Origin: an uncultured Clostridia bacterium
GTDB lineage: Bacteria; Bacillota; Clostridia; Christensenellales; UBA1242
NCBI GenBank assembly: GCA_930990515.1
Contig: CAKNPS010000001.1
Span: 295,280 to 359,279 of the forward strand
Direction: 5' to 3'
Length of the DNA: 64,000 bases
Part shown: piece after piece, positions 1-64,000 of the stretch
How positions within the stretch are numbered: position 1 is the first letter of the stretch
Layout: the number at the start of each line of letters is the position of its first letter
Position numbers and translations under genes: made by a program
Notes under the pieces: generated by a model
The model's input: only the letters and a program-made list of their open reading frames with translations
Database searches by the model: none
Told to the model about the DNA's origin: nothing

Positions 1-456
1 CTTTTCATCTTCATAAGAGTGAAATTCAATAAAATATTTTTTGCCATTTTTGTTTACAGTAACCTTGCACCATTTAGACAATGCATTAGTAACAGAAGCA
101 CCAACACCATGGAGCCCGCCAGAATATTTATAATTTTCATTATTAAATTTTCCACCTGCGTGCAAAGTGGTATAAACAACTTCCACACCACTTTTTTTAA
201 GTGTTGGATGCATATCAACAGGAATACCACGACCATTATCTTCAACAGTTGCACTTCCATCTTTATTTAGAGTTATTTTAATGGTATCACCAAAACCATT
301 GGAAATTTCGTCAATTGAGTTATCAACAATCTCCCATAAAATGTGGTGAAACCCACGCGCACTTGTTGTTCCGATATACATACCTGGACGAAGCCTAACT
401 GCGTCTAAACCTTCAAGAACAACAATATCTTTTGATTCATATTTTTTATCTGCCAT
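1..456 (-). CDS. Type IIA topoisomerase subunit B (GyrB or ParE), N-terminal GHKL ATPase part; 3' end runs off the window
   Basis: Not in the ORF track. Translating the minus strand from ATG 456..454 gives MADKKYESKDIVVLEGLDAVRLRPGMYIGTT..ILWEIVDNSIDE..DNGRGIPVDMHP..LHAGGKF, the canonical GyrB/ParE N-terminus. 152 aa cannot separate the two paralogs. Confidence 0.85.
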   Translation of the reverse strand, partial: MADKKYESKDIVVLEGLDAVRLRPGMYIGTTSARGFHHILWEIVDNSIDEISNGFGDTIKITLNKDGSATVEDNGRGIPVDMHPTLKKSGVEVVYTTLHAGGKFNNENYKYSGGLHGVGASVTNALSKWCKVTVNKNGKKYFIEFHSYEDEK

Positions 457-791
457 AAAAACCTCGCAAAATAAATTAAGATACAAAATCTTTATAGTTT
501 ATTATAACACAAAAATAAAAAATCAAAAAATAAATTGAAAAGGTTTAACGAAAAAATATTCATAAAATTACAATTTTTTCTACACTTAAATTTCAATTTT
601 TTTGCAAAAACAAAACGCATTTTTTTGATATGATAAATTAAAGTAGAAACTTTATATTTATTCATATTTACGCATAATTATAATATCGCACTATTCATTA
701 AAAAGACATTTTGATAATCTGTTAAAACACAATTTTTAAAAACTTCATAAATATTACATATAAAAAAGGAAATAATATTTTAAAGGCTAAT

Positions 792-1832
792 ATGAAAAAG
801 ATAATTTTAACAGGTGGCGGAACGGCTGGACATATTTATCCCGCACTCGCCCTTATACCTAAGCTTAAAGAATATGAAATTCACTATTTTGGTGGAAATG
901 GAATGGAAAAGGAAATTTTAAAATCTTTTCCTAAAATTATTTATCACGAAATTCCTACAGTTAAACTTGAAAGAAAACTCACACTCAAAAACTTGTTAAT
1001 TCCTTTCAAACTTTTAAAATCAATAAAACTTTGTAAGAAAGAAATAAAAACTTTAAAACCGAATATCATTTTTTCTAAAGGTGGCTTTGTTGCAGTTCCA
1101 GTTGTAATGGCCGGACACAAATTAAAAGTTCCAATCATAAGTCACGAAAGCGATTTAAGTTTAGGCCTTGCCAACAAAATTATTCTTCGTTACTGTAACG
1201 TTCTTTGCACCACTTTTGAAAAGACGAGCAAGCTTAATCAAAAATGTTTTTATACTGGTCAGCCAATAAGGGATAAAATTTTAAATGGTAAGAAAATAAA
1301 ATTTTTTGAAAATGACAAACCTGTTCTTCTTGTATTAGGTGGAAGTTTGGGCGCAAAATTTTTAAATGATGTGGTAACAAAAAATCTTGACGAATTAACA
1401 AAAAGTTTCAATGTTTTACATATCACTGGTCAAAACAATTATAAAAAAATTACTCACAAAAATTACATAAATCTTCCTTACGCTGAAAATATTGAAGACT
1501 ATTATAAGTCTGCTGACATTGTTTTGTCGCGTGCTGGCAGTGGTGTTATAAACGAACTTCTTGTTCTTAAAAAACTTATGCTTTTGATTCCATTATCAAA
1601 AAATTGTTCTCGTGGCGACCAAATTGAAAATGCTAAATATTTTCAAGAATTAGGATATTCACAAATGATTGAAGAAGAAAATGCAAGTTTTCCTAAAATT
1701 ATAGAAAAACTTAACGAAATGATAAAAAATAAAGAAAAATACCTTAAAAATATGGAAAAAAGTAAAAAAAATAGTGCAAATTCAATAATTTTAAATCTAA
1801 TTAAGAAATATGAAATAAAAAATAATAATTAA
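792..1832 (+). CDS. murG: Undecaprenyl-PP-MurNAc-pentapeptide UDP-GlcNAc transferase MurG
   Basis: 346 aa. N-terminal TGGGTAGHIYPALAL loop, GGSLGA motif and GT28 length and layout. Confidence 0.9.
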   Translation: MKKIILTGGGTAGHIYPALALIPKLKEYEIHYFGGNGMEKEILKSFPKIIYHEIPTVKLERKLTLKNLLIPFKLLKSIKLCKKEIKTLKPNIIFSKGGFVAVPVVMAGHKLKVPIISHESDLSLGLANKIILRYCNVLCTTFEKTSKLNQKCFYTGQPIRDKILNGKKIKFFENDKPVLLVLGGSLGAKFLNDVVTKNLDELTKSFNVLHITGQNNYKKITHKNYINLPYAENIEDYYKSADIVLSRAGSGVINELLVLKKLMLLIPLSKNCSRGDQIENAKYFQELGYSQMIEEENASFPKIIEKLNEMIKNKEKYLKNMEKSKKNSANSIILNLIKKYEIKNNN

Positions 1833-1866
1833 AAACGACAAATTTTAATTATTATTTTAATATTTT

Positions 1867-1895
1867 TTGACAAATTACAACAATATTTTTATAAT
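1867..1895 (+). promoter_or_regulatory. Orphan consensus sigma-A-type promoter (TTGACA-17-TATAAT) facing the 3' end of the convergent S8 protease gene
   Basis: ttgaca 1867-1872, 17-nt spacer, tataat 1890-1895. There is no plus-strand ORF downstream. Confidence 0.35.
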
Positions 1896-1989
1896 TTTAA
1901 TTTTTTGTTATTTATTTAATTTTTTGAAATTTTCAATTATTTTATTATTTTTATAGTAGAAATTTGGCGAAAAAATTAAATTTTTTATT

Positions 1990-3141
1990 TTAAGAAAATT
2001 TCAATATTCTTTTTAGGTTCGGGACTCCATAACCTTCACTGTTCGCATCAAAGCCAATGGACGAACAACTTTGTAACAATTTCAATTTTACTTCTTGTGG
2101 AGATAATTTTGGAAACCTTTCAAGCATCAAACAAATGAAACCGGCAATCATAGGAGTTGCCACACTCGTTCCAGAAAGTTTAGTATAAAACTCACTTCTT
2201 CCACAAGATGTTATATCCACACTTGGAGCCACCACATCAGGTTTAAAATGTCTTAATGCAGGACCACGCGATGAAAAATTTGCCATTTCAAAGAAGTCTT
2301 TATTAAAAGTTTTGTCATCAAATCGGTTATCGTCAAAACCGCCAACTGTTATAATTTCTGAACTTATTCCTGGCGATTTTATTGTGCTTTCTTTTGGTCC
2401 GCTGTTACCTGCTGCTGCAACCACAACAACTCCGTCTTGCCAAAGAGCATTCGCCCCTTGCATAATAGGGTCATTATAACCTATCGGTTCACTCCCAAAA
2501 CTCATACAAACAACTTTAATTTTTTCTTTTTTATGATTATTAAAAACCCACTCCATTGCATCTAAAATTTTGTTAGCAGTTGCCTCCCCATTTTTGTTCA
2601 ACGCTTTCAAAGAGTAAATATTTGATTTTGGCGCAATTCCTGCATATTTAAATTTTGATAAATATCCGTTTCCAGCACAAACTCCACAAACAAATGTTCC
2701 ATGTCCATTGTCGTCATAAGGATAATTTTTGTTTTCAATGAAATCTTTAAAGAATTTAATGCGATTTTCACCTAGCATAAAGTCACAATGCGGATTTATT
2801 CCTGTATCAATAAAAGCAACATTAATTCCTTCGCCAAGCAGATTAAAATCATTGATTTTCAAAATATCTCTTGATATATTCATTTGACAACAAGCAACAG
2901 AAAGTGATGAAATATATTCAACAAAACTTGTTTTTGATAAAGCATAAATCTCTTCTTTTGTGGCGCGACAAAAGAAAGAATTAATGAATAAATATTCATT
3001 TTTAATTTCAATTTTCATCTTTTGAAGAATATGTAAAAGAGCATTTTTATTGTTATAGTAAACAAAACAATCAATTTTGTTATCATTTGTTAAACAATAA
3101 ATCAGTTGAAATAGTCTTTGGTCAATCTTTTTGTAGTTCAT
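1990..3141 (-). CDS. Subtilisin-like serine peptidase (S8 family) with N-terminal pro-region
   Basis: Catalytic triad motifs are in order: AFIDTGI (Asp), HGTFVCG (His), SGTSVATPMIAG (Ser). No obvious signal peptide. Confidence 0.85.
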   Translation of the reverse strand: MNYKKIDQRLFQLIYCLTNDNKIDCFVYYNNKNALLHILQKMKIEIKNEYLFINSFFCRATKEEIYALSKTSFVEYISSLSVACCQMNISRDILKINDFNLLGEGINVAFIDTGINPHCDFMLGENRIKFFKDFIENKNYPYDDNGHGTFVCGVCAGNGYLSKFKYAGIAPKSNIYSLKALNKNGEATANKILDAMEWVFNNHKKEKIKVVCMSFGSEPIGYNDPIMQGANALWQDGVVVVAAAGNSGPKESTIKSPGISSEIITVGGFDDNRFDDKTFNKDFFEMANFSSRGPALRHFKPDVVAPSVDITSCGRSEFYTKLSGTSVATPMIAGFICLMLERFPKLSPQEVKLKLLQSCSSIGFDANSEGYGVPNLKRILKFS

Positions 3142-3424
3142 CTATTATCCTTATCATTCTGTCAAAATTTTCTTCTGGAATAAGTCCCTTAAAACTATAT
3201 AGCGTGTTCAAAAGCCCATCATAATCAAAATCTCCACGCTTTTTCTGTTCTTTTATATTGTCCGCAAGCCTTTTCATCAAATCATCTTCGGACATATCTT
3301 TCATATCATTATAAAGTTTTGTAAGTTCTTCTTCATTTGCATTTGAAGTCTTACTTTCTAACTTTTCCTTTGCTTTTGCTTCTTTCTTTTCGTTTTCACC
3401 ATTTACAAATTCACTTAATTTCAT
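3122..3424 (-). CDS. Small acidic hypothetical protein, overlapping the S8 protease start
   Basis: ATG at 3424 is preceded by GAGG. The 100-aa Lys/Glu-rich product ends 20 nt inside the S8 gene. No family recognised. Confidence 0.5.
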   Translation of the reverse strand: MKLSEFVNGENEKKEAKAKEKLESKTSNANEEELTKLYNDMKDMSEDDLMKRLADNIKEQKKRGDFDYDGLLNTLYSFKGLIPEENFDRMIRIIDELQKD

Positions 3425-3505
3425 AACAACCTCATCTATTTTCAATATATGATAGATTTTAAAAATTTTACACAAATATAAAACTTGTTAGCATATAAAT
3501 TATAT

Positions 3506-3847
3506 ATGAACGAAAATAACAACCTTTCATATTATCCAGAAAATATAACTATTAAAGATGGCAAAGTGACTACAGAGAGTTTGAACAATTCGCAAAATGA
3601 AAACATTGGCAAAAATTCAAACACACAAAACAAGTCTCCAAACACACCACCTTTAAATCTTTTAATGTCATTAATTGGAAATAATAAAAATATGACAGAC
3701 ATTCTGCCTATACTACTTGCCAAAAATGCAAATTTCAATTCGGAACAACTAACAAGCCTTATGAAAAATTTTCAAAAAAACACACCGACAAAAAATTTCC
3801 CAAGCGAAACAAAAAAATTTCATAAAACTAATATTGAAAATATGTAA
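3506..3847 (+). CDS. Hypothetical Asn/Lys-rich low-complexity protein
   Basis: First ATG of the 3485..3847 ORF. No clear SD. A shared hairpin terminator (aagtagtc-aaa-gactactt) follows near 3880-3900. Coding status is uncertain. Confidence 0.3.
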   Translation: MNENNNLSYYPENITIKDGKVTTESLNNSQNENIGKNSNTQNKSPNTPPLNLLMSLIGNNKNMTDILPILLAKNANFNSEQLTSLMKNFQKNTPTKNFPSETKKFHKTNIENM

Positions 3848-3899
3848 GCTAAAATATTAAAAAAGTCAAATTTAAAATAAAAAAGTAGTCAAAGACTAC

Positions 3900-4553
3900 T
3901 TAATCAACAATTTCTCCATTTTCAAAATATATCTTTCTTTTACTGATTTTATCAGCAAGTTCTGGCCTTGTGCAAGCCACAATCACGGTTGTATCTTGTG
4001 ACTTTAACCTCTTTATCATAGCAAGAATGGCATCAACATAAACTTCACTTATTTCATCAAAAATATTATCAACGAGTAGTAAATCAATAGGTCTAAATGA
4101 AAGACGAATGAGAGATAAAATATACTTATCTTCCTTTCTTATATTTTTAACTTTCGTATCTCTAATTTTTTCAAGCGAATATTCAATGATAGCATTATTA
4201 ATCATTTTTTCGGCATCAGCAGGCTTAACACCCTTTTTGTTCAAGATATATTTAAAGTTTTCGTAAACGGTTTTATTTTCCAAAAAAACTGGGCAATAAG
4301 GCACATAACCAAGATTAATATCAGTTTTGAAATCAATTTTCTTGAGTGGAATTTTGTTTATATAAATTTCACCACTATCATAATTTTCTAGTTTTGCAAT
4401 AACACGCAAAAGACTTGTTTTTCCACTGTTTTGTTCCCCCACAAGAGCAACTGTTTCGCCAACTGCAACATCAAGATTAATATCTTTTAAGGCGTAATAT
4501 TCTCTTGTATATTTTAAACATAGATTTTTGATTGATAACATATTTTTCTCCAT
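3900..4553 (-). CDS. ABC-type ATPase-like protein with degenerate catalytic motifs, no adjacent permease
   Basis: Walker A GEQNSGKTS is present. The LSGGQ signature is absent, Walker B reads LLLVDN (catalytic Glu is Asn), and I did not find a canonical Q-loop or H-loop. Confidence 0.7.
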   Translation of the reverse strand: MEKNMLSIKNLCLKYTREYYALKDINLDVAVGETVALVGEQNSGKTSLLRVIAKLENYDSGEIYINKIPLKKIDFKTDINLGYVPYCPVFLENKTVYENFKYILNKKGVKPADAEKMINNAIIEYSLEKIRDTKVKNIRKEDKYILSLIRLSFRPIDLLLVDNIFDEISEVYVDAILAMIKRLKSQDTTVIVACTRPELADKISKRKIYFENGEIVD

Positions 4554-4653
4554 TAAATAATGTTAGCATTAAAATGCCACACAGTTACACTTATATAATA
4601 CTATAATTTAAAAAAAAATAAAAGCGATTTAGAAGATTTACAAAAATTTCGCT

Positions 4654-4806
4654 CACACGTTGTGTGTTTTTAAGACTTTAAATTTAACATTTTATTTACT
4701 TTTTAAATTTATAAAAATTTCAAATATAGATAATTTTAACTTATGTAGGTAATTTTACTTAGTATGAAAACAAAAATTTTAACAAACAAAAAACACACAA
4801 CGTGTG
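4654..4806. repeat. Perfect 18-bp inverted repeat (cacacgttgtgtgttttt / aaaaacacacaacgtgtg) flanking 117 bp of AT-rich spacer
   Basis: Arms at 4654-4671 and 4789-4806. Each arm is itself a cacac-gtt-gtgtg hairpin. The right arm sits directly after the stop of the 4809..5330 gene and acts as its terminator. Confidence 0.8.
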
Positions 4807-4808
4807 TG

Positions 4809-5330
4809 TTAATTTTCCGATTTTTTAACATTTAATTCAAAAATATTTGAAACAACTTCTGTTGATGTCAAAATTTGCCCAGAGCCTGCATCATTTTCTG
4901 TCACATTTCCAACAACAACTCTAAACGACAGTTTTGTATCACTTGAAGAATTGAGTAAATAAATTTGATTTCCTTTTTCTTCATATTTTTCATAAGTCTC
5001 ATAACCCGAAAGCCCATTCGCATTGGCAATTAAAACTGTTAAGTTATACCATTCATCTGCTTTCTCAAAATATAAACTTGTTTTTTCTTCCAGTTCCTTA
5101 CCAAAAGAAATTATTTGTCCAGCATCTGAACATTTAATCTGTAAATCAACATATTTTCCTTCCACACGACTATCTTTGTCTAAAACCATATTAAAAGCAT
5201 AGTTTGTGCTGAGTCCCTGCGTCTTATCGCAAAGATGTGCACACATAACTCCTTCTCCATCACAACCAGATAGAACAAAAGTCATAATTAATAATATTGG
5301 AAGAATATTTGTCAAAATCAACTTTTTCAT
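4809..5330 (-). CDS. Lipoprotein of unknown function
   Basis: Start moved to MKKLILTNILPILLIMTFVLSGC (lipobox LSGC). No family recognised. Confidence 0.7.
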   Translation of the reverse strand: MKKLILTNILPILLIMTFVLSGCDGEGVMCAHLCDKTQGLSTNYAFNMVLDKDSRVEGKYVDLQIKCSDAGQIISFGKELEEKTSLYFEKADEWYNLTVLIANANGLSGYETYEKYEEKGNQIYLLNSSSDTKLSFRVVVGNVTENDAGSGQILTSTEVVSNIFELNVKKSEN

Positions 5331-5430
5331 ATTAGTATTTTGCACAAAAATCAAAAAATTAGCATAAAATACGCATTTTTGTTTAATTTTTATCAAAAAT
5401 TTTAAAATTTTTATTGTTTATAGAAAAATA

Positions 5431-5471
5431 AAAAAACTTCCTAACAAAAGTTAAGAAGTCTTTTTTATTTT
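5431..5471. terminator. Rho-independent terminator downstream of hpf (bidirectional shape)
   Basis: acttcctaac-aaaa-gttaagaagt stem with one mismatch, flanked by an A-run and a T-run. Confidence 0.6.
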
Positions 5472-5473
5472 AA

Positions 5474-5998
5474 TTAGAAATTAACTTCGATAAGTCCATA
5501 TTTTTCATCATTTCTCTTATATAAAACATTCACTTTACCAGTTTCTGCATTAAGGAAGATGAAGAAGGTATGTCCAAGTCTTTCAATAGCATCTTTTGCT
5601 TCCTCCACCATAATTGGTTCAAGTTCGAAAGATTTTTTCTTATAAATTTCTGGAAGTTTAGTTTCTGGCATTTCGTCAATAAATTCAAAAGGAAGTTTTT
5701 CAACTTTTTTCTTTGAATCACGAATTTTTCCACGATGACGAATGATTTGTCTTTCCAATTTTGGAAGTGCAAAGTCAATGTTATTATACATATTTTCCCC
5801 ACTCACTTCAGAACGATATAAAAGCCCTTTATTTGAAATTGTAACTTCCAACTTTTCAATTTTGTTTTGTCTTACACAAGCAACGGTCACCCCTGCATCA
5901 TCACCAAAATATTTTGAAAGTTTCTCAAGCTTTTCAGTGATAACCTTTTTAAATCTTTCAGCGATTTTATAGTTTTTTTCAACAAATTTAATTTTCAT
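5474..5998 (-). CDS. hpf: Ribosome hibernation promoting factor, long form
   Basis: 174 aa. RaiA/S30AE N-terminal domain plus C-terminal dimerisation domain (..LGHTFFIFLNAETGKVNVLYKRNDEKYGLIE). Confidence 0.9.
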   Translation of the reverse strand: MKIKFVEKNYKIAERFKKVITEKLEKLSKYFGDDAGVTVACVRQNKIEKLEVTISNKGLLYRSEVSGENMYNNIDFALPKLERQIIRHRGKIRDSKKKVEKLPFEFIDEMPETKLPEIYKKKSFELEPIMVEEAKDAIERLGHTFFIFLNAETGKVNVLYKRNDEKYGLIEVNF

Positions 5999-6069
5999 AA
6001 TTTCTTCTCCTTGTAGAATGATTATATCAAATTTTTATTAAACTAGCAAACAAATTAGAAGCATTTATC

Positions 6070-8508
6070 TTATTTTTTCATTGAAAAATCAATATCTCCA
6101 TCATCTTTCAATGATAAAACAATCGTTCCTTTGTCTTCAAGTTCACCAAGAAGCAGTTTCTCAGCAATTCTATCTTCAATTTCTTGCTCCATAAATCGAC
6201 GGAGTGGTCTTGCACCATATTCAAGGTTAGAACCTTTCCCAACAATATATTCTACCACTTCTTCTGGAACTTCAAGTTGCAACCCCCTTTGTGCAAGGCG
6301 TTTATTGATATTTGTAAGAAGAATATTTGCAATTTTAATAAGGTCTGCCTTTTTAAGTGGTTCAAAGATGCAAATAACATCAATACGATTGATAAGTTCT
6401 GGCTTAAAGCGTTTTTTAAGTGCTTCCATATAAATTTCTTTTTCAGCAACTTCTTCTTGTTTTTCGCCACCAAAACCAAGTTTTTTGTGTTGTCTAATTT
6501 CATTAGCGCCGATGTTGCTTGTCATAATGATGATGGTGTTTTTAAAACTTACCGTTCTACCCTTTCCGTCTGTAAGTCTGCCATCATCAAGAATTTGAAG
6601 TAGTGCATTCAAAACTTCTGGGTGAGCCTTTTCAATTTCATCAAAAAGAACAACGCTATATGGTTTTCTTCTTACTTGCTCAGTGAGTTGCCCACCTTCA
6701 TCAAAGCCGACATATCCTGGTGGAGAGCCAATGAGTTTGGAAACCGTGTGACTTTCCATATACTCACTCATATCAATTCTTATGATATTGTTTTCATTAT
6801 CAAACATTGCTTCTGCAATTGCCTTTGAAAGTTCTGTCTTACCAACCCCAGTGGGTCCCATAAACAAGAATGAACCAATTGGTCTTTTACTGTCTTGAAG
6901 CCCAACTCTTGCACGCCTAATTGCTTTTGAAACAGCATCAACTGCTTCATTTTGCCCAACAACTCTTTTATGCAAAATTTCTTCAAGATGAACAAGTTTT
7001 TCTTTCTCGCCTTCTGTAATTTTGGTCACTGGAATTCCAGTCCATTTTGAAACAACTTCAGCAATTTCATTCGCCCCAATTTGATTTGTTGAACTCTTTT
7101 TCTTGACTCTTTGGTCATATTTTTTAAGTTCTTCTTCAAGTTTAACAATTTCAGATTGAAGCTTTGCTGCTTTTTCATAATTTCTTTGAAGGGAAGCATC
7201 GTCACGATTTGCCGACAAAACTCTCACTTGTTCTTCCAAATCTCTCACTTTTTGTGGTTTTAAAGTGAAGTTGACTTTGGCACGCGAACAAGCCTCATCA
7301 ATAAGGTCAATTGCCTTATCTGGCAAACTTCTGTCCATTATATATCTATCAGAAAGATTTGCAGCGGCTTCAATTGCTTCATCTGTTATGATAATTTTGT
7401 GGAATGCTTCATAAGTGTCACGAAGCCCCTTCAAAATTTCTATGGTCTGTTCCACACTTGGTGGGTTTACCATTACAGGTTGAAATCTTCTTTCTAACGC
7501 CTTGTCTTTTTCAATAAATTTTCGATATTCATCAGTGGTTGTTGCCCCAATTGTTTGAAGTTCCCCACGAGCAAGATATGGTTTAAGCATATCAGCAGGA
7601 CTAGTTTCCCCTTTCTCACTGCCGGCCTGTGCCAAAGTGTGAATTTCATCAATAAACACGATGATATTACCTGCCTTAATGATTGTTTCAATGCAATCTT
7701 TAAGTTTTTCTTCCATTTGCCCACGATATTTAGTGCCAGCCATAAGTCCGCCAATTTCTAACGAATAAATGACCTTATCTTTGATTTCTTCTGGCACATC
7801 ACCACTAACAATTGCTTGTGCTAAACCTTCTACAACGGCAGTCTTACCAACCCCAGCTTCCCCAATAAGCACAGGGTTATTTTTTGTTTTTCGGCAAAGA
7901 ATTTCAATAACTCTTTGAATTTCTTCTTCCCTGCCAATGACTGGGTCAAGTTTATGTTGTTTTGCTTTTAATGTGATGTCGCTTCCCATTTCAAGAAGCT
8001 TATCAGGAAGAGAACTCCCCACCTGATTTTTATTTTCTTCATTTCCGCCATTTGAAGATGAATTATTTATCTGCATGTGGCTTAAAATTTTTCCACGAAG
8101 TTCGTCAACATCAACATTAAATGCACTCATTAAGATTTTTGTTGCATAGCAAGTTTTGTTTTGTATCATTGCAAGAAGCAAATGCTCTGTCCCAATAAAT
8201 GAATGGTTAAAATCAAGAGCAATTTGTTGTGCCTGCTTAAATAGGTCTTTAGTCCTAGGTGTCAGTTCAACATTACCAAAAAGTGACATACCACTGCTTG
8301 ATTGCTCAAACAAATCAAATAATTCGCTTTCTGTCACCCCTTCATCACGAAGAAGTTTCGCTGCAATAGAATCGGTTATTGTGGTAATTCCATACAAAAT
8401 ATGTTCAGTGCCGACAAGTTGACTGCCAAAACGAAGAGCAATCTTGCTGGCACTTTTGATTACTTTTTCAATACTATCAGAAAATTGAATATTGTTATTG
8501 TATCCCAT
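6070..8508 (-). CDS. clpC: ATP-dependent Clp protease ATP-binding subunit ClpC
   Basis: 812 aa. Clp_N repeats, two AAA+ modules ([16 protein letters not shown]) and a coiled-coil linker between them. Confidence 0.95.
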
Positions 8509-8511
8509 AAA

Positions 8512-9522
8512 TTAGCCTCCTTTTGAAACCAGTTCTCTGATTTTCCTATTTATATACTCTGCTCGCACCACTTCTTCCTTTTTTATTTCAAAAAAATTTG
8601 AAAGTTCTCTTAAATTCGCTGATGAGCACTCTGTGAAAAGTTTTTCAAACTCTTTTTCCTTTATGTTAAAAAAGCCTAAAACCCCACCAAATTTCACAAG
8701 AGAAAGAAGTTTAATCATTTCATTCTCACCTAAAATAGCACATTCAGACAAAATTCCATAAGCACGATAAATTTCGTCCTTAAGTGCCAAATGGTCATTT
8801 GATAAAATATCTTCCCTAGCCGATAATTCCATTTCACAAATGGAAGAAATTTCATCTAAAACTTCTTCAATAATTTCTTCTTCGTTCTTTCCAAGCGAAT
8901 TTTGATTGGATATTTGATAAAATGCACCATAGGAATTAGTTCCTTCTCCATAAAGTCCACGAATTGTGAGCCCTTTTGAGTAAACTTCTTGTTTCATCAT
9001 ATCAAATTCACCACGCCTTTCAATCCCTGGCAGAAAAAGCATAACAGATGCTCTCATACCTGTTCCTAAATTGGAAGGGCTAGCAGTTATAAATCCAAAT
9101 TTGTCATTATAGGCGATGTCTATTTCAGATAAGATTTTTTCATCAAGTTTCTTTATTTCACGATATGGTCTATATAGGTTAAGTCCACCATACATACATT
9201 GTGCCCTTATATGATCTTCTTCATTCATCATAACAATGGTATGCTCATCACTACTTATTGCCACTGCTGAAATGTCTTTATTTTCAATAAGTTCCTTGCT
9301 TATTATATGTCTTTCCAAAAGTGCATTACATTCATTTAAAGAGAGTGATTTAAGTCTTATAAAATCAAAATCGCCAAATTCCTCTAAAACGTGCTTTGTC
9401 TTTTTTAAAATGTATTCGGCATCATCAACATTTGAAAGTTTCGTGAAGAAATTAAAGCCAGCAAAATTTCTTGCCAGCCTAATTCTCGAAGATATTGCCA
9501 CCTTTTCAAAATCTTCAAACAT
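8512..9522 (-). CDS. mcsB: Protein arginine kinase McsB
   Basis: 336 aa. ATP:guanido phosphotransferase motifs (NEEDHIRAQ, NLGTGMRAS). Lies 3 nt upstream of clpC. Confidence 0.9.
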   Translation of the reverse strand: MFEDFEKVAISSRIRLARNFAGFNFFTKLSNVDDAEYILKKTKHVLEEFGDFDFIRLKSLSLNECNALLERHIISKELIENKDISAVAISSDEHTIVMMNEEDHIRAQCMYGGLNLYRPYREIKKLDEKILSEIDIAYNDKFGFITASPSNLGTGMRASVMLFLPGIERRGEFDMMKQEVYSKGLTIRGLYGEGTNSYGAFYQISNQNSLGKNEEEIIEEVLDEISSICEMELSAREDILSNDHLALKDEIYRAYGILSECAILGENEMIKLLSLVKFGGVLGFFNIKEKEFEKLFTECSSANLRELSNFFEIKKEEVVRAEYINRKIRELVSKGG

Positions 9523-9544
9523 TCACACCTCTTAAGTTTTAAAG

Positions 9545-9689
9545 ATTATTCTCCTTTGTGTGTTTTTCCACCATACATTTTAAGAACGGCATTTTGAACT
9601 TCTGGAAGGTCGTAGCATTTTTCACAGCCCACGAACCCTGTTTCCAAAATTTCTTGAACAGTTGTGCCACATTTAGAGCACTTATTCAT
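9545..9689 (-). pseudogene. mcsA: Minimal mcsA-like zinc-finger gene with an apparent +1 frameshift
   Basis: ATG 9689 (GGAG 8 nt upstream) encodes MNKCSKCGTT, then hits TGA at 9623-9621. The next frame reads VQEILETGFVGCEKCYDLPEVQNAVLKMYGGKTHKGE* to 9545. Removing one C at 9660-9662 restores the McsA CxxCG..GCxxCY..GG.THxG pattern. Confidence 0.45.
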
Positions 9690-11844
9690 TATTTTCTCCA
9701 TCTTCCACACCTTTCATTGTGAGAGAAATACGCTTTTTGTTAACATCAACGCTCATAACCTTAACTTTGACTTTATCGCCAACTTTAACAACTTCAGAAG
9801 GGTGTTTTACATAACCTTCAGAAAGTTGAGAAATGTGAACAAGTCCGTCTTGGTGCACACCAATATCAACAAATGCTCCGAAGTCAACAACATTACGAAC
9901 AACGCCGTCAAACACCATTCCTTCTTTTAAGTCTTCCATGTGGATAACATCACTTCGGAGAACTGGTTTTGGCATACTTTCACGAATGTCACGGCCTGGC
10001 TTTTGAAGTTCAGATGTGATATCTTGAAGTGTTGGAACACCAACTCCAACTTCTTTTGCCACTTTTTCTTCTCCTTTTTGTTCAATCATTTTTGGAAGAA
10101 GAGAAAGATTATGATTTTTAACATCATCTTCTGTCAAATTAAAGAGTTTTAAAAGTTTTCTTGTTGCATCATAACTTTCAGGGTGAACAGCAGTGTTATC
10201 CAAAATGTTTTCTCCCCCAACAACACGAAGGAAGCCCGCACATTGTTCATAGGCCTTTGGTCCAAGTTTTGGAACAGATAAAAGTTCTTCTCTGTTTTTA
10301 AAACCTTTAATTTTGGTTCTATATGTCACAATATTCTTTGCGATTGACATATTAAGTCCAGAAACATAGGAAAGAAGGGAAGGTGAAGCAGTGTTCAAAT
10401 CAACACCAACACTATTAACACAGTCTTCCACAACCCCTGTCAAAACTTCTGTCAAACGGTTTTGTGGCATATCGTGTTGATATTGCCCAACACCAATTGA
10501 TTTAACATCAATTTTAATAAGTTCTGCAAGTGGGTCTTGAAGGCGACGAGCAATGGAAACTGCAGAACGCAAAGAAACATCATAGTCTGGAAATTCTTCT
10601 GCCCCAAGTTTTGAAGCAGAATAAACAGATGCTCCTGCTTCTGAAACAACTGCATAACTTACTGGGCGATTTACATGTTTAATAAGTTCAGCAACAAAAA
10701 TTTCCGCTTCCTTTGATGCTGTTCCGTTACCAATGGAAATGATGTCTACATCATATTTTTCAATCAACACTTTCAATTTTTCAATGCTTTCTTCTGTTTT
10801 TGATTGTGGTGGAGTTGGATAAATAACAGTTGTGTCTAAAACTGCTCCATTTTTATCAATAACAGCAATCTTGCAACCTGTTCTATAAGCAGGGTCAAGA
10901 CCTAAAATGATATTGTTTTTGAGTGGTGCTTCCATTAAAAGTGGTTTTAAGTTCACTTCAAACATTTTAATCGCTTGCTCATCTGCTCTATCTGTCAAGT
11001 TACTACGACATTCCCTTTCAAGAGATGGGAAAAGAAGTCTGTCATAACTATCTCTAATTGTTTCTTCCATTAATGCATCAGTGTCTGGATTATTTTTCTT
11101 GAAGTGGTGATTTATAACATCAAACATAAGTTTTTCGTCAATTGTAATTTCCACTTTCAAGCATTTTTCGTTTTCGCCACGATTGATAGCAAGAATTCTA
11201 TGACTTGGCAAGTTTTTAACTTCTTGTTTAAAGCCAGCATAAGTTTCATAAGTCAAATTATTTTCATTTTCAAGAAGAGTGCAGTTAATAACTCCTTTTT
11301 CAGCCAAAATTTCACGAAGTTCCTTTCTTAGTTCCGCACTGTCAGAAATTCTTTCTGCAACAATATCTTTTGCACCCTGAATTGCTTCTTCCACTGTTGG
11401 CACATCTTCTTTAATATATTTTTGTGCTTCGTCCATAATGACAAAACTTTTGCTTTGTGCCTGCAAAATGTCCGCAAGACCTTCCAAACCTTTGCTGATA
11501 GCAACAGAAGCACGAGTTTTTCTTTTTGGCTTGTATGGACGGTAAATATCTTCAACTTCCGTTAATGTCATAGCATCAGAAAGTGCTTTGGCAAGTTCGT
11601 CAGTCCATTTCCCTTGTTCGGTAATAACTTTTTGCACCTTTTCCTTTTCTTCATTCAAATTTCTAAGATATTTCAATCTATCAGCAAAATCACGAAGCAC
11701 TTGGTCATCACAAGAGCCGTGCATTTCCTTTCTGTAACGCGCAATGAAAGGAATTGTGTTTCCTTCGTCAATAAGTTCAATAATGTTTCCAGCATAATCA
11801 AGTCTAAGTCCAAATTCGCTTGCAAGTTGTTCTTTAATTTCCAT
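9682..11844 (-). CDS. tex: Transcription accessory protein Tex (S1 RNA-binding domain protein)
   Basis: 720 aa. Tex N-terminal, YqgF-like and HhH regions, with a C-terminal S1 domain (GMVFDGVVRNVVDFGAFVDIG). Confidence 0.9.
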   Translation of the reverse strand: MEIKEQLASEFGLRLDYAGNIIELIDEGNTIPFIARYRKEMHGSCDDQVLRDFADRLKYLRNLNEEKEKVQKVITEQGKWTDELAKALSDAMTLTEVEDIYRPYKPKRKTRASVAISKGLEGLADILQAQSKSFVIMDEAQKYIKEDVPTVEEAIQGAKDIVAERISDSAELRKELREILAEKGVINCTLLENENNLTYETYAGFKQEVKNLPSHRILAINRGENEKCLKVEITIDEKLMFDVINHHFKKNNPDTDALMEETIRDSYDRLLFPSLERECRSNLTDRADEQAIKMFEVNLKPLLMEAPLKNNIILGLDPAYRTGCKIAVIDKNGAVLDTTVIYPTPPQSKTEESIEKLKVLIEKYDVDIISIGNGTASKEAEIFVAELIKHVNRPVSYAVVSEAGASVYSASKLGAEEFPDYDVSLRSAVSIARRLQDPLAELIKIDVKSIGVGQYQHDMPQNRLTEVLTGVVEDCVNSVGVDLNTASPSLLSYVSGLNMSIAKNIVTYRTKIKGFKNREELLSVPKLGPKAYEQCAGFLRVVGGENILDNTAVHPESYDATRKLLKLFNLTEDDVKNHNLSLLPKMIEQKGEEKVAKEVGVGVPTLQDITSELQKPGRDIRESMPKPVLRSDVIHMEDLKEGMVFDGVVRNVVDFGAFVDIGVHQDGLVHISQLSEGYVKHPSEVVKVGDKVKVKVMSVDVNKKRISLTMKGVEDGENNE

Positions 11845-11899
11845 TTTAATACCCCTAGTTTTCGCATAAGTAGATTAGAGAGCGTGTATGCGATTAAAT

Positions 11900-12940
11900 T
11901 TATTTAAGTTTACTCCCTAATGTTATTTTATCATAATTCTCGCCATTTTCCATAACAAAAACGCCATTTTCTTGAAGAATTTTTCCTTCTTTCACTGTCA
12001 TAACAACATCTTGCTTAGAAAGTTCAAAGACAATGCCTTTGAAAATGTCGTCATTCAATATATTTTGACGATTTAAGACAATAAAATTGGCAAAATTACC
12101 TTCTTTAACTTTTGCATCAAACCCTAAAATTTCTGCACCTTTTGTTGTGGCAATTTCAAAAACTTGTTTTGGCGATAAAAGAGTGGAATTTTCCATAACA
12201 AAAGAATTAAAAGAAAGAAGTTGACGCATAAAACTGAAGAAATCAATTTCAGCATAATCACCACTGCCAATTCCAAAAGGAATTTCAAACTTTTCTAAGG
12301 AATTAATGTTGGCAAATCTCCTTCCACTTCTTGCATCATCGTTTGGAAGCAAAATAAAACTTGTGTCATAAGAAGAAAAAATTTCAAGTTCATCTTTTTC
12401 AAACAAATTTCCGCCAACAATAACTGCTTTTTTGTCCAAAAATCCAAAATCTTCCAGAAATTCACTTGGCATTTTCCTTGACTTTGCGTTTATTTCTCCC
12501 ATTTCTTCCAATGTCTGCCCAACTTTAATGAAAGTCTTATTTTTTAAATTTAAAGAAAATTCTTCAAGTTCATTTTCTTCTTTTTCGCTTAGATTATCAA
12601 TTAAACTGAATGGAGTTTCAAAAGAAAAATCATAAAAATATAAAGCCCCAGAGAGAATATTCTTTTCTTTCATATATTTTTTTATAATTTCTCTTTCTTG
12701 GCTACTAAAGGTTCTATTCTCATCAAAATAACTGTTTTTGACCGCATTTAAAGAACGATAAAAACAATTTGCAAAGGCTGGTGTTATGATATTGCCCTTT
12801 AAATCAACAATTTTATCCACCTTTTCAGCACTTAAATTTCCTATTTTCTCAATTATGCCATTATTAACCAAAATATCAACATTTCGGGCTTTTTCATTAT
12901 CAAAACTGATTAAATTTCCATTTTTGAAAAGCGTTTTCAT
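11900..12940 (-). CDS. Amidohydrolase-family protein lacking the HxH metal motif
   Basis: N-terminal (KNGNLISF..ILVNNGIIEKIG..DLKGNIITPAF) and C-terminal (VVMTVKEGKIL) amidohydrolase signatures are present. Where P-G-F-x-N-x-H-x-H is expected it reads PAFANCFYRS. Confidence 0.6.
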   Translation of the reverse strand: MKTLFKNGNLISFDNEKARNVDILVNNGIIEKIGNLSAEKVDKIVDLKGNIITPAFANCFYRSLNAVKNSYFDENRTFSSQEREIIKKYMKEKNILSGALYFYDFSFETPFSLIDNLSEKEENELEEFSLNLKNKTFIKVGQTLEEMGEINAKSRKMPSEFLEDFGFLDKKAVIVGGNLFEKDELEIFSSYDTSFILLPNDDARSGRRFANINSLEKFEIPFGIGSGDYAEIDFFSFMRQLLSFNSFVMENSTLLSPKQVFEIATTKGAEILGFDAKVKEGNFANFIVLNRQNILNDDIFKGIVFELSKQDVVMTVKEGKILQENGVFVMENGENYDKITLGSKLK

Positions 12941-13023
12941 CTTTCTTCCTTTTAAATCGCAAATTTTTGTTTGTTTTGCAAATACTATGAAAATATTTTA
13001 ACAATTTTAAAAGGAAAAAGCAA

Positions 13024-14226
13024 ATGAAAGAAAGGGTTATTTTACACTCTGATGCCAACAACTTTTTCGCTTCGGTGGAATGTATAGGAAATGAAAAACT
13101 AAAAACTAAACCTGTCGCCGTAACTGGCAATCCAAACAAGCGCAATGGAATAATTCTTGCCAAAAACGAAACAGCCAAAAATTTAGGAATAAAAACAGGA
13201 GAAGCAATCTGGCAAGCAAAACGGAAAGCCAAAGATTTAGTTTGTTTGCCACCGCACTATGATAAATATGAAAAAATTTCTCTCAAACTCCACGAAATTT
13301 ATCTTGACTATACTGACTTTGTCGAACCACTTGGGCTTGACGAATGTTGGCTTGATGTGACAGAAAGTTTACACTATCTAAATAAGACAGGAAAAGAAAT
13401 TGCCGATGATATCAGAACTCGTGTTAAAGAAGAACTTTCAATCACTGTTTCAGTTGGAGTTTCTTTCAGTAAAATTTTTGCCAAACTTGGAAGCGACCTT
13501 AAAAAACCAGACGCAACAACCGTCATTTCTCGTGAAAATTTCAAAGAAATAACTTATTCCCTGCCCTTAAACAGCATTGTCGGAATTGGTGGAAAATTGG
13601 AAAATAAATTTACCAAAATGAATATTCTAACTATTGGCGATTTTATCAAACTTGACGATAACTTAATCAAACCAATTATGGGCAAGACCGGAATAGAATT
13701 AAAACAAAAATTAAAAGGTGAATTAATCGAACCCGTTCCCTGCTATTTTAATCTTGCTCCACCCAAAAGCATAGGCAATGGGACAACAACTATCATTGAC
13801 ATACAAAAAAGAAGTGAAATAAAAAAAGTTGTCGCCTTTTTATCAGAAAAAGTTTCAAGTCGTCTAATCAAAGGAAAATATCAAGGAAACACGATTGCCG
13901 TAACAATTAAGACTTCTGATTTTGAAAAATTTAGACATAGCAAAAAGATTGAACCTATTCAAAGTTATCATAAGGTTTTAGAAAATGCTATGGAACTTTT
14001 AGACAGTTTTTGGAAGTACGACAAAAAAGTAAGAGCAATCAGAGTTAGGATTTCGTCATTAAAAAAAGTGGACGAATTTCAGCAACTTTCACTTTTCCAA
14101 GACGATAAAATTAAACTCACAGAAAGTGTGGAATATATAAATCGTAAATATGGAAAAAACAAAATCTATATTGCAAGTGATGGCTTTTCTTACATTAATC
14201 GTAAAACCGAACAAGAAGAACAGTGA
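13024..14226 (+). CDS. dinB: DNA polymerase IV (Y-family)
   Basis: ILHSDANNFFASVE start motif, LGLDECWLDVT, SVGVSFSKIFAKLGSDLKKPD. 400 aa. Confidence 0.9.
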   Translation: MKERVILHSDANNFFASVECIGNEKLKTKPVAVTGNPNKRNGIILAKNETAKNLGIKTGEAIWQAKRKAKDLVCLPPHYDKYEKISLKLHEIYLDYTDFVEPLGLDECWLDVTESLHYLNKTGKEIADDIRTRVKEELSITVSVGVSFSKIFAKLGSDLKKPDATTVISRENFKEITYSLPLNSIVGIGGKLENKFTKMNILTIGDFIKLDDNLIKPIMGKTGIELKQKLKGELIEPVPCYFNLAPPKSIGNGTTTIIDIQKRSEIKKVVAFLSEKVSSRLIKGKYQGNTIAVTIKTSDFEKFRHSKKIEPIQSYHKVLENAMELLDSFWKYDKKVRAIRVRISSLKKVDEFQQLSLFQDDKIKLTESVEYINRKYGKNKIYIASDGFSYINRKTEQEEQ

Positions 14227-14371
14227 GTAGCATTGCCACTTTATGATTATGAATTATGCATAGATAAAGATTGATAAAATTAGTAAAAGTTAGTTTTTTA
14301 TTTTGAAAAATTTTAATTTTGCATTTTATTATATTTCAATTTATGTTATACTCTTTATATTAGGAGAAAAA

Positions 14372-15001
14372 ATGTTAAGCTTACCGGTCTTAAAAAAATT
14401 AACAAAAGAAATTTATAAACTTTTTAAAGAAGAAAATACTGGACACGATTTTTCACATCTAAAAAGAGTTATGCAGAATGCTATCTATATTCAAAAAAGA
14501 GAAGGTGGTGATTTATATATCATTGCCATATCCGCCCTAGTCCACGATATTCACAGATTAGTCTCCAATCAAAAAGGATATTTTGTTAGAGCAGAAGATT
14601 GTTTAGATGTTGTGGAAAAAATTTTGAAAGATTGTGGCATTGAAGAAGATAAAATAAAAGAAATTTTATATATCGTTGAAAACCACGAAAGAAAACGAGA
14701 AAAAATTTTTAATCTTGAAACGTATATTGTGCAAGATGCTGACATTCTTGACGCCTTAGGAAAAATCGGACTTAAACGATGTTTAAAATATTGTAAAACT
14801 CACAAAATTCCAGTTTCAAACACAAAATATCCACTAAACTCCCCTGAATATATACCTGACATAAACCCAATTTCTTCCTGCCACTATATTTACAACACAA
14901 TAATACCAAATGCCGACTTTTTATACACTGAAACTGCAAAGAAAATGGCAAAAGGAAAGGTTAAAATGCTGGAAAATTTTGTTAAACATAATTATAAATA
15001 A
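14372..15001 (+). CDS. HD-domain phosphohydrolase
   Basis: Start set at ATG 14372 behind AGGAG. H..HD pattern (FSHLKRV..SALVHDIHR..VQDADILD). Confidence 0.8.
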   Translation: MLSLPVLKKLTKEIYKLFKEENTGHDFSHLKRVMQNAIYIQKREGGDLYIIAISALVHDIHRLVSNQKGYFVRAEDCLDVVEKILKDCGIEEDKIKEILYIVENHERKREKIFNLETYIVQDADILDALGKIGLKRCLKYCKTHKIPVSNTKYPLNSPEYIPDINPISSCHYIYNTIIPNADFLYTETAKKMAKGKVKMLENFVKHNYK

Positions 15002-15060
15002 GATAAATTTGTAACAAATTTTAAACTAAAATTTTATAAAATCAAATTTTGATAAAAAAT

Positions 15061-15082
15061 AAAACAGGCAAAAACCTGTTTT
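15061..15082. terminator. Bidirectional terminator between the HD gene and secF
   Basis: aaaacagg-caaaaa-cctgtttt. The arms carry their own A and T runs. Confidence 0.75.
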
Positions 15083-15085
15083 ATT

Positions 15086-16237
15086 TTAAACTTCATATTG
15101 TTGTCTCTTTTCTTTTTGTTTCTCTTTTTCGGCAATCTTTGCAAGTTTTCTCTTTGATGGTCGATAGGCAATTGCCCAAAGTCCAGTTGTAAGGAAATTG
15201 GAAGAATAGAAACCAGAGAGTATTCCAATCATAATTGGGAAGGCAAATTGTTGAATGTCGCTAACACCAATCACAGTGATAAAGAAAATCATAATAAATG
15301 TCGTAACTGTTGTCAAAATTGTTCTCATCATTGTGCTACGAACTGCATTATCAGCAACAGCATAATTGTCAATTTTGCCTAAATTCTTGCTTAGTTTGAC
15401 ATTCTCTCTAATTCTATCAAAGATGATAATAGTGTTGTTGATTGAATATCCCAAAATTGTGATAAGTGCCGCAATGAAAGGTGTGTTAATTGGAATACGG
15501 AAAATAAGCATAAATGATGTTGTAATCAAAATGTCGTGGAAAAGAGCCAAGATTGCTGCAAGTCCGCTAGTAATTTCAAAACGAATAGCAACATAAATCA
15601 AGATTAAAACAACAGCCACTAAAAGAGCAATAAAGGAATTCATAAGAAGCTGACTTGTTGCACTTGCTGTTGTCACCCCACCATTTGCCACAAATGCAGC
15701 AAATTCATTTGAAGTTAAATCATCAGTTGTTGCACTTCCATCAAAATAGCCAAATTCTTTCAAAAGTGCGAGTTGAATTTCATTGTTTTGACTTTCAACT
15801 TCTTCTTCAGTCATATCGCCATTTTGAAATTTGATAATTATAGCATCGCCATTAACAATTGTAAAACTATATCCCCTATCTGCATCAATATTGATTTCAG
15901 TTGTTTGAATAGAACTTAAGTTTACATCATAATTTGCTAAAACGTTATTAATTTTATCAACAACTTCATCATAATTATCTTCTAAATTATAACTCTGGTC
16001 TGAAAATTCAGAACTTCCAGATGTTGCATCATTGAGATATATTGTCATATTTGTTCCGCCAGTAAAATCGAAACCAAGATTAAATCCAAGAGTGCAAAGA
16101 AGTATAATTCCCACAACGATAATTACAATTGGTGCAATAATGAAATATTTAAGATTTCTTGTAAAACTAAACTTTGAATTTTCAATTAAATTATCAATTG
16201 AGAAGCGTGTTTTCTTTTTTGTCATTTTCTTATTCAT
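15086..16237 (-). CDS. secF: Protein translocase subunit SecF
   Basis: Start at ATG 16237 (GGAGGTGA upstream), overlapping the secD stop in ATGAATAA. Multi-pass SecF-type C-terminal membrane domain. Confidence 0.9.
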   Translation of the reverse strand: MNKKMTKKKTRFSIDNLIENSKFSFTRNLKYFIIAPIVIIVVGIILLCTLGFNLGFDFTGGTNMTIYLNDATSGSSEFSDQSYNLEDNYDEVVDKINNVLANYDVNLSSIQTTEINIDADRGYSFTIVNGDAIIIKFQNGDMTEEEVESQNNEIQLALLKEFGYFDGSATTDDLTSNEFAAFVANGGVTTASATSQLLMNSFIALLVAVVLILIYVAIRFEITSGLAAILALFHDILITTSFMLIFRIPINTPFIAALITILGYSINNTIIIFDRIRENVKLSKNLGKIDNYAVADNAVRSTMMRTILTTVTTFIMIFFITVIGVSDIQQFAFPIMIGILSGFYSSNFLTTGLWAIAYRPSKRKLAKIAEKEKQKEKRQQYEV

Positions 16238-17600
16238 GAGCCTCACCTCCCACTGTTCCCACAACTTCCACTGCAGGTTCTTCTTTCACTGGTCTTTGTT
16301 GTTTTGGAAGATGAAGTTTCTTTCCATTCACACTATTAAATGGTAAATACCACTTAACAAAGAAACGCATAATAACAAGGTTCATAAACATTGAAAGGAC
16401 AATACCAATCAAAAGTGTGATTGCAAAACCTTGAATTGATGAAGTTCCTAAAATGTAAAGCACAAGTGATGTGATGATTGTTGTGATGTTTGAGTCAAAA
16501 ATTGGCCAAAATGCACGCTTAAAGCCATTTCTTGCTGCCATAGGAATTTTCTTTCCAGCACGATAATCTTCTCTTGTTTTTTCAAAGATAATAACAGTTC
16601 CGTCAACTGCCATACCAATACTAAGCACAATTCCCGCAAGTCCTGGAAGAGTCAATTGAACAAAGGAAATTGCTTGTAAGAAGAATAACATTAAAACAAT
16701 GTAAATGATAAGTGCAAAAGATGCAAGAAGACCGAAATCACCGTAACGAAGCCACAAAATAAGCATAATGAGCACAAGTCCTACTGCTCCCCCAATAATA
16801 ACAAATTTAAGAGCTTCTGAGCCTAATGTTGCAGAAACGACATTGCTTTCTTTAAGACTTAAAGTAACATTAAATGTTCCAGACATAATTTGAAGAGAAT
16901 AGTTTTGTGCATCATCATAAGTCCAAGTGTTTGAAGAGTCTCCAGAAGAAATGAATGTGCTTCCACTTGTGATTTGTTCAGAACAAGTCAAAGTGTTCCA
17001 TAAGTTGTCACTATTAATTTCGCCTAAATAGATGTAGATGTTTTGGTCGCCATTTGCGGCTTCTCTAGTTAAGTTAGAAAAATTTGTTCTACCTTCATCA
17101 GTAAAGTTGATAACAACACCATATTGACTATCTTGATAAGAAACATAAACATTAGAAATGTCAGAACCAGAAATTTTTGCTTCTCCGTTTTCAGTTAATG
17201 TCATATAAAGAGGAGTTGGATCACCAATAAGATCAAAAATTTCATTTGAATCTGTCACACTTGGCACTTCAATACGAATTTCAGAACTCCCCTGACGAGT
17301 GATGATTGCTTCTGAATATTCTCCACCAATAACATTTTCAAGACGAGAAACTGTCGCATCAATTGCTGTATTTAAATCGTCAGTATTGCTATCTGCAGAA
17401 AGAGAACAATCATAAACAACAGAAATACCACCCGCAAGGTCAAGTCCCAGTGAGATAGAGTTGGCAAAACCATTATAGGTTGAGCCATTTGTAAAAGGAA
17501 TTATAAAACTACATACTGAAAGAACAATACCAATAGCGGTAAGCACTGCGACAGCAACGAAATTGAGTATTGAATTCTTTTTAAGTCTATTTTTTGCCAT
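16230..17600 (-). CDS. secD: Protein translocase subunit SecD
   Basis: 456 aa. N-terminal TM segment, large periplasmic-type loop, and C-terminal 6-TM SecD/F domain (LPGLAGIVLSIGMAVD). Confidence 0.9.
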   Translation of the reverse strand: MAKNRLKKNSILNFVAVAVLTAIGIVLSVCSFIIPFTNGSTYNGFANSISLGLDLAGGISVVYDCSLSADSNTDDLNTAIDATVSRLENVIGGEYSEAIITRQGSSEIRIEVPSVTDSNEIFDLIGDPTPLYMTLTENGEAKISGSDISNVYVSYQDSQYGVVINFTDEGRTNFSNLTREAANGDQNIYIYLGEINSDNLWNTLTCSEQITSGSTFISSGDSSNTWTYDDAQNYSLQIMSGTFNVTLSLKESNVVSATLGSEALKFVIIGGAVGLVLIMLILWLRYGDFGLLASFALIIYIVLMLFFLQAISFVQLTLPGLAGIVLSIGMAVDGTVIIFEKTREDYRAGKKIPMAARNGFKRAFWPIFDSNITTIITSLVLYILGTSSIQGFAITLLIGIVLSMFMNLVIMRFFVKWYLPFNSVNGKKLHLPKQQRPVKEEPAVEVVGTVGGEAHE

Positions 17601-17682
17601 ACTGCCCCTTAAAATAAAGTGAAAGTTAAATTTATATACCAGTTAAGTATATAACAAAACGGAGCAGTTGTCAATTAAAAAA

Positions 17683-18096
17683 CTAAAATTTTTTAAGATT
17701 TACACAAATTATGCCACAAATCGCGCCAATGATAGTTCCGAAAATTATATCGTTAATAAGAGTCCTATCAAAAACAAACTGTCCGTCCAGCAAAGAGAAG
17801 ACTAAAAAGGCAAAAATTGTGAAAAGAAAGCCAATTAAAAGCCCATTTATTATTCCATTTTCTTTTACTTTTCTCATTCCAAACAGAACTCCAAGAAAGA
17901 TGGAAACTCCTTTTATAACTTGGTTTACTGGAGCAATCAAATTCTCAGAAATATTAGTAAAACGAAGAAGAAAGGCGAAAAATAAGATGGCGATTAGAGA
18001 AACACAAAGAGAAATTAAGACTCCTTTTATCACAGGTTTTAATATTTTTCCATTACCTTTTTCACTAGTTTTAAATATCTTTGCTTTCAGTTTCAT
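17683..18096 (-). CDS. Small multi-pass membrane protein, YrzE/TIGR04086-like
   Basis: Start at ATG 18096 behind GGAAGGAG. Four hydrophobic spans with the KGVLISL..IKGVSIFLG pattern recalled from this family. Assignment is tentative. Confidence 0.5.
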   Translation of the reverse strand: MKLKAKIFKTSEKGNGKILKPVIKGVLISLCVSLIAILFFAFLLRFTNISENLIAPVNQVIKGVSIFLGVLFGMRKVKENGIINGLLIGFLFTIFAFLVFSLLDGQFVFDRTLINDIIFGTIIGAICGIICVNLKKF

Positions 18097-18256
18097 TATT
18101 AACTCCTTCCATAAAAAATATACTTTAAGTAAGTTTTGCAATTTAACAATCAATCGTATTTTGCAAATATAACCTTAATTTCAGGCTTAGTAATGTATAT
18201 GCTTGACCATATAGAAAAAATGCACAACAAATGTGCATTCATAAATAATTTAACTT

Positions 18257-18263
18257 TGTCGAA
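18257..18263 (+). promoter_or_regulatory. Spo0A-box-like motif (TGTCGAA within TTTGTCGAATT)
   Basis: Exact 0A-box heptamer in the glmS / membrane-protein spacer. The same 11-mer occurs at two other intergenic sites. Confidence 0.35.
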
Positions 18264-18413
18264 TTAGAAAACAAAAATTTTAAAATTTAAAGAATCTCTT
18301 TTTCTTAAAGTTAAGCAAATATAGAAAAATGCAAGAATAAATTTATGAATAAAGTATGAAAGTTATTTTAAAATTTTACACCATATAAACAATCATTTAA
18401 AATTGAAAATTTT

Positions 18414-20138
18414 TTATTCCACAGTAACTGATTTTGCAAGATTCTTTGGTTTGTCAGGATTATAACCAAGTTTTTCGCAAATATGAAGTGCCAAAAATTG
18501 CATTGGTATGATTGAAACAAGTGGCATTAATGAAGGTGGGAAAGTTGGAATTTTTAGGTTATCAAAATTTGTTTCAAAATTTGTGACAAGTAAAACACTC
18601 CCATTTCGAGCCTTAACTTCTTCCAAATTGGAAAAAAGTTTTTCTTTAGTTTTTTCTTCAGTGCAAATTGCAATCACAATTGACTTTTCATCAATTAAGG
18701 CAAGTGTTCCGTGCTTAAGTTCTCCAGATGCAATGGCAAAAGAATTTATATAAGTTATTTCTTTTAACTTTAAACTACTTTCTAAGGCTGTGATATAATC
18801 TTGCCTACGCCCAATGAAAAATATCTTTTCAAATTTAGAAATTTTATCAACAACATTTTTATCAATATCAACAAGCGGAAATTTAACTAAAAAATTTTCG
18901 ATTTCCTTTTCTTTCTCTTGAAATTTTCCACTTATATATAAGGAGAAAAGATAAAGCACAAAAACTTGACATGAATAGGCTTTTGTTGAAGCCACAGCAA
19001 TTTCTTTTCCTGCAAATGTTGGTAAAACGTTTCCACAAATTTGATTAAGATATGAATTTGGAGTATTGGTTAAAGCAAGACAACACATTTTCTTTTCTTT
19101 CAACATTTTGGCACAAGCAATTGTATCAGCGGTCTCTCCACTTTGACTAACAAAAATATATAAAGCATTTTTATTTAAAATTTCATTTCCATAACGAAAC
19201 TCACTTGCAATGTAGGCATGCGATGGAATACCAATTTTCTTAAAATATTCTGCTCCTTGCAAAGCCGAGTGGTATGCCGTTCCGCAAGCAATTAAATTGA
19301 TTTCTTTTGGCCTGTTAGGAAAAATAATTTGAGAAAATAAATTTCCATCTTGATAATTTTTATATGTAGTTTTTAAAATGTTTTTAGTTTCCAAAATTTC
19401 ACTTTTCATATGAGTTTTTTCAAAAATTGTTGATTTTTTATCAAATTTTTGCATTTTTTCACTATTTTTTATGATTTTTTTACCATTTTTATCATAAAAA
19501 TAAATTTCATCATTTTTAATTTCAGCAAACTCATTATCACCCAATGTGTAAAAGTTTTCAGTAAGACCAGACAAAACATAAGTGTCACTTACTGCCATAA
19601 TTCCATTTTTAATTTTTGCAACATAAAGCGGACTTTCTCTTTTACCCAAGACTAAATTTCCTTTTTCATCTAAAATTGCCACAGCAAAACTTCCAATCAC
19701 CTTTCTTGAAGCGGAAATGATTTTTTCTAAAAGAGTTCCATTTTCTTTTTCCACAAGATTCACAAAAACCTCTGTGTCGGTTTGCGACCGCCAAGTGTCA
19801 ATTTCTAGTTTTTCTTTTAACTCTTTATAATTTTCCACAATTCCATTGTGAACCATGGCAATATTTTTCGAAAAAGAAAAATGCGGATGAGCATTGTTTT
19901 CAGTTACCCCACCGTGAGTTGCCCAACGCGTATGTCCAATTGCAGTGAAAGAAACTAAATTTTCAACTTTCTTTTCTAAATTACAAATTTCTCCAACTGC
20001 TTTTTCAACTTTTAAATTTTCATTTTCTATGTATGCAACACCAGCAGAATCATATCCGCGATATTCCAAAATTTTAAGACCTTCTGTCACTAATTTAACA
20101 GCATTTAAATTACCTGTGCAGGCACAAATTCCACACAT
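18414..20138 (-). CDS. glmS: Glutamine--fructose-6-phosphate aminotransferase GlmS
   Basis: MCGI N-terminal nucleophile, two SIS domains and the C-terminal LAKSVTVE. Confidence 0.95.
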   Translation of the reverse strand: MCGICACTGNLNAVKLVTEGLKILEYRGYDSAGVAYIENENLKVEKAVGEICNLEKKVENLVSFTAIGHTRWATHGGVTENNAHPHFSFSKNIAMVHNGIVENYKELKEKLEIDTWRSQTDTEVFVNLVEKENGTLLEKIISASRKVIGSFAVAILDEKGNLVLGKRESPLYVAKIKNGIMAVSDTYVLSGLTENFYTLGDNEFAEIKNDEIYFYDKNGKKIIKNSEKMQKFDKKSTIFEKTHMKSEILETKNILKTTYKNYQDGNLFSQIIFPNRPKEINLIACGTAYHSALQGAEYFKKIGIPSHAYIASEFRYGNEILNKNALYIFVSQSGETADTIACAKMLKEKKMCCLALTNTPNSYLNQICGNVLPTFAGKEIAVASTKAYSCQVFVLYLFSLYISGKFQEKEKEIENFLVKFPLVDIDKNVVDKISKFEKIFFIGRRQDYITALESSLKLKEITYINSFAIASGELKHGTLALIDEKSIVIAICTEEKTKEKLFSNLEEVKARNGSVLLVTNFETNFDNLKIPTFPPSLMPLVSIIPMQFLALHICEKLGYNPDKPKNLAKSVTVE

Positions 20139-20286
20139 ATCTTCTCCTTTAAAATATTTTGTATAAGAAAATATATGTAAATAAAATTTTTTTGGTTAAA
20201 TAATAATTATCATAAATTTAAAAGTAAAAAATAAAAAATGATAATTTGTATTTATCATTTTTATTAAAAACTAATAATCCTACTTT

Positions 20287-20820
20287 TTAATTTTTCTTTT
20301 CCAAAAATGTCAAAGTTATATTTCCATATTTCTTTTCATCATAAACTTGAAAAGGCGAATAATCAAAAGTATCGTTTGAAGCGTGCTCACAAACAATCAC
20401 CCCATCATCATTCAAAAGATTTTTTTCATAAATTTTAGGTAAAACTTTTTCATACAAACCACTTTTATATGGCGGGTCAAGTAAAATCAAATCATAATTT
20501 TCATTGCACACTTCCACAAATTTTACAGCATCACATTTGACCACTTTGGCATCAATTTTAAGATTTTTCAAATTTTCCTTAGTCATCTGCACACTTCTAA
20601 AATCTTTATCAACAAATAAAACACTTGAAGCCCCACGACTCAGTGCTTCAATACCTAATGCCCCAGTTCCACAAAACAAATCTAAAACTTTTTTATCTGG
20701 AAGAAAAAATTGAAGTTTAGTAAACAAAGCTTGCCTAACTTTATCAGTCGTCGGCCTAATATGGTCGTATTTATTTTCAATAAGTTTTCTTCCTTTAAGA
20801 TTCCCAGAATTTACTCTCAT
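20287..20820 (-). CDS. rsmD: 16S rRNA (guanine966-N2)-methyltransferase RsmD
   Basis: DLFCGTGALGIEALSRGA SAM motif and LDPPY motif. 177 aa. Confidence 0.85.
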   Translation of the reverse strand: MRVNSGNLKGRKLIENKYDHIRPTTDKVRQALFTKLQFFLPDKKVLDLFCGTGALGIEALSRGASSVLFVDKDFRSVQMTKENLKNLKIDAKVVKCDAVKFVEVCNENYDLILLDPPYKSGLYEKVLPKIYEKNLLNDDGVIVCEHASNDTFDYSPFQVYDEKKYGNITLTFLEKKN

Positions 20821-20921
20821 AAGGAAATTATATCAAAAATATTAAAAAATTGCCAATAAAACGGCATTTTTTATAAAATTTTTTGATTTTTTAGCATTAT
20901 ATAAAAATTTGATTAAAAAAT

Positions 20922-21929
20922 TTAAGATTCAACAATCTTTGTTTCTCCCCTTAAAAGAGAAAAATTTGTTAAAATTTCATAAGGAATTGTTTTCATAATT
21001 TTAGACAAATAATTTGCATCATACATAACTTCAACAACATCTCCCACTTTAACACTCTTGTCAACTTTAACAAAAAAACAATCCATACAAATATATCCAA
21101 TGGAAACATATCCAATGCCATTTATGATAACCTTAAATTTATTTGATAATCCTCGCATTAGACCATCACCATAACCTATAGGCACAACCGCAACAAAGCT
21201 TCCAAATTTTTCTTTATACTTTTTCCCATATCCCACAAATTCGCCTTTATGGACATAAGAAATCTTGACAACTTTAGATGTCACTTTCATAACCCTTTTC
21301 ATCATTTTTCCATAACCATAAGCATCAATTCCAAGTCGCAAAATATCATAGTCAAAAGCAAAATTTCTTATTTCACTTCCCCCTAAACATATCGGTGCAT
21401 TTTGAGTAATCATTTTCTTTAAATGCAAAAATTTTTGATATTCACTTTTCGTTTTAATGTGATTATTTGTCGTAGAAAAGTGTGTATAAATAGATTTCAA
21501 TTTAATCTTGTTTTCCATTAAAACATTATTGATGTTTCTTAGCTCAATTTCACTTTTAACACCATACCTATTCATTCCAACATTAATGGCAAGATGTAAT
21601 AAATTTTGACAACCATAAGATATGGCTTTTCTAAGTGAAGGTTCATTATCAACAAAAAATTCAATTTTCTTTGCTTTACAAATTTCATAGTCATCTATCG
21701 GTGCAAAAATAACAATTCGTTTTTTCGTTAATTTTCGAAGATTTATTGCTTCATTTATATTAACAACACCATAACCACAGACATAATTATCTGCAATTTT
21801 AACAATCTCCTTAGCCCCGTGACCATAAGCATTAGATTTTACCATTAAACAAATTTTTTTATTTTTAATTTTTGATAGATTATAAATAAGATTTTGTTTG
21901 TTTATTAATTTAAAATTTGTGTTTCCCAT
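20922..21929 (-). CDS. alr: Alanine racemase
   Basis: PLP-lysine motif VKSNAYGHG. 335 aa (short form). Confidence 0.85.
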   Translation of the reverse strand: MGNTNFKLINKQNLIYNLSKIKNKKICLMVKSNAYGHGAKEIVKIADNYVCGYGVVNINEAINLRKLTKKRIVIFAPIDDYEICKAKKIEFFVDNEPSLRKAISYGCQNLLHLAINVGMNRYGVKSEIELRNINNVLMENKIKLKSIYTHFSTTNNHIKTKSEYQKFLHLKKMITQNAPICLGGSEIRNFAFDYDILRLGIDAYGYGKMMKRVMKVTSKVVKISYVHKGEFVGYGKKYKEKFGSFVAVVPIGYGDGLMRGLSNKFKVIINGIGYVSIGYICMDCFFVKVDKSVKVGDVVEVMYDANYLSKIMKTIPYEILTNFSLLRGETKIVES

Positions 21930-21976
21930 ATATATTTATACAAAAATTTTTACATATTTGTTAAAAATCTGTCTTT

Positions 21977-21993
21977 TGTCGAATTTTGTCGAA
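21977..21993 (+). promoter_or_regulatory. Tandem Spo0A-box-like motifs, 10 bp apart (TGTCGAAttt TGTCGAA)
   Basis: tgtcgaa at 21977-21983 and 21987-21993, in the divergent alr / RHH-gene spacer. Confidence 0.45.
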
Positions 21994-22067
21994 ATATTTA
22001 TGTCAAAATGCCGTCATATTTGTGTTTTTAAAAGACTTTTTTAGTAAAATTTTCATAGGAGGCACAA

Positions 22068-22253
22068 ATGAAAAAGAATTATCCTCGCTATACGCTTAGA
22101 ATTTCAAATAACCTGCATGAGAAAATAACATTCACTGCTAAATACAATGGACGCTCAAAAAATAAGGAAATTGAAGTGGCAGTTAAGAGATATATCCTTG
22201 ACTTTGAACGCTTGCATGGCGAAATTGAAACAAAAAACGACCTAGATTTTTAA
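22068..22253 (+). CDS. Arc/MetJ-type ribbon-helix-helix DNA-binding protein
   Basis: 61 aa behind AGGAGG. YTLRISNNLHEKITFTAKYNGRSKNKEIEVAVKRYI fits the strand-helix-helix RHH pattern. Confidence 0.6.
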   Translation: MKKNYPRYTLRISNNLHEKITFTAKYNGRSKNKEIEVAVKRYILDFERLHGEIETKNDLDF

Positions 22254-22270
22254 TTATTTTGAAAAAACAA

Positions 22271-22299
22271 TTGACTTTTCTTTGTGTGTGTTATATAAT
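22271..22299 (+). promoter_or_regulatory. Near-consensus sigma-A-type promoter (TTGACT-17-TATAAT) driving the tRNA-Lys leader
   Basis: ttgact 22271-22276, tataat 22294-22299. No credible ORF lies downstream before the tRNA. Confidence 0.6.
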
Positions 22300-22428
22300 A
22301 CACATAGTTTTTCATTTGCCCTGCTTAAGTTATTCTTTAAGATTAATTTTGTAAATTTTACTTATTTCAAAATTTTAAACTTAATGCAAAAGGCAAATCA
22401 AAAATTTAATAAACTTAATATTAAATTT

Positions 22429-22549
22429 CGGTTACTAGCTCAGTTGGGGCGACGCGTAAAGAAAATAAGCCCGTGTGCTTATTTTTAGCTAAAGCCAAAT
22501 CAAATTTGTTTTGATTTCGGAAGAGCCTCTAACAACTGAGCAAATAGAA
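22429..22549 (+). pseudogene. Degenerate tRNA-Lys-like copy interrupted by hairpins
   Basis: 22421-22447 (ttaaatttcggttactagctcagttgg) matches 22561-22587, the flank plus acceptor and D-arm of tRNA-Lys, at 25/27 positions. The remainder is replaced by hairpins (aaaataagc-ccgtgt-gcttatttt, aaatcaaa-tttgt-tttgattt) and no cloverleaf can be drawn. Confidence 0.4.
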
Positions 22550-22568
22550 AAACTAAGCATTTAAATTT

Positions 22569-22644
22569 GGGTTGCTAGCTCAGTTGGTAGAGCATTCGAC
22601 TCTTAATCGAAGGGTCCGGGGTTCGAGCCCCCGGCAACCCACCA
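22569..22644 (+). tRNA. tRNA-Lys (anticodon CUU), CCA encoded
   Basis: Cloverleaf drawn by hand: GGGTTGC acceptor, GCTC/GAGC D-stem, TTCGA/TCGAA anticodon stem with loop CTCTTAA, CGGGG/CCCCG T-stem with TTCGAGC loop, then A-CCA. Confidence 0.95.
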
Positions 22645-22661
22645 AATGTTAAAACAAAAAC

Positions 22662-22686
22662 GTGTCTATTTTAGACACATTTTTTA
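22662..22686 (+). terminator. Terminator after tRNA-Lys
   Basis: gtgtct-atttt-agacac followed by attttttatttt. Confidence 0.75.
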
Positions 22687-22982
22687 TTTTAAGTAATCAT
22701 TGAATAGGCTTATAATATTCGCTTGTTGGAATATCCATAACATAGCTAAGAGATTCAATGTTCCCAAGCTCAGTTGACATTGGTTTATTTAAACGATATG
22801 TTGTTCATCTTACATTTTTCTCAGTAATTGCCTAATTTTATAGCTTCGTCATTTAAAGATATTCTATTTTTTCGCTTCTTGGGAAAATATTAACATAATC
22901 CATATATTTTATTTCCGAAAAAATCTAATATCATTTTTGCACTCAACAATTTTATAAATGATAGTCTTTAAATGTGTATCCA

Positions 22983-23510
22983 TTACAACTCCTTTTCCAA
23001 ATAAACCAATTTCTCGCTTTTGCCAAATTTATTCATTCCGTCAATATTTTCTTTTTTTATAACAAAACCATTGTTTATATCTGCTTTTATTGCACTTTTT
23101 CTTGACGCAGGAAGCTTGTGATATAATTTTTTGACGCCATTCATTTTCAATTTCTCACAAAGTAATTTAATCGCAGGAGTCGCATATCCTTTTCCTCTAT
23201 GCTCGCCCTTTATAACAATTCCAATTTCATAAAAATTTTTTTCTTTGTCAAATTTTGCATAGATTTCGCCAATAAATGTGTTATCATTTTTTATATAGTA
23301 ATAATAATTTATTGGCTCATTTCCAATCCACTTCTTCGCCCAAACATTTTTTAATTCACTCAAATCTGTTTGAATTGTTCCGTCTATGCGATTATAACCA
23401 GCAAAGTTTAAATCATAGCCCGCATTATAGTCCATTGTGGCAGGATCTTCTTTCATCTCTTTTTTAAACCACAAATCTTCTTTGTGTGGCACAACCAATT
23501 TCAAATTCAT
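22983..23510 (-). CDS. GNAT-family N-acetyltransferase
   Basis: 175 aa. Acetyl-CoA binding motif region (IVIKGEHRGKGYATPAIKLLCEKL). Confidence 0.85.
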   Translation of the reverse strand: MNLKLVVPHKEDLWFKKEMKEDPATMDYNAGYDLNFAGYNRIDGTIQTDLSELKNVWAKKWIGNEPINYYYYIKNDNTFIGEIYAKFDKEKNFYEIGIVIKGEHRGKGYATPAIKLLCEKLKMNGVKKLYHKLPASRKSAIKADINNGFVIKKENIDGMNKFGKSEKLVYLEKEL

Positions 23511-23682
23511 ATACTCTCCAATTCACAAATTTATAATCTTCTCCAATTCTCACCAAAAAGGACATTCATAATGTTTTCGTTTTTGTCATAGCAACAAATA
23601 AGTTATATAATTTGATTTTAATTAAATAATTTTTATAATTTTGAAATATTTTGTAAAATATTGCAGATTAGTTAATTTTAAA

Positions 23683-24150
23683 TTAATCAAATTTGATTCC
23701 GCCAACTGTAAATTCATAAACTTTGTTTAGCATTTCTTCTCGAGAAATTTCTGCAATGGAAATTCCTTTTCCATCAAACTCACCTTCAAGTCCAAAATTT
23801 TTGTTATCAGCATACGAAACAAATTCGGTCAAGAAAATTTCTGAAACATAATCAATGTCAAATTCTTTTCCTTGATATCTCCAAGTGCGAACATAGTTGC
23901 TAAAGCCTAGGCTTTTCTTTATTTCTACATTGATATTTAATTCTTCCAATAATTCTCTTTTTATAGCCTGAACATTAGTCTCTCCATCATCAACGCCACC
24001 GCCAGAAAGAGAATATTCATATCTTCCCTTACTATTCTTTAAAACGACAAATTTATCTCCCTTTTGAACAACTGCATAAACCTTTTTAAAAGGTTCGCCT
24101 TTTATGTATTTTTCATAGGCAATTTTAGCCTTACTTTCATAATAATCCAT
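23683..24150 (-). CDS. NUDIX hydrolase
   Basis: Nudix box GGGVDDGETNVQAIKRELLEELN. Confidence 0.85.
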   Translation of the reverse strand: MDYYESKAKIAYEKYIKGEPFKKVYAVVQKGDKFVVLKNSKGRYEYSLSGGGVDDGETNVQAIKRELLEELNINVEIKKSLGFSNYVRTWRYQGKEFDIDYVSEIFLTEFVSYADNKNFGLEGEFDGKGISIAEISREEMLNKVYEFTVGGIKFD

Positions 24151-24215
24151 ATTTTCCTCCTAAATATAGGATAACAAATTTTTAATTAAAATGCAAATCT
24201 ATAGCATAAAATAAA

Positions 24216-24247
24216 AATCACTAGTTTTTTGGACTAGTGATTTTTTT
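24216..24247. terminator. Terminator downstream of hsp20
   Basis: aatcactagt-tttttgg-actagtgatt 10-bp stem flanked by A and T runs. Confidence 0.8.
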
Positions 24248-24257
24248 AATCATTTAA

Positions 24258-24710
24258 CTATTTAATTTCAATGCGGTTTGATTTTGGTGTAGATTTTTCT
24301 TCTTTTGGAAGAAGAATTGTCAAAATTCCGTTTTCAAGTTTAGCATCAATATCTTCTTGTTGAATGTCCCCTACATAGAAAGAACGGCTAAATTGACCAA
24401 AACTTCTTTCTTTTCTGATAAAGTTGCCCTTTTTGTCTTGTCCTTCTTCCATTTTATGTTCTCTTTTTGCAGAAATTGTAAGATAGCCATTTTCAAGTTG
24501 TAAGTTTACATCTTTCTTGTCAAATCCTGGCAAATCAACTTCGAGAACATAGTTTTTGTCAGTTTCTTTAATATCTGTTTTCATAACAGAATTAAATTCT
24601 TTCATCTCCCTTCTTGAAAACATTGGCATAAAGTCATCGAACCAGCCATCAAAGAATCCTAAAGGTTCTCTCTCATTTCTTGAAATTAAATCAAATTTAT
24701 CATGTTTCAT
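24258..24710 (-). CDS. Small heat-shock protein, Hsp20/alpha-crystallin family
   Basis: 150 aa. Alpha-crystallin domain (YVLEVDLPGFDKKDV..GYLTISAKRE..GILTILLPK). Confidence 0.9.
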   Translation of the reverse strand: MKHDKFDLISRNEREPLGFFDGWFDDFMPMFSRREMKEFNSVMKTDIKETDKNYVLEVDLPGFDKKDVNLQLENGYLTISAKREHKMEEGQDKKGNFIRKERSFGQFSRSFYVGDIQQEDIDAKLENGILTILLPKEEKSTPKSNRIEIK

Positions 24711-24751
24711 AATTATTACCTCCTGTATTAGTTTTTCCTAATACATTAGTA

Positions 24752-24795
24752 ATTATACAGCCACTTTGCTAGCAATGTCAAGTAAAGAGTGCTAA
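24752..24795 (-). promoter_or_regulatory. hsp20 promoter (TTGACA-18-TATAAT) overlapped by a CIRCE-like inverted repeat
   Basis: Minus sense reads TTAGCACTC-TTTACTTGA-CATTGCTAG. The left arm matches the CIRCE half-site 9/9 and the right arm matches GAGTGCTAA 6/9. TTGACA is at 24781-24776 and TATAAT at 24757-24752. Confidence 0.5.
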
Positions 24796-24890
24796 TTTTT
24801 CAAAAATTTTTTAAATTTTTCTTTAGAATATAAAACTATTCTTTCTAGTTATTTTAAAACATAAAAAAGATAATGTCAAAATTATCTCCT

Positions 24891-25688
24891 TTAACTTACT
24901 TTTGTAAGTTTTCTTTTTTGTTTCCAAGAGTGATAAACACTTTCTGTTTTATAATCTTTATCTTTTAAATACAAAAGTTTTTGTATTAAATAAATCAAAT
25001 ACATTAATACTAAGAAAATTAAAATTATAAAGATCGTATAAGCCCAATTTATTGTAAACCAGCCATATTTTGCTCGCTCTCCAATATACAAAAATTCAAA
25101 AGGAACACCATCAGAATTATAAATATAGAAATAATTTATTGAATATCCTAAAACATCATTAAAATAAGAATTCAAAATGATTGCTGGAATCAATAATAAT
25201 ACAAGAACACCAAGTCCCAAAAGAAATGACTTAAAATCAATGCGAACAATTTTTAATAGCACTGCATACAATGCTCCAACGACAATAAAAATGTGTCCCC
25301 AAATATATGCTTGAGCACGAATACATGCCATAGTTGTATAGTTCTCCAAACTATCTGCAAACACAAGCGATGCGTATGCTGCAAGTAAATTTAAAGTCCA
25401 CGAAATTGATGTGGCGATTTTACTCCTAAAGACAAGTGCGATAAAAACCATAATATTTCCAAAATGGCACACTTGAAGCGGAATAATTTCTGGGTCAAAA
25501 CCATTTGTAACGAAAATATCAATATTTCGCATTATTAGTATTCCAAGTGATATACAACCTATTACCACACCGACAATATATCTTGTCTTATAACTTGTTT
25601 TCCTTAGCGCAAAGTATAAAATTAAAATGGCAACTATTGGTGCTAACATTAAAACAAAATGCCATACTGACCACATTTCAAATTTCAT
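24891..25688 (-). CDS. Polytopic membrane protein, YwaF/TIGR02206-like
   Basis: Start at ATG 25688 behind AGGAG. About 8 TM spans with the IPLQVCH motif recalled from the YwaF family. Confidence 0.5.
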   Translation of the reverse strand: MKFEMWSVWHFVLMLAPIVAILILYFALRKTSYKTRYIVGVVIGCISLGILIMRNIDIFVTNGFDPEIIPLQVCHFGNIMVFIALVFRSKIATSISWTLNLLAAYASLVFADSLENYTTMACIRAQAYIWGHIFIVVGALYAVLLKIVRIDFKSFLLGLGVLVLLLIPAIILNSYFNDVLGYSINYFYIYNSDGVPFEFLYIGERAKYGWFTINWAYTIFIILIFLVLMYLIYLIQKLLYLKDKDYKTESVYHSWKQKRKLTKVS

Positions 25689-25728
25689 TTTTTTCTCCTT
25701 AGATATTTTATAATCCAATTTTTAATTA

Positions 25729-26322
25729 TTATTTTGTCCTTGTATCACGTTCAAAGGAAACAAAAGAGTCTTTACTCTTCTTTTCTCCAGAGAGAATGTT
25801 ATGTAAATATTTCGATTCTTCAATTTGATGTTTAATTAAATCTGAAAATTTCTGCCATTCTTCTTCTGTTGGAACCAAGTCTTTGAAGCAAAAAATAAAA
25901 TCAAAATTTTCACAGCCGTGATTTAAAATTTTTTGCAAAGTGATTCCTCCCTTTTTGCAACCAGCAATCACAACGCCATATCTCAAACCTTTATGTAATT
26001 TCTTATGCTCACCTGCTTTTTGATTGTAAGTAATCATATCGTGAGTGGTCATCATTCCAAGTTTTGATTCACAAACAACAAGTGGAACAAATTCATTTTC
26101 GCCAACTTTTTCGCTAAGCAACAAATCTGTTTCATAACTCCCTTTCCCACGAGAATTTTGAGATGATAAATTTGCCACATATTTACCATCTATTTTTTGA
26201 TATGAATTAATATTCACACTATATAGAAGTGGTTGTCCACATTCAATAACAATTTCATTAGGCAATTCTGCTCTTAAACTAGGACACAAAAGTTCTCTTG
26301 TCCATTTGTCTTCTTCTCTCAT
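25729..26322 (-). CDS. Hypothetical protein with a PD-(D/E)xK nuclease-like motif
   Basis: 197 aa. SYETDLLL..(17 aa)..PLVVCESK gives a D..ExK arrangement on predicted strands. No partner methylase or other defence gene is nearby. The functional call is inference only. Confidence 0.35.
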   Translation of the reverse strand: MREEDKWTRELLCPSLRAELPNEIVIECGQPLLYSVNINSYQKIDGKYVANLSSQNSRGKGSYETDLLLSEKVGENEFVPLVVCESKLGMMTTHDMITYNQKAGEHKKLHKGLRYGVVIAGCKKGGITLQKILNHGCENFDFIFCFKDLVPTEEEWQKFSDLIKHQIEESKYLHNILSGEKKSKDSFVSFERDTRTK

Positions 26323-26425
26323 ATTGTGCTACCTTTTTATTTTTTATTTACTTAAATAAAATTTAATTTTAAAAGTTATTTTAAAAACAAATTTTATCAA
26401 TTTTGATCAAATTTTATAAAAATAT

Positions 26426-27421
26426 TTATCTATCTGTTCCAATTGCTTTACGAACACGAGCAAGGACTTCTTTTGCCACCTTTTCCGCTTTCAAAGCCCC
26501 TTCTTTCAAGATTTTGTCCACTTCTTCTTTGTGTTCCATATAATAATCAAATTTTTCACGCATTGGAGAAATAAAGCGATTGGCGACTTCAAAAAGTTGT
26601 TTTTTTGCATCTCCCCAGCCAAGCCCGTTTAATAAGTCTTGTTCAAATTTATCCGCTTCTTCTTTTGTGGCGAAAAGTTTGAAAAGTTTGTTAACAGTAC
26701 AGTCAGCATCTTTTGGCTCTCCTGGCAAGCGACTATCAGTCACCACTCTGAAAATTGATTTTTTAAGAGTTGCTTCATCAGTAAAGAGTCTTATTGTGTT
26801 GTTATAACTTTTACTCATTTTTCTGCCGTCAAGTCCCACTAATGTGTGATTGTTTTTGTCAATATAATCACAAGGTTCTTTCAAGCATTTACCATATTTC
26901 CCATTAAAATTGTGAGCAATGTCTCTTGCAATTTCAATATGTTGTTTTTGGTCAAGTCCTACAGGGACAAGGTCAGTGTCAAACAAAAGAATGTCAGCAG
27001 CCATAAGAATTGGATAGTTATAAAGTCCCATATTCACACCATCATCTCTATCAATCCCTTGTTCTTCATTTCTTTCAACAATAGCCTTATATGCGTGTGC
27101 CCTATTCATTAATCCTTTAGGTGTCACATTGCACAAAATCCAATTAAGTTCAAAATCTTCCTTAATGTCACTTTGGCGATAGAAAACCACTTTTTTAGGG
27201 TCAAGTCCACAAGCAAGCCATGTGCAAGCAATATTATAAAAATATTCTTTCATTTCTTCCTTATTGTTCAAGGTTGTTAAAGCGTGATAGTCGGCGATAA
27301 AATAATAGCAATCATAATCAGGATTTTTGCTTAGTTCAATCGCTGGCTTAATTGCTCCAAAATAATTCCCAATATGTGCATAACCTGTAGGTTTAATTCC
27401 TGTCAAAATTCTTTTTCTCAT
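26426..27421 (-). CDS. trpS: Tryptophan--tRNA ligase
   Basis: Class I HIGH-type motif (GYAHIGNYFG) and KMSKS. 331 aa. Confidence 0.95.
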   Translation of the reverse strand: MRKRILTGIKPTGYAHIGNYFGAIKPAIELSKNPDYDCYYFIADYHALTTLNNKEEMKEYFYNIACTWLACGLDPKKVVFYRQSDIKEDFELNWILCNVTPKGLMNRAHAYKAIVERNEEQGIDRDDGVNMGLYNYPILMAADILLFDTDLVPVGLDQKQHIEIARDIAHNFNGKYGKCLKEPCDYIDKNNHTLVGLDGRKMSKSYNNTIRLFTDEATLKKSIFRVVTDSRLPGEPKDADCTVNKLFKLFATKEEADKFEQDLLNGLGWGDAKKQLFEVANRFISPMREKFDYYMEHKEEVDKILKEGALKAEKVAKEVLARVRKAIGTDR

Positions 27422-27446
27422 AATTTAATCCCCTTAAATTAGGAAA

Positions 27447-27476
27447 ATTTTATCACTATTAGAAAAAGAATGTCAA
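27447..27476 (-). promoter_or_regulatory. Putative trpS promoter (TTGACA-N-TGATAAAAT) giving a very short leader
   Basis: tgtcaa (plus strand) at 27471-27476, extended -10 at 27447-27455, AAGGGGA SD before ATG 27421. Confidence 0.45.
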
Positions 27477-27516
27477 GAAAAAATTGACAGAAATAATTTA
27501 TAGAAAATAAATATAT

Positions 27517-27690
27517 TTATTTCATTGAGTCCATTAGGTTAAAAATTAAATCTTGACTTTCCTTTGATAACTTTCTAAATTTTGTTACCAACTTTTTCTC
27601 TTCACCATAATTTTGATAGTTATCTGAGAGAAATTCTTCATTTGAAACTCCAAAAATTGTGATACATTCAAGAAGTTTATCCATTGGCAT
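27517..27690 (-). CDS. Small ORF (57 aa), possibly the C-terminal remnant of an XRE-type regulator
   Basis: Not in the ORF track. MPMDKLLECITIFGVSNEEFLSDNYQNYGEEKKLVTKFRKLSKESQDLIFNLMDSMK. No SD seen. Speculative. Confidence 0.25.
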   Translation of the reverse strand: MPMDKLLECITIFGVSNEEFLSDNYQNYGEEKKLVTKFRKLSKESQDLIFNLMDSMK

Positions 27691-27989
27691 ATTCAACTTG
27701 CAAGGATAATTTTAAATATTTCTATTTTATCGAAAACAACAATATCAATAAAACAGCCAGTGAATTTTTAAGAAAACTTGCACCAGACATCAAATGTTAC
27801 AACGCTCATTATTATAAAATTCCATGCTGGGAAAAAGCTTCTTTCAGTTTAAATTTACCAATTTCATCAAAAACAAAAGACGAAAAAATTTTATGGGGAA
27901 TAAAAAGTTCAGACATAATTATTTCAAACATAAAAAATTTGCCTAATTCATTAAAAAAGGCAAATTTAGTTTCAATTTATTAATTTCTA

Positions 27990-29429
27990 TTAATTTCCAA
28001 AAATAACTTCGCCATTTAGCCAAGAACTAAAATATCCTTCCAAATTTCTGTGCGAAGAAGATGAAAACGAATTGATTAAATCTGCACCACTTGCATTTTT
28101 ATAGCGGAAATTTTCAAAATAATCTTTTAGACATTTAAAAAATTTGCTGTCACCTAGTGTTTTTCGTAAACTATCATACATCAAAACACCTTTTGTGTAA
28201 ACGCAGTTTACATATTCTGGTTCAGTTTCAAACTCGCCTAAATTTCTGTTCATACTCTCGTCAACATCGCCTAAAACATTGCTATAAACATCAACGAATA
28301 ACCTATATGTGCTATCTGCTCCTGCAATTATGTCGTCATAATTTAAACCATAATCGTGGCGTTCAAAGAAAAGTGCCGTGGAATATTCAGTCAAACTTTC
28401 GTCTAACCACGCTTCTTCATACTCATTGTTGCCAACTAACGAATACCACCACTGATGAGCAAGTTCGTGAACAATCACATAGCGATATGTTTCCGAGTCT
28501 GTTATCTCGTCAGAAATATAAACAAGGTTAGGATATTCCATTCCACCAAAACAAAAATTCGTTTTCACAACATTGACATTTTTATAGGGATAATCGCCAA
28601 AGGAGGAAGAAAATTCTTCAATAACTTCGCACGCAAGCGTAAGATATTCTTCGGCATTTTCGTCATCATAATAGTAATAGTTGACATTGACATCATTTAT
28701 TGTCTTTGAAATAACTACAAATTTAGTCGAAAGGACAAAGCAAAAATCTCTTAATTTCTCCCCTTTGATTTCTGTCGTGGTTTTAGAATTCTCATTTGTC
28801 GATCTTAAAACTTCTCCACTTGTGGCAAGTGTATAGTTTGATGGAAAAGTGATTTGAACATTATAGTTTGCTATGTCGCTATAAAAAGGGTCGCCATTTG
28901 ATGCAAAAGAGTTTTTAACAAAGCCATCATCATAAACACAAAGAATCGGATAAAAATTGCCAAAATTTACCGCATTATCGCCATAACCAAGACGATGATA
29001 GACATTTGCTAAATTGACAACATACGAAAGGTTTATCTCAATGTTTTCATTAGGAAAAAGTTCGTTAAATAATGTTACATTCAAAATTGCCTCATTTTCA
29101 ATATTAAATTCCGCATCCTTGTCACCTATCTTAACACTTTCAATCTCAATATCCCCAAATGAATCTCCATTTGGATAAGCCCTATCATAATAAGCATTTG
29201 AGACAGCAATCTCTTTAAAGGAGTTAGGATAAAGAAAAAAACAAATCTCATTCAAGGTGTTGTTAGAATTATTAACATAATTAACATTTTGCTCGCAAGT
29301 CAAAGTGTGTGAATTTTCGTCATATTCGCAGACAATATCATAACTTGAAAGTTGAACTTGACCACCACAGCCCACCAAGAAAAGTGGGAGTGCGAAAATA
29401 AAAACAAAAAGAAAGGCAAATTTTTTCAT
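27990..29429 (-). CDS. M1-family zinc metallopeptidase, lipoprotein
   Basis: Lipobox LFLVGC, HELAHQWW zinc motif and downstream WLDESLTEY glutamate. Confidence 0.85.
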   Translation of the reverse strand: MKKFAFLFVFIFALPLFLVGCGGQVQLSSYDIVCEYDENSHTLTCEQNVNYVNNSNNTLNEICFFLYPNSFKEIAVSNAYYDRAYPNGDSFGDIEIESVKIGDKDAEFNIENEAILNVTLFNELFPNENIEINLSYVVNLANVYHRLGYGDNAVNFGNFYPILCVYDDGFVKNSFASNGDPFYSDIANYNVQITFPSNYTLATSGEVLRSTNENSKTTTEIKGEKLRDFCFVLSTKFVVISKTINDVNVNYYYYDDENAEEYLTLACEVIEEFSSSFGDYPYKNVNVVKTNFCFGGMEYPNLVYISDEITDSETYRYVIVHELAHQWWYSLVGNNEYEEAWLDESLTEYSTALFFERHDYGLNYDDIIAGADSTYRLFVDVYSNVLGDVDESMNRNLGEFETEPEYVNCVYTKGVLMYDSLRKTLGDSKFFKCLKDYFENFRYKNASGADLINSFSSSSHRNLEGYFSSWLNGEVIFGN

Positions 29430-29558
29430 ACACTATTTTATTAGTTAAATCTACAAAACATTACTCAAAAACTTGTAAAAGAAAAAAAATTGTGCTACAA
29501 TTTACTTACTAGAATTTTTCTAAACTTTACTTTTGTTTTTTAATTAAAGGGGTAAAAA

Positions 29559-30998
29559 ATGGCTTTTTGTAAACTTTCAGTTGACGCAATCGCAAATAAC
29601 ACCACACAAGTTGACAATATTTTTATCAACAACTATCTCCCTTACGCAACAAACGAGTGTGTTAAGGTTTATTTATATGGCCTATATAAATGCCAAGATG
29701 CTTCAAGTCGTGATAACACTCTTGAAAATTTTGCAAACGAACTCAATATGTCACAAGAAGATGTGGAGAGTTGTTTCTATTATTGGCAAGAACAAGGGCT
29801 TGTGCAAATTTTGGAAGTCATTCCTTTTGAAGTGAGATATTTGCCAATTACCAATGTTTTAAATCACACAAAAAAATATAATGTGAAAAAATATGGCACA
29901 TTTAACATTCAAGCACAAGAAATTTTATCGGGCAGAATGATAACTCCAAAAGAATATGAAGAATACTACTATATCATTGAAGAATTACATATGGAAAAAG
30001 AAGCACTACTTATGATTATTAAGTATTGCGTAGATGCTAAAAAAAGCGACAATATTAACTATTCATACATCACAACTGTTGCGAAAGATTTTGCCAATCG
30101 TAAAATTTTGACGGCAAAACAAACGGAAGAATATCTTTGCAAACTTGAAGGACAAAATGAAGGTGTTGAAATGGTGTTCAAAACTCTTAAACTTAAACGC
30201 CTTCCAAACATTACAGAGCGAACAATCTATAAATCTTGGAAAGATGACCTAAAATTTGATGATAATGTCATTTTATATGTGGCAAAAAGTATGAAACGCC
30301 CAAGTTTTGAGTATCTGGACACACTTTTAAAGAAATATTACTCAATGAAACTTACAAAAGTTGAAGATATTGAAAATTATGAAAGTGAGAAGAAAACTTC
30401 CACGGAAATTGCCAAGAAAATCACGACAAATCTTGGTTTATATTACGAAAATCTTGAGCCTGTGGTGGACAATTATGTCTTTAAATGGTTCAATATGGGC
30501 TTTTCTATCTCAATGCTTGAACAAATTTCCAATTACTGTTTTAAAACAAATGTAAGAACTTTGGAAGGTATGGATAAAGTGCTTGCAAAATTCTACAAAC
30601 TCGGCATATTGAGTGAAGAAAGCCTGCAAGAATACTTTAATTCCGTTCTTTCAGTCGATAAAAAGATTAAAACAATTCTTGAAAATATCGGTTTGTCAAG
30701 AAATGTCAATCAATTTGATAGAGATAAATATAAAATCTGGACAGAAGTTTGGAATATGCCCGAAGATGTGATTGAATATGCCACAACTCTTGCAGTTGGC
30801 AAAGAACAGCCAATGCAATATCTTGTCGCCTTGCTTTCTTCTTTCCACGACAAGAACATAAAAACAGTGGAAGATGCCAAAAATTCTTCTCAAATTGTCA
30901 ACACAACCACTCACACCAAAAAGTTTAACAATGAACGTTCTTACACAAAAGAAGAAATGAATGCTCTTTTCCAATCTATCGAAGAAATTGAGATTTAA
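29559..30998 (+). CDS. Replication initiation and membrane attachment protein (Bacillus-type DnaB, DnaD-domain family)
   Basis: 479 aa with DnaD/DnaB_2-like repeats. Followed 13 nt later by a DnaI-like loader, the dnaB-dnaI arrangement of Bacillota. Confidence 0.7.
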   Translation: MAFCKLSVDAIANNTTQVDNIFINNYLPYATNECVKVYLYGLYKCQDASSRDNTLENFANELNMSQEDVESCFYYWQEQGLVQILEVIPFEVRYLPITNVLNHTKKYNVKKYGTFNIQAQEILSGRMITPKEYEEYYYIIEELHMEKEALLMIIKYCVDAKKSDNINYSYITTVAKDFANRKILTAKQTEEYLCKLEGQNEGVEMVFKTLKLKRLPNITERTIYKSWKDDLKFDDNVILYVAKSMKRPSFEYLDTLLKKYYSMKLTKVEDIENYESEKKTSTEIAKKITTNLGLYYENLEPVVDNYVFKWFNMGFSISMLEQISNYCFKTNVRTLEGMDKVLAKFYKLGILSEESLQEYFNSVLSVDKKIKTILENIGLSRNVNQFDRDKYKIWTEVWNMPEDVIEYATTLAVGKEQPMQYLVALLSSFHDKNIKTVEDAKNSSQIVNTTTHTKKFNNERSYTKEEMNALFQSIEEIEI

Positions 30999-31011
30999 TT
31001 AGGAGTAAGAT

Positions 31012-31902
31012 ATGAATAGAGAAGTTGTTGAAAAAGCAGAAAATATCATAAAAGAAAGAAAACAAAAAAGTGAAATACCTTATAATCTCCTGCTTGAAAA
31101 ATTTTCAAAAGACAAAAAATTTAGTGATTTAAGAAAAAAATATCAGCAAGAGATAATTGACAATGCCAAAAAAGAAGTTTATGGCGAAAAAACTGATAAA
31201 ACACTCCAAGAAAAACTCAAAAAAGAAATTGATGATTATTTCAAAAAATATGGGGCAAAAAACACAATTTCATACTCTTGTAAGAAATGCCAAGATAATG
31301 GCTATATCAACGGAAAAATGTGCGAATGTCTTAAAAAAGAAATTTCAAATATCCTTTTTGAAGAAAGCAATTTTGGAAAACTTGTAAACTTTTCTGATGC
31401 TGAAAAAGGTGCAAGTGGCAATTTAAAATCTCTTTATGAATTAATGAAAAAATGGTGTCATAGTGATTTCAAGAAAAACATAATTTTCTTGTCTGGTGAA
31501 GTTGGAACAGGAAAAACATATCTTACGCGTGCAATGGCAAATGAACTAATAGAGCAGGGAAAAATTGTTAAACTTGTCACCGCTTTTCAAATGAGCCGAG
31601 ATTTTAAGGAATATCGTTCAACTTACAACGAAACAATTTTGGATAAATATCTCTCCTGTGAGTTTTTGTTTATTGATGACCTTGGAACAGAAGTAATTTA
31701 CAAAAATTCCACCATTGAATTTTTATATCAAATTTTAAATGAAAGACAAATGAGAAAACTTTGCACAATAATAACATCCAATCTTGACCTTGCAGAAATA
31801 AGAGATAGATATGATGAACGCATATTTTCTCGCATCGCAAATCGCGAAACTTCCATAACAGTCAATCTAAAAAATGAAGATTTGAGATTAAAGAAACATT
31901 AA
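31012..31902 (+). CDS. dnaI: Primosomal helicase loader DnaI (AAA+)
   Basis: N-terminal Cys cluster CKKCQDNGYINGKMCEC, Walker A GEVGTGKTYL, Walker B FLFIDDLG. Confidence 0.8.
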   Translation: MNREVVEKAENIIKERKQKSEIPYNLLLEKFSKDKKFSDLRKKYQQEIIDNAKKEVYGEKTDKTLQEKLKKEIDDYFKKYGAKNTISYSCKKCQDNGYINGKMCECLKKEISNILFEESNFGKLVNFSDAEKGASGNLKSLYELMKKWCHSDFKKNIIFLSGEVGTGKTYLTRAMANELIEQGKIVKLVTAFQMSRDFKEYRSTYNETILDKYLSCEFLFIDDLGTEVIYKNSTIEFLYQILNERQMRKLCTIITSNLDLAEIRDRYDERIFSRIANRETSITVNLKNEDLRLKKH

Positions 31903-31982
31903 AATTTTAAAGATAGAAATAAATAGTTGTTGAAATTAAATTAATATTTTTATTCAGTAACATAAACACGGCGGAAAGAAAA

Positions 31983-32011
31983 AACTTTTAGCAATTTGCT
32001 AAAAGTTTTTT
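31983..32011 (+). terminator. Terminator after dnaI
   Basis: aacttttagca-att-tgctaaaagtt perfect 11-bp stem followed by tttt. Confidence 0.8.
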
Positions 32012-32063
32012 GTTGCCAAAGGTAACTGCAAATCTAAAAGATTTGCTCTTTTTTGTCTCCATA

Positions 32064-33059
32064 CTATAATTCTCTAGACTTACTTTTTTCTTTAACTTTT
32101 TCAATAAAACCATTTGGATCTATAACACACTTGTTTGTTTGAGCAGTTTCTATCAACAAATCTCTGAGTTCAAAAGCCGTCGACTTTGGATTTACTTGTT
32201 GTCCCAAACACAATACTCCTGTCGCATAAGGAATTCCCCAACTTAAACCGCCAACTCCATTATATGCATATGAAAAATTCTTATTATCATAACTTTCTGC
32301 AACTGTTCGAAGTGAATTTGGAACGTGAACATTTCCCACTTGTGCACGATACATAGGCCGATTTGGAAAACCATATTTAAATTCTTTTGAAAAATAATCA
32401 ATATAGCCTGCAGATGCAAATCTTTTACCTTCACTACATTCCACAACGCAAATTCCTTCATTTTCTGCATTGGCAACCGCTTGTTCCCATGCTTTTAAAT
32501 TTTTTTTAAATGGAGAATAAGCACCAGAATGCGCCGCTGAAACAGAAACAAATTTAATTTTATCTTTTTCGCTTAAACTTTTGTTTATTTCAATAATATC
32601 TTCAAGTGCTTGTGCTGGATAAAGACTATCCAAAAGCCAAGTTGGAACAGCATAATAATATACTTTCGCTTTAGGTGCGGTTCCAAGTTTTTCACCGACC
32701 AGCAAACTTGTAACAGCAGGACCATGCATGCTGCTAACGTCCATTTCATAATTTTCTGGAGCAAATATTTTATAACTTGCAATTTTACCTTTATATTCTG
32801 GGTGGTCAAGTGCAAGGGGCTGGTCAATTATTGCCACATTCACTCGTTCGCCAGTATACCCTTTCTTATGTAAATCATAAATACCAAGTGGCGGAATTTT
32901 TCCATATTCTAAAACTTTTTTTGGAAGTGTATCATCAGTCCAAATAGTTTTTCCATTAAAACTTAAAGTAACTAATGTTTCTAAATCTGGAGTTTCAAAA
33001 ACTTTTCCATGCACACTTTCATTCCATTTTATATCTCTAACATCTTCAAATTTTTCCAT
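32064..33059 (-). CDS. S8-like serine peptidase, divergent, no signal peptide
   Basis: Ordered triad candidates VNVAIIDQ (Asp), MHGPAVTSLL (His), GGLSWGIPYATG (Ser). Confidence 0.55.
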   Translation of the reverse strand: MEKFEDVRDIKWNESVHGKVFETPDLETLVTLSFNGKTIWTDDTLPKKVLEYGKIPPLGIYDLHKKGYTGERVNVAIIDQPLALDHPEYKGKIASYKIFAPENYEMDVSSMHGPAVTSLLVGEKLGTAPKAKVYYYAVPTWLLDSLYPAQALEDIIEINKSLSEKDKIKFVSVSAAHSGAYSPFKKNLKAWEQAVANAENEGICVVECSEGKRFASAGYIDYFSKEFKYGFPNRPMYRAQVGNVHVPNSLRTVAESYDNKNFSYAYNGVGGLSWGIPYATGVLCLGQQVNPKSTAFELRDLLIETAQTNKCVIDPNGFIEKVKEKSKSREL

Positions 33060-33105
33060 ATATCCCCCAAAATCATTTTAACATATTGAAGAAAAGATGT
33101 AAAGA

Positions 33106-33723
33106 CTACCTACTCAAAAACTTGATATAAATTTGACAAACTTTATCTTGAGTGGCTTTTTCAAAATCTTCGCCATGACCGCAATGCATAACAGAATAGT
33201 CTAGACCTTGAAGATATTTCAAACTCTTAACCATTTCTTCTTTATTTCCACCATAAAGGTCAGTTCTTCCAACTGCGCGCCCTAGAACTGTGTCGCCAAC
33301 ATATATTTCATCGTCAATTTTAAAGCACATATCACTTTTTGAATGTCCACCAAGTTGTTTATATTGCACTTTAAATTCACCAATTTTAATTTCCCCTTCA
33401 CCTGAAAGAAAAACAAAATTTGAAAAATCTTTAACTTCTAAATAACAACCTTCATAATCAGTTGAACAATTCTTTTTAGGGTCTTCTAAATATTTTTTAA
33501 TATACTTACTGGCATACACTTTCGCACCAAATTCTTTCATGTATTCTTCCACAAAATAGGAATGGTCAAAATGCCCATGAGTTAAAAGAATGCCAACAAC
33601 TTTTCTATTAGCAACAACTTTTTTAACATCTTCGACATTTGCTCCAGCATCAATAATCAAAATTTCATTATTCTTTTCCGCAACAAAAACATTGCTTTCA
33701 TAAAAATCACTGATAAGACGCAT
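33106..33723 (-). CDS. MBL-fold metallo-hydrolase
   Basis: THGHFDH motif plus downstream His/Asp ligands (GGHSKSD, HCGHG). Confidence 0.85.
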   Translation of the reverse strand: MRLISDFYESNVFVAEKNNEILIIDAGANVEDVKKVVANRKVVGILLTHGHFDHSYFVEEYMKEFGAKVYASKYIKKYLEDPKKNCSTDYEGCYLEVKDFSNFVFLSGEGEIKIGEFKVQYKQLGGHSKSDMCFKIDDEIYVGDTVLGRAVGRTDLYGGNKEEMVKSLKYLQGLDYSVMHCGHGEDFEKATQDKVCQIYIKFLSR

Positions 33724-33889
33724 AAAACACCTCTAGAAAAAATTTTACCCTTTTCTCATAAAAAAAGTCAAGTTTCTAACATACTCTCTAATAAATTTAT
33801 CTAAATTTAAAATAAAACAATAAAAAACAAGCATCAAATGAAATTTTGAAACTTGTTTCCAAAATAAGCAAAAGCGCAGTTTTTTCTCT

Positions 33890-33963
33890 TGGCAGGGGTG
33901 GAAGGAATCGAACCCTCCTCTGGAGTTTTGGAGACTCTCATTCTACCGATGAACTACACCCCT
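33890..33963 (-). tRNA. tRNA-Trp (anticodon CCA), CCA encoded
   Basis: Minus sense AGGGGTGTAGTTCATCGGTAGAATGAGAGTCTCCAAAACTCCAGAGGAGGGTTCGATTCCTTCCACCCCTGCCA. Anticodon loop CTCCAAA, T-loop TTCGATT. Confidence 0.9.
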
Positions 33964-33980
33964 AAATTAGTTACTTGATA

Positions 33981-34009
33981 ATTTTACTAATTTTTACCAT
34001 ATTTGTCAA
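33981..34009 (-). promoter_or_regulatory. tRNA-Trp promoter (TTGACA-17-TAAAAT)
   Basis: tgtcaa at 34004-34009 and atttta at 33981-33986 on the plus strand. The predicted start is about 10 nt before the tRNA 5' end. Confidence 0.6.
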
Positions 34010-34087
34010 CCTTTTTTGTTATTTTTATTATAATTACATTGAAATTTATTAGTTTCTTTGTTATAATTATACGCAAAGGAGAAACAA

Positions 34088-34771
34088 ATGAAGGCAATCG
34101 TGTTTGATTTTGATGGCACATTAACAAAAAATCGAAAAGGCAGTAATTGTTGGTATGAGATTTGGAAATATATTGATGATTTAGATTATGATAATTTTCT
34201 CTATACCAAGTTTAAAAACAAAGAAATTGATGATGCTACTTGGATGAAACTTATTATAAAAAGATATAAGGAAAAAGATGTTCAAAGAGAATATCTCCAC
34301 GAAATTTCAAAAAAATTGGAACTTCTTCCTGGAAGTTATGAAACTTTAGAAAAATTATATAAAAATGGCATAAAAATTTTTATTCTATCTGGTGGAGTCA
34401 AACAAATCATTGAAGATGTTTTAAAAAGAGAAAATGTGGGAAAATTTATAGCATCAATTGAAGGTTATGACCTTATTTTTGATAGTCTTGGAAAATTAAT
34501 TGATTATAAATCCCCTTCACTTCATAACCCAGAAAACAAAAATGAATATATTGAACTTATCAAAAAACAATATAATTTAAAAAATAATGAAATTTTGTTT
34601 GTTGGCAATGCTTCAAATGACGAAAAGGTTTATTTAAGTGGAGTAAAAACACTTTGTATTAATCCTGATGATGCGAATTTTTCAAATAAAATAATATGGA
34701 ATAATGCTATTGAAAAATGCGAAAATCTTTTAGAAATTTTATCTTTTTGTGAGTTAGGGAAAACAAAATAA
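34088..34771 (+). CDS. HAD-superfamily phosphatase (subfamily IB-like)
   Basis: Motif I VFDFDGTLT, motif III/IV region FVGNASNDE. Confidence 0.85.
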   Translation: MKAIVFDFDGTLTKNRKGSNCWYEIWKYIDDLDYDNFLYTKFKNKEIDDATWMKLIIKRYKEKDVQREYLHEISKKLELLPGSYETLEKLYKNGIKIFILSGGVKQIIEDVLKRENVGKFIASIEGYDLIFDSLGKLIDYKSPSLHNPENKNEYIELIKKQYNLKNNEILFVGNASNDEKVYLSGVKTLCINPDDANFSNKIIWNNAIEKCENLLEILSFCELGKTK

Positions 34772-34811
34772 TATGTTAATCTAATTTTTACGTAAATAAA
34801 AAACAAGGAGT

Positions 34812-35063
34812 TTATCTATCCTTGCTTTTTTCATCACTTGCTTTTTTATATTGACAACCAAGGTCTAACATACCGCGTGAAATGATTGGAGAAATGATAA
34901 GCCAAATTGCTGCAAGCATAATTAAAATGTAGATTATGATTGAGCCAGCATTTCTTCCCATACACATCCAATTAACAAGGTCAAAATTGAAGATGCCAAC
35001 AAGTCCCCAGTTAATTCCACCAATTATTGTCAAAATGTAAGCTATATAATTTACGACTACCAT
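34812..35063 (-). CDS. DUF378-family small membrane protein
   Basis: Start at ATG 35063 behind GGGGTGA. IIGGINWGLVGIFNFDLV signature. Confidence 0.8.
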   Translation of the reverse strand: MVVVNYIAYILTIIGGINWGLVGIFNFDLVNWMCMGRNAGSIIIYILIMLAAIWLIISPIISRGMLDLGCQYKKASDEKSKDR

Positions 35064-35140
35064 ATTTTCACCCCTAGTAAAAGTATCTGCAAAAATTTTC
35101 AAAATATACAAATAAAATATGGTAATAAAACAATAAAATA

Positions 35141-35163
35141 AAAGTAGGTTATATTCCTACTTT
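35141..35163 (-). terminator. Terminator closing the surface-protein transcript
   Basis: Minus sense AAAGTAGG-AATATAA-CCTACTTT followed by TATTTTATT. Confidence 0.7.
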
Positions 35164-35185
35164 TACCATTAAAAATTACATTTGT

Positions 35186-35374
35186 TTTTACCAATCATTG
35201 ATTGGATTTTTAATAATATTCTATTTTTACTTAAATGCCAATACCTAAAACCAACCCTTGCTAGAATCTAGAAAGTGCTACAAGCACCAATCCGTGATTG
35301 GTTATCCTAATAATTTTTACAAAACACTTAAATGCCAATACCTAAAACCAACCCTTGTTAGAATCTAGAGAGTG
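35186..35374. repeat. Two tandem units of about 97 bp, each a short palindrome plus a 49-nt conserved block
   Basis: Blocks 35229-35277 and 35326-35374 are 47/49 identical (acttaaatgccaatacctaaaaccaacccttgYtagaatctagaRagtg). Palindromes ccaatca-t-tgattgg (35191-35205) and accaatc-cgt-gattggt (35286-35302) sit about 38 nt before each block. Confidence 0.85.
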
Positions 35375-36931
35375 TCACAGACACCCAAATGTTGAAACAT
35401 TAGCAGTAAGTCTTACGCCTAATATTTTTTGCATAATTGTTTGAGTTGATGATCCTAAACTTGTGATGCATTCCGCAGTGTTTAAGTTAGAGCCTACATC
35501 TCTTGTCCAATACATTAAGTTATTTCCTAATATGTCAGATACTAAATCGGAAAACTCGGCACTTAAATCTCCAAAAACACTCTCAATTTCACTTTCATTT
35601 GATGCAATTATATCTACAGATAATGTTGTGTCAGCACTTGCTCCATTCACATTTCTGAAGTTCTTTATTGTGTATGACCTTGCTCCAGTATAATCTATAT
35701 TCATTTGAGTGTCACTTATAAAGTCTGATATGTTTGTTCTTAGTGTTGATGATGTATAGCCATCGCCTAAACTTAGTTTTGTGCTACTCCACGCACTTGC
35801 AAACACAATTTGTTCTGTAACTGCTAGATAATTCCCTTCTTCTGTTCCAAAACCTGAATAAAAATCCTTACTTTTTAAATCTAAAATCTCATCTTTACTT
35901 AATGAATTATTATAAATAAATACACTTCTTATTTTACCTTTAAAGTATTGCCCATAAGGTGTGGTCGCTGAATTATTTGGCTCTGCTCCAATAAATATTG
36001 AGGTTGATGTTGTTGTGCTTGGTGCATTTGAACCACTATTTGCATTATACACTAAACTTATAGTTCGCTGAGATATTGCATATAAATACATTGTTGATGT
36101 ACTTGTAGAAGAATAACTATTTCCTGGTGTATAACTCCTTGTTGTCGTAGTTGAAGTTGTCCCCCAACCATATAAACTCCAACCATTTGATGTGTAAGGA
36201 TTTGTAAGATTAGATTGATTATATGCAGTAAAAGATGTATTATAATATCTTGTTTGATTAACTGAAGCCGTATCTCCACTGGAATTTCTATAACGATATG
36301 TATTTGTATAAGTGTTTCTATAAAAAATACCGCAAATATAATTATTTTCTGGCGAAGAATCTCTTGAAAATAAATAAGAATAGTCACTCACTCTAATTTC
36401 CCAAGTTAATGACCTAGAAACTCTACTCCAAGAAATAGGTTCACTTTCGCTTGAATAAGCCCACCAACCAGCAAAAGTATAACCTGCCCCAACTGTTGCT
36501 GTGAATTTGATTGTATAAGTAGATTGAGTAGACACACGAGCTCTTGTGGTTGTTGAACTATCATTAAGTGTGATACCGTTTCCACCTATTCCTGAGCCTG
36601 TCACATTAACTGAACAACCAGAAATTTGTTCGTGATAAGGTCTTCCCCAAGTGCTGTCCCATGGAGGATTTGATGTATTTTCTGAATCATAATTACTTAA
36701 GTCTGGCTCGCGAGGAGATAAAATCGTTCCGCCAAGATAGATATAACAAAGGTATTGAGCACTTACATCATCTTCATCACTAGGAATTTCATTTTCCGAA
36801 TTGTCCAAATTCCCCCCCCCGTTTGTTTCGGAGTAGGAAGAATTGTTACAACCTGATAATAATAAACCACCAACAACTGATGTTAGTGTAATTAATAATA
36901 TGGAAAAAAATGAAATTAAAAATTTCTTCAT
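35375..36931 (-). CDS. Surface lipoprotein with Listeria-Bacteroides-type repeats and a LamG-like segment
   Basis: Start at MKKFLISFF..LLLSGC (lipobox). GYTFAGWW and NGWSLYGWG repeat motifs. FKGKIRSVFIYNNSLSKDEILDL resembles the LamG jelly-roll tail. TGA stop. Confidence 0.6.
   Translation of the reverse strand: MKKFLISFFSILLITLTSVVGGLLLSGCNNSSYSETNGGGNLDNSENEIPSDEDDVSAQYLCYIYLGGTILSPREPDLSNYDSENTSNPPWDSTWGRPYHEQISGCSVNVTGSGIGGNGITLNDSSTTTRARVSTQSTYTIKFTATVGAGYTFAGWWAYSSESEPISWSRVSRSLTWEIRVSDYSYLFSRDSSPENNYICGIFYRNTYTNTYRYRNSSGDTASVNQTRYYNTSFTAYNQSNLTNPYTSNGWSLYGWGTTSTTTTRSYTPGNSYSSTSTSTMYLYAISQRTISLVYNANSGSNAPSTTTSTSIFIGAEPNNSATTPYGQYFKGKIRSVFIYNNSLSKDEILDLKSKDFYSGFGTEEGNYLAVTEQIVFASAWSSTKLSLGDGYTSSTLRTNISDFISDTQMNIDYTGARSYTIKNFRNVNGASADTTLSVDIIASNESEIESVFGDLSAEFSDLVSDILGNNLMYWTRDVGSNLNTAECITSLGSSTQTIMQKILGVRLTANVSTFGCL
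36812..36820 (-). repeat. G9 homopolymer (coding sense) near the 5' end of the surface lipoprotein gene
   Basis: Plus strand t-ccccccccc-g. Encodes Gly38-Gly40 (AAC GGG GGG GGG AAT), ten codons after the lipobox Cys. Confidence 0.9.
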
Positions 36932-37012
36932 ATTAATATTATAATTTAATTTATAAAATATTACAAACAAATCAAGAGTTTTATATTACATTTTATAAGA
37001 AAAAATAATAAT

Positions 37013-37038
37013 TAAAATAAAAACAGGCAAAGCCTGTT
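37013..37038 (-). terminator. Terminator overlapping the era stop codon
   Basis: Minus sense TAACAGGC-TTT-GCCTGTT followed by TTTATTTT. Confidence 0.75.
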
Positions 37039-37861
37039 AAAAATATTTAGTTATATTTCTATTTCGCCAGTCTTCATCAACTTTGACAAAAGTGTGAAGA
37101 ACAACTTGTTTATTGAATAAATCTTCAGCATATTCTCGGGCTTTAATGCCAATTTCTTTTAAATTTTCGCCATTTTTGCCGATTATTATGCCTTTATGAT
37201 TTTCTCTTTCACAAATTAAAGCAATGTCCATTTTGACAAATTTGTTATCTTCTTTTAAATCTTCCACAACAACCGCAATTCCGTGTGGGATTTCATTATC
37301 AAATTTATCAAGAAGCATTCCCCTAATATACTCACACACTAAAAACTTTATGCTTTTGTCAGTGTATTCATCATTATCAAAAATTTGCTCTTGTTCTGGT
37401 AATTTTGAAATAATTTGTTTCAATAATTCTTTAGTGTTTTTATTTGTTCGAATTGAAACTTTTATATCACAAGGATAATCTGCAATTTCTTCTTTATCAA
37501 TTTTAGATTTAACAACAATCAAATTGTCAACCTTTTCTCTAAGTTTTTCAATATAGTCCTTTTCTTCAATATCAATTTCTTTTCCTGCATCAAAAAGGTA
37601 TAAAACAACATCAGCAGTCGAAATTGCGGAGCGCACATTTTTCATCATAAAGCGGTCAAGTTCGTTTTTGCTATGATGTATTCCCGGAGTGTCAATAAAA
37701 ACAATTTGATAGTCTTTTCCTGTGACTATTCCTAAAATGTTTGACCTTGTTGTTTGCTGACGCTTAGAAACGACTGCAACATCTTCTCCAACATAAAAAT
37801 TCACTAAACTACTTTTTCCAGCATTTGGACGACCTAAAACGGCAACATATCCACATTTCAT
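37037..37861 (-). CDS. era: GTPase Era
   Basis: G1 GRPNAGKSSLVN, G3 DTPG, C-terminal KH domain. 274 aa. Confidence 0.9.
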   Translation of the reverse strand: MKCGYVAVLGRPNAGKSSLVNFYVGEDVAVVSKRQQTTRSNILGIVTGKDYQIVFIDTPGIHHSKNELDRFMMKNVRSAISTADVVLYLFDAGKEIDIEEKDYIEKLREKVDNLIVVKSKIDKEEIADYPCDIKVSIRTNKNTKELLKQIISKLPEQEQIFDNDEYTDKSIKFLVCEYIRGMLLDKFDNEIPHGIAVVVEDLKEDNKFVKMDIALICERENHKGIIIGKNGENLKEIGIKAREYAEDLFNKQVVLHTFVKVDEDWRNRNITKYF

Positions 37862-38319
37862 AGCCCCACCTCACACATAATCTTGTCTTGAAGTTTGTTC
37901 ATTATTTTTTCATCTTCTTCTTTGATGTGGTCAAAACCAAGAAGATGAAGAAGTCCGTGAAGAGCCAAAAAGCACACTTCTCGTTTAAGAGAATGTTCAT
38001 AAACACTAGCTTGTTTTTTAGCCACTTCTTTGCAAATTACGATATCTCCCAAAAAGAGAAGTCCAGTATCAAAATCGGCAAATTTCATAAATTTTTTCAA
38101 TTTTTCATTTGGAGTTTTGTTCAAATTTGGAAAAGACAAAACATCTGTAACTTTATCAATTTGACGAAATTCTTTGTTCAATCTTTGAATTTCATTTCCT
38201 TCCACAAAATTAATCGAAAAATAAACATTAGAAAAGTCTTCTTTTAAAACTTTTTCACAAATATTGGCAATTTTTTTAATTTTTGGCTTATAAAATCCAA
38301 TTTTCCCTTCGATTTTCAT
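37858..38319 (-). CDS. ybeY: rRNA maturation endoribonuclease YbeY
   Basis: HGLLHLLGFDH zinc motif. Its stop overlaps the era start. Confidence 0.9.
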   Translation of the reverse strand: MKIEGKIGFYKPKIKKIANICEKVLKEDFSNVYFSINFVEGNEIQRLNKEFRQIDKVTDVLSFPNLNKTPNEKLKKFMKFADFDTGLLFLGDIVICKEVAKKQASVYEHSLKREVCFLALHGLLHLLGFDHIKEEDEKIMNKLQDKIMCEVGL

Positions 38320-38365
38320 ATTTTCCTCTAAATAATTTTGTCCCTATTAAATTTTTAAAACAAGA

Positions 38366-39481
38366 TTAATTTTCTTGTATTATTTCTTCCACAATAACAT
38401 AGTCAACAACCGTTGCACTAGATATATGTTTAAGTGTATAGAATTCATCAACTATTGTATCATAATTTTCACAATTTTCCAAGGCTTTTTCTCTGGCTTC
38501 TGTAATAATTTTTTCAGAAACTTCTTCAAATTCTTCATTTATCACAACTTCTTCAAGTTCATAGATGGTTGTTCTTTTCAATTTAAAAGGCAAAAGATTG
38601 TTTTTCACCAAATCTTCATATTCAACACGTGTTTCGCTTCTTGAATAATTTACATCTTCTCCATTTTTATAAATTGTCAACCCAAAAAGTTGGATTTCAT
38701 CAATAACCTTAAATTCCCCCGTTCTTACAACTTCCACACGCGTGTCAAAATGAGTTATTTCAGCGGTATGATAAACTTCCATCTTTATCTCTGCATCTGC
38801 TTCCACTTTTTGTAAATTTCCAGAACTATCAAGATAATAAGGTTGAACCAAAATATCTCCTTCATTGACATAATCGCCAATGGAAACTTCTGCCGTTCCA
38901 GAAACAATACTTATTTCTGTAATTTTACCATCATGTTGAGAATATATTGGCTGAAATTCGCCATACATTTCATCAGGCATTAAACGTTCTTTGATGTTAA
39001 TAACAAGTGTTTGTCCTTTGACCATAACAGAAACAAAACTTATTTTCTCAAAATTTTTATATAAAGCATTTTCAACTTCAAGTATATCCAATTTATTTTT
39101 ATTTTGAGAAAAATTATCTTCAATAAACAAGACAATTTCTTCTTTATTTAAACTTTCTGTTCCCAATATCTCATACTGCAATATTATTGGTGATTGAATA
39201 GTATAAAGAATAAAAGCAAGTAAAATTGCAAAAATTACACCAAAATTGCATAAATTTTTAAAAATAAATGGTAAAAAACCGCTATTTTTCTCTTCTACAA
39301 TTTCATAACCTAACTTGGTTAATTCCTTTTTAACATTTTTATGATAGCGAAAATCAACAGAAAATTGAGTCAAATTTTTTTCTATTCTTTCTGTGTCATA
39401 AATTGCAAATTTTTTTGATAAGATGTTTAAGCTTTTTTCAATATTAAGACCTTTAATTTTGAAAATTGATTTTCCGAACAT
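38366..39481 (-). CDS. yqfD: Sporulation protein YqfD
   Basis: 371 aa with one central TM segment and YqfD-like layout. Its start overlaps the yqfC stop, as in the Bacillus yqfC-yqfD pair. Confidence 0.75.
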   Translation of the reverse strand: MFGKSIFKIKGLNIEKSLNILSKKFAIYDTERIEKNLTQFSVDFRYHKNVKKELTKLGYEIVEEKNSGFLPFIFKNLCNFGVIFAILLAFILYTIQSPIILQYEILGTESLNKEEIVLFIEDNFSQNKNKLDILEVENALYKNFEKISFVSVMVKGQTLVINIKERLMPDEMYGEFQPIYSQHDGKITEISIVSGTAEVSIGDYVNEGDILVQPYYLDSSGNLQKVEADAEIKMEVYHTAEITHFDTRVEVVRTGEFKVIDEIQLFGLTIYKNGEDVNYSRSETRVEYEDLVKNNLLPFKLKRTTIYELEEVVINEEFEEVSEKIITEAREKALENCENYDTIVDEFYTLKHISSATVVDYVIVEEIIQEN

Positions 39482-39738
39482 TAAAAACTTTCCACCTTTT
39501 TTATGTTTCCAGAAATTTTGATAGTATTTTCAGTAAGTTCCATTAAGAACATATCACTCCCTTCAATAACGATTCTTCCGCCTTTAATTTTAAAAGCAAT
39601 CACGTCTTTGGAGAGTGTGACAAGCCCTTTATGTCCTTCGGCATAAATAATTTTGTTGGAAATGTTTATTATATTAAAATTTTCCAACTTATTTAATTCT
39701 TTTACATTGTTTTTAAGTTCTCCAAAAAAATTAAACAT
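39481..39738 (-). CDS. yqfC: Sporulation protein YqfC (YabP/YqfC family)
   Basis: 85 aa. ..IIYAEGHKGLVTLSKDVIAFKIKGGRIVIEGSDMFLMELTENTIKISGNIKKVE. Confidence 0.8.
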   Translation of the reverse strand: MFNFFGELKNNVKELNKLENFNIINISNKIIYAEGHKGLVTLSKDVIAFKIKGGRIVIEGSDMFLMELTENTIKISGNIKKVESF

Positions 39739-39786
39739 CTTAATTACCTAACATATAATATGTTTGTTTTTATTAAAAAAGACTGC

Positions 39787-40812
39787 CTAATTTGTTTTAT
39801 AAAATTTTAATCTATTAATAAAATTCTGAAAAATTGGTAAAGATGTAAATATAACTATTATAATTGTTAACATAAAGCATATTATTAAAATTAAGAATAA
39901 ATGCAATGTTGAAAGTGACAAAAACTTATTAAGAAACAATATAATTATTGGATGCAATAAATATATTGATAGCGTTCGTTTACCAATATTATATGGAGAT
40001 ATAATATTGTAAAATCCCCCCCCCGCATAAATATTTTCATCGTTCTTCATTGGAGTAAGAATTAAAATAGAAAGCGAAGTTAAAAATGCCAGTATGTAAA
40101 TAATCAACCTAATAGGAAAATCATAAATATTACTATATGGGGTGCTACCATAAAAGAAATCTATATCAAATTTTGAAGCTAAGAGAAACAAAACTATAAA
40201 AAGTAAAATTAAATAAACTATAGATAATATTTTGAAAATAGGCTTTTTTAATTCTTTTATTTTTTCAGTAAACTTTTCTTTATTTTCACCAAAATATTTA
40301 CCTAGTAAAAAGAATGGAAAAAAATAAATTATTCTACTTAAGGAAAGTGGAGTCGATATAAAAGGAACAAAGCCCAAAATTAAGGATAAAATAACTAAAG
40401 CACAAATTAATTTTATGTTTATTTTTTTTATAAATTTTAAAGTAAATATCCAAAAAGCTAGAGCAAGCAAATACCATAATGTCCATTGAGGTGCAAAAAT
40501 AAACCCAAGGATATCTATAAACGAATATTGTGATTTTGGAGCAATTATTGTTAAAGACAAAATTATATGAATTATTTGTAACAGCAAATACAAAAAAAGA
40601 TAGTTGTAACATTTGCTTTTATTATATTTAGCAAAGAAGCCTGAAACAAAAACAAATAATGGCATATGAAATGAATATATAAATAAATATATTGACTTAA
40701 TTAATGGAAAATCAATATATTTTTCAATTATATGACCAAATACAACTAAAAAAATTAATATAAATTTTAATATATCAAAATATGCAAAATTTCGTTTTTT
40801 AGACAGCTCCAT
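39787..40812 (-). CDS. Acyltransferase family 3 membrane protein (O-acyltransferase type)
   Basis: FDILKFILIFLVVFGHI N-terminal motif, about 10 TM spans, 341 aa. Confidence 0.8.
   Translation of the reverse strand: MELSKKRNFAYFDILKFILIFLVVFGHIIEKYIDFPLIKSIYLFIYSFHMPLFVFVSGFFAKYNKSKCYNYLFLYLLLQIIHIILSLTIIAPKSQYSFIDILGFIFAPQWTLWYLLALAFWIFTLKFIKKINIKLICALVILSLILGFVPFISTPLSLSRIIYFFPFFLLGKYFGENKEKFTEKIKELKKPIFKILSIVYLILLFIVLFLLASKFDIDFFYGSTPYSNIYDFPIRLIIYILAFLTSLSILILTPMKNDENIYAGGGFYNIISPYNIGKRTLSIYLLHPIIILFLNKFLSLSTLHLFLILIICFMLTIIIVIFTSLPIFQNFINRLKFYKTN
40016..40024 (-). repeat. G9 homopolymer (coding sense) inside the acyltransferase gene
   Basis: Plus strand C9 across 40016-40024. Encodes A-G-G-G (GCG GGG GGG GGA) at about codon 263 of 341. 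Confidence 0.9.
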
Positions 40813-40819
40813 ATTTTTC

Positions 40820-41425
40820 CTAATCTTTATGTTTGGATAATAAAATAGTTAATAACTTATCTTTAAGTTCAACTGGCATTTTATCTAAAAGGTCAGATAT
40901 ATCCATTTTTTTATCAAAAAAATCTTTTTTAAAATCATCTAATGAATACTCTTTTTCAATTTTCCTATCAAAATGTCTTTCTTCCCTAAAACGACTTTGA
41001 AACTCTTCATTTTCTTTCTTACGCCTTGCTAAAAATTCTTGATAACTTTTTTCAATGTCTGCAAAATCATCATCGTCATCTTCTTCATCGTCTTCTTCGT
41101 CTTCTTCGTCTTCGTCACCAAAAATATTTCCAGCATCAAAATGTGTCATTTTGTTGCTCATTGGAAAGTCTTGCTTCGCCATAGGTTTAGAAGACCCCCT
41201 CCTTACCATATTCATTGCTTCAGTAACCTTTTTTGGTGGTGTTATATCTTTTAATTCAAAATCTTCAAAGATAGGTTTAACTTCTTCCACTTCTTCAATT
41301 GGTGGTTGAACAATCTGTTGCTGAATTTTGATTGGTTTATTTATGACTTTTTTATTTTTTTTCTCATTATTTACTCTTTTCTCAATATGTGTTTTTTTTG
41401 AAAAAACTTCTTTAATCTTCATCAT
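40820..41425 (-). CDS. Hypothetical highly acidic protein, translationally coupled to floA
   Basis: ATG 41425 overlaps the floA stop (GATGATGAAGATTAA). Contains the run DEDEEDEEDDEEDDDDD. No family recognised. Confidence 0.5.
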   Translation of the reverse strand: MMKIKEVFSKKTHIEKRVNNEKKNKKVINKPIKIQQQIVQPPIEEVEEVKPIFEDFELKDITPPKKVTEAMNMVRRGSSKPMAKQDFPMSNKMTHFDAGNIFGDEDEEDEEDDEEDDDDDFADIEKSYQEFLARRKKENEEFQSRFREERHFDRKIEKEYSLDDFKKDFFDKKMDISDLLDKMPVELKDKLLTILLSKHKD

Positions 41426-42425
41426 CAAAATCCTCGCTAGTTTCATTTTCATTTAAGCCTAAACCACCAGCAAGTCTATTACGCATTTCAGTGTCAGCAC
41501 GCAAATTTTGGACTTTATAAAAATCTGTTAACTTATCAAATTGCCCTTCATTGATTGCTTTTGTAAGTGATTCTGGGACTTCCATTTCTTTTTCAATAAG
41601 TTTAGCCTTCATTTCTTCTGTTCTTGCTTTCATTTCTTGTTCAACAGCAACTGCGGTTAATCTTCTCGCTTCCAATCTATTTTGTTCAATAAGCCGATTT
41701 TTTTCAATAATTTCTTTTTCACGGCTTATTGCTAAATTTTTCCCTAAAGAAACTTCAATAACATCAGCAGAAACAATTTCATAATAATTGCCACTGTCAG
41801 CTTCTGCTTCATAAATAACCTTAGCCAAAATTTGAGGAGTGCTTAAAATAAATTTATGGTCGCGAGTAGAAGAAATTTTAGCAAGAACGCATTCATTGAT
41901 TCTAGCAAAAATTGTTTCTTCATTTAAAGTGGAAAAAATATTTTTTAAATTCACTTTAAGTGTCAATCTAACTTTAACATTAAGTTCTTGTAAATCTCCG
42001 CAAACACCAGTTATATATTGAGAATCAACCACCTTAGAATTTAAACATTCCTTAACAAAAGTATTGATATCTTTTCCAGAGAGATAAAGTTTTTGAATTG
42101 TCTCAAATTTATAGTTAATTCCCGCATTTTTGCAAGCAATAAAGCCTTCAATCACTTTATTGTAATCACATTTAATCGCATACATATTTTCAATATCATT
42201 AATAGTGACAGTAACTTTTCCGCGTTTTCCTTTGATATACGCATTCACCATATCAAAAACAGGCATTTTACGAAAACGCATTGTCATAAGTTTTCTTGCT
42301 GAAACATACGCCCCAGAAAACATTGCTGTAAAATATGATTTTGCTGGAACCAAAATGAAAAATAAAGCAAGTGCAATCGCTAAAACGCTCAAAATTACTA
42401 TTAAGGCAATAATACCACCACTCAT
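41412..42425 (-). CDS. floA: Flotillin-like protein FloA (YqfA/UPF0365)
   Basis: Start at ATG 42425 behind AAGGAG. Collinear with recalled B. subtilis FloA (..RRLTAVAVEQEMKARTEEMKAKLIEKEMEVP..ADTEMR). Confidence 0.9.
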   Translation of the reverse strand: MSGGIIALIVILSVLAIALALFFILVPAKSYFTAMFSGAYVSARKLMTMRFRKMPVFDMVNAYIKGKRGKVTVTINDIENMYAIKCDYNKVIEGFIACKNAGINYKFETIQKLYLSGKDINTFVKECLNSKVVDSQYITGVCGDLQELNVKVRLTLKVNLKNIFSTLNEETIFARINECVLAKISSTRDHKFILSTPQILAKVIYEAEADSGNYYEIVSADVIEVSLGKNLAISREKEIIEKNRLIEQNRLEARRLTAVAVEQEMKARTEEMKAKLIEKEMEVPESLTKAINEGQFDKLTDFYKVQNLRADTEMRNRLAGGLGLNENETSEDFDDED

Positions 42426-42606
42426 TTTAAACTCCTTTATATTTATTATTATATCATATACTAAAAGGTTTGTAAATACCTTTCTCGATGACAAATTTTA
42501 AATAAATTAAAAAAAGTCAAAATTTTCATAATAAAATAAAAAAGAACTTTGTATAAATACAAAATTCTTTTACTAAATTATAAAATTTTTAGATATTCTA
42601 ATTAAA

Positions 42607-44640
42607 TTAGTTCCAATAGTCAGTTGTTGTCCAGTTGATTCCCACTTTAAAGTTGTAATTAATATCTTCAAGCCCTTTAACCTTTTCAACATCAAAATAA
42701 ATTTCAATGTAATCTGTCTTTCCATTAAACATATCAGGATTAAATGTGGCATATTGCCCATACGAAGCGGAATCATTCATACGATAATATTTTCTTGCCT
42801 GCGATTCTCCGTCAATGCGAATGACACTGACACCTTCTTCAATTTCTTCGCCGTTTTCACGAGCATTCAAAACGCCATTATCAATATTATTATCAAAAGT
42901 CATTCTTGCAGGAATTGGATCAATTTGAATAATACCATCATAGCCTTCCAAATACTCAGAATTTGCAAAATAAACCAAATTTTTATCTGGATCATCACCT
43001 GTTGTAAGGACATTGCTATTCTCAATAGTAACTCTTGTTGGAGAATACTGAGTTAAAGTGTTTTCCGTGCAATTATAATAATTAATTCCTACATTAATAG
43101 TAATTTCGTCAAGATATGTTAAACTTTGGTCTGTTGTCCCAGTATTATAATATTGGAAAGTTAAAAGTAAGTCTTTTAAATAAATATTTTCTCCAACTTG
43201 ATCAGGTAAAAGTTCTAAAGAAATGCACTGATATTGTGCTTCTGGAACATATTCGAGCGATAAATCACCAAATTCATTTACAGGACTTTCGTCAGTTTGT
43301 TGAACAAGAAATGTGTTGCCAGAATAGTCAACGATTTCGGAAATTGGGAATGGCTCATCAATATTCACTTCACCATCTCCATCTGTTCCACCAATCAAAA
43401 CTTGTTCACAAGCATAATTAATGATATTTTCAAGAACTTGTTCATATTCTCTATCTAAAGTTAAAGTGTTCGATGTATTAGAAGAAGTGGTAACTGAAGT
43501 AAATGTAATATCAAACGTAGAATCATATTCGCCATCAGCATTTTTCTCAACACCAATAACTTTATCTAAAATAAATCTCTGAATCTGTTCTTTGTTTGTG
43601 CCAGAAAGACCAATGTAAACACCAACATCTTCATATAAATTTTTTGCTCTTTGAAGCGCATCAGCAACAGGAATATTGCTATCTTCCCAACCCCCAACAT
43701 AAACCTTAGGAACATTGATAGAATAGCCACTTTCAGTTATTTGGACTGGTCTAATTTCAAAGTTAAAGTAAGGAGTATCTTCAGTATTTTCTGAGCCATC
43801 TCTATTTTGATAATCATAGCCCAAAACAAACATATATGTTGCATATTCAAGTGCGTCTTGATAATCATTCAACGCAGTGATTGCATTACCTGTTAGTCCT
43901 TCAACATATTGTTGATAATATGGTGAAGAATAATATGAAATTAACGAAGTTTCTTCATCATAGATTTCATTTCCATAATAAAATTTACTATAATCATCAG
44001 GTGTTCCTAAAATTTCTATCGGATTACTATAAATAGCGCCAAAAACATCAGTTGGTAATTGTATAGTTATCGTTCTATTTGTCGCATCGTAACTATATGT
44101 AGAATCAGTATCTCCAATCGCGCTTTCTCCTGTAAAAATTGCTAATGAATAAATATAATCTTGAGCATTACTTAATGTTCCTGTACTATTTCCAACATAG
44201 TTTTCAAAACCAAAATCCCAGCCATCTAAATTTATAACAATAGTTGCTGAAGTGCCAGAATCATTTGTAGTTGTTGTTATTCTTTCAATATTATATCTAA
44301 TACTATCATTTAAATATAATTTATTTTCATCTGAAAGAGATGGTAAACTTGTATTATTAAACAGTTGCTCTTGCTGTTGTTCAGATAATGTAGAAAATGC
44401 TGAATAAGATTGATAAATATACGAAAGGGTACTTCTCGCAAACAAATTGTAAAAATATTCAGAATTCCCATCAACCAAATCAGAAATCTCATAATCACTT
44501 GGTTTTCGCAAAACTTTTACATTTTGAACGACATAAGGCGTGCCACCAGATTCTCCCGAACCAACAGTGCCATCACACCCTACAAGGCAAAACATCATTA
44601 AACATAAAACTATTGACAAAACTCTATATTTAACTTTCAT
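42607..44640 (-). CDS. Large lipoprotein of unknown function (about 678 aa)
   Basis: Start at MKVKYRVLSIVLCLMMFCLVGC (lipobox). No recognisable domain. Confidence 0.7.
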   Translation of the reverse strand: MKVKYRVLSIVLCLMMFCLVGCDGTVGSGESGGTPYVVQNVKVLRKPSDYEISDLVDGNSEYFYNLFARSTLSYIYQSYSAFSTLSEQQQEQLFNNTSLPSLSDENKLYLNDSIRYNIERITTTTNDSGTSATIVINLDGWDFGFENYVGNSTGTLSNAQDYIYSLAIFTGESAIGDTDSTYSYDATNRTITIQLPTDVFGAIYSNPIEILGTPDDYSKFYYGNEIYDEETSLISYYSSPYYQQYVEGLTGNAITALNDYQDALEYATYMFVLGYDYQNRDGSENTEDTPYFNFEIRPVQITESGYSINVPKVYVGGWEDSNIPVADALQRAKNLYEDVGVYIGLSGTNKEQIQRFILDKVIGVEKNADGEYDSTFDITFTSVTTSSNTSNTLTLDREYEQVLENIINYACEQVLIGGTDGDGEVNIDEPFPISEIVDYSGNTFLVQQTDESPVNEFGDLSLEYVPEAQYQCISLELLPDQVGENIYLKDLLLTFQYYNTGTTDQSLTYLDEITINVGINYYNCTENTLTQYSPTRVTIENSNVLTTGDDPDKNLVYFANSEYLEGYDGIIQIDPIPARMTFDNNIDNGVLNARENGEEIEEGVSVIRIDGESQARKYYRMNDSASYGQYATFNPDMFNGKTDYIEIYFDVEKVKGLEDINYNFKVGINWTTTDYWN

Positions 44641-44699
44641 ATAAATAGTATAACACAATCTAAAATAAAAAAACAAGAAAAAATTTCTTGTTTTTAAAA

Positions 44700-45950
44700 T
44701 TATAATATAATTGTAGGTTCTTTACTTTTTTGTTTAGCATTTTGAATACTTTTACTTATATCTTCATTATAATCAATCTTATCAACGTTTGTTATAAGTT
44801 TTGAACCATTTTCTTGTATAACAACATAAGTATGACCATCTTGTATATCTTTTTCATAATTCATAATATTATTAACCCAGCCTGCACCTAAAACGCCTGA
44901 AGATCGGACTTCTCTGTTGTCTATTGAAATTTCAGAGTCACCAAAAGTAATAACCTTCATATCAATTTTATAATGATTACCTATATCATATCCTGCTGGT
45001 TCAGAAGTTCCGTTTTGAAATAGTATAAGAGAATTTTGAGGTTTTTGCTCATTTAAATATGCTAAATCGACACATTTATCTAAAAATTCTTTGTCGTTTT
45101 GATCTACATCAATTGTAAAATAGTCTTCGGTAGCATAATCTAAATTAGAAACTTTATAATCATATTCTGTTCTTGTTATATCTAAAGGACGAAGTGCATT
45201 AAGATTTTGTTCCAATATTTCAAAACTATTTGAATTTAAATCCATTGGAATTTGAACTATTTTAAAACATTTATCATTTTCAGTTTCTGGTTCTTCATAT
45301 TCACATAAAGATGCTATCGTATATTCATTATCTTGATCACTATAATTTGTAAATAAATGTTCTACTGTAGAAAATTTACCATAATAATTTTCATACAAAG
45401 TTGTAAGATTTGTGGCTGTCATAGTTTTTGTTTTTAAAAAAGTTTCAACTGTTTCATAAAGTTCATCTGACTTGAATGTTTTAATTGGATTACCATTTTC
45501 GTCACGAATAAAATCATCACCACTTGCACTTACTGTATATCCATAAATTGAATCAAATGCTTCAATAAGTTCTTCTCTTGAAGGCTTATCAGGTTCTGGT
45601 GGATTTACTGGCTCCTCTGGTTCCTCAATTGGCGGGTTATCAGGATCTTCTTTTCCATCATCTGGATCTTCTTTGTCTGGATCTTCTGGTTCTTCAATTG
45701 GTGGATTTTCCGGATCTTCCTTGCCATCATCAGGGTCTTGTTTTCCATCGTCTGGATCTTCAATGCTAGGATCATCTGGATCAATAATTGGATCATCTGG
45801 CTCTGGGTCTGGAACTGGTGTTACAATTTCGTGATCATTATCGTCATCAAAATTGCAAGCAGTAAGCCCTACCGTAAAACCTATTGTACTAACTGCCATA
45901 AAAGCCCCTAAAACAATAGTTCCTAATTTCTTTAAAAAACCTTTCTTCAT
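44700..45950 (-). CDS. Lipoprotein with Pro/Asp/Glu-rich tandem-repeat linker
   Basis: Signal and lipobox GLTAC. Residues 34-122 are PD/PE-rich, and DPDDGKEDP(E/D)NPPIEEPE occurs twice. Confidence 0.7.
   Translation of the reverse strand: MKKGFLKKLGTIVLGAFMAVSTIGFTVGLTACNFDDDNDHEIVTPVPDPEPDDPIIDPDDPSIEDPDDGKQDPDDGKEDPENPPIEEPEDPDKEDPDDGKEDPDNPPIEEPEEPVNPPEPDKPSREELIEAFDSIYGYTVSASGDDFIRDENGNPIKTFKSDELYETVETFLKTKTMTATNLTTLYENYYGKFSTVEHLFTNYSDQDNEYTIASLCEYEEPETENDKCFKIVQIPMDLNSNSFEILEQNLNALRPLDITRTEYDYKVSNLDYATEDYFTIDVDQNDKEFLDKCVDLAYLNEQKPQNSLILFQNGTSEPAGYDIGNHYKIDMKVITFGDSEISIDNREVRSSGVLGAGWVNNIMNYEKDIQDGHTYVVIQENGSKLITNVDKIDYNEDISKSIQNAKQKSKEPTIIL
45585..45851 (-). repeat. Coding low-complexity / tandem repeat (ggatcttc-type units)
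   Basis: Encodes the acidic proline-rich linker. It also generates the artefactual ORFs 45578..45769(+) and 45605..45796(-). Confidence 0.8.
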
Positions 45951-46109
45951 AATTTTCTCCTTTTCTCTTTTAAATCCTCTTTCAATAATATTTTATCATA
46001 TATATTTTCAATTTGCAATAAATAAATTAAAAATTTTTGTTAAACTTTCAATATTTTACAAAAATTAAACTAAAATCAATAAAAAAATCGCCATACAAAA
46101 GTATAGCGA

Positions 46110-46949
46110 TTAAACTTCTCTACTTCGCATAGAGTAAAAAAGATATTGTTGTGCATATCCTGATAAATTTCCAAATTCTTTTACTAAATTTTCTCTAATT
46201 TTTTCTCTGTTTGGAACAATTTGACTATTAGAACAGTAAAATTTAACATACATTTTCTCAATCCAAGTATCAACTGGAAAAACATCTTGTCTTCCGTACC
46301 CAAAAAGAAGAACGCAGTCAGCAACTTTTGGCCCAATGCCTGAAAGAGAAATGAGTTTATTTCTTAAGTCTTTAGTATCAAGTTTTTGCCACTCATTTAA
46401 AGTGTTATCATCAATTTGTCTAACAACTTTATACAGGTAGTCGGCTCTATATCCCGCTCCAATTTCTTTAAAAAATTCTACTGAAGCACCCTTTAATTGT
46501 TCACGAGTTGGAAAAGCATAAAAGTCTCCTACCTTACTTCCAAGTTTTTCTCTCAAACGCTCCAAAATCATTTGAATACGCTTGATATTGTTATTCGCTG
46601 ATACAATAAACGAAATGAGTGTTTCAAACAAATTTTGCTTTAAAATTCTTATCCCTTTTCCGAAATCAATCGGTTTTTTAAGAATAGGAAACTTTGAAAG
46701 AGTTTCTTTTATCTTTCCATAATCTGTTTTTAAATCAAAATAATTTTCAAAATAATTTGGGTGATTTGTTTTTATTATATATCCTAAAGATGTCTCAGTC
46801 ACTTTTGCTTTTTTATCAGCAGAATAAGCCAAATAACAATCGCCCATAAATTTATATGAAAAAACTTGTCCACACTCTAAAATTTCTTTTATATCAAAAT
46901 CTTCTTTCCCAAAAATTTCAATATAATCTTTTCCTATAACATAGTTCAT
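46110..46949 (-). CDS. ogg: HhH-GPD DNA glycosylase, 8-oxoguanine glycosylase (Ogg)-like
   Basis: LSGIGPKVADCVLLFGYGRQDVFPVDTW: helix-hairpin-helix with the Lys and Asp typical of OGG-type enzymes. Confidence 0.75.
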   Translation of the reverse strand: MNYVIGKDYIEIFGKEDFDIKEILECGQVFSYKFMGDCYLAYSADKKAKVTETSLGYIIKTNHPNYFENYFDLKTDYGKIKETLSKFPILKKPIDFGKGIRILKQNLFETLISFIVSANNNIKRIQMILERLREKLGSKVGDFYAFPTREQLKGASVEFFKEIGAGYRADYLYKVVRQIDDNTLNEWQKLDTKDLRNKLISLSGIGPKVADCVLLFGYGRQDVFPVDTWIEKMYVKFYCSNSQIVPNREKIRENLVKEFGNLSGYAQQYLFYSMRSREV

Positions 46950-47033
46950 AAGTTTTCCCCAAACATTAAATTTACTTAAATAAATTCCGTATGCACAAAT
47001 TCAAATTAAACCTAGTGGTTAAATTTGATAAAA

Positions 47034-47062
47034 TCTAAAAAAAGAGCGAAAAAATTCGCTCT
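47034..47062 (-). terminator. Terminator after rpmA
   Basis: Minus sense AGAGCGAA-TTTT-TTCGCTCT followed by TTTTTT. Confidence 0.8.
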
Positions 47063-47063
47063 C

Positions 47064-47336
47064 TTATTCTGCAATAACTGAAACAATTTTTTTGCCCTTG
47101 CTTTCTCCAAAACTTACTTTTCCGTCTTTGAGAGCAAAAAGTGTGTAATCTTTTCCAAGACCAACATTAGCACCTGGGTAAATCTTTGTTCCTCTTTGGC
47201 GAACAATGATTGAACCAGCAGTTACAACTTGACCAGCATATGCTTTAACGCCAAGACGCTTTGCTTGTGAATCTCTACCGTTTTTAGTGCTACCGCCACC
47301 TTTTTTATGAGCAAAAAGTTGAATATTAATAAACAT
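47064..47336 (-). CDS. rpmA: 50S ribosomal protein L27 with N-terminal propeptide
   Basis: MFINIQLF|[15 protein letters not shown]. This is the Firmicute-type extension removed by Prp. Confidence 0.95.
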
Positions 47337-47655
47337 CTCTTTTTACCTCCATTTTAACATAATCACCATATTGTCTAGTAATATCTTGAAGAGTTTTGAA
47401 CATTGTTTTAAGAATAAATTGTGCTTGTTCGTTATTATAGTCTTGCTTACTCAAACCAAATTTCAAATAACCATCTTTAATTTTAGTTTCAGTGTTGAGT
47501 TTTAAAACTTCATTAATTCCACAAACAGCCATTTGCGTTGCTGTGGACACTGCACTACAAACAATGTCGCTACCTTCATCTGCATAGCCAGTATGACCTG
47601 CAACTTCAAAACCAACAATATGTGATTTAAATTTCATTATAGTTATCTTAGTCAT
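47326..47655 (-). CDS. prp: Ribosomal-processing cysteine protease Prp
   Basis: [18 protein letters not shown] (His/Cys dyad). Located between rplU and rpmA. Confidence 0.85.
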
Positions 47656-47658
47656 AAC

Positions 47659-47967
47659 TTACATCTTAATTGAAACAATTTTAAGTTCTGTCCAAGGTTG
47701 TCTATGACCTTGCTTTTTACGTTCGTTCTTCTTTGGTTTATACTTGTAAACAACGATTTTATCACCTTTACCATGAGAAAGAACTTCAGCAGTCACTTCA
47801 GCACCTTTAACGGTTGGTGTTCCAGCAACAACTTTATTGTCACTTGATACGAGCAAAACTTCTAAATTAATTTTGTCGCCAACAGCATTAGAAAGTTTTT
47901 CAACTTTAATGATGTCACCTTCAGTAACATTGTATTGCTTACCACCAGTTTGAACAATAGCAAACAT
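47659..47967 (-). CDS. rplU: 50S ribosomal protein L21
   Basis: MFAIVQTGGKQY start at ATG 47967 behind AAGGAGG. The track ORF starts 2 codons earlier at GTG. Confidence 0.95.
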   Translation of the reverse strand: MFAIVQTGGKQYNVTEGDIIKVEKLSNAVGDKINLEVLLVSSDNKVVAGTPTVKGAEVTAEVLSHGKGDKIVVYKYKPKKNERKKQGHRQPWTELKIVSIKM

Positions 47968-48160
47968 TTTCACTTACCTCCTTACATCAGACTCGCTGTC
48001 GTCTTAGGTGTGAGAAACTATGACTCTTTTTGTGACATTTAACTAAATTTAAAAATTTAATTAAATTATTTAAAATTTTAAACACCAAGTTTATAAATCT
48101 TAAACTTAAGCCACAAAAATTAAATTTCCAACTTTTAAAACCCGACACAAGCGGAAATAC
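47968..48160 (-). promoter_or_regulatory. Long 5' leader of the rplU-prp-rpmA operon (possible L21-leader-type element)
   Basis: About 190 nt lie between the predicted promoter and the SD. Local hairpins AAGUUUA/UAAACUU and AGAC-GACAGCGA-GUCU. Family membership was not verified. Confidence 0.3.
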
Positions 48161-48166
48161 TTAGGT

Positions 48167-48195
48167 ATTTTACCAAAAAAAGATAAATTTGTCAA
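48167..48195 (-). promoter_or_regulatory. rplU operon promoter (TTGACA-17-TAAAAT)
   Basis: tgtcaa at 48190-48195 and atttta at 48167-48172 on the plus strand. Confidence 0.6.
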
Positions 48196-48324
48196 GTAAT
48201 CTTCCTAAATTAATAAAAAATAACTTTATTAATTACCGATAATACAAAAAAAGATAGTATAAAACAAAACACTATCTTTTTCTTACATTCATTTTCAAAT
48301 TCGATAATCTTTATATAATTTTCT

Positions 48325-49089
48325 TTATAACGATTTATCTGCTTTTTCTTGTGTTTGGAGCCATTTTCCAATCCAACTATATTCTTCTCCTCCGTCAGTC
48401 ATTTTAGCCATACCAAATTTAAATGTATCCTTATCCTCCGACAATAACTGATCAAAGCAATACAAAGGAAGTTGAATATTATTTTTTGACTTTAACAAAG
48501 TCCCAATCGTTGTTCGACTACCTAATGTTAAAAACTTACGATTAGCATTTTTTGTTTCTACACAACCCAATGTTTTTAATGTGTCTTGTAACAATGCCCT
48601 ATCTTCATCAGAAAAATGTAAATCTTCGCATTTTAAAATTACAGTCATAACTTCTTTGCAAAATCTCATTGCTTCTTTTTCTGTTGTTTTGTCTGAAGTC
48701 AAATCTACTGGCTTAATTTCAGTTAATGCTAAAATTGCTTCACTTGTTGAGTGGAAAACGAATGCATCATGCTTAGCTTGTTCTTCTGCTTGTCTTTTTT
48801 GTTCAGCGATGCCTTCAGGAGATGCAAGCCATTCTTCATATTCTTTTTGTTTTCTTCTTGAATAAGCAGTTTTTTCTTCTTGATATTTACCTAAAACTTG
48901 TTCAACTGTTAAGCCTCTATCAATTTCCAAATTTACACCATTTAAGCCTTCTAAAACAAATTTTTCATATTTATTTTCTTTTAGATATTCGACTGCTTCA
49001 GGAATAATTTGTTCAACAATATTATATCCTGCATAGCCATAGCCATAAACAATTCCATTTTCAGTTCTTCTAATACCACAATAAACCAT
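48325..49089 (-). CDS. Hypothetical protein (254 aa), no family recognised
   Basis: Strong SD (GGGAGGGG) before ATG 49089. Soluble, with a central charged helix (QKRQAEEQAKHD). Confidence 0.6.
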   Translation of the reverse strand: MVYCGIRRTENGIVYGYGYAGYNIVEQIIPEAVEYLKENKYEKFVLEGLNGVNLEIDRGLTVEQVLGKYQEEKTAYSRRKQKEYEEWLASPEGIAEQKRQAEEQAKHDAFVFHSTSEAILALTEIKPVDLTSDKTTEKEAMRFCKEVMTVILKCEDLHFSDEDRALLQDTLKTLGCVETKNANRKFLTLGSRTTIGTLLKSKNNIQLPLYCFDQLLSEDKDTFKFGMAKMTDGGEEYSWIGKWLQTQEKADKSL

Positions 49090-49154
49090 TTTACCCCTCC
49101 CTTGATTTATATTTACATTATATCACATTATTTTTACAAAATCAATAAAAAATT

Positions 49155-50057
49155 TTAATTTTTTTGTTTATTAATATAATCTTCAAAATATTTAGGATTT
49201 GATACTTCAAAAGTCATTTCTTTTAAAGTGGTTGGGTGGATAAATGACAATTTATAAGCATGCAATAATTGCCCTTCCAGACCTTTAACTTCCTTTCCAT
49301 AAACCTTATCACCAACAATTGGGTGTCCCAAATATTTAGCATGGACACGAATTTGATGTGTCCGACCAGTTTTTAAAGAAAATTCAACTAAACAAGTGTT
49401 CTTAAATCTTTTAAGGACTTTAAAATCTGTAATAGCTTCTCGCCCACTATCTGAAACCGCCATTTTTTTACGGTCTTTTTTATCTCTAGCAATAAAAGTT
49501 TTAATCTCTCCACAATCTTCTTTTAAATTTCCGTCTAAAAGAGCCAAATAGTTTCGCTTGCACGTTTTATCCTTTATTTGTTTTGCAAGTGATATATGAG
49601 CCTTGTCATTTTTTGCTACAACAAGAAGCCCACTGGTTTCTTTGTCAAGACGATGCACAATGCCTGGCCTTAAAACTCCATTAATGCCACTCAAATTTTT
49701 TATGCGATATAAAAGTCCATTCACCAAAGTCCCATTTTTTGTGGAAGAACAAGGGTGAACGACCACACCTTGCGGTTTATTAACAACCACCAAATCATCA
49801 TCTTCATAAACAATATCAAAAGGCACATCTTCGGCCTCAGTAGATATTTTTTGAGGTTCTTTAAACTCCACTTCCACAATTTCACCAAGTTTTAATTTCC
49901 AGCCACTTTTAACTTTCTTGCCATTAATAGAAACTAGATTTTCTTCGTTTAATTTGGAAAAATGAGAGCGCGAAAAACTCGGAAAGCGTTCTTGTAAAAA
50001 AACATCTAGCCGTTTCCCAACATCATTAATTTCAACTTTAAAAGTTTGTTTTTGCAC
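49155..50057 (-). CDS. rluD: 23S rRNA pseudouridine synthase, RluD subfamily
   Basis: N-terminal S4 domain and catalytic HRLDKETSGLLVVAKN motif. Confidence 0.9.
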   Translation of the reverse strand: MQKQTFKVEINDVGKRLDVFLQERFPSFSRSHFSKLNEENLVSINGKKVKSGWKLKLGEIVEVEFKEPQKISTEAEDVPFDIVYEDDDLVVVNKPQGVVVHPCSSTKNGTLVNGLLYRIKNLSGINGVLRPGIVHRLDKETSGLLVVAKNDKAHISLAKQIKDKTCKRNYLALLDGNLKEDCGEIKTFIARDKKDRKKMAVSDSGREAITDFKVLKRFKNTCLVEFSLKTGRTHQIRVHAKYLGHPIVGDKVYGKEVKGLEGQLLHAYKLSFIHPTTLKEMTFEVSNPKYFEDYINKQKN

Positions 50058-50070
50058 TTTTTATCGCCCT

Positions 50071-50763
50071 TTATTCTTCATTTTTGTTGTTTTTATCAGT
50101 TTTTTTATCATTTTTTTCGATATTTATGGCATTTTTTGAAGAATTTTCACTTTCAGTGTTATTTTCGTCATCGCTATTAGTTTCAACAATAATTTCATCA
50201 GCATCTTCTTTTTTCTTATTTTCTTTTTTATCTACTTCTTCAATAACAATTGTCCCTGTTTCAGTTTCCATAGCACTATTTTTCTCTTTCTTCTTAAAAA
50301 GTGGAATAAGAAGATAAATAATAAACATAATGATGCCAATGGTCAAGAATGTATCAGCAAAATTAAAAATAGGAAAAGATTGCCAAAAAGCAAATTGAAT
50401 GAAATCTCTTACATAACCAAAAACAATTCTATCATATAGATTACCTAAACAACCAGCAAAAAGAAAGGCAAATGTCACAATAAAAAGCCAAGATTTTTTC
50501 TTTTCCACAACGAAATACCAAATAAAAATCCCAAGGAAAATTAAGCTCATAATAATAAGCATAACCTGACTTCCTTCAAAAATGCCCCACGCAGCCCCAT
50601 AATTATGCACTGAAATAATGTTGAAAAGCCCCGGAATTGCACTCACTCCGGTTCCCACTTCAAACATACCATCAATAACATATTTAGTAACTAAATCAAG
50701 CACTAAAATCGCAACAACCAAAACTGCCATAACAATAAATTTATTTCTCAAACTCTTATTCAT
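50071..50763 (-). CDS. lspA: Lipoprotein signal peptidase II with a long charged C-terminal tail
   Basis: Start at ATG 50763. VHNYGAAWGIF and PIFNFADTFLTIG motifs. About 65 extra Glu/Asn/Lys-rich residues after the last TM segment. Confidence 0.85.
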   Translation of the reverse strand: MNKSLRNKFIVMAVLVVAILVLDLVTKYVIDGMFEVGTGVSAIPGLFNIISVHNYGAAWGIFEGSQVMLIIMSLIFLGIFIWYFVVEKKKSWLFIVTFAFLFAGCLGNLYDRIVFGYVRDFIQFAFWQSFPIFNFADTFLTIGIIMFIIYLLIPLFKKKEKNSAMETETGTIVIEEVDKKENKKKEDADEIIVETNSDDENNTESENSSKNAINIEKNDKKTDKNNKNEE

Positions 50764-50894
50764 ACACCACCAAACAAACATTAAATAAAAATTCAAATTT
50801 TATGCTAATTTATCAAATTTAACTAAAAATTTATGAAAAATATAAAATTTTTAATAAAATTTCTGTTTTTTAATATTAAAAAGAAACATTGTTT

Positions 50895-51257
50895 CTAATT
50901 AATTTCAAGTTCGAAATCTTTTGGCAAGAAAATATACAAACTTTTTTCAATTTGCTCATATCTTCCACTAATAATGTCTAAAACCCCGCTATAATAGTCT
51001 AAAATTTTATTTTTTTCAGAGTTGGGACAATTTCTGAAATCTAAAATGAACGGAATATCCCTTTTAAGTAATTCAATTTTTTCTTTGCAATCTTCCAACT
51101 TTTCAGGATAATACACTCTCACTCCATCAATTTCGTCCGGCAATTTTTCAGTAACCTTTAAATTATAAGTGGCAGTTTTAGGACTTTTTTTCTTTACCAC
51201 CTTGACATCGTCGGTTTCAAACCCCAGTGCCTTATAAAAAATATCCATAAATTTCAT
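50895..51257 (-). CDS. sepF: Cell division protein SepF
   Basis: Start at ATG 51257 behind GGGGAG. DUF552-type C-terminal domain (VRVYYPEKLEDCKEKIELLKRDIPFILDF..). Confidence 0.75.
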   Translation of the reverse strand: MKFMDIFYKALGFETDDVKVVKKKSPKTATYNLKVTEKLPDEIDGVRVYYPEKLEDCKEKIELLKRDIPFILDFRNCPNSEKNKILDYYSGVLDIISGRYEQIEKSLYIFLPKDFELEIN

Positions 51258-51377
51258 AATTTGCTCCCCAATTAGACTATATTTATTTAAATATAAATAA
51301 TTATAACATATCAAATAAAATCTAGCAAATAAAACAAATATATTTAAAATTATAAAAATATTTACTAATTAAAATTT

Positions 51378-51384
51378 TGTCGAA
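51378..51384 (+). promoter_or_regulatory. Spo0A-box-like motif just upstream of the -35 of the 51450 gene
   Basis: TTTGTCGAATT 11-mer. The heptamer ends 14 nt before TTGACA at 51399. Confidence 0.35.
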
Positions 51385-51398
51385 TTAAATATTTATTA

Positions 51399-51427
51399 TT
51401 GACAACCTAAAACCTGTATGTTACAAT
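51399..51427 (+). promoter_or_regulatory. Promoter TTGACA-17-TACAAT
   Basis: ttgaca 51399-51404, tacaat 51422-51427, AAGGAG SD before ATG 51450. Confidence 0.6.
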
Positions 51428-51449
51428 AATTTTATTAAAGGAGTAAGAT

Positions 51450-51833
51450 ATGAATAAAAATTTAAAAGACTTAGTAAAATCAGTGAAACAATGTGATAGA
51501 ACTGCAAAACAAATTTATAAAAAATTTGATGAACTTGTGAAAGACTATAAAGACTTTATCATTGAAAATCAAGTTTTTTTTGCGAGTTTTTCTTTGTGTT
51601 TAGAAAGAAAAGTTAGTAAATCTACAAGAGAGTTTCAACTTATATCACGAAATATTGGAGCAATTTCTTCAAGATTAAATGAAATAAAAAATAAATTTTT
51701 GTCACTTACTGACTACAAAGTTAATACCATATTATCAGAAATAGCAACCACAAAACTTGGTTTAGAACAATATCTTTTCGCACCAAAAGTAGATACACTA
51801 TCTGGTAGTCAAAAGAAAGGCATTACAACTTAA
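51450..51833 (+). CDS. Hypothetical coiled-coil-like protein; the frame stays open for 43 codons beyond its TAA
   Basis: 127 aa to TAA 51831-51833. The same frame then reads RKLLVEHQKELTLNRAKSNNYVLEIGDFASSINKFNNRYAITK* (to 51965), ending just before the terminator. Confidence 0.5.
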   Translation: MNKNLKDLVKSVKQCDRTAKQIYKKFDELVKDYKDFIIENQVFFASFSLCLERKVSKSTREFQLISRNIGAISSRLNEIKNKFLSLTDYKVNTILSEIATTKLGLEQYLFAPKVDTLSGSQKKGITT

Positions 51834-51978
51834 AGAAAACTTTTAGTTGAGCATCAAAAAGAACTTACATTAAACAGAGCAAAAAGCAATAATTATGTTT
51901 TAGAAATTGGAGATTTTGCAAGTAGTATTAATAAATTTAACAATAGATATGCAATAACAAAATAATTACCAATAAAAT

Positions 51979-52008
51979 AAAAAAAGACTGAAATTTCAGT
52001 CTTTTTTT
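51979..52008. terminator. Bidirectional terminator shared by the 51450 gene and tuf
   Basis: aaaaaa-agactgaaa/tttcagtct-ttttttt. Confidence 0.85.
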
Positions 52009-52027
52009 AATATCAACAATTAATTTA

Positions 52028-53230
52028 TTATTCAATAATTGAAGAAACAACACCAGAACCAACTGTTCTTCCGCCTTCACGAATAGCGAAACGAAGTCCT
52101 TGTTCAATAGCGATTGGTGTAATAAGAGAGATAGTCATCTTAACATTATCACCAGGCATAACCATTTCAACGCCTTTTTCAAGTTCAATTGTTCCGGTAA
52201 CGTCTGTTGTTCTGAAATAGAATTGTGGTCTATAACCATTGAAGAATGGAGTATGTCGGCCACCTTCTTCTTTCTTCAATACATACACTTCAGCAGTGAA
52301 TTTTGTATGTGGATGAATTGAACCTGGTTTGCAGATAACTTGTCCTCTTTCAATTTCGTTTCTTTGGATACCACGAAGAAGAAGACCTACGTTATCTCCT
52401 GCACGACCTTCGTCAAGAAGTTTTCTGAACATTTCAACACCAGTAACAACTGTTTGTTTCTTTTGTCCCATACCAACGATTTCAACAACATCGTTAAGTT
52501 TAACAATACCTCTTTCGATTCTTCCTGTAGCAACTGTACCACGACCTGTGATTGTGAATACGTCTTCAACTGGCATTAAGAATGGTTTGTCAGTGTCACG
52601 AACTGGTTCAGGAATATAAGAATCAAGAGCATCAAGAAGTTCTTGAATGCATGCACATGCAGGATCATCAGCGTGACCAGCTTGAGCAGCTTCCAAAGCC
52701 TTAAGAGCAGAACCCTTAATAATTGGAGTTTTGTCTCCTGGGAAACCATATTCAGTTAAAAGTTCTCTGATTTCCATTTCAACAAGTTCAAGAAGTTCAG
52801 GATCGTCAACTTGATCTGTTTTGTTCATGAAAACAACGATATAAGGAACACCAACTTGTCTTGCAAGAAGAATGTGTTCTCTTGTTTGAGGCATAGGACC
52901 ATCTGTTGCAGCAACAACAAGGATAGCACCGTCCATTTGAGCAGCACCAGTAATCATATTCTTAACATAGTCAGCGTGTCCTGGACAGTCAACGTGAGCA
53001 TAGTGACGTTTTTCTGTTTGATATTCAACGTGAGCTGTGTTAATTGTGATACCTCTAGCTCTTTCTTCTGGAGCCTTATCAATTTCATCATATTTCATTT
53101 GTTGAGCCAAGCCCTTAGAAGCACAATACATTGTGATTGCAGCAGTAAGAGTTGTTTTACCATGGTCAACGTGTCCGATTGTACCAACATTTACGTGTGG
53201 TTTTGATCTATCAAATTTTTCTGTAGCCAT
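52028..53230 (-). CDS. tuf: Elongation factor Tu
   Basis: Start at [28 protein letters not shown] behind AAGGAG. 400 aa. Confidence 0.97.
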
Positions 53231-53418
53231 TTTAAAAATCTCCTTTTTTATTTCTACATACGATATCATATCATATTTTTTTAAAAAATCAAAACGATTT
53301 TAACAAATTTTTTGTGATTTTGTTACATTTTTTTGGTGGCGTTGCCACTTTTTATGATTTTGTTAATAAATAATAAACAAATTATTCATTTATTATCATT
53401 AAAATAGGCAAATTGCAC

Positions 53419-55506
53419 TTATTCAGCCTTTTTTCTTTGACCGATAATGCCTTCTGCAATATTCTTTGGAACTTCAGCATATTTCAAGAATTCCATTGTG
53501 AAAGTTCCACGACCTTGTGTTTGAGAACGAAGGTCAGTTGCATAACCAAACATTTCTCCAAGTGGAACTTCAGCATTAACAATTTGAACTCCTGGTCTTG
53601 TTTCATTTCCAGTTAAAATTCCACGACGAGAAGTGATGTTGCCCATAACTGTTCCAAGATAATCATCTGGCACTTCAACTTGAACTCTCATGATAGGTTC
53701 AAGAAGAACAGGGTCAGCTTTAGCACAACCATCTTTGAAAGCCATTGAGCCGGCAATCTTGAAGGCCATTTCAGAAGAGTCAACTTCATGATAAGAACCA
53801 TCAAGAAGAGTAACTTTATAGTCAACAACTTCGTAACCTGCTAAGATACCATTCTTTGCAGCTTCTTTGATTCCATTGAATACAGGTTGGATATATTCTT
53901 TTGGAATTGAGCCACCAACAGTTTTATCAACAAATCTTTCAGCATCTTCAAGATGTGTTCCTGCAGGAACTGGTTCAATGTCGATAACGCAGTGACCATA
54001 TTGCCCTTTACCACCACTTTGACGAACGAATTTGCCTTCAGCATGTGCTTTTCTCTTAATAGTTTCTTTATAAGCAACTTGAGGAGCGCCTACATTTGCT
54101 TCAACCTTAAATTCACGAAGAAGTCTATCAACAATAATTTCAAGGTGAAGTTCGCCCATACCAGCAATAATTGTTTGACCAGTTTCTTGGTCGGTGTATG
54201 TTTTGAAAGTTGGGTCTTCTTCTGCAAGTTTAACAAGTGCAAGCACCATTTTTTCTTGCATAAGTTTTGTTTTAGGTTCGATAGCAACACGAATAACAGG
54301 TTCTGGGAAGTCCATACTCTCTAAAACGATTGGATGTTTTTCATCGCAAAGTGTTTCACCTGTGATTGTGTCCTTAAGACCAACGATAGCAGCGATATCT
54401 CCTGCTCCAACTTCCTTGATTTCTTCTCTTTGGTTAGCGTGCATACGAATAAGTCTGCCCACTCTTTCCTTTTCGCCTTTGTTTGAGTTATAAACATAAC
54501 TTCCAGCAGTAAGTTTACCAGAGTAAACACGGAAGAAGGCAAGACGACCAACAAATGGGTCTGTCATAATTTTGAAAGCAAGTCCAGCAAATGGAGCATC
54601 TTCACTTGGCGCTCTTGTTTCTGTTTCACCAGTTTCAGGGTTAACACCTTCAATGTGGTCAATGTCAAGTGGAGATGGAAGATAATCAACCATTGCATCA
54701 AGAAGCATTTGAACACCTTTGTTCTTGTATGAAGAACCGCAAAGAACTGGAGTTAAAGCTCTTGAAATGGTGGCATTTCTTATTGCTTTTTTGAGTTCAT
54801 CAATAGAGATTTCTTCTCCGTCAAAATATTTTGTAAGAAGTTCATCATCAGTTTCCACAATTTTTTCCACGATTTCATCGTGAAGTTTTTGTGCTTTATC
54901 TTTGTAATCAGCAGGAATATCTGTAACATCGATAACAGTTCCAAGGTCATCTTCATAAACTTCAGCTTTCATTGTAAGAAGGTCGATAATTCCAGTGAAT
55001 GTATCTGCTTCTCCAATTGGTAATTGAATAGGAAGTGCTTTGGTTTTTAATCTTTCTTCGATAGAGTTAACACAACCAAAGAAATCGGCAGCATCTCTAT
55101 CCATTTTGTTTACATAAATAATAGTTGGTACTTTATATTTTTGAGATTGACGCCAAACAGTTTCAGTTTGAGGTTGAACTTTATCTCTCGCAGAGAGAAC
55201 AAGAACCGCACCGTCCAAAACTTTTAAAGAACGCTCAACTTCAACAGTAAAGTCAACGTGTCCTGGAGTGTCGATAATGTTGATTTTATGGTTTTTCCAA
55301 AAACAAGTTGTACAGGCAGAAGTAATTGTGATACCTCTTTCTTGTTCTTGAGCCATCCAGTCCATTGTCGCCTCGCCGTCGTGAACTTCACCGATTTTAT
55401 GACTTTTACCGGTATAGAACAAAATTCTTTCAGTGGTTGTTGTTTTACCAGCATCGATATGAGCCATAATACCAATGTTTCTAACCATTTTTAAATCGGT
55501 AGCCAT
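53419..55506 (-). CDS. fusA: Elongation factor G
   Basis: [13 protein letters not shown]1 motif. 695 aa. Confidence 0.97.
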
Positions 55507-55612
55507 ATTTTTCTCCTTAAATTAGATTTTGCATTAAAATTATTACACAAAGTAGATAATTTTAACAAATAAATTTACTAAATTTAGTAAGTATGATATT
55601 AACTTAATAAAT

Positions 55613-55783
55613 TTATTTAGAAATTCCATCATCTTTGGAATTTTCTTTAGGTAAGCCGTGTTTATTTCGATACATCGTCATTAAAATGTTTTTTCGTTTT
55701 TCTTCGTCACTTAGTTCAGTTTCGTTCGCCTTTTTAACACTTTGACGATAGGCTTCCATCATTCTTTTATCATATATAGTCAT
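55613..55783 (-). CDS. Unlisted small ORF (56 aa) between rpsG and fusA
   Basis: ATG 55783 lies 7 nt after the rpsG stop. MTIYDKRMMEAYRQSVKKANETELSDEEKRKNILMTMYRNKHGLPKENSKDDGISK*. No SD seen. Coding status is uncertain. Confidence 0.35.
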   Translation of the reverse strand: MTIYDKRMMEAYRQSVKKANETELSDEEKRKNILMTMYRNKHGLPKENSKDDGISK

Positions 55784-55789
55784 AGGCAA

Positions 55790-56263
55790 TTACCAATTGT
55801 AGTGAGCAAATGCTTTGTTTGCCTCTGCCATTCTATGCATTTCATCTCTCTTCTTAATTGAAGAGCCTGTATTGTTGTATGCATCAATAAGTTCACCTGC
55901 AAGTTTTGCGTCCATTGTTCTTTCTGCTGTTCTCTTTCTAGCATTGTTTACAATCCAACGGATAGCAAGAGTTTGGCGTCTTTCAGGACGAATTGGAATT
56001 GGCACTTGATATGTTGCCCCACCAACTCTACGACCTTTGGTCTCAAGTTGAGGTTTAACATTTTCGATTGCTGTTAAGCAAACATCTAATGGTTCAAGAC
56101 TTGTCTTTTCTTTAATAATATCAAATGCACCATAAACAATTCTTTGTGCAAGACCTTTCTTTCCGCTCATCATAACTTGGTTTACAAGTTTTGTTACAAC
56201 TTTGTTGTTGTAAATTGGATCAGGTAGAACATCTTTCTTAACCGCACATTTTCTTCTTGGCAT
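55790..56263 (-). CDS. rpsG: 30S ribosomal protein S7
   Basis: 157 aa, canonical S7 sequence ([16 protein letters not shown]..). Confidence 0.97.
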
Positions 56264-56302
56264 TTTTTTATTCTCCTTTTATCTAATTTTTAAAATTTAA
56301 TC

Positions 56303-56677
56303 TTACTTCTTAGGTCTTTTTGCACCATATTTAGAACGGCTTTGTTTTCTGTTAGCAACGCCAGCAGTATCCAAAGTTCCTCTAACAATGTGATAACGCA
56401 CACCTGGAAGGTCCTTAACACGTCCGCCACGAACAAGCACAACGCTGTGTTCTTGAAGATTGTGTCCTACACCTGGGATGTAGCAAGTTCCTTCTTGACC
56501 ATTAGAAAGTTTTACTCTGGCAATTTTACGAAGAGCAGAGTTAGGCTTTTTAGGTGTTGCAGTTCTAACTGAAAGGCAAACACCACGTTTTTGTGGGCAT
56601 TCTTCAAGAAGAGGAGCCTTTTTCTTCTTTTCGAAAGTTTTACGACCTTTTCTAACTAATTGGTTAAATGTAGGCAT
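56303..56677 (-). CDS. rpsL: 30S ribosomal protein S12
   Basis: [29 protein letters not shown]. 124 aa. Confidence 0.97.
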
Positions 56678-56731
56678 TCTATTTCTCCTTTTTATAAGAT
56701 TTTCAGTTTTAAATCATGAATAGGATTTGTC

Positions 56732-56946
56732 AAAAAAAGACGCGAAATTTCGCGTCAAAAAATATGCTAAAGGTAAACACGAACAACACAATCGCGAAGT
56801 GCGACTTTGAAGCGAAACTTCAAATCGGTGGGGTTTGTAACCTTTCCTGCCGTTCAATTGAACTATGTTGAAACTTTCTTTCAACTTGCCACCTGTTGTT
56901 TGTTTATGCTTAAGACAGCATATGCTTCCGACAACGAAACACGCTT
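56732..56946 (-). ncRNA. Unclassified structured RNA (independent sRNA or str-operon leader/attenuator)
   Basis: Bounded by a perfect promoter (56949-56977) and the hairpin GACGCGAAATTTCGCGTC plus U7 (56756-56732). About 40% G+C by my count, clearly above the AT-rich spacers around it. Several nested helices can be drawn by hand. No SD-preceded ORF. Confidence 0.5.
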
Positions 56947-56948
56947 AT

Positions 56949-56977
56949 ATTATACATATTTCATCTTCCGCTGTCAA
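56949..56977 (-). promoter_or_regulatory. Perfect sigma-A-type promoter TTGACA-17-TATAAT for the structured RNA
   Basis: tgtcaa at 56972-56977 and attata at 56949-56954 on the plus strand. Confidence 0.65.
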
Positions 56978-57296
56978 GCATTTTGTAAAACATTTTTGTT
57001 AATTTGTCAAACATTTTAGAATATAAACTATGTGATGTTAAAATTTTATTAGCATAAAATTTTAATAAATTCTATCGAATTTGTGTGCTAACGCACACTC
57101 ATCACTTAGTATGTATAAACATCAGCCTCACCCTTGCAAGCAAGTTCGGCTTCCGATAATATAAATTAAATATATAAACTAAACAATAACTTAAACTTAA
57201 AAAACATTTGTTAGTCAATTATTTTCAAACTGATATAAAAATAACTAAAACAATTTATATAATTATTTTTTCTACTAGTTTCAAAGGCTACGAGCC

Positions 57297-57662
57297 TTAT
57301 TTTCTTTTTTTATTTGTCATTTTGTATATTACTCTGTCTAAGCCCACGCCAATTCCGCCTATATCCCACCTTCTTGATGCTGTAGGTATTTTATCTGATA
57401 ATTGTGGCGTTTTTACACTAAACTTTTTCCCACATTCTGGGCAGTTTGAATTGTTGCAAACATACATTGGTGCTCGTCCAGAGCCAACTAGTGCCAAAAT
57501 TGCAGATTCCAAAGTATAACCCACCGCCTGAATTATTGAAGCATCTAATTTAGGGGTTCTTTTTTCTGAGCCTTTCTCTTTACCCACCGCCATCATCTCC
57601 AATGACATAGGATCTCCGCATACTGGACATTTTGGGGCTGCTTTGTCTGATAATTCAACCAT
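57297..57662 (-). CDS. Hypothetical zinc-ribbon protein (two CxxC pairs)
   Basis: Strong SD (AAGGAG). CPVCGDPM and CNNSNCPECG are about 60 aa apart. Visibly more GC-rich than its neighbours. GGCTCGTAGCC hairpin right after the stop. Confidence 0.6.
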   Translation of the reverse strand: MVELSDKAAPKCPVCGDPMSLEMMAVGKEKGSEKRTPKLDASIIQAVGYTLESAILALVGSGRAPMYVCNNSNCPECGKKFSVKTPQLSDKIPTASRRWDIGGIGVGLDRVIYKMTNKKRK

Positions 57663-57787
57663 ATTTTCTCCTTTATATTAGTATAACTCAAAACGAATAT
57701 AATAGTCAAATTTTTATAATAAGAGTTTAAACATTAATCTAGAATATCAAAAAAACTTAACATTTAAGTTAAAAACTAATCATAAAA

Positions 57788-61868
<4,081 letters not shown>

Positions 61869-61959
61869 AAAAGCATTTTAACACACCTTAAAATTTTTTC
61901 CAAATAAAACTATAAAATAAGTAAAAAAAGACTCTTAAAAGAGCCTTATTAAAATCAAA

Positions 61960-62631
61960 TTATATCATATAAGAATGTTCATTAATCTTTTTTAAACTTT
62001 CATCAGCATTTTCTGAAACAGCAAGAATTGAGAATAGTTCACTTCTGTTAAGATTTCCAGATTTTTTAACTGCTGGTTGCAATTCCTTTGGTAAATTATT
62101 TTTGTTAATAACTCCCCCACCAAACATAACTTCTTTTGCCCCAGCATTATAAAGAGTCACATTAACTTCTTTTTTGTCTGATGGTATAACTGGACCTAAT
62201 GGAGCCATAGTTGAAGTGGATTCAATCATAATTTTCCCACTTTCTGTTGCGAAACAATTAATTTTAAAAATATGTCTCATTTGACGAATTTCAAAACCTG
62301 GAAATTCTATTCTTCCTGATATTCCACCATAATGCATTTTCAAATCACCATTCCAAGGATAAGTGAACAAAAGCTCGCCATCTTCATTATAGAATTGAGT
62401 TTTAAAAAGTGGATTAGCATTTTCTGCAACATAAGCATAAACTTTCTTATACGCACCAACCTTACTTATACAAGCAAGTTTACCTTCTTGAATTTGTTTA
62501 ACCACTTCATCTTGCGACAAAATAGAACTTTCTCTTTCTTTTGCTAAACTTTTAATGTCATCAGCCTTGTGAATTGTATTAGCACTTTCATAAACATCTG
62601 CATCAATTTTAAAAGTTGTATGAAATTTCAT
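61960..62631 (-). CDS. Hypothetical protein (223 aa), no family recognised
   Basis: Strong SD (AGGAGG) before ATG 62631. Soluble. Lies between rpsU and pcrA. Confidence 0.6.
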   Translation of the reverse strand: MKFHTTFKIDADVYESANTIHKADDIKSLAKERESSILSQDEVVKQIQEGKLACISKVGAYKKVYAYVAENANPLFKTQFYNEDGELLFTYPWNGDLKMHYGGISGRIEFPGFEIRQMRHIFKINCFATESGKIMIESTSTMAPLGPVIPSDKKEVNVTLYNAGAKEVMFGGGVINKNNLPKELQPAVKKSGNLNRSELFSILAVSENADESLKKINEHSYMI

Positions 62632-62698
62632 ATTTCCTCCTAAGGTTTATTACGAATAAATTGTAACATATATAAAACTTAATGTCAACATAATAGAA

Positions 62699-62730
62699 TA
62701 AAAAAAGAAAGAGATTAACCTCTCTTTCTT
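62699..62730 (-). terminator. Terminator overlapping the rpsU stop
   Basis: Minus sense AAGAAAGAGA-GGTTAA-TCTCTTTCTT followed by TTTTTT. The stop codon lies in the loop. Confidence 0.8.
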
Positions 62731-62897
62731 GCTCTTTTTCTTGCTGCTTCACTCTTTTTCTTTTTCTTAACGCTTGGCTTTTCATAAGCTTCTTTCTTTC
62801 TTATATCACCAATAATGCCATCTTTTTGGCATTTTCTTTTAAATCTTTTAAGTGCGCTTTCAAGAGATTCGTTTTCGCCAACCTTGACAGTAGTCAA
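62715..62897 (-). CDS. rpsU: 30S ribosomal protein S21 (probable TTG start)
   Basis: ..[49 protein letters not shown] lies 5 nt before TTG 62897. The track ORF begins 4 codons earlier at GTG 62909. Confidence 0.9.
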
Positions 62898-62980
62898 CCT
62901 TCTCACCACCTTTCATTTCTAAATTTCCCTAATATTATAATTATATTCACGAACTTTGTCAAGTATTATGATAAAATTTT

Positions 62981-64000
62981 TCAAATCTTCTCACATAGCG
63001 TAGATTCTAAACCTGATTCAATAATTTTGGCCTGAACAATTTCGCCAACTTTGAAGTTCCCCTTTAACACGCATCTTATGTAGTTTTTGCTATAACCATA
63101 AAATACCCCGTTCTTTTCTTCTTCAATTAAAATTTCAACAATATCATTCTTCTTTATGAAATTTAATTTGTCTTTTTTCTTTATTTCTTCCAAAACCTTC
63201 ACTCGTTCATTCTTGACAGATTTTGGCAAGTCTTTATAAATTTTTGAAGCAACTGTTCCTTCTCTTTTGGAGTATGGGAAAATATGTAAATCAGAAAAAT
63301 TCACTTTTTTAATAAACTCGCAAGACTTTTCAAAATCTTCTTCCGTTTCAGTTGGAAAACCTGCAATAACATCAGTGGTTATTCCTGCGTTTTTGAAATA
63401 TTTGCGAATCAAATTTACCGAGTTCATAAAATCGATTGTGGTATATTTTCTGTTCATTTTCTTTAAAACTTCATCACTTCCACTTTGAAGCGATAAATGA
63501 AAATGTGGACAAAAATTTTTGAGTTTTGAAAGTCTTACCACAAAATCTTCATCAATCAAATTGTCTTCCATTGATGACAAACGAAGTCTTTTACCATAGC
63601 AATCTAACCTTTCAAGCAAATCAATTAAGGCTCGCTTTCCATTTTGCTTATAGTCAGAAACATCAATTCCAACAAGCACAATTTCTTTGACATCTTGTGG
63701 CAGTTTTTCCACTTCACTTATAACACTTTCCATTGAACGCGAGCGACTTCTTCCACGAAGATAAGGAATGATGCAATATGTGCAAAAATTGTTGCAACCA
63801 TCTTGAATTTTAATAAATGCACGAGTGAGCGTTTGTGCACTATATAAATCGTCTTCATACACATCTGGCAAATTATAAATCTTGTTCCCAATTTCTTGAA
63901 AATGGCTGATAATTTCCAGTTTATTCGCCACACCTTGAACAAAATTTACTTTTTCGCCAAATTGAAGTGGTCGATTTTGACTTGCGCAACCCATAATAAA
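62981..64000 (-). CDS. mtaB: tRNA threonylcarbamoyladenosine methylthiotransferase MtaB-like radical SAM enzyme; 5' end off-window
   Basis: CNNFCTYC radical-SAM cluster motif and C-terminal TRAM-like domain. The frame is open to the window edge (..FIMGCASQ), so the N-terminal MTTase domain is truncated. Confidence 0.8.
   Translation of the reverse strand, partial: FIMGCASQNRPLQFGEKVNFVQGVANKLEIISHFQEIGNKIYNLPDVYEDDLYSAQTLTRAFIKIQDGCNNFCTYCIIPYLRGRSRSRSMESVISEVEKLPQDVKEIVLVGIDVSDYKQNGKRALIDLLERLDCYGKRLRLSSMEDNLIDEDFVVRLSKLKNFCPHFHLSLQSGSDEVLKKMNRKYTTIDFMNSVNLIRKYFKNAGITTDVIAGFPTETEEDFEKSCEFIKKVNFSDLHIFPYSKREGTVASKIYKDLPKSVKNERVKVLEEIKKKDKLNFIKKNDIVEILIEEEKNGVFYGYSKNYIRCVLKGNFKVGEIVQAKIIESGLESTLCEKI

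Follow-up and report, generated by a model that had tools for sequence, protein, structure and literature searches.

A clade-confined structured leader RNA upstream of rpsL, with a probable terminator switch, in uncultured Clostridia

We analyzed a 64-kb stretch of DNA from an uncultured Clostridia bacterium, hereafter the window, in which the str operon lies on the minus strand. Its first gene, rpsL (56303-56677), encodes a 124 aa S12 protein (PF00164) and is preceded by the Shine-Dalgarno (SD) sequence AAAGGAG (56685-56691). The remaining operon (52028-56263) consists of rpsG (56263-55790), fusA (55506-53419) and a tuf ORF (53269-52028), and the order rpsL-rpsG-fusA-tuf is also called in relatives. 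The element described here is carried on the minus strand of the 619 nt spacer between a zinc-ribbon gene (57297-57662) and rpsL (56677-56303); all features of the element below lie on this strand. The zinc-ribbon gene, also on the minus strand, is located between ligA (57788-59740) and the leader promoter and encodes a 121 aa protein with two CxxC pairs, for which Pfam gave only sub-threshold zinc-ribbon matches. A 58 aa ORF (55613-55789, minus strand) begins right after the rpsG stop codon within the 283 nt AT-rich rpsG-fusA spacer and has no Pfam match above the cut-off. The length of this spacer ranges from 72 to 503 nt in relatives, and neither it nor the spacer upstream of the leader showed conservation when aligned to relatives.

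The original prediction, made from the sequence alone, had described a promoter, a terminator hairpin with a U7 tail and a segment of ~40% G+C between them, and all of these features are present. The promoter claimed at 56977-56949 is a sigma-70-type promoter of the leader and the str operon (TTGACA, 56977-56972; 17 nt spacer; TATAAT, 56954-56949) by both sequence and promoter scan, and is the sole 12/12 match in a 2.5-kb scan. Three perfect TTGACA-17-TATAAT matches were seen in the 64-kb window versus 0.03 expected. Another one (62934-62962, minus strand) is located ~25 nt upstream of rpsU (S21, 62909-62715), and the third (1867-1895, plus strand) lies within an intergenic spacer of extremely high AT content, where it points towards a subtilisin-like gene on the minus strand and has no plus-strand ORF downstream. 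Transcription is predicted to start at ~56942, which is the first base of the 5′-terminal hairpin P1. The intrinsic terminator (56732-56756, by sequence and scan) consists of GACGCGAAATTTCGCGTC at 56756-56739, forming 7 pairs of which 5 are G-C, and T7 at 56738-56732, that is, the RNA hairpin GACGCGAAAUUUCGCGUC plus U7. Given a start near 56942, the RNA would be ~211-213 nt long. The segment is indeed richer in G+C than its surroundings, with 40.4% (56732-56944), compared with 24% in each of the flanking spacers and an average of 31% for the window. The minimum free energy of the leader RNA is −67.7 kcal/mol (z = −4.6), and none of 200 shuffles folded as well. Upstream of the leader promoter, a G+C-richer patch (57083-57150, minus strand) contains the hairpin GTGTGC-GTTA-GCACAC (57098-57083); Rfam yielded no match to this patch, and no conservation of it was seen in relatives.

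The RNA had been left without a family, and no signature of RNase P, tmRNA, SRP RNA or a T-box had been recognized in it. Searches of Rfam 15 and ARAGORN agree. At the gathering score, the whole window contains only two tRNAs, both outside the element, and no family matched the element, including 6S, SRP RNA, RNase P RNA, tmRNA, T-box and the filed ribosomal protein and rpsL leaders. At E ≤ 10, the region yielded sub-threshold matches only, which were driven by the terminator and of which the best was TarB with 25 bits against 80 required, and five homologous loci yielded nothing at E ≤ 1. ARAGORN found neither a tRNA nor a tmRNA in the element. One of the folds described below, the antiterminator fold, is a long closed rod superficially like 6S RNA, but the fold that is conserved has branches and is linked to rpsL. 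In view of these nulls, there is next to no chance that the element is a diverged 6S, SRP RNA, tmRNA, RNase P RNA, T-box or filed ribosomal protein leader. A tRNA-like cloverleaf, suggested by the four-way junction of the element, found no ARAGORN support, and K-turn (L7Ae-type) and CsrA-type GGA sites were dropped by eye as the required GA and GGA nucleotides, respectively, are not conserved.

We next compared the regions upstream of rpsL in relatives, taking as close relatives those with an S12 identity of at least 87% (2 genome loci, 22 metagenome loci and 6/6 S12 protein look-ups). In every full-length close relative examined, rpsL is directly preceded by a homolog of the element, which is encoded on the same strand and follows the same consensus promoter. 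The genome scan with S12 retrieved L001 and L002 (94% S12 identity), both with the element upstream of rpsL, and contigs reached via S12 proteins of 87-96% identity contained it in 6/6 cases. In the metagenome scan, a pattern derived from two conserved blocks returned 22 loci, and the S12 start codon is located 180-360 nt downstream on the same strand in 22/22. Covariance models R1 and R2 detected a single copy at each locus, as in the window. The 22 pattern matches and all model matches are associated with this one operon, and the element is positioned, as a ribosomal protein leader would be, in the 5′UTR downstream of the operon promoter and on the same strand. The gene upstream of the element differs between loci (ligA, sigma factors or a giant Glug-domain protein), indicating that the element travels with rpsL. 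Homologs match the consensus promoter at 11-12 of 12 positions, and the −10 hexamer is located 11-16 nt from the P1 loop in full-length members; since the promoter lies at a fixed distance from this loop, the transcript is expected to start at the foot of P1. In the divergent L112 and L114, the promoter is 72 nt upstream of the P1 loop. In genomes whose S12 is 70-80% identical, R1 and R2 found no homolog at any of 78 rpsL loci. The family is narrow and restricted to a single clade of Clostridia that are uncultured and mostly gut-derived, whose source labels read 'Clostridia', 'Clostridiales' or 'Lachnospiraceae' bacterium.

The conserved core (56773-56945), delimited by the covariance models, consists of two 5′ hairpins, P1 and P2, followed by the long bulged helix P3 that closes a four-way junction with P4, P5 and P6. 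R1 and R2 match it with 92.9 and 97.2 bits, respectively, as the sole match in the window, and 23 of 24 distinct sequences adopt this architecture when folded singly. P1 (56922-56942) is a 7-bp 5′-terminal hairpin, GUGUUUC/GAAGCAU, with the loop GUUGUCG (56935-56929). Across the family it has 6-7 bp and a near-invariant loop; 6/6 modelled pairs change on both sides and 100% of the cells pair. P2 (56906-56921) is a local hairpin, AUGCU/AGCAU, of variable length (87% paired), whose 5′ strand can alternatively pair with a distal AGCAUAU. P3 is formed by AAACA-AACAACA (56894-56905) and UGUUGUU-CG-UGUUU (56775-56788), the latter reading UGUUGUU-CR-UGUUU in the family and containing a conserved 2 nt bulge (56781-56780). 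All 12 pairs of P3 are 100% paired and 8 of them never vary, so that the helix is almost invariant within the main clade; once the divergent L112 and L114 are included, 4 pairs change on both sides, with P3b AACAACA/UGUUGUU replaced by the compensatory UAGCACA/UGUGUUA. P4 (56827-56893) pairs GGUGG with CCACC, covaries at its base (G-C 16, A-U 9) and bears a lineage-specific insertion of ~55 nt with three small hairpins. P5 (56807-56823; UUGAAGU/GCUUCAA) and P6 (56790-56806; AGUCGC/GCGAUU) each change on both sides at 5/5 modelled pairs, with 98% of the cells paired. The invariant unpaired nucleotides are the P1 loop, GA after P4 and U.GUG after P6.

The insertion in P4 (56832-56888, minus strand), which spans ~55 nt and comprises two extra hairpins and GGUUACAAACC, is common to the window and L096, L101 and L105. 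These share the sequence CAGGAAA(A)GG(G)UYACAAACCYCACC, and the insertion may be an accessory subdomain. Several helices had already been drawn by hand. The long bulged stem (P3), GGUGG/CCACC (P4) and UUUGAAG/CUUCAAA (P5) proved to be real and conserved. GUUGAAA/UUUCAAC and GUUC/GAAC exist as well, but only as lineage-specific hairpins inside P4, and AUAUGCU/AGCAUAU exists but belongs to the antiterminator fold; in the conserved modular fold, AUGCU pairs locally with AGCAU (P2). P1 (56942-56922) and P6 (56806-56790) were absent from that list.

The architecture is supported by covariation. In alignment A2 (MAFFT, 16 sequences), 93.8% of the cells pair and 20/40 pairs change on both sides; none of 500 shuffles matched the observed level, and partners slid out of register pair at 38-50%. 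In alignment A4 (25 sequences), 96.9% of the cells pair and 24/40 pairs change on both sides (153 cells), while slid partners pair at 38-51%; the counts of A4 are biased in favor of the structure because this alignment was model-fitted. Each modelled pair in P1, P5 and P6 shows covariation. Judging from these comparisons, the structured RNA upstream of rpsL is real and conserved, and it has the covariation-supported fold expected of a ribosomal protein leader. The original prediction saw no credible gene in this gap, and we also reject a coding reading of the spacer, because core lengths of 123-213 nt lack a 3 nt periodicity and the substitutions preserve base pairs. Public gene calls include a 73 aa ORF over the leader in L081-L083 (2726-2947 and equivalents), and other calls (P0001, P0005) extend S12 N-terminally into the leader, giving 139 and 193 aa instead of 124. 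The 73 aa ORF and the extended S12 proteins look like annotation artefacts of an unrecognized RNA.

The original prediction left open whether the RNA is an sRNA of its own or a termination-type leader of the str operon. A hairpin and U-tract follow the core at the same place, with differing sequences, in 16 of 24 distinct leaders, and the window has the intrinsic terminator expected of a transcription attenuator between the promoter and the start codon (56756-56732). In contrast, about one third of the homologs are devoid of a U-tract terminator. L084-L089, L091, L108 and L111 retain the promoter and the core, which are followed by a small hairpin and then directly by AGACAAAUC and the SD sequence; L093, L099 and L109 have no canonical terminator, and none was seen by eye in L112-L114. 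Description of the RNA as delimited by promoter and terminator therefore suits only part of the family. In L001, L084 and L088, no plus-strand promoter-like site other than that of the leader itself was found before rpsL. Where the terminator is absent and there is no second promoter, the transcript must run into rpsL, which makes the RNA a 5′ leader. The comparative data agree with the leader option, while the sRNA option is disfavored by the terminator-less homologs, since an independent sRNA would conserve both its own promoter and its own terminator, of which the family conserves only the former. Taken together, the leader interpretation is well supported by the comparative sequence data.

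A weaker promoter ahead of the rpsL SD sequence had been claimed at 56733-56728. TTGACA is present at this position, but the scan called no promoter there. This TTGACA belongs to a motif, GACAAAUC, that most of the family conserves at the RNA level. The motif is retained in leaders that have AGACAA or CGACAA directly against the SD sequence, and also in members in which it cannot act as a −35 hexamer. The motif heads the 33 nt block GACAAAUCCUAUUCAUGAUUUAAAACUGAAAAU (56699-56731), the remainder of which is common to the window's subgroup. The block (56731-56699) may fold into a hairpin (AAAUC/GAUUU), act as a weak secondary promoter, or do both. The hairpin is lengthened by extra pairs in L081 and L104, and the promoter reading would be TTGACA-17-AAAACT, which was not called in the scan. 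A weak secondary promoter would not conflict with leader function. Pairing of GACAAAUC with GAUUUG in the junction was rejected, as GAUUUG is the variable 5′ strand of P5.

Is the RNA nevertheless an independent, ~212 nt trans-acting sRNA or protein sponge, with rpsL expressed from its own TTGACA promoter at 56733-56728? The strong promoter and the canonical terminator in the window would suit this explanation, as would the 33 nt block conserved after the terminator in the subgroup, with (A/T)TGACA, a 16-18 nt spacer and an A-rich −10-like hexamer, and the 40-150 nt insertions tolerated between the terminator and this block in L090, L095 and L096. However, several homologs lack the terminator, no second promoter-like site exists in L001, L084 and L088, and none was called at 56733. 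Moreover, GACAA in L001-type and L084-type leaders is too near the SD sequence to be the −35 hexamer of an mRNA bearing the ribosome binding site, the element invariably precedes rpsL immediately and shares its strand, and the conserved antiterminator described below would be purposeless in a free-standing sRNA. We thus regard an independent sRNA as quite unlikely.

Folding of the leader and calculation of duplex energies revealed that its 5′ end can pair with the terminator region. A pre-terminator segment, AGCAUAU followed by U6 (56757-56768), lies between the core and the terminator. In the antiterminator helix, ~56944-56916, that is, the first ~30 nt with P1 and the P2 5′ strand, pair with ~56769-56742, so that the distal partner comprises AGCAUAU-U6, the terminator 5′ arm and part of the terminator loop. 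The minimum-energy fold of the full-length RNA is the antiterminator at −67.4 kcal/mol, compared with −60.0 kcal/mol for the modular fold with P1, P2 and the terminator. When truncated transcripts were folded, they kept P1 and P2 until the terminator 5′ arm was present and then flipped to the antiterminator (−62.4 kcal/mol). The duplex between the 5′ and distal segments has −28.3 kcal/mol in the window, with z = −5.5 relative to dinucleotide shuffles, and ranges from −19 to −29 kcal/mol across 16 terminator-bearing variants. The 5′ arms of the terminators differ (GACGCGAAA, GGCACGAAA, GACACGGAAA and CGACAAC), yet all remain complementary to P1, CGACAAC being the exact complement of the P1 loop.

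The statistical support for this pairing depends on the lineage. In the window's subgroup, the mutually exclusive antiterminator expected of a transcription attenuator is the minimum-energy fold and has a duplex z of about −5; outside the subgroup, the duplex z is modest (−1.2 to −3.1), and strong statistical complementarity is thus seen only in the window's own subgroup. Because the terminators are stronger outside the subgroup, the terminator fold is there approximately equal in energy or favored. The 5′ partner is nearly invariant, and the two-sided covariation of the antiterminator therefore amounts to essentially one event, AUAUGCUU/AAGCAUAU versus AGUGCUU/AAGCAUU. The folding models show that two mutually exclusive folds exist and that the potential for both is conserved. 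In this genome, operon control through a terminator/antiterminator switch is most likely.

The P1 loop (UGUC) may form a pseudoknot with GACA(A), given 4-5 invariant pairs and one suggestive change, namely the loop GUUGCG with GCAAC in L112 and L114. The divergent leaders L112-L114 (~1150-1500) score 27 bits and have a 9-bp P1 with the loop GGUUGCGU, no P2 and ~55 nt of extra 5′ sequence. The 5′ arm of their tail hairpin, GCAAC, matches the changed loop, a hint at loop-tail pairing in these leaders.

In members without the terminator, complementarity to the 5′ segment is found in the tail and extends over the SD sequence and the start codon region, with a duplex of −25.8 kcal/mol in L084. Predicted pairing thus hints at translational control in these members, and in relatives with the same core but no terminator, the core would probably be coupled to translation initiation. 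Such pairing with the SD sequence would switch expression off, and its sign is opposite to that of the antiterminator. In L084 and L108, the P2 3′ strand AAGGCAU is complementary to the rpsL start AUGCCU(AC) and is paired with it in the minimum-energy fold, which might contribute to control at the level of translation.

On these grounds we think it likely, with fair confidence, that the element is the 5′ leader of the rpsL-rpsG-fusA-tuf mRNA, a clade-confined cis-regulatory RNA with a terminator switch and probable feedback by a ribosomal protein. The transcript would begin at the consensus promoter with the 5′-terminal hairpin P1. In one fold, P1 and P2 would form locally, and the downstream hairpin and U7 would terminate transcription before rpsL. 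In the other fold, the first ~30 nt would pair with AGCAUAU-U6 and the terminator 5′ arm, which would remove the terminator and let the polymerase enter rpsL. Read-through would presumably be the default state, and a factor that recognizes the conserved core, the P1 loop or both may keep P1 and P2 closed, so that the terminator forms and operon expression goes down. The likeliest factor would be a ribosomal protein encoded in the operon, S7 or, less likely, S12, resulting in feedback on the synthesis of ribosome components. By analogy with known leaders, S7 or S12 is our best guess for the putative effector. Both the restriction of the element to a single operon and the regular bulged helix that forms its most conserved part fit recognition by a protein better than binding of a metabolite.

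We know of no autoregulatory RNA for S12. A variant to which we give a modest chance is that the junction domain senses something other than S7, such as S12, an elongation factor or an alarmone, and is wired to termination here and to translation in sister lineages; the ~212 nt product might then also be a stable RNA with a role of its own. Somewhat less probable is a riboswitch of the same architecture and switch, in which the ligand of the four-way junction would be a small molecule, for example an alarmone or guanine nucleotide. The large junction-containing domain with its invariant unpaired P1 loop, GA after P4 and U.GUG after P6 would be compatible with a riboswitch, as would the combination of one sensor domain with different expression platforms, as found in riboswitch classes. 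However, riboswitch classes usually control several operons, while this element precedes one operon only, as is usual for ribosomal protein leaders. The strongest conservation is in the regular helix P3 (8/12 pairs invariant), a pattern more typical of protein recognition, and the gene context suggests no ligand beyond translation.

The leader might also be a structured 5′UTR without a sensor, which would act as an mRNA stabilizer, a processing site or a constitutive partial terminator tuned by general factors. In Firmicutes, 5′-terminal stem-loops stabilize mRNAs, and a hairpin at the 5′ end shields them from 5′ exonuclease; the predicted first nucleotide of the transcript is also that of P1, and the terminator is dispensable in part of the family. 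However, stabilization would need far less than six helices in a domain of 130-210 nt, invariant loop and junction nucleotides and a matched antiterminator, and we consider this explanation very unlikely.

Leader attenuators of rpsL were reportedly predicted early on by Merino and Yanofsky, and the Rfam entries rpsL_psuedo and rpsL_ricks are said to derive from the work of Naville and Gautheret. The latter authors described 'multiform' rpsL leader attenuators (Naville & Gautheret 2010, PMC2965389), which had no common structure and an unproven effector, with S7 suspected (PMC2965389). Like these attenuators, the present leader is immediately upstream of an rpsL that heads rpsL-rpsG-fusA-tuf, has an intrinsic terminator with a proposed alternative antiterminator, and has S7 as the suspected effector. 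Unlike them, it shows no similarity in sequence or structure (Rfam null even at E ≤ 10), has a greater size and contains a four-way junction and two 5′ hairpins, occurs in a different clade, and lacks any terminator in part of the family.

In E. coli, S7 autoregulates the str operon (PMC3616713, PMC10931766) through the translational operator of Saito and Nomura, which is located between rpsL and rpsG and acts via translational coupling (PMC3616713, PMC10931766). The operon is the same, as is the presumed feedback on S12, S7 and EF-G by a primary rRNA-binding protein. In contrast, the element in the window is located upstream of rpsL; the rpsL-rpsG spacer is only 39 nt instead of the extended intercistronic region of an E. 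coli-type operator, and the E. coli S7 determinants (UGUAA/UGAAU, CCA/UUGGA), compared by inspection, are not conserved in the leader. Ribosomal protein attenuators of Firmicutes include the L20 leader of Bacillus subtilis infC-rpmI-rplT and the L10 leader, in which the regulator is an rRNA-binding protein encoded downstream. The present leader resembles them in its length and in the pairing of the 5′ end with a distal segment that competes with an intrinsic terminator, whereas sequences and folds are unrelated, and its binding protein and rRNA mimicry are only putative.

Eckert & Weinberg 2020 listed 20 ribosomal leader candidates (PMC7247131), and among the entries of their Table 1 considered here, none is assigned to S12, S7 or the str operon. 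As in the leaders of that table, the structure here is a covarying, conserved and lineage-limited one in the 5′UTR of one ribosomal protein operon, and the family would add to this catalogue. The element would work like the rpsL attenuators known in other phyla, outside any filed family. Because the clade is uncultured and this kind of element is known, the advance is incremental. It corrects the annotation of spurious ORFs over the leader and of S12 proteins extended into it. Outside Gammaproteobacteria, how the synthesis of S12, S7, EF-G and EF-Tu is balanced is largely unstudied, according to a 2024 review (PMC10931766). With its covarying fold, explicit switch and variants with and without a terminator, the leader family is a practical substrate for S7 and S12 binding and termination assays.
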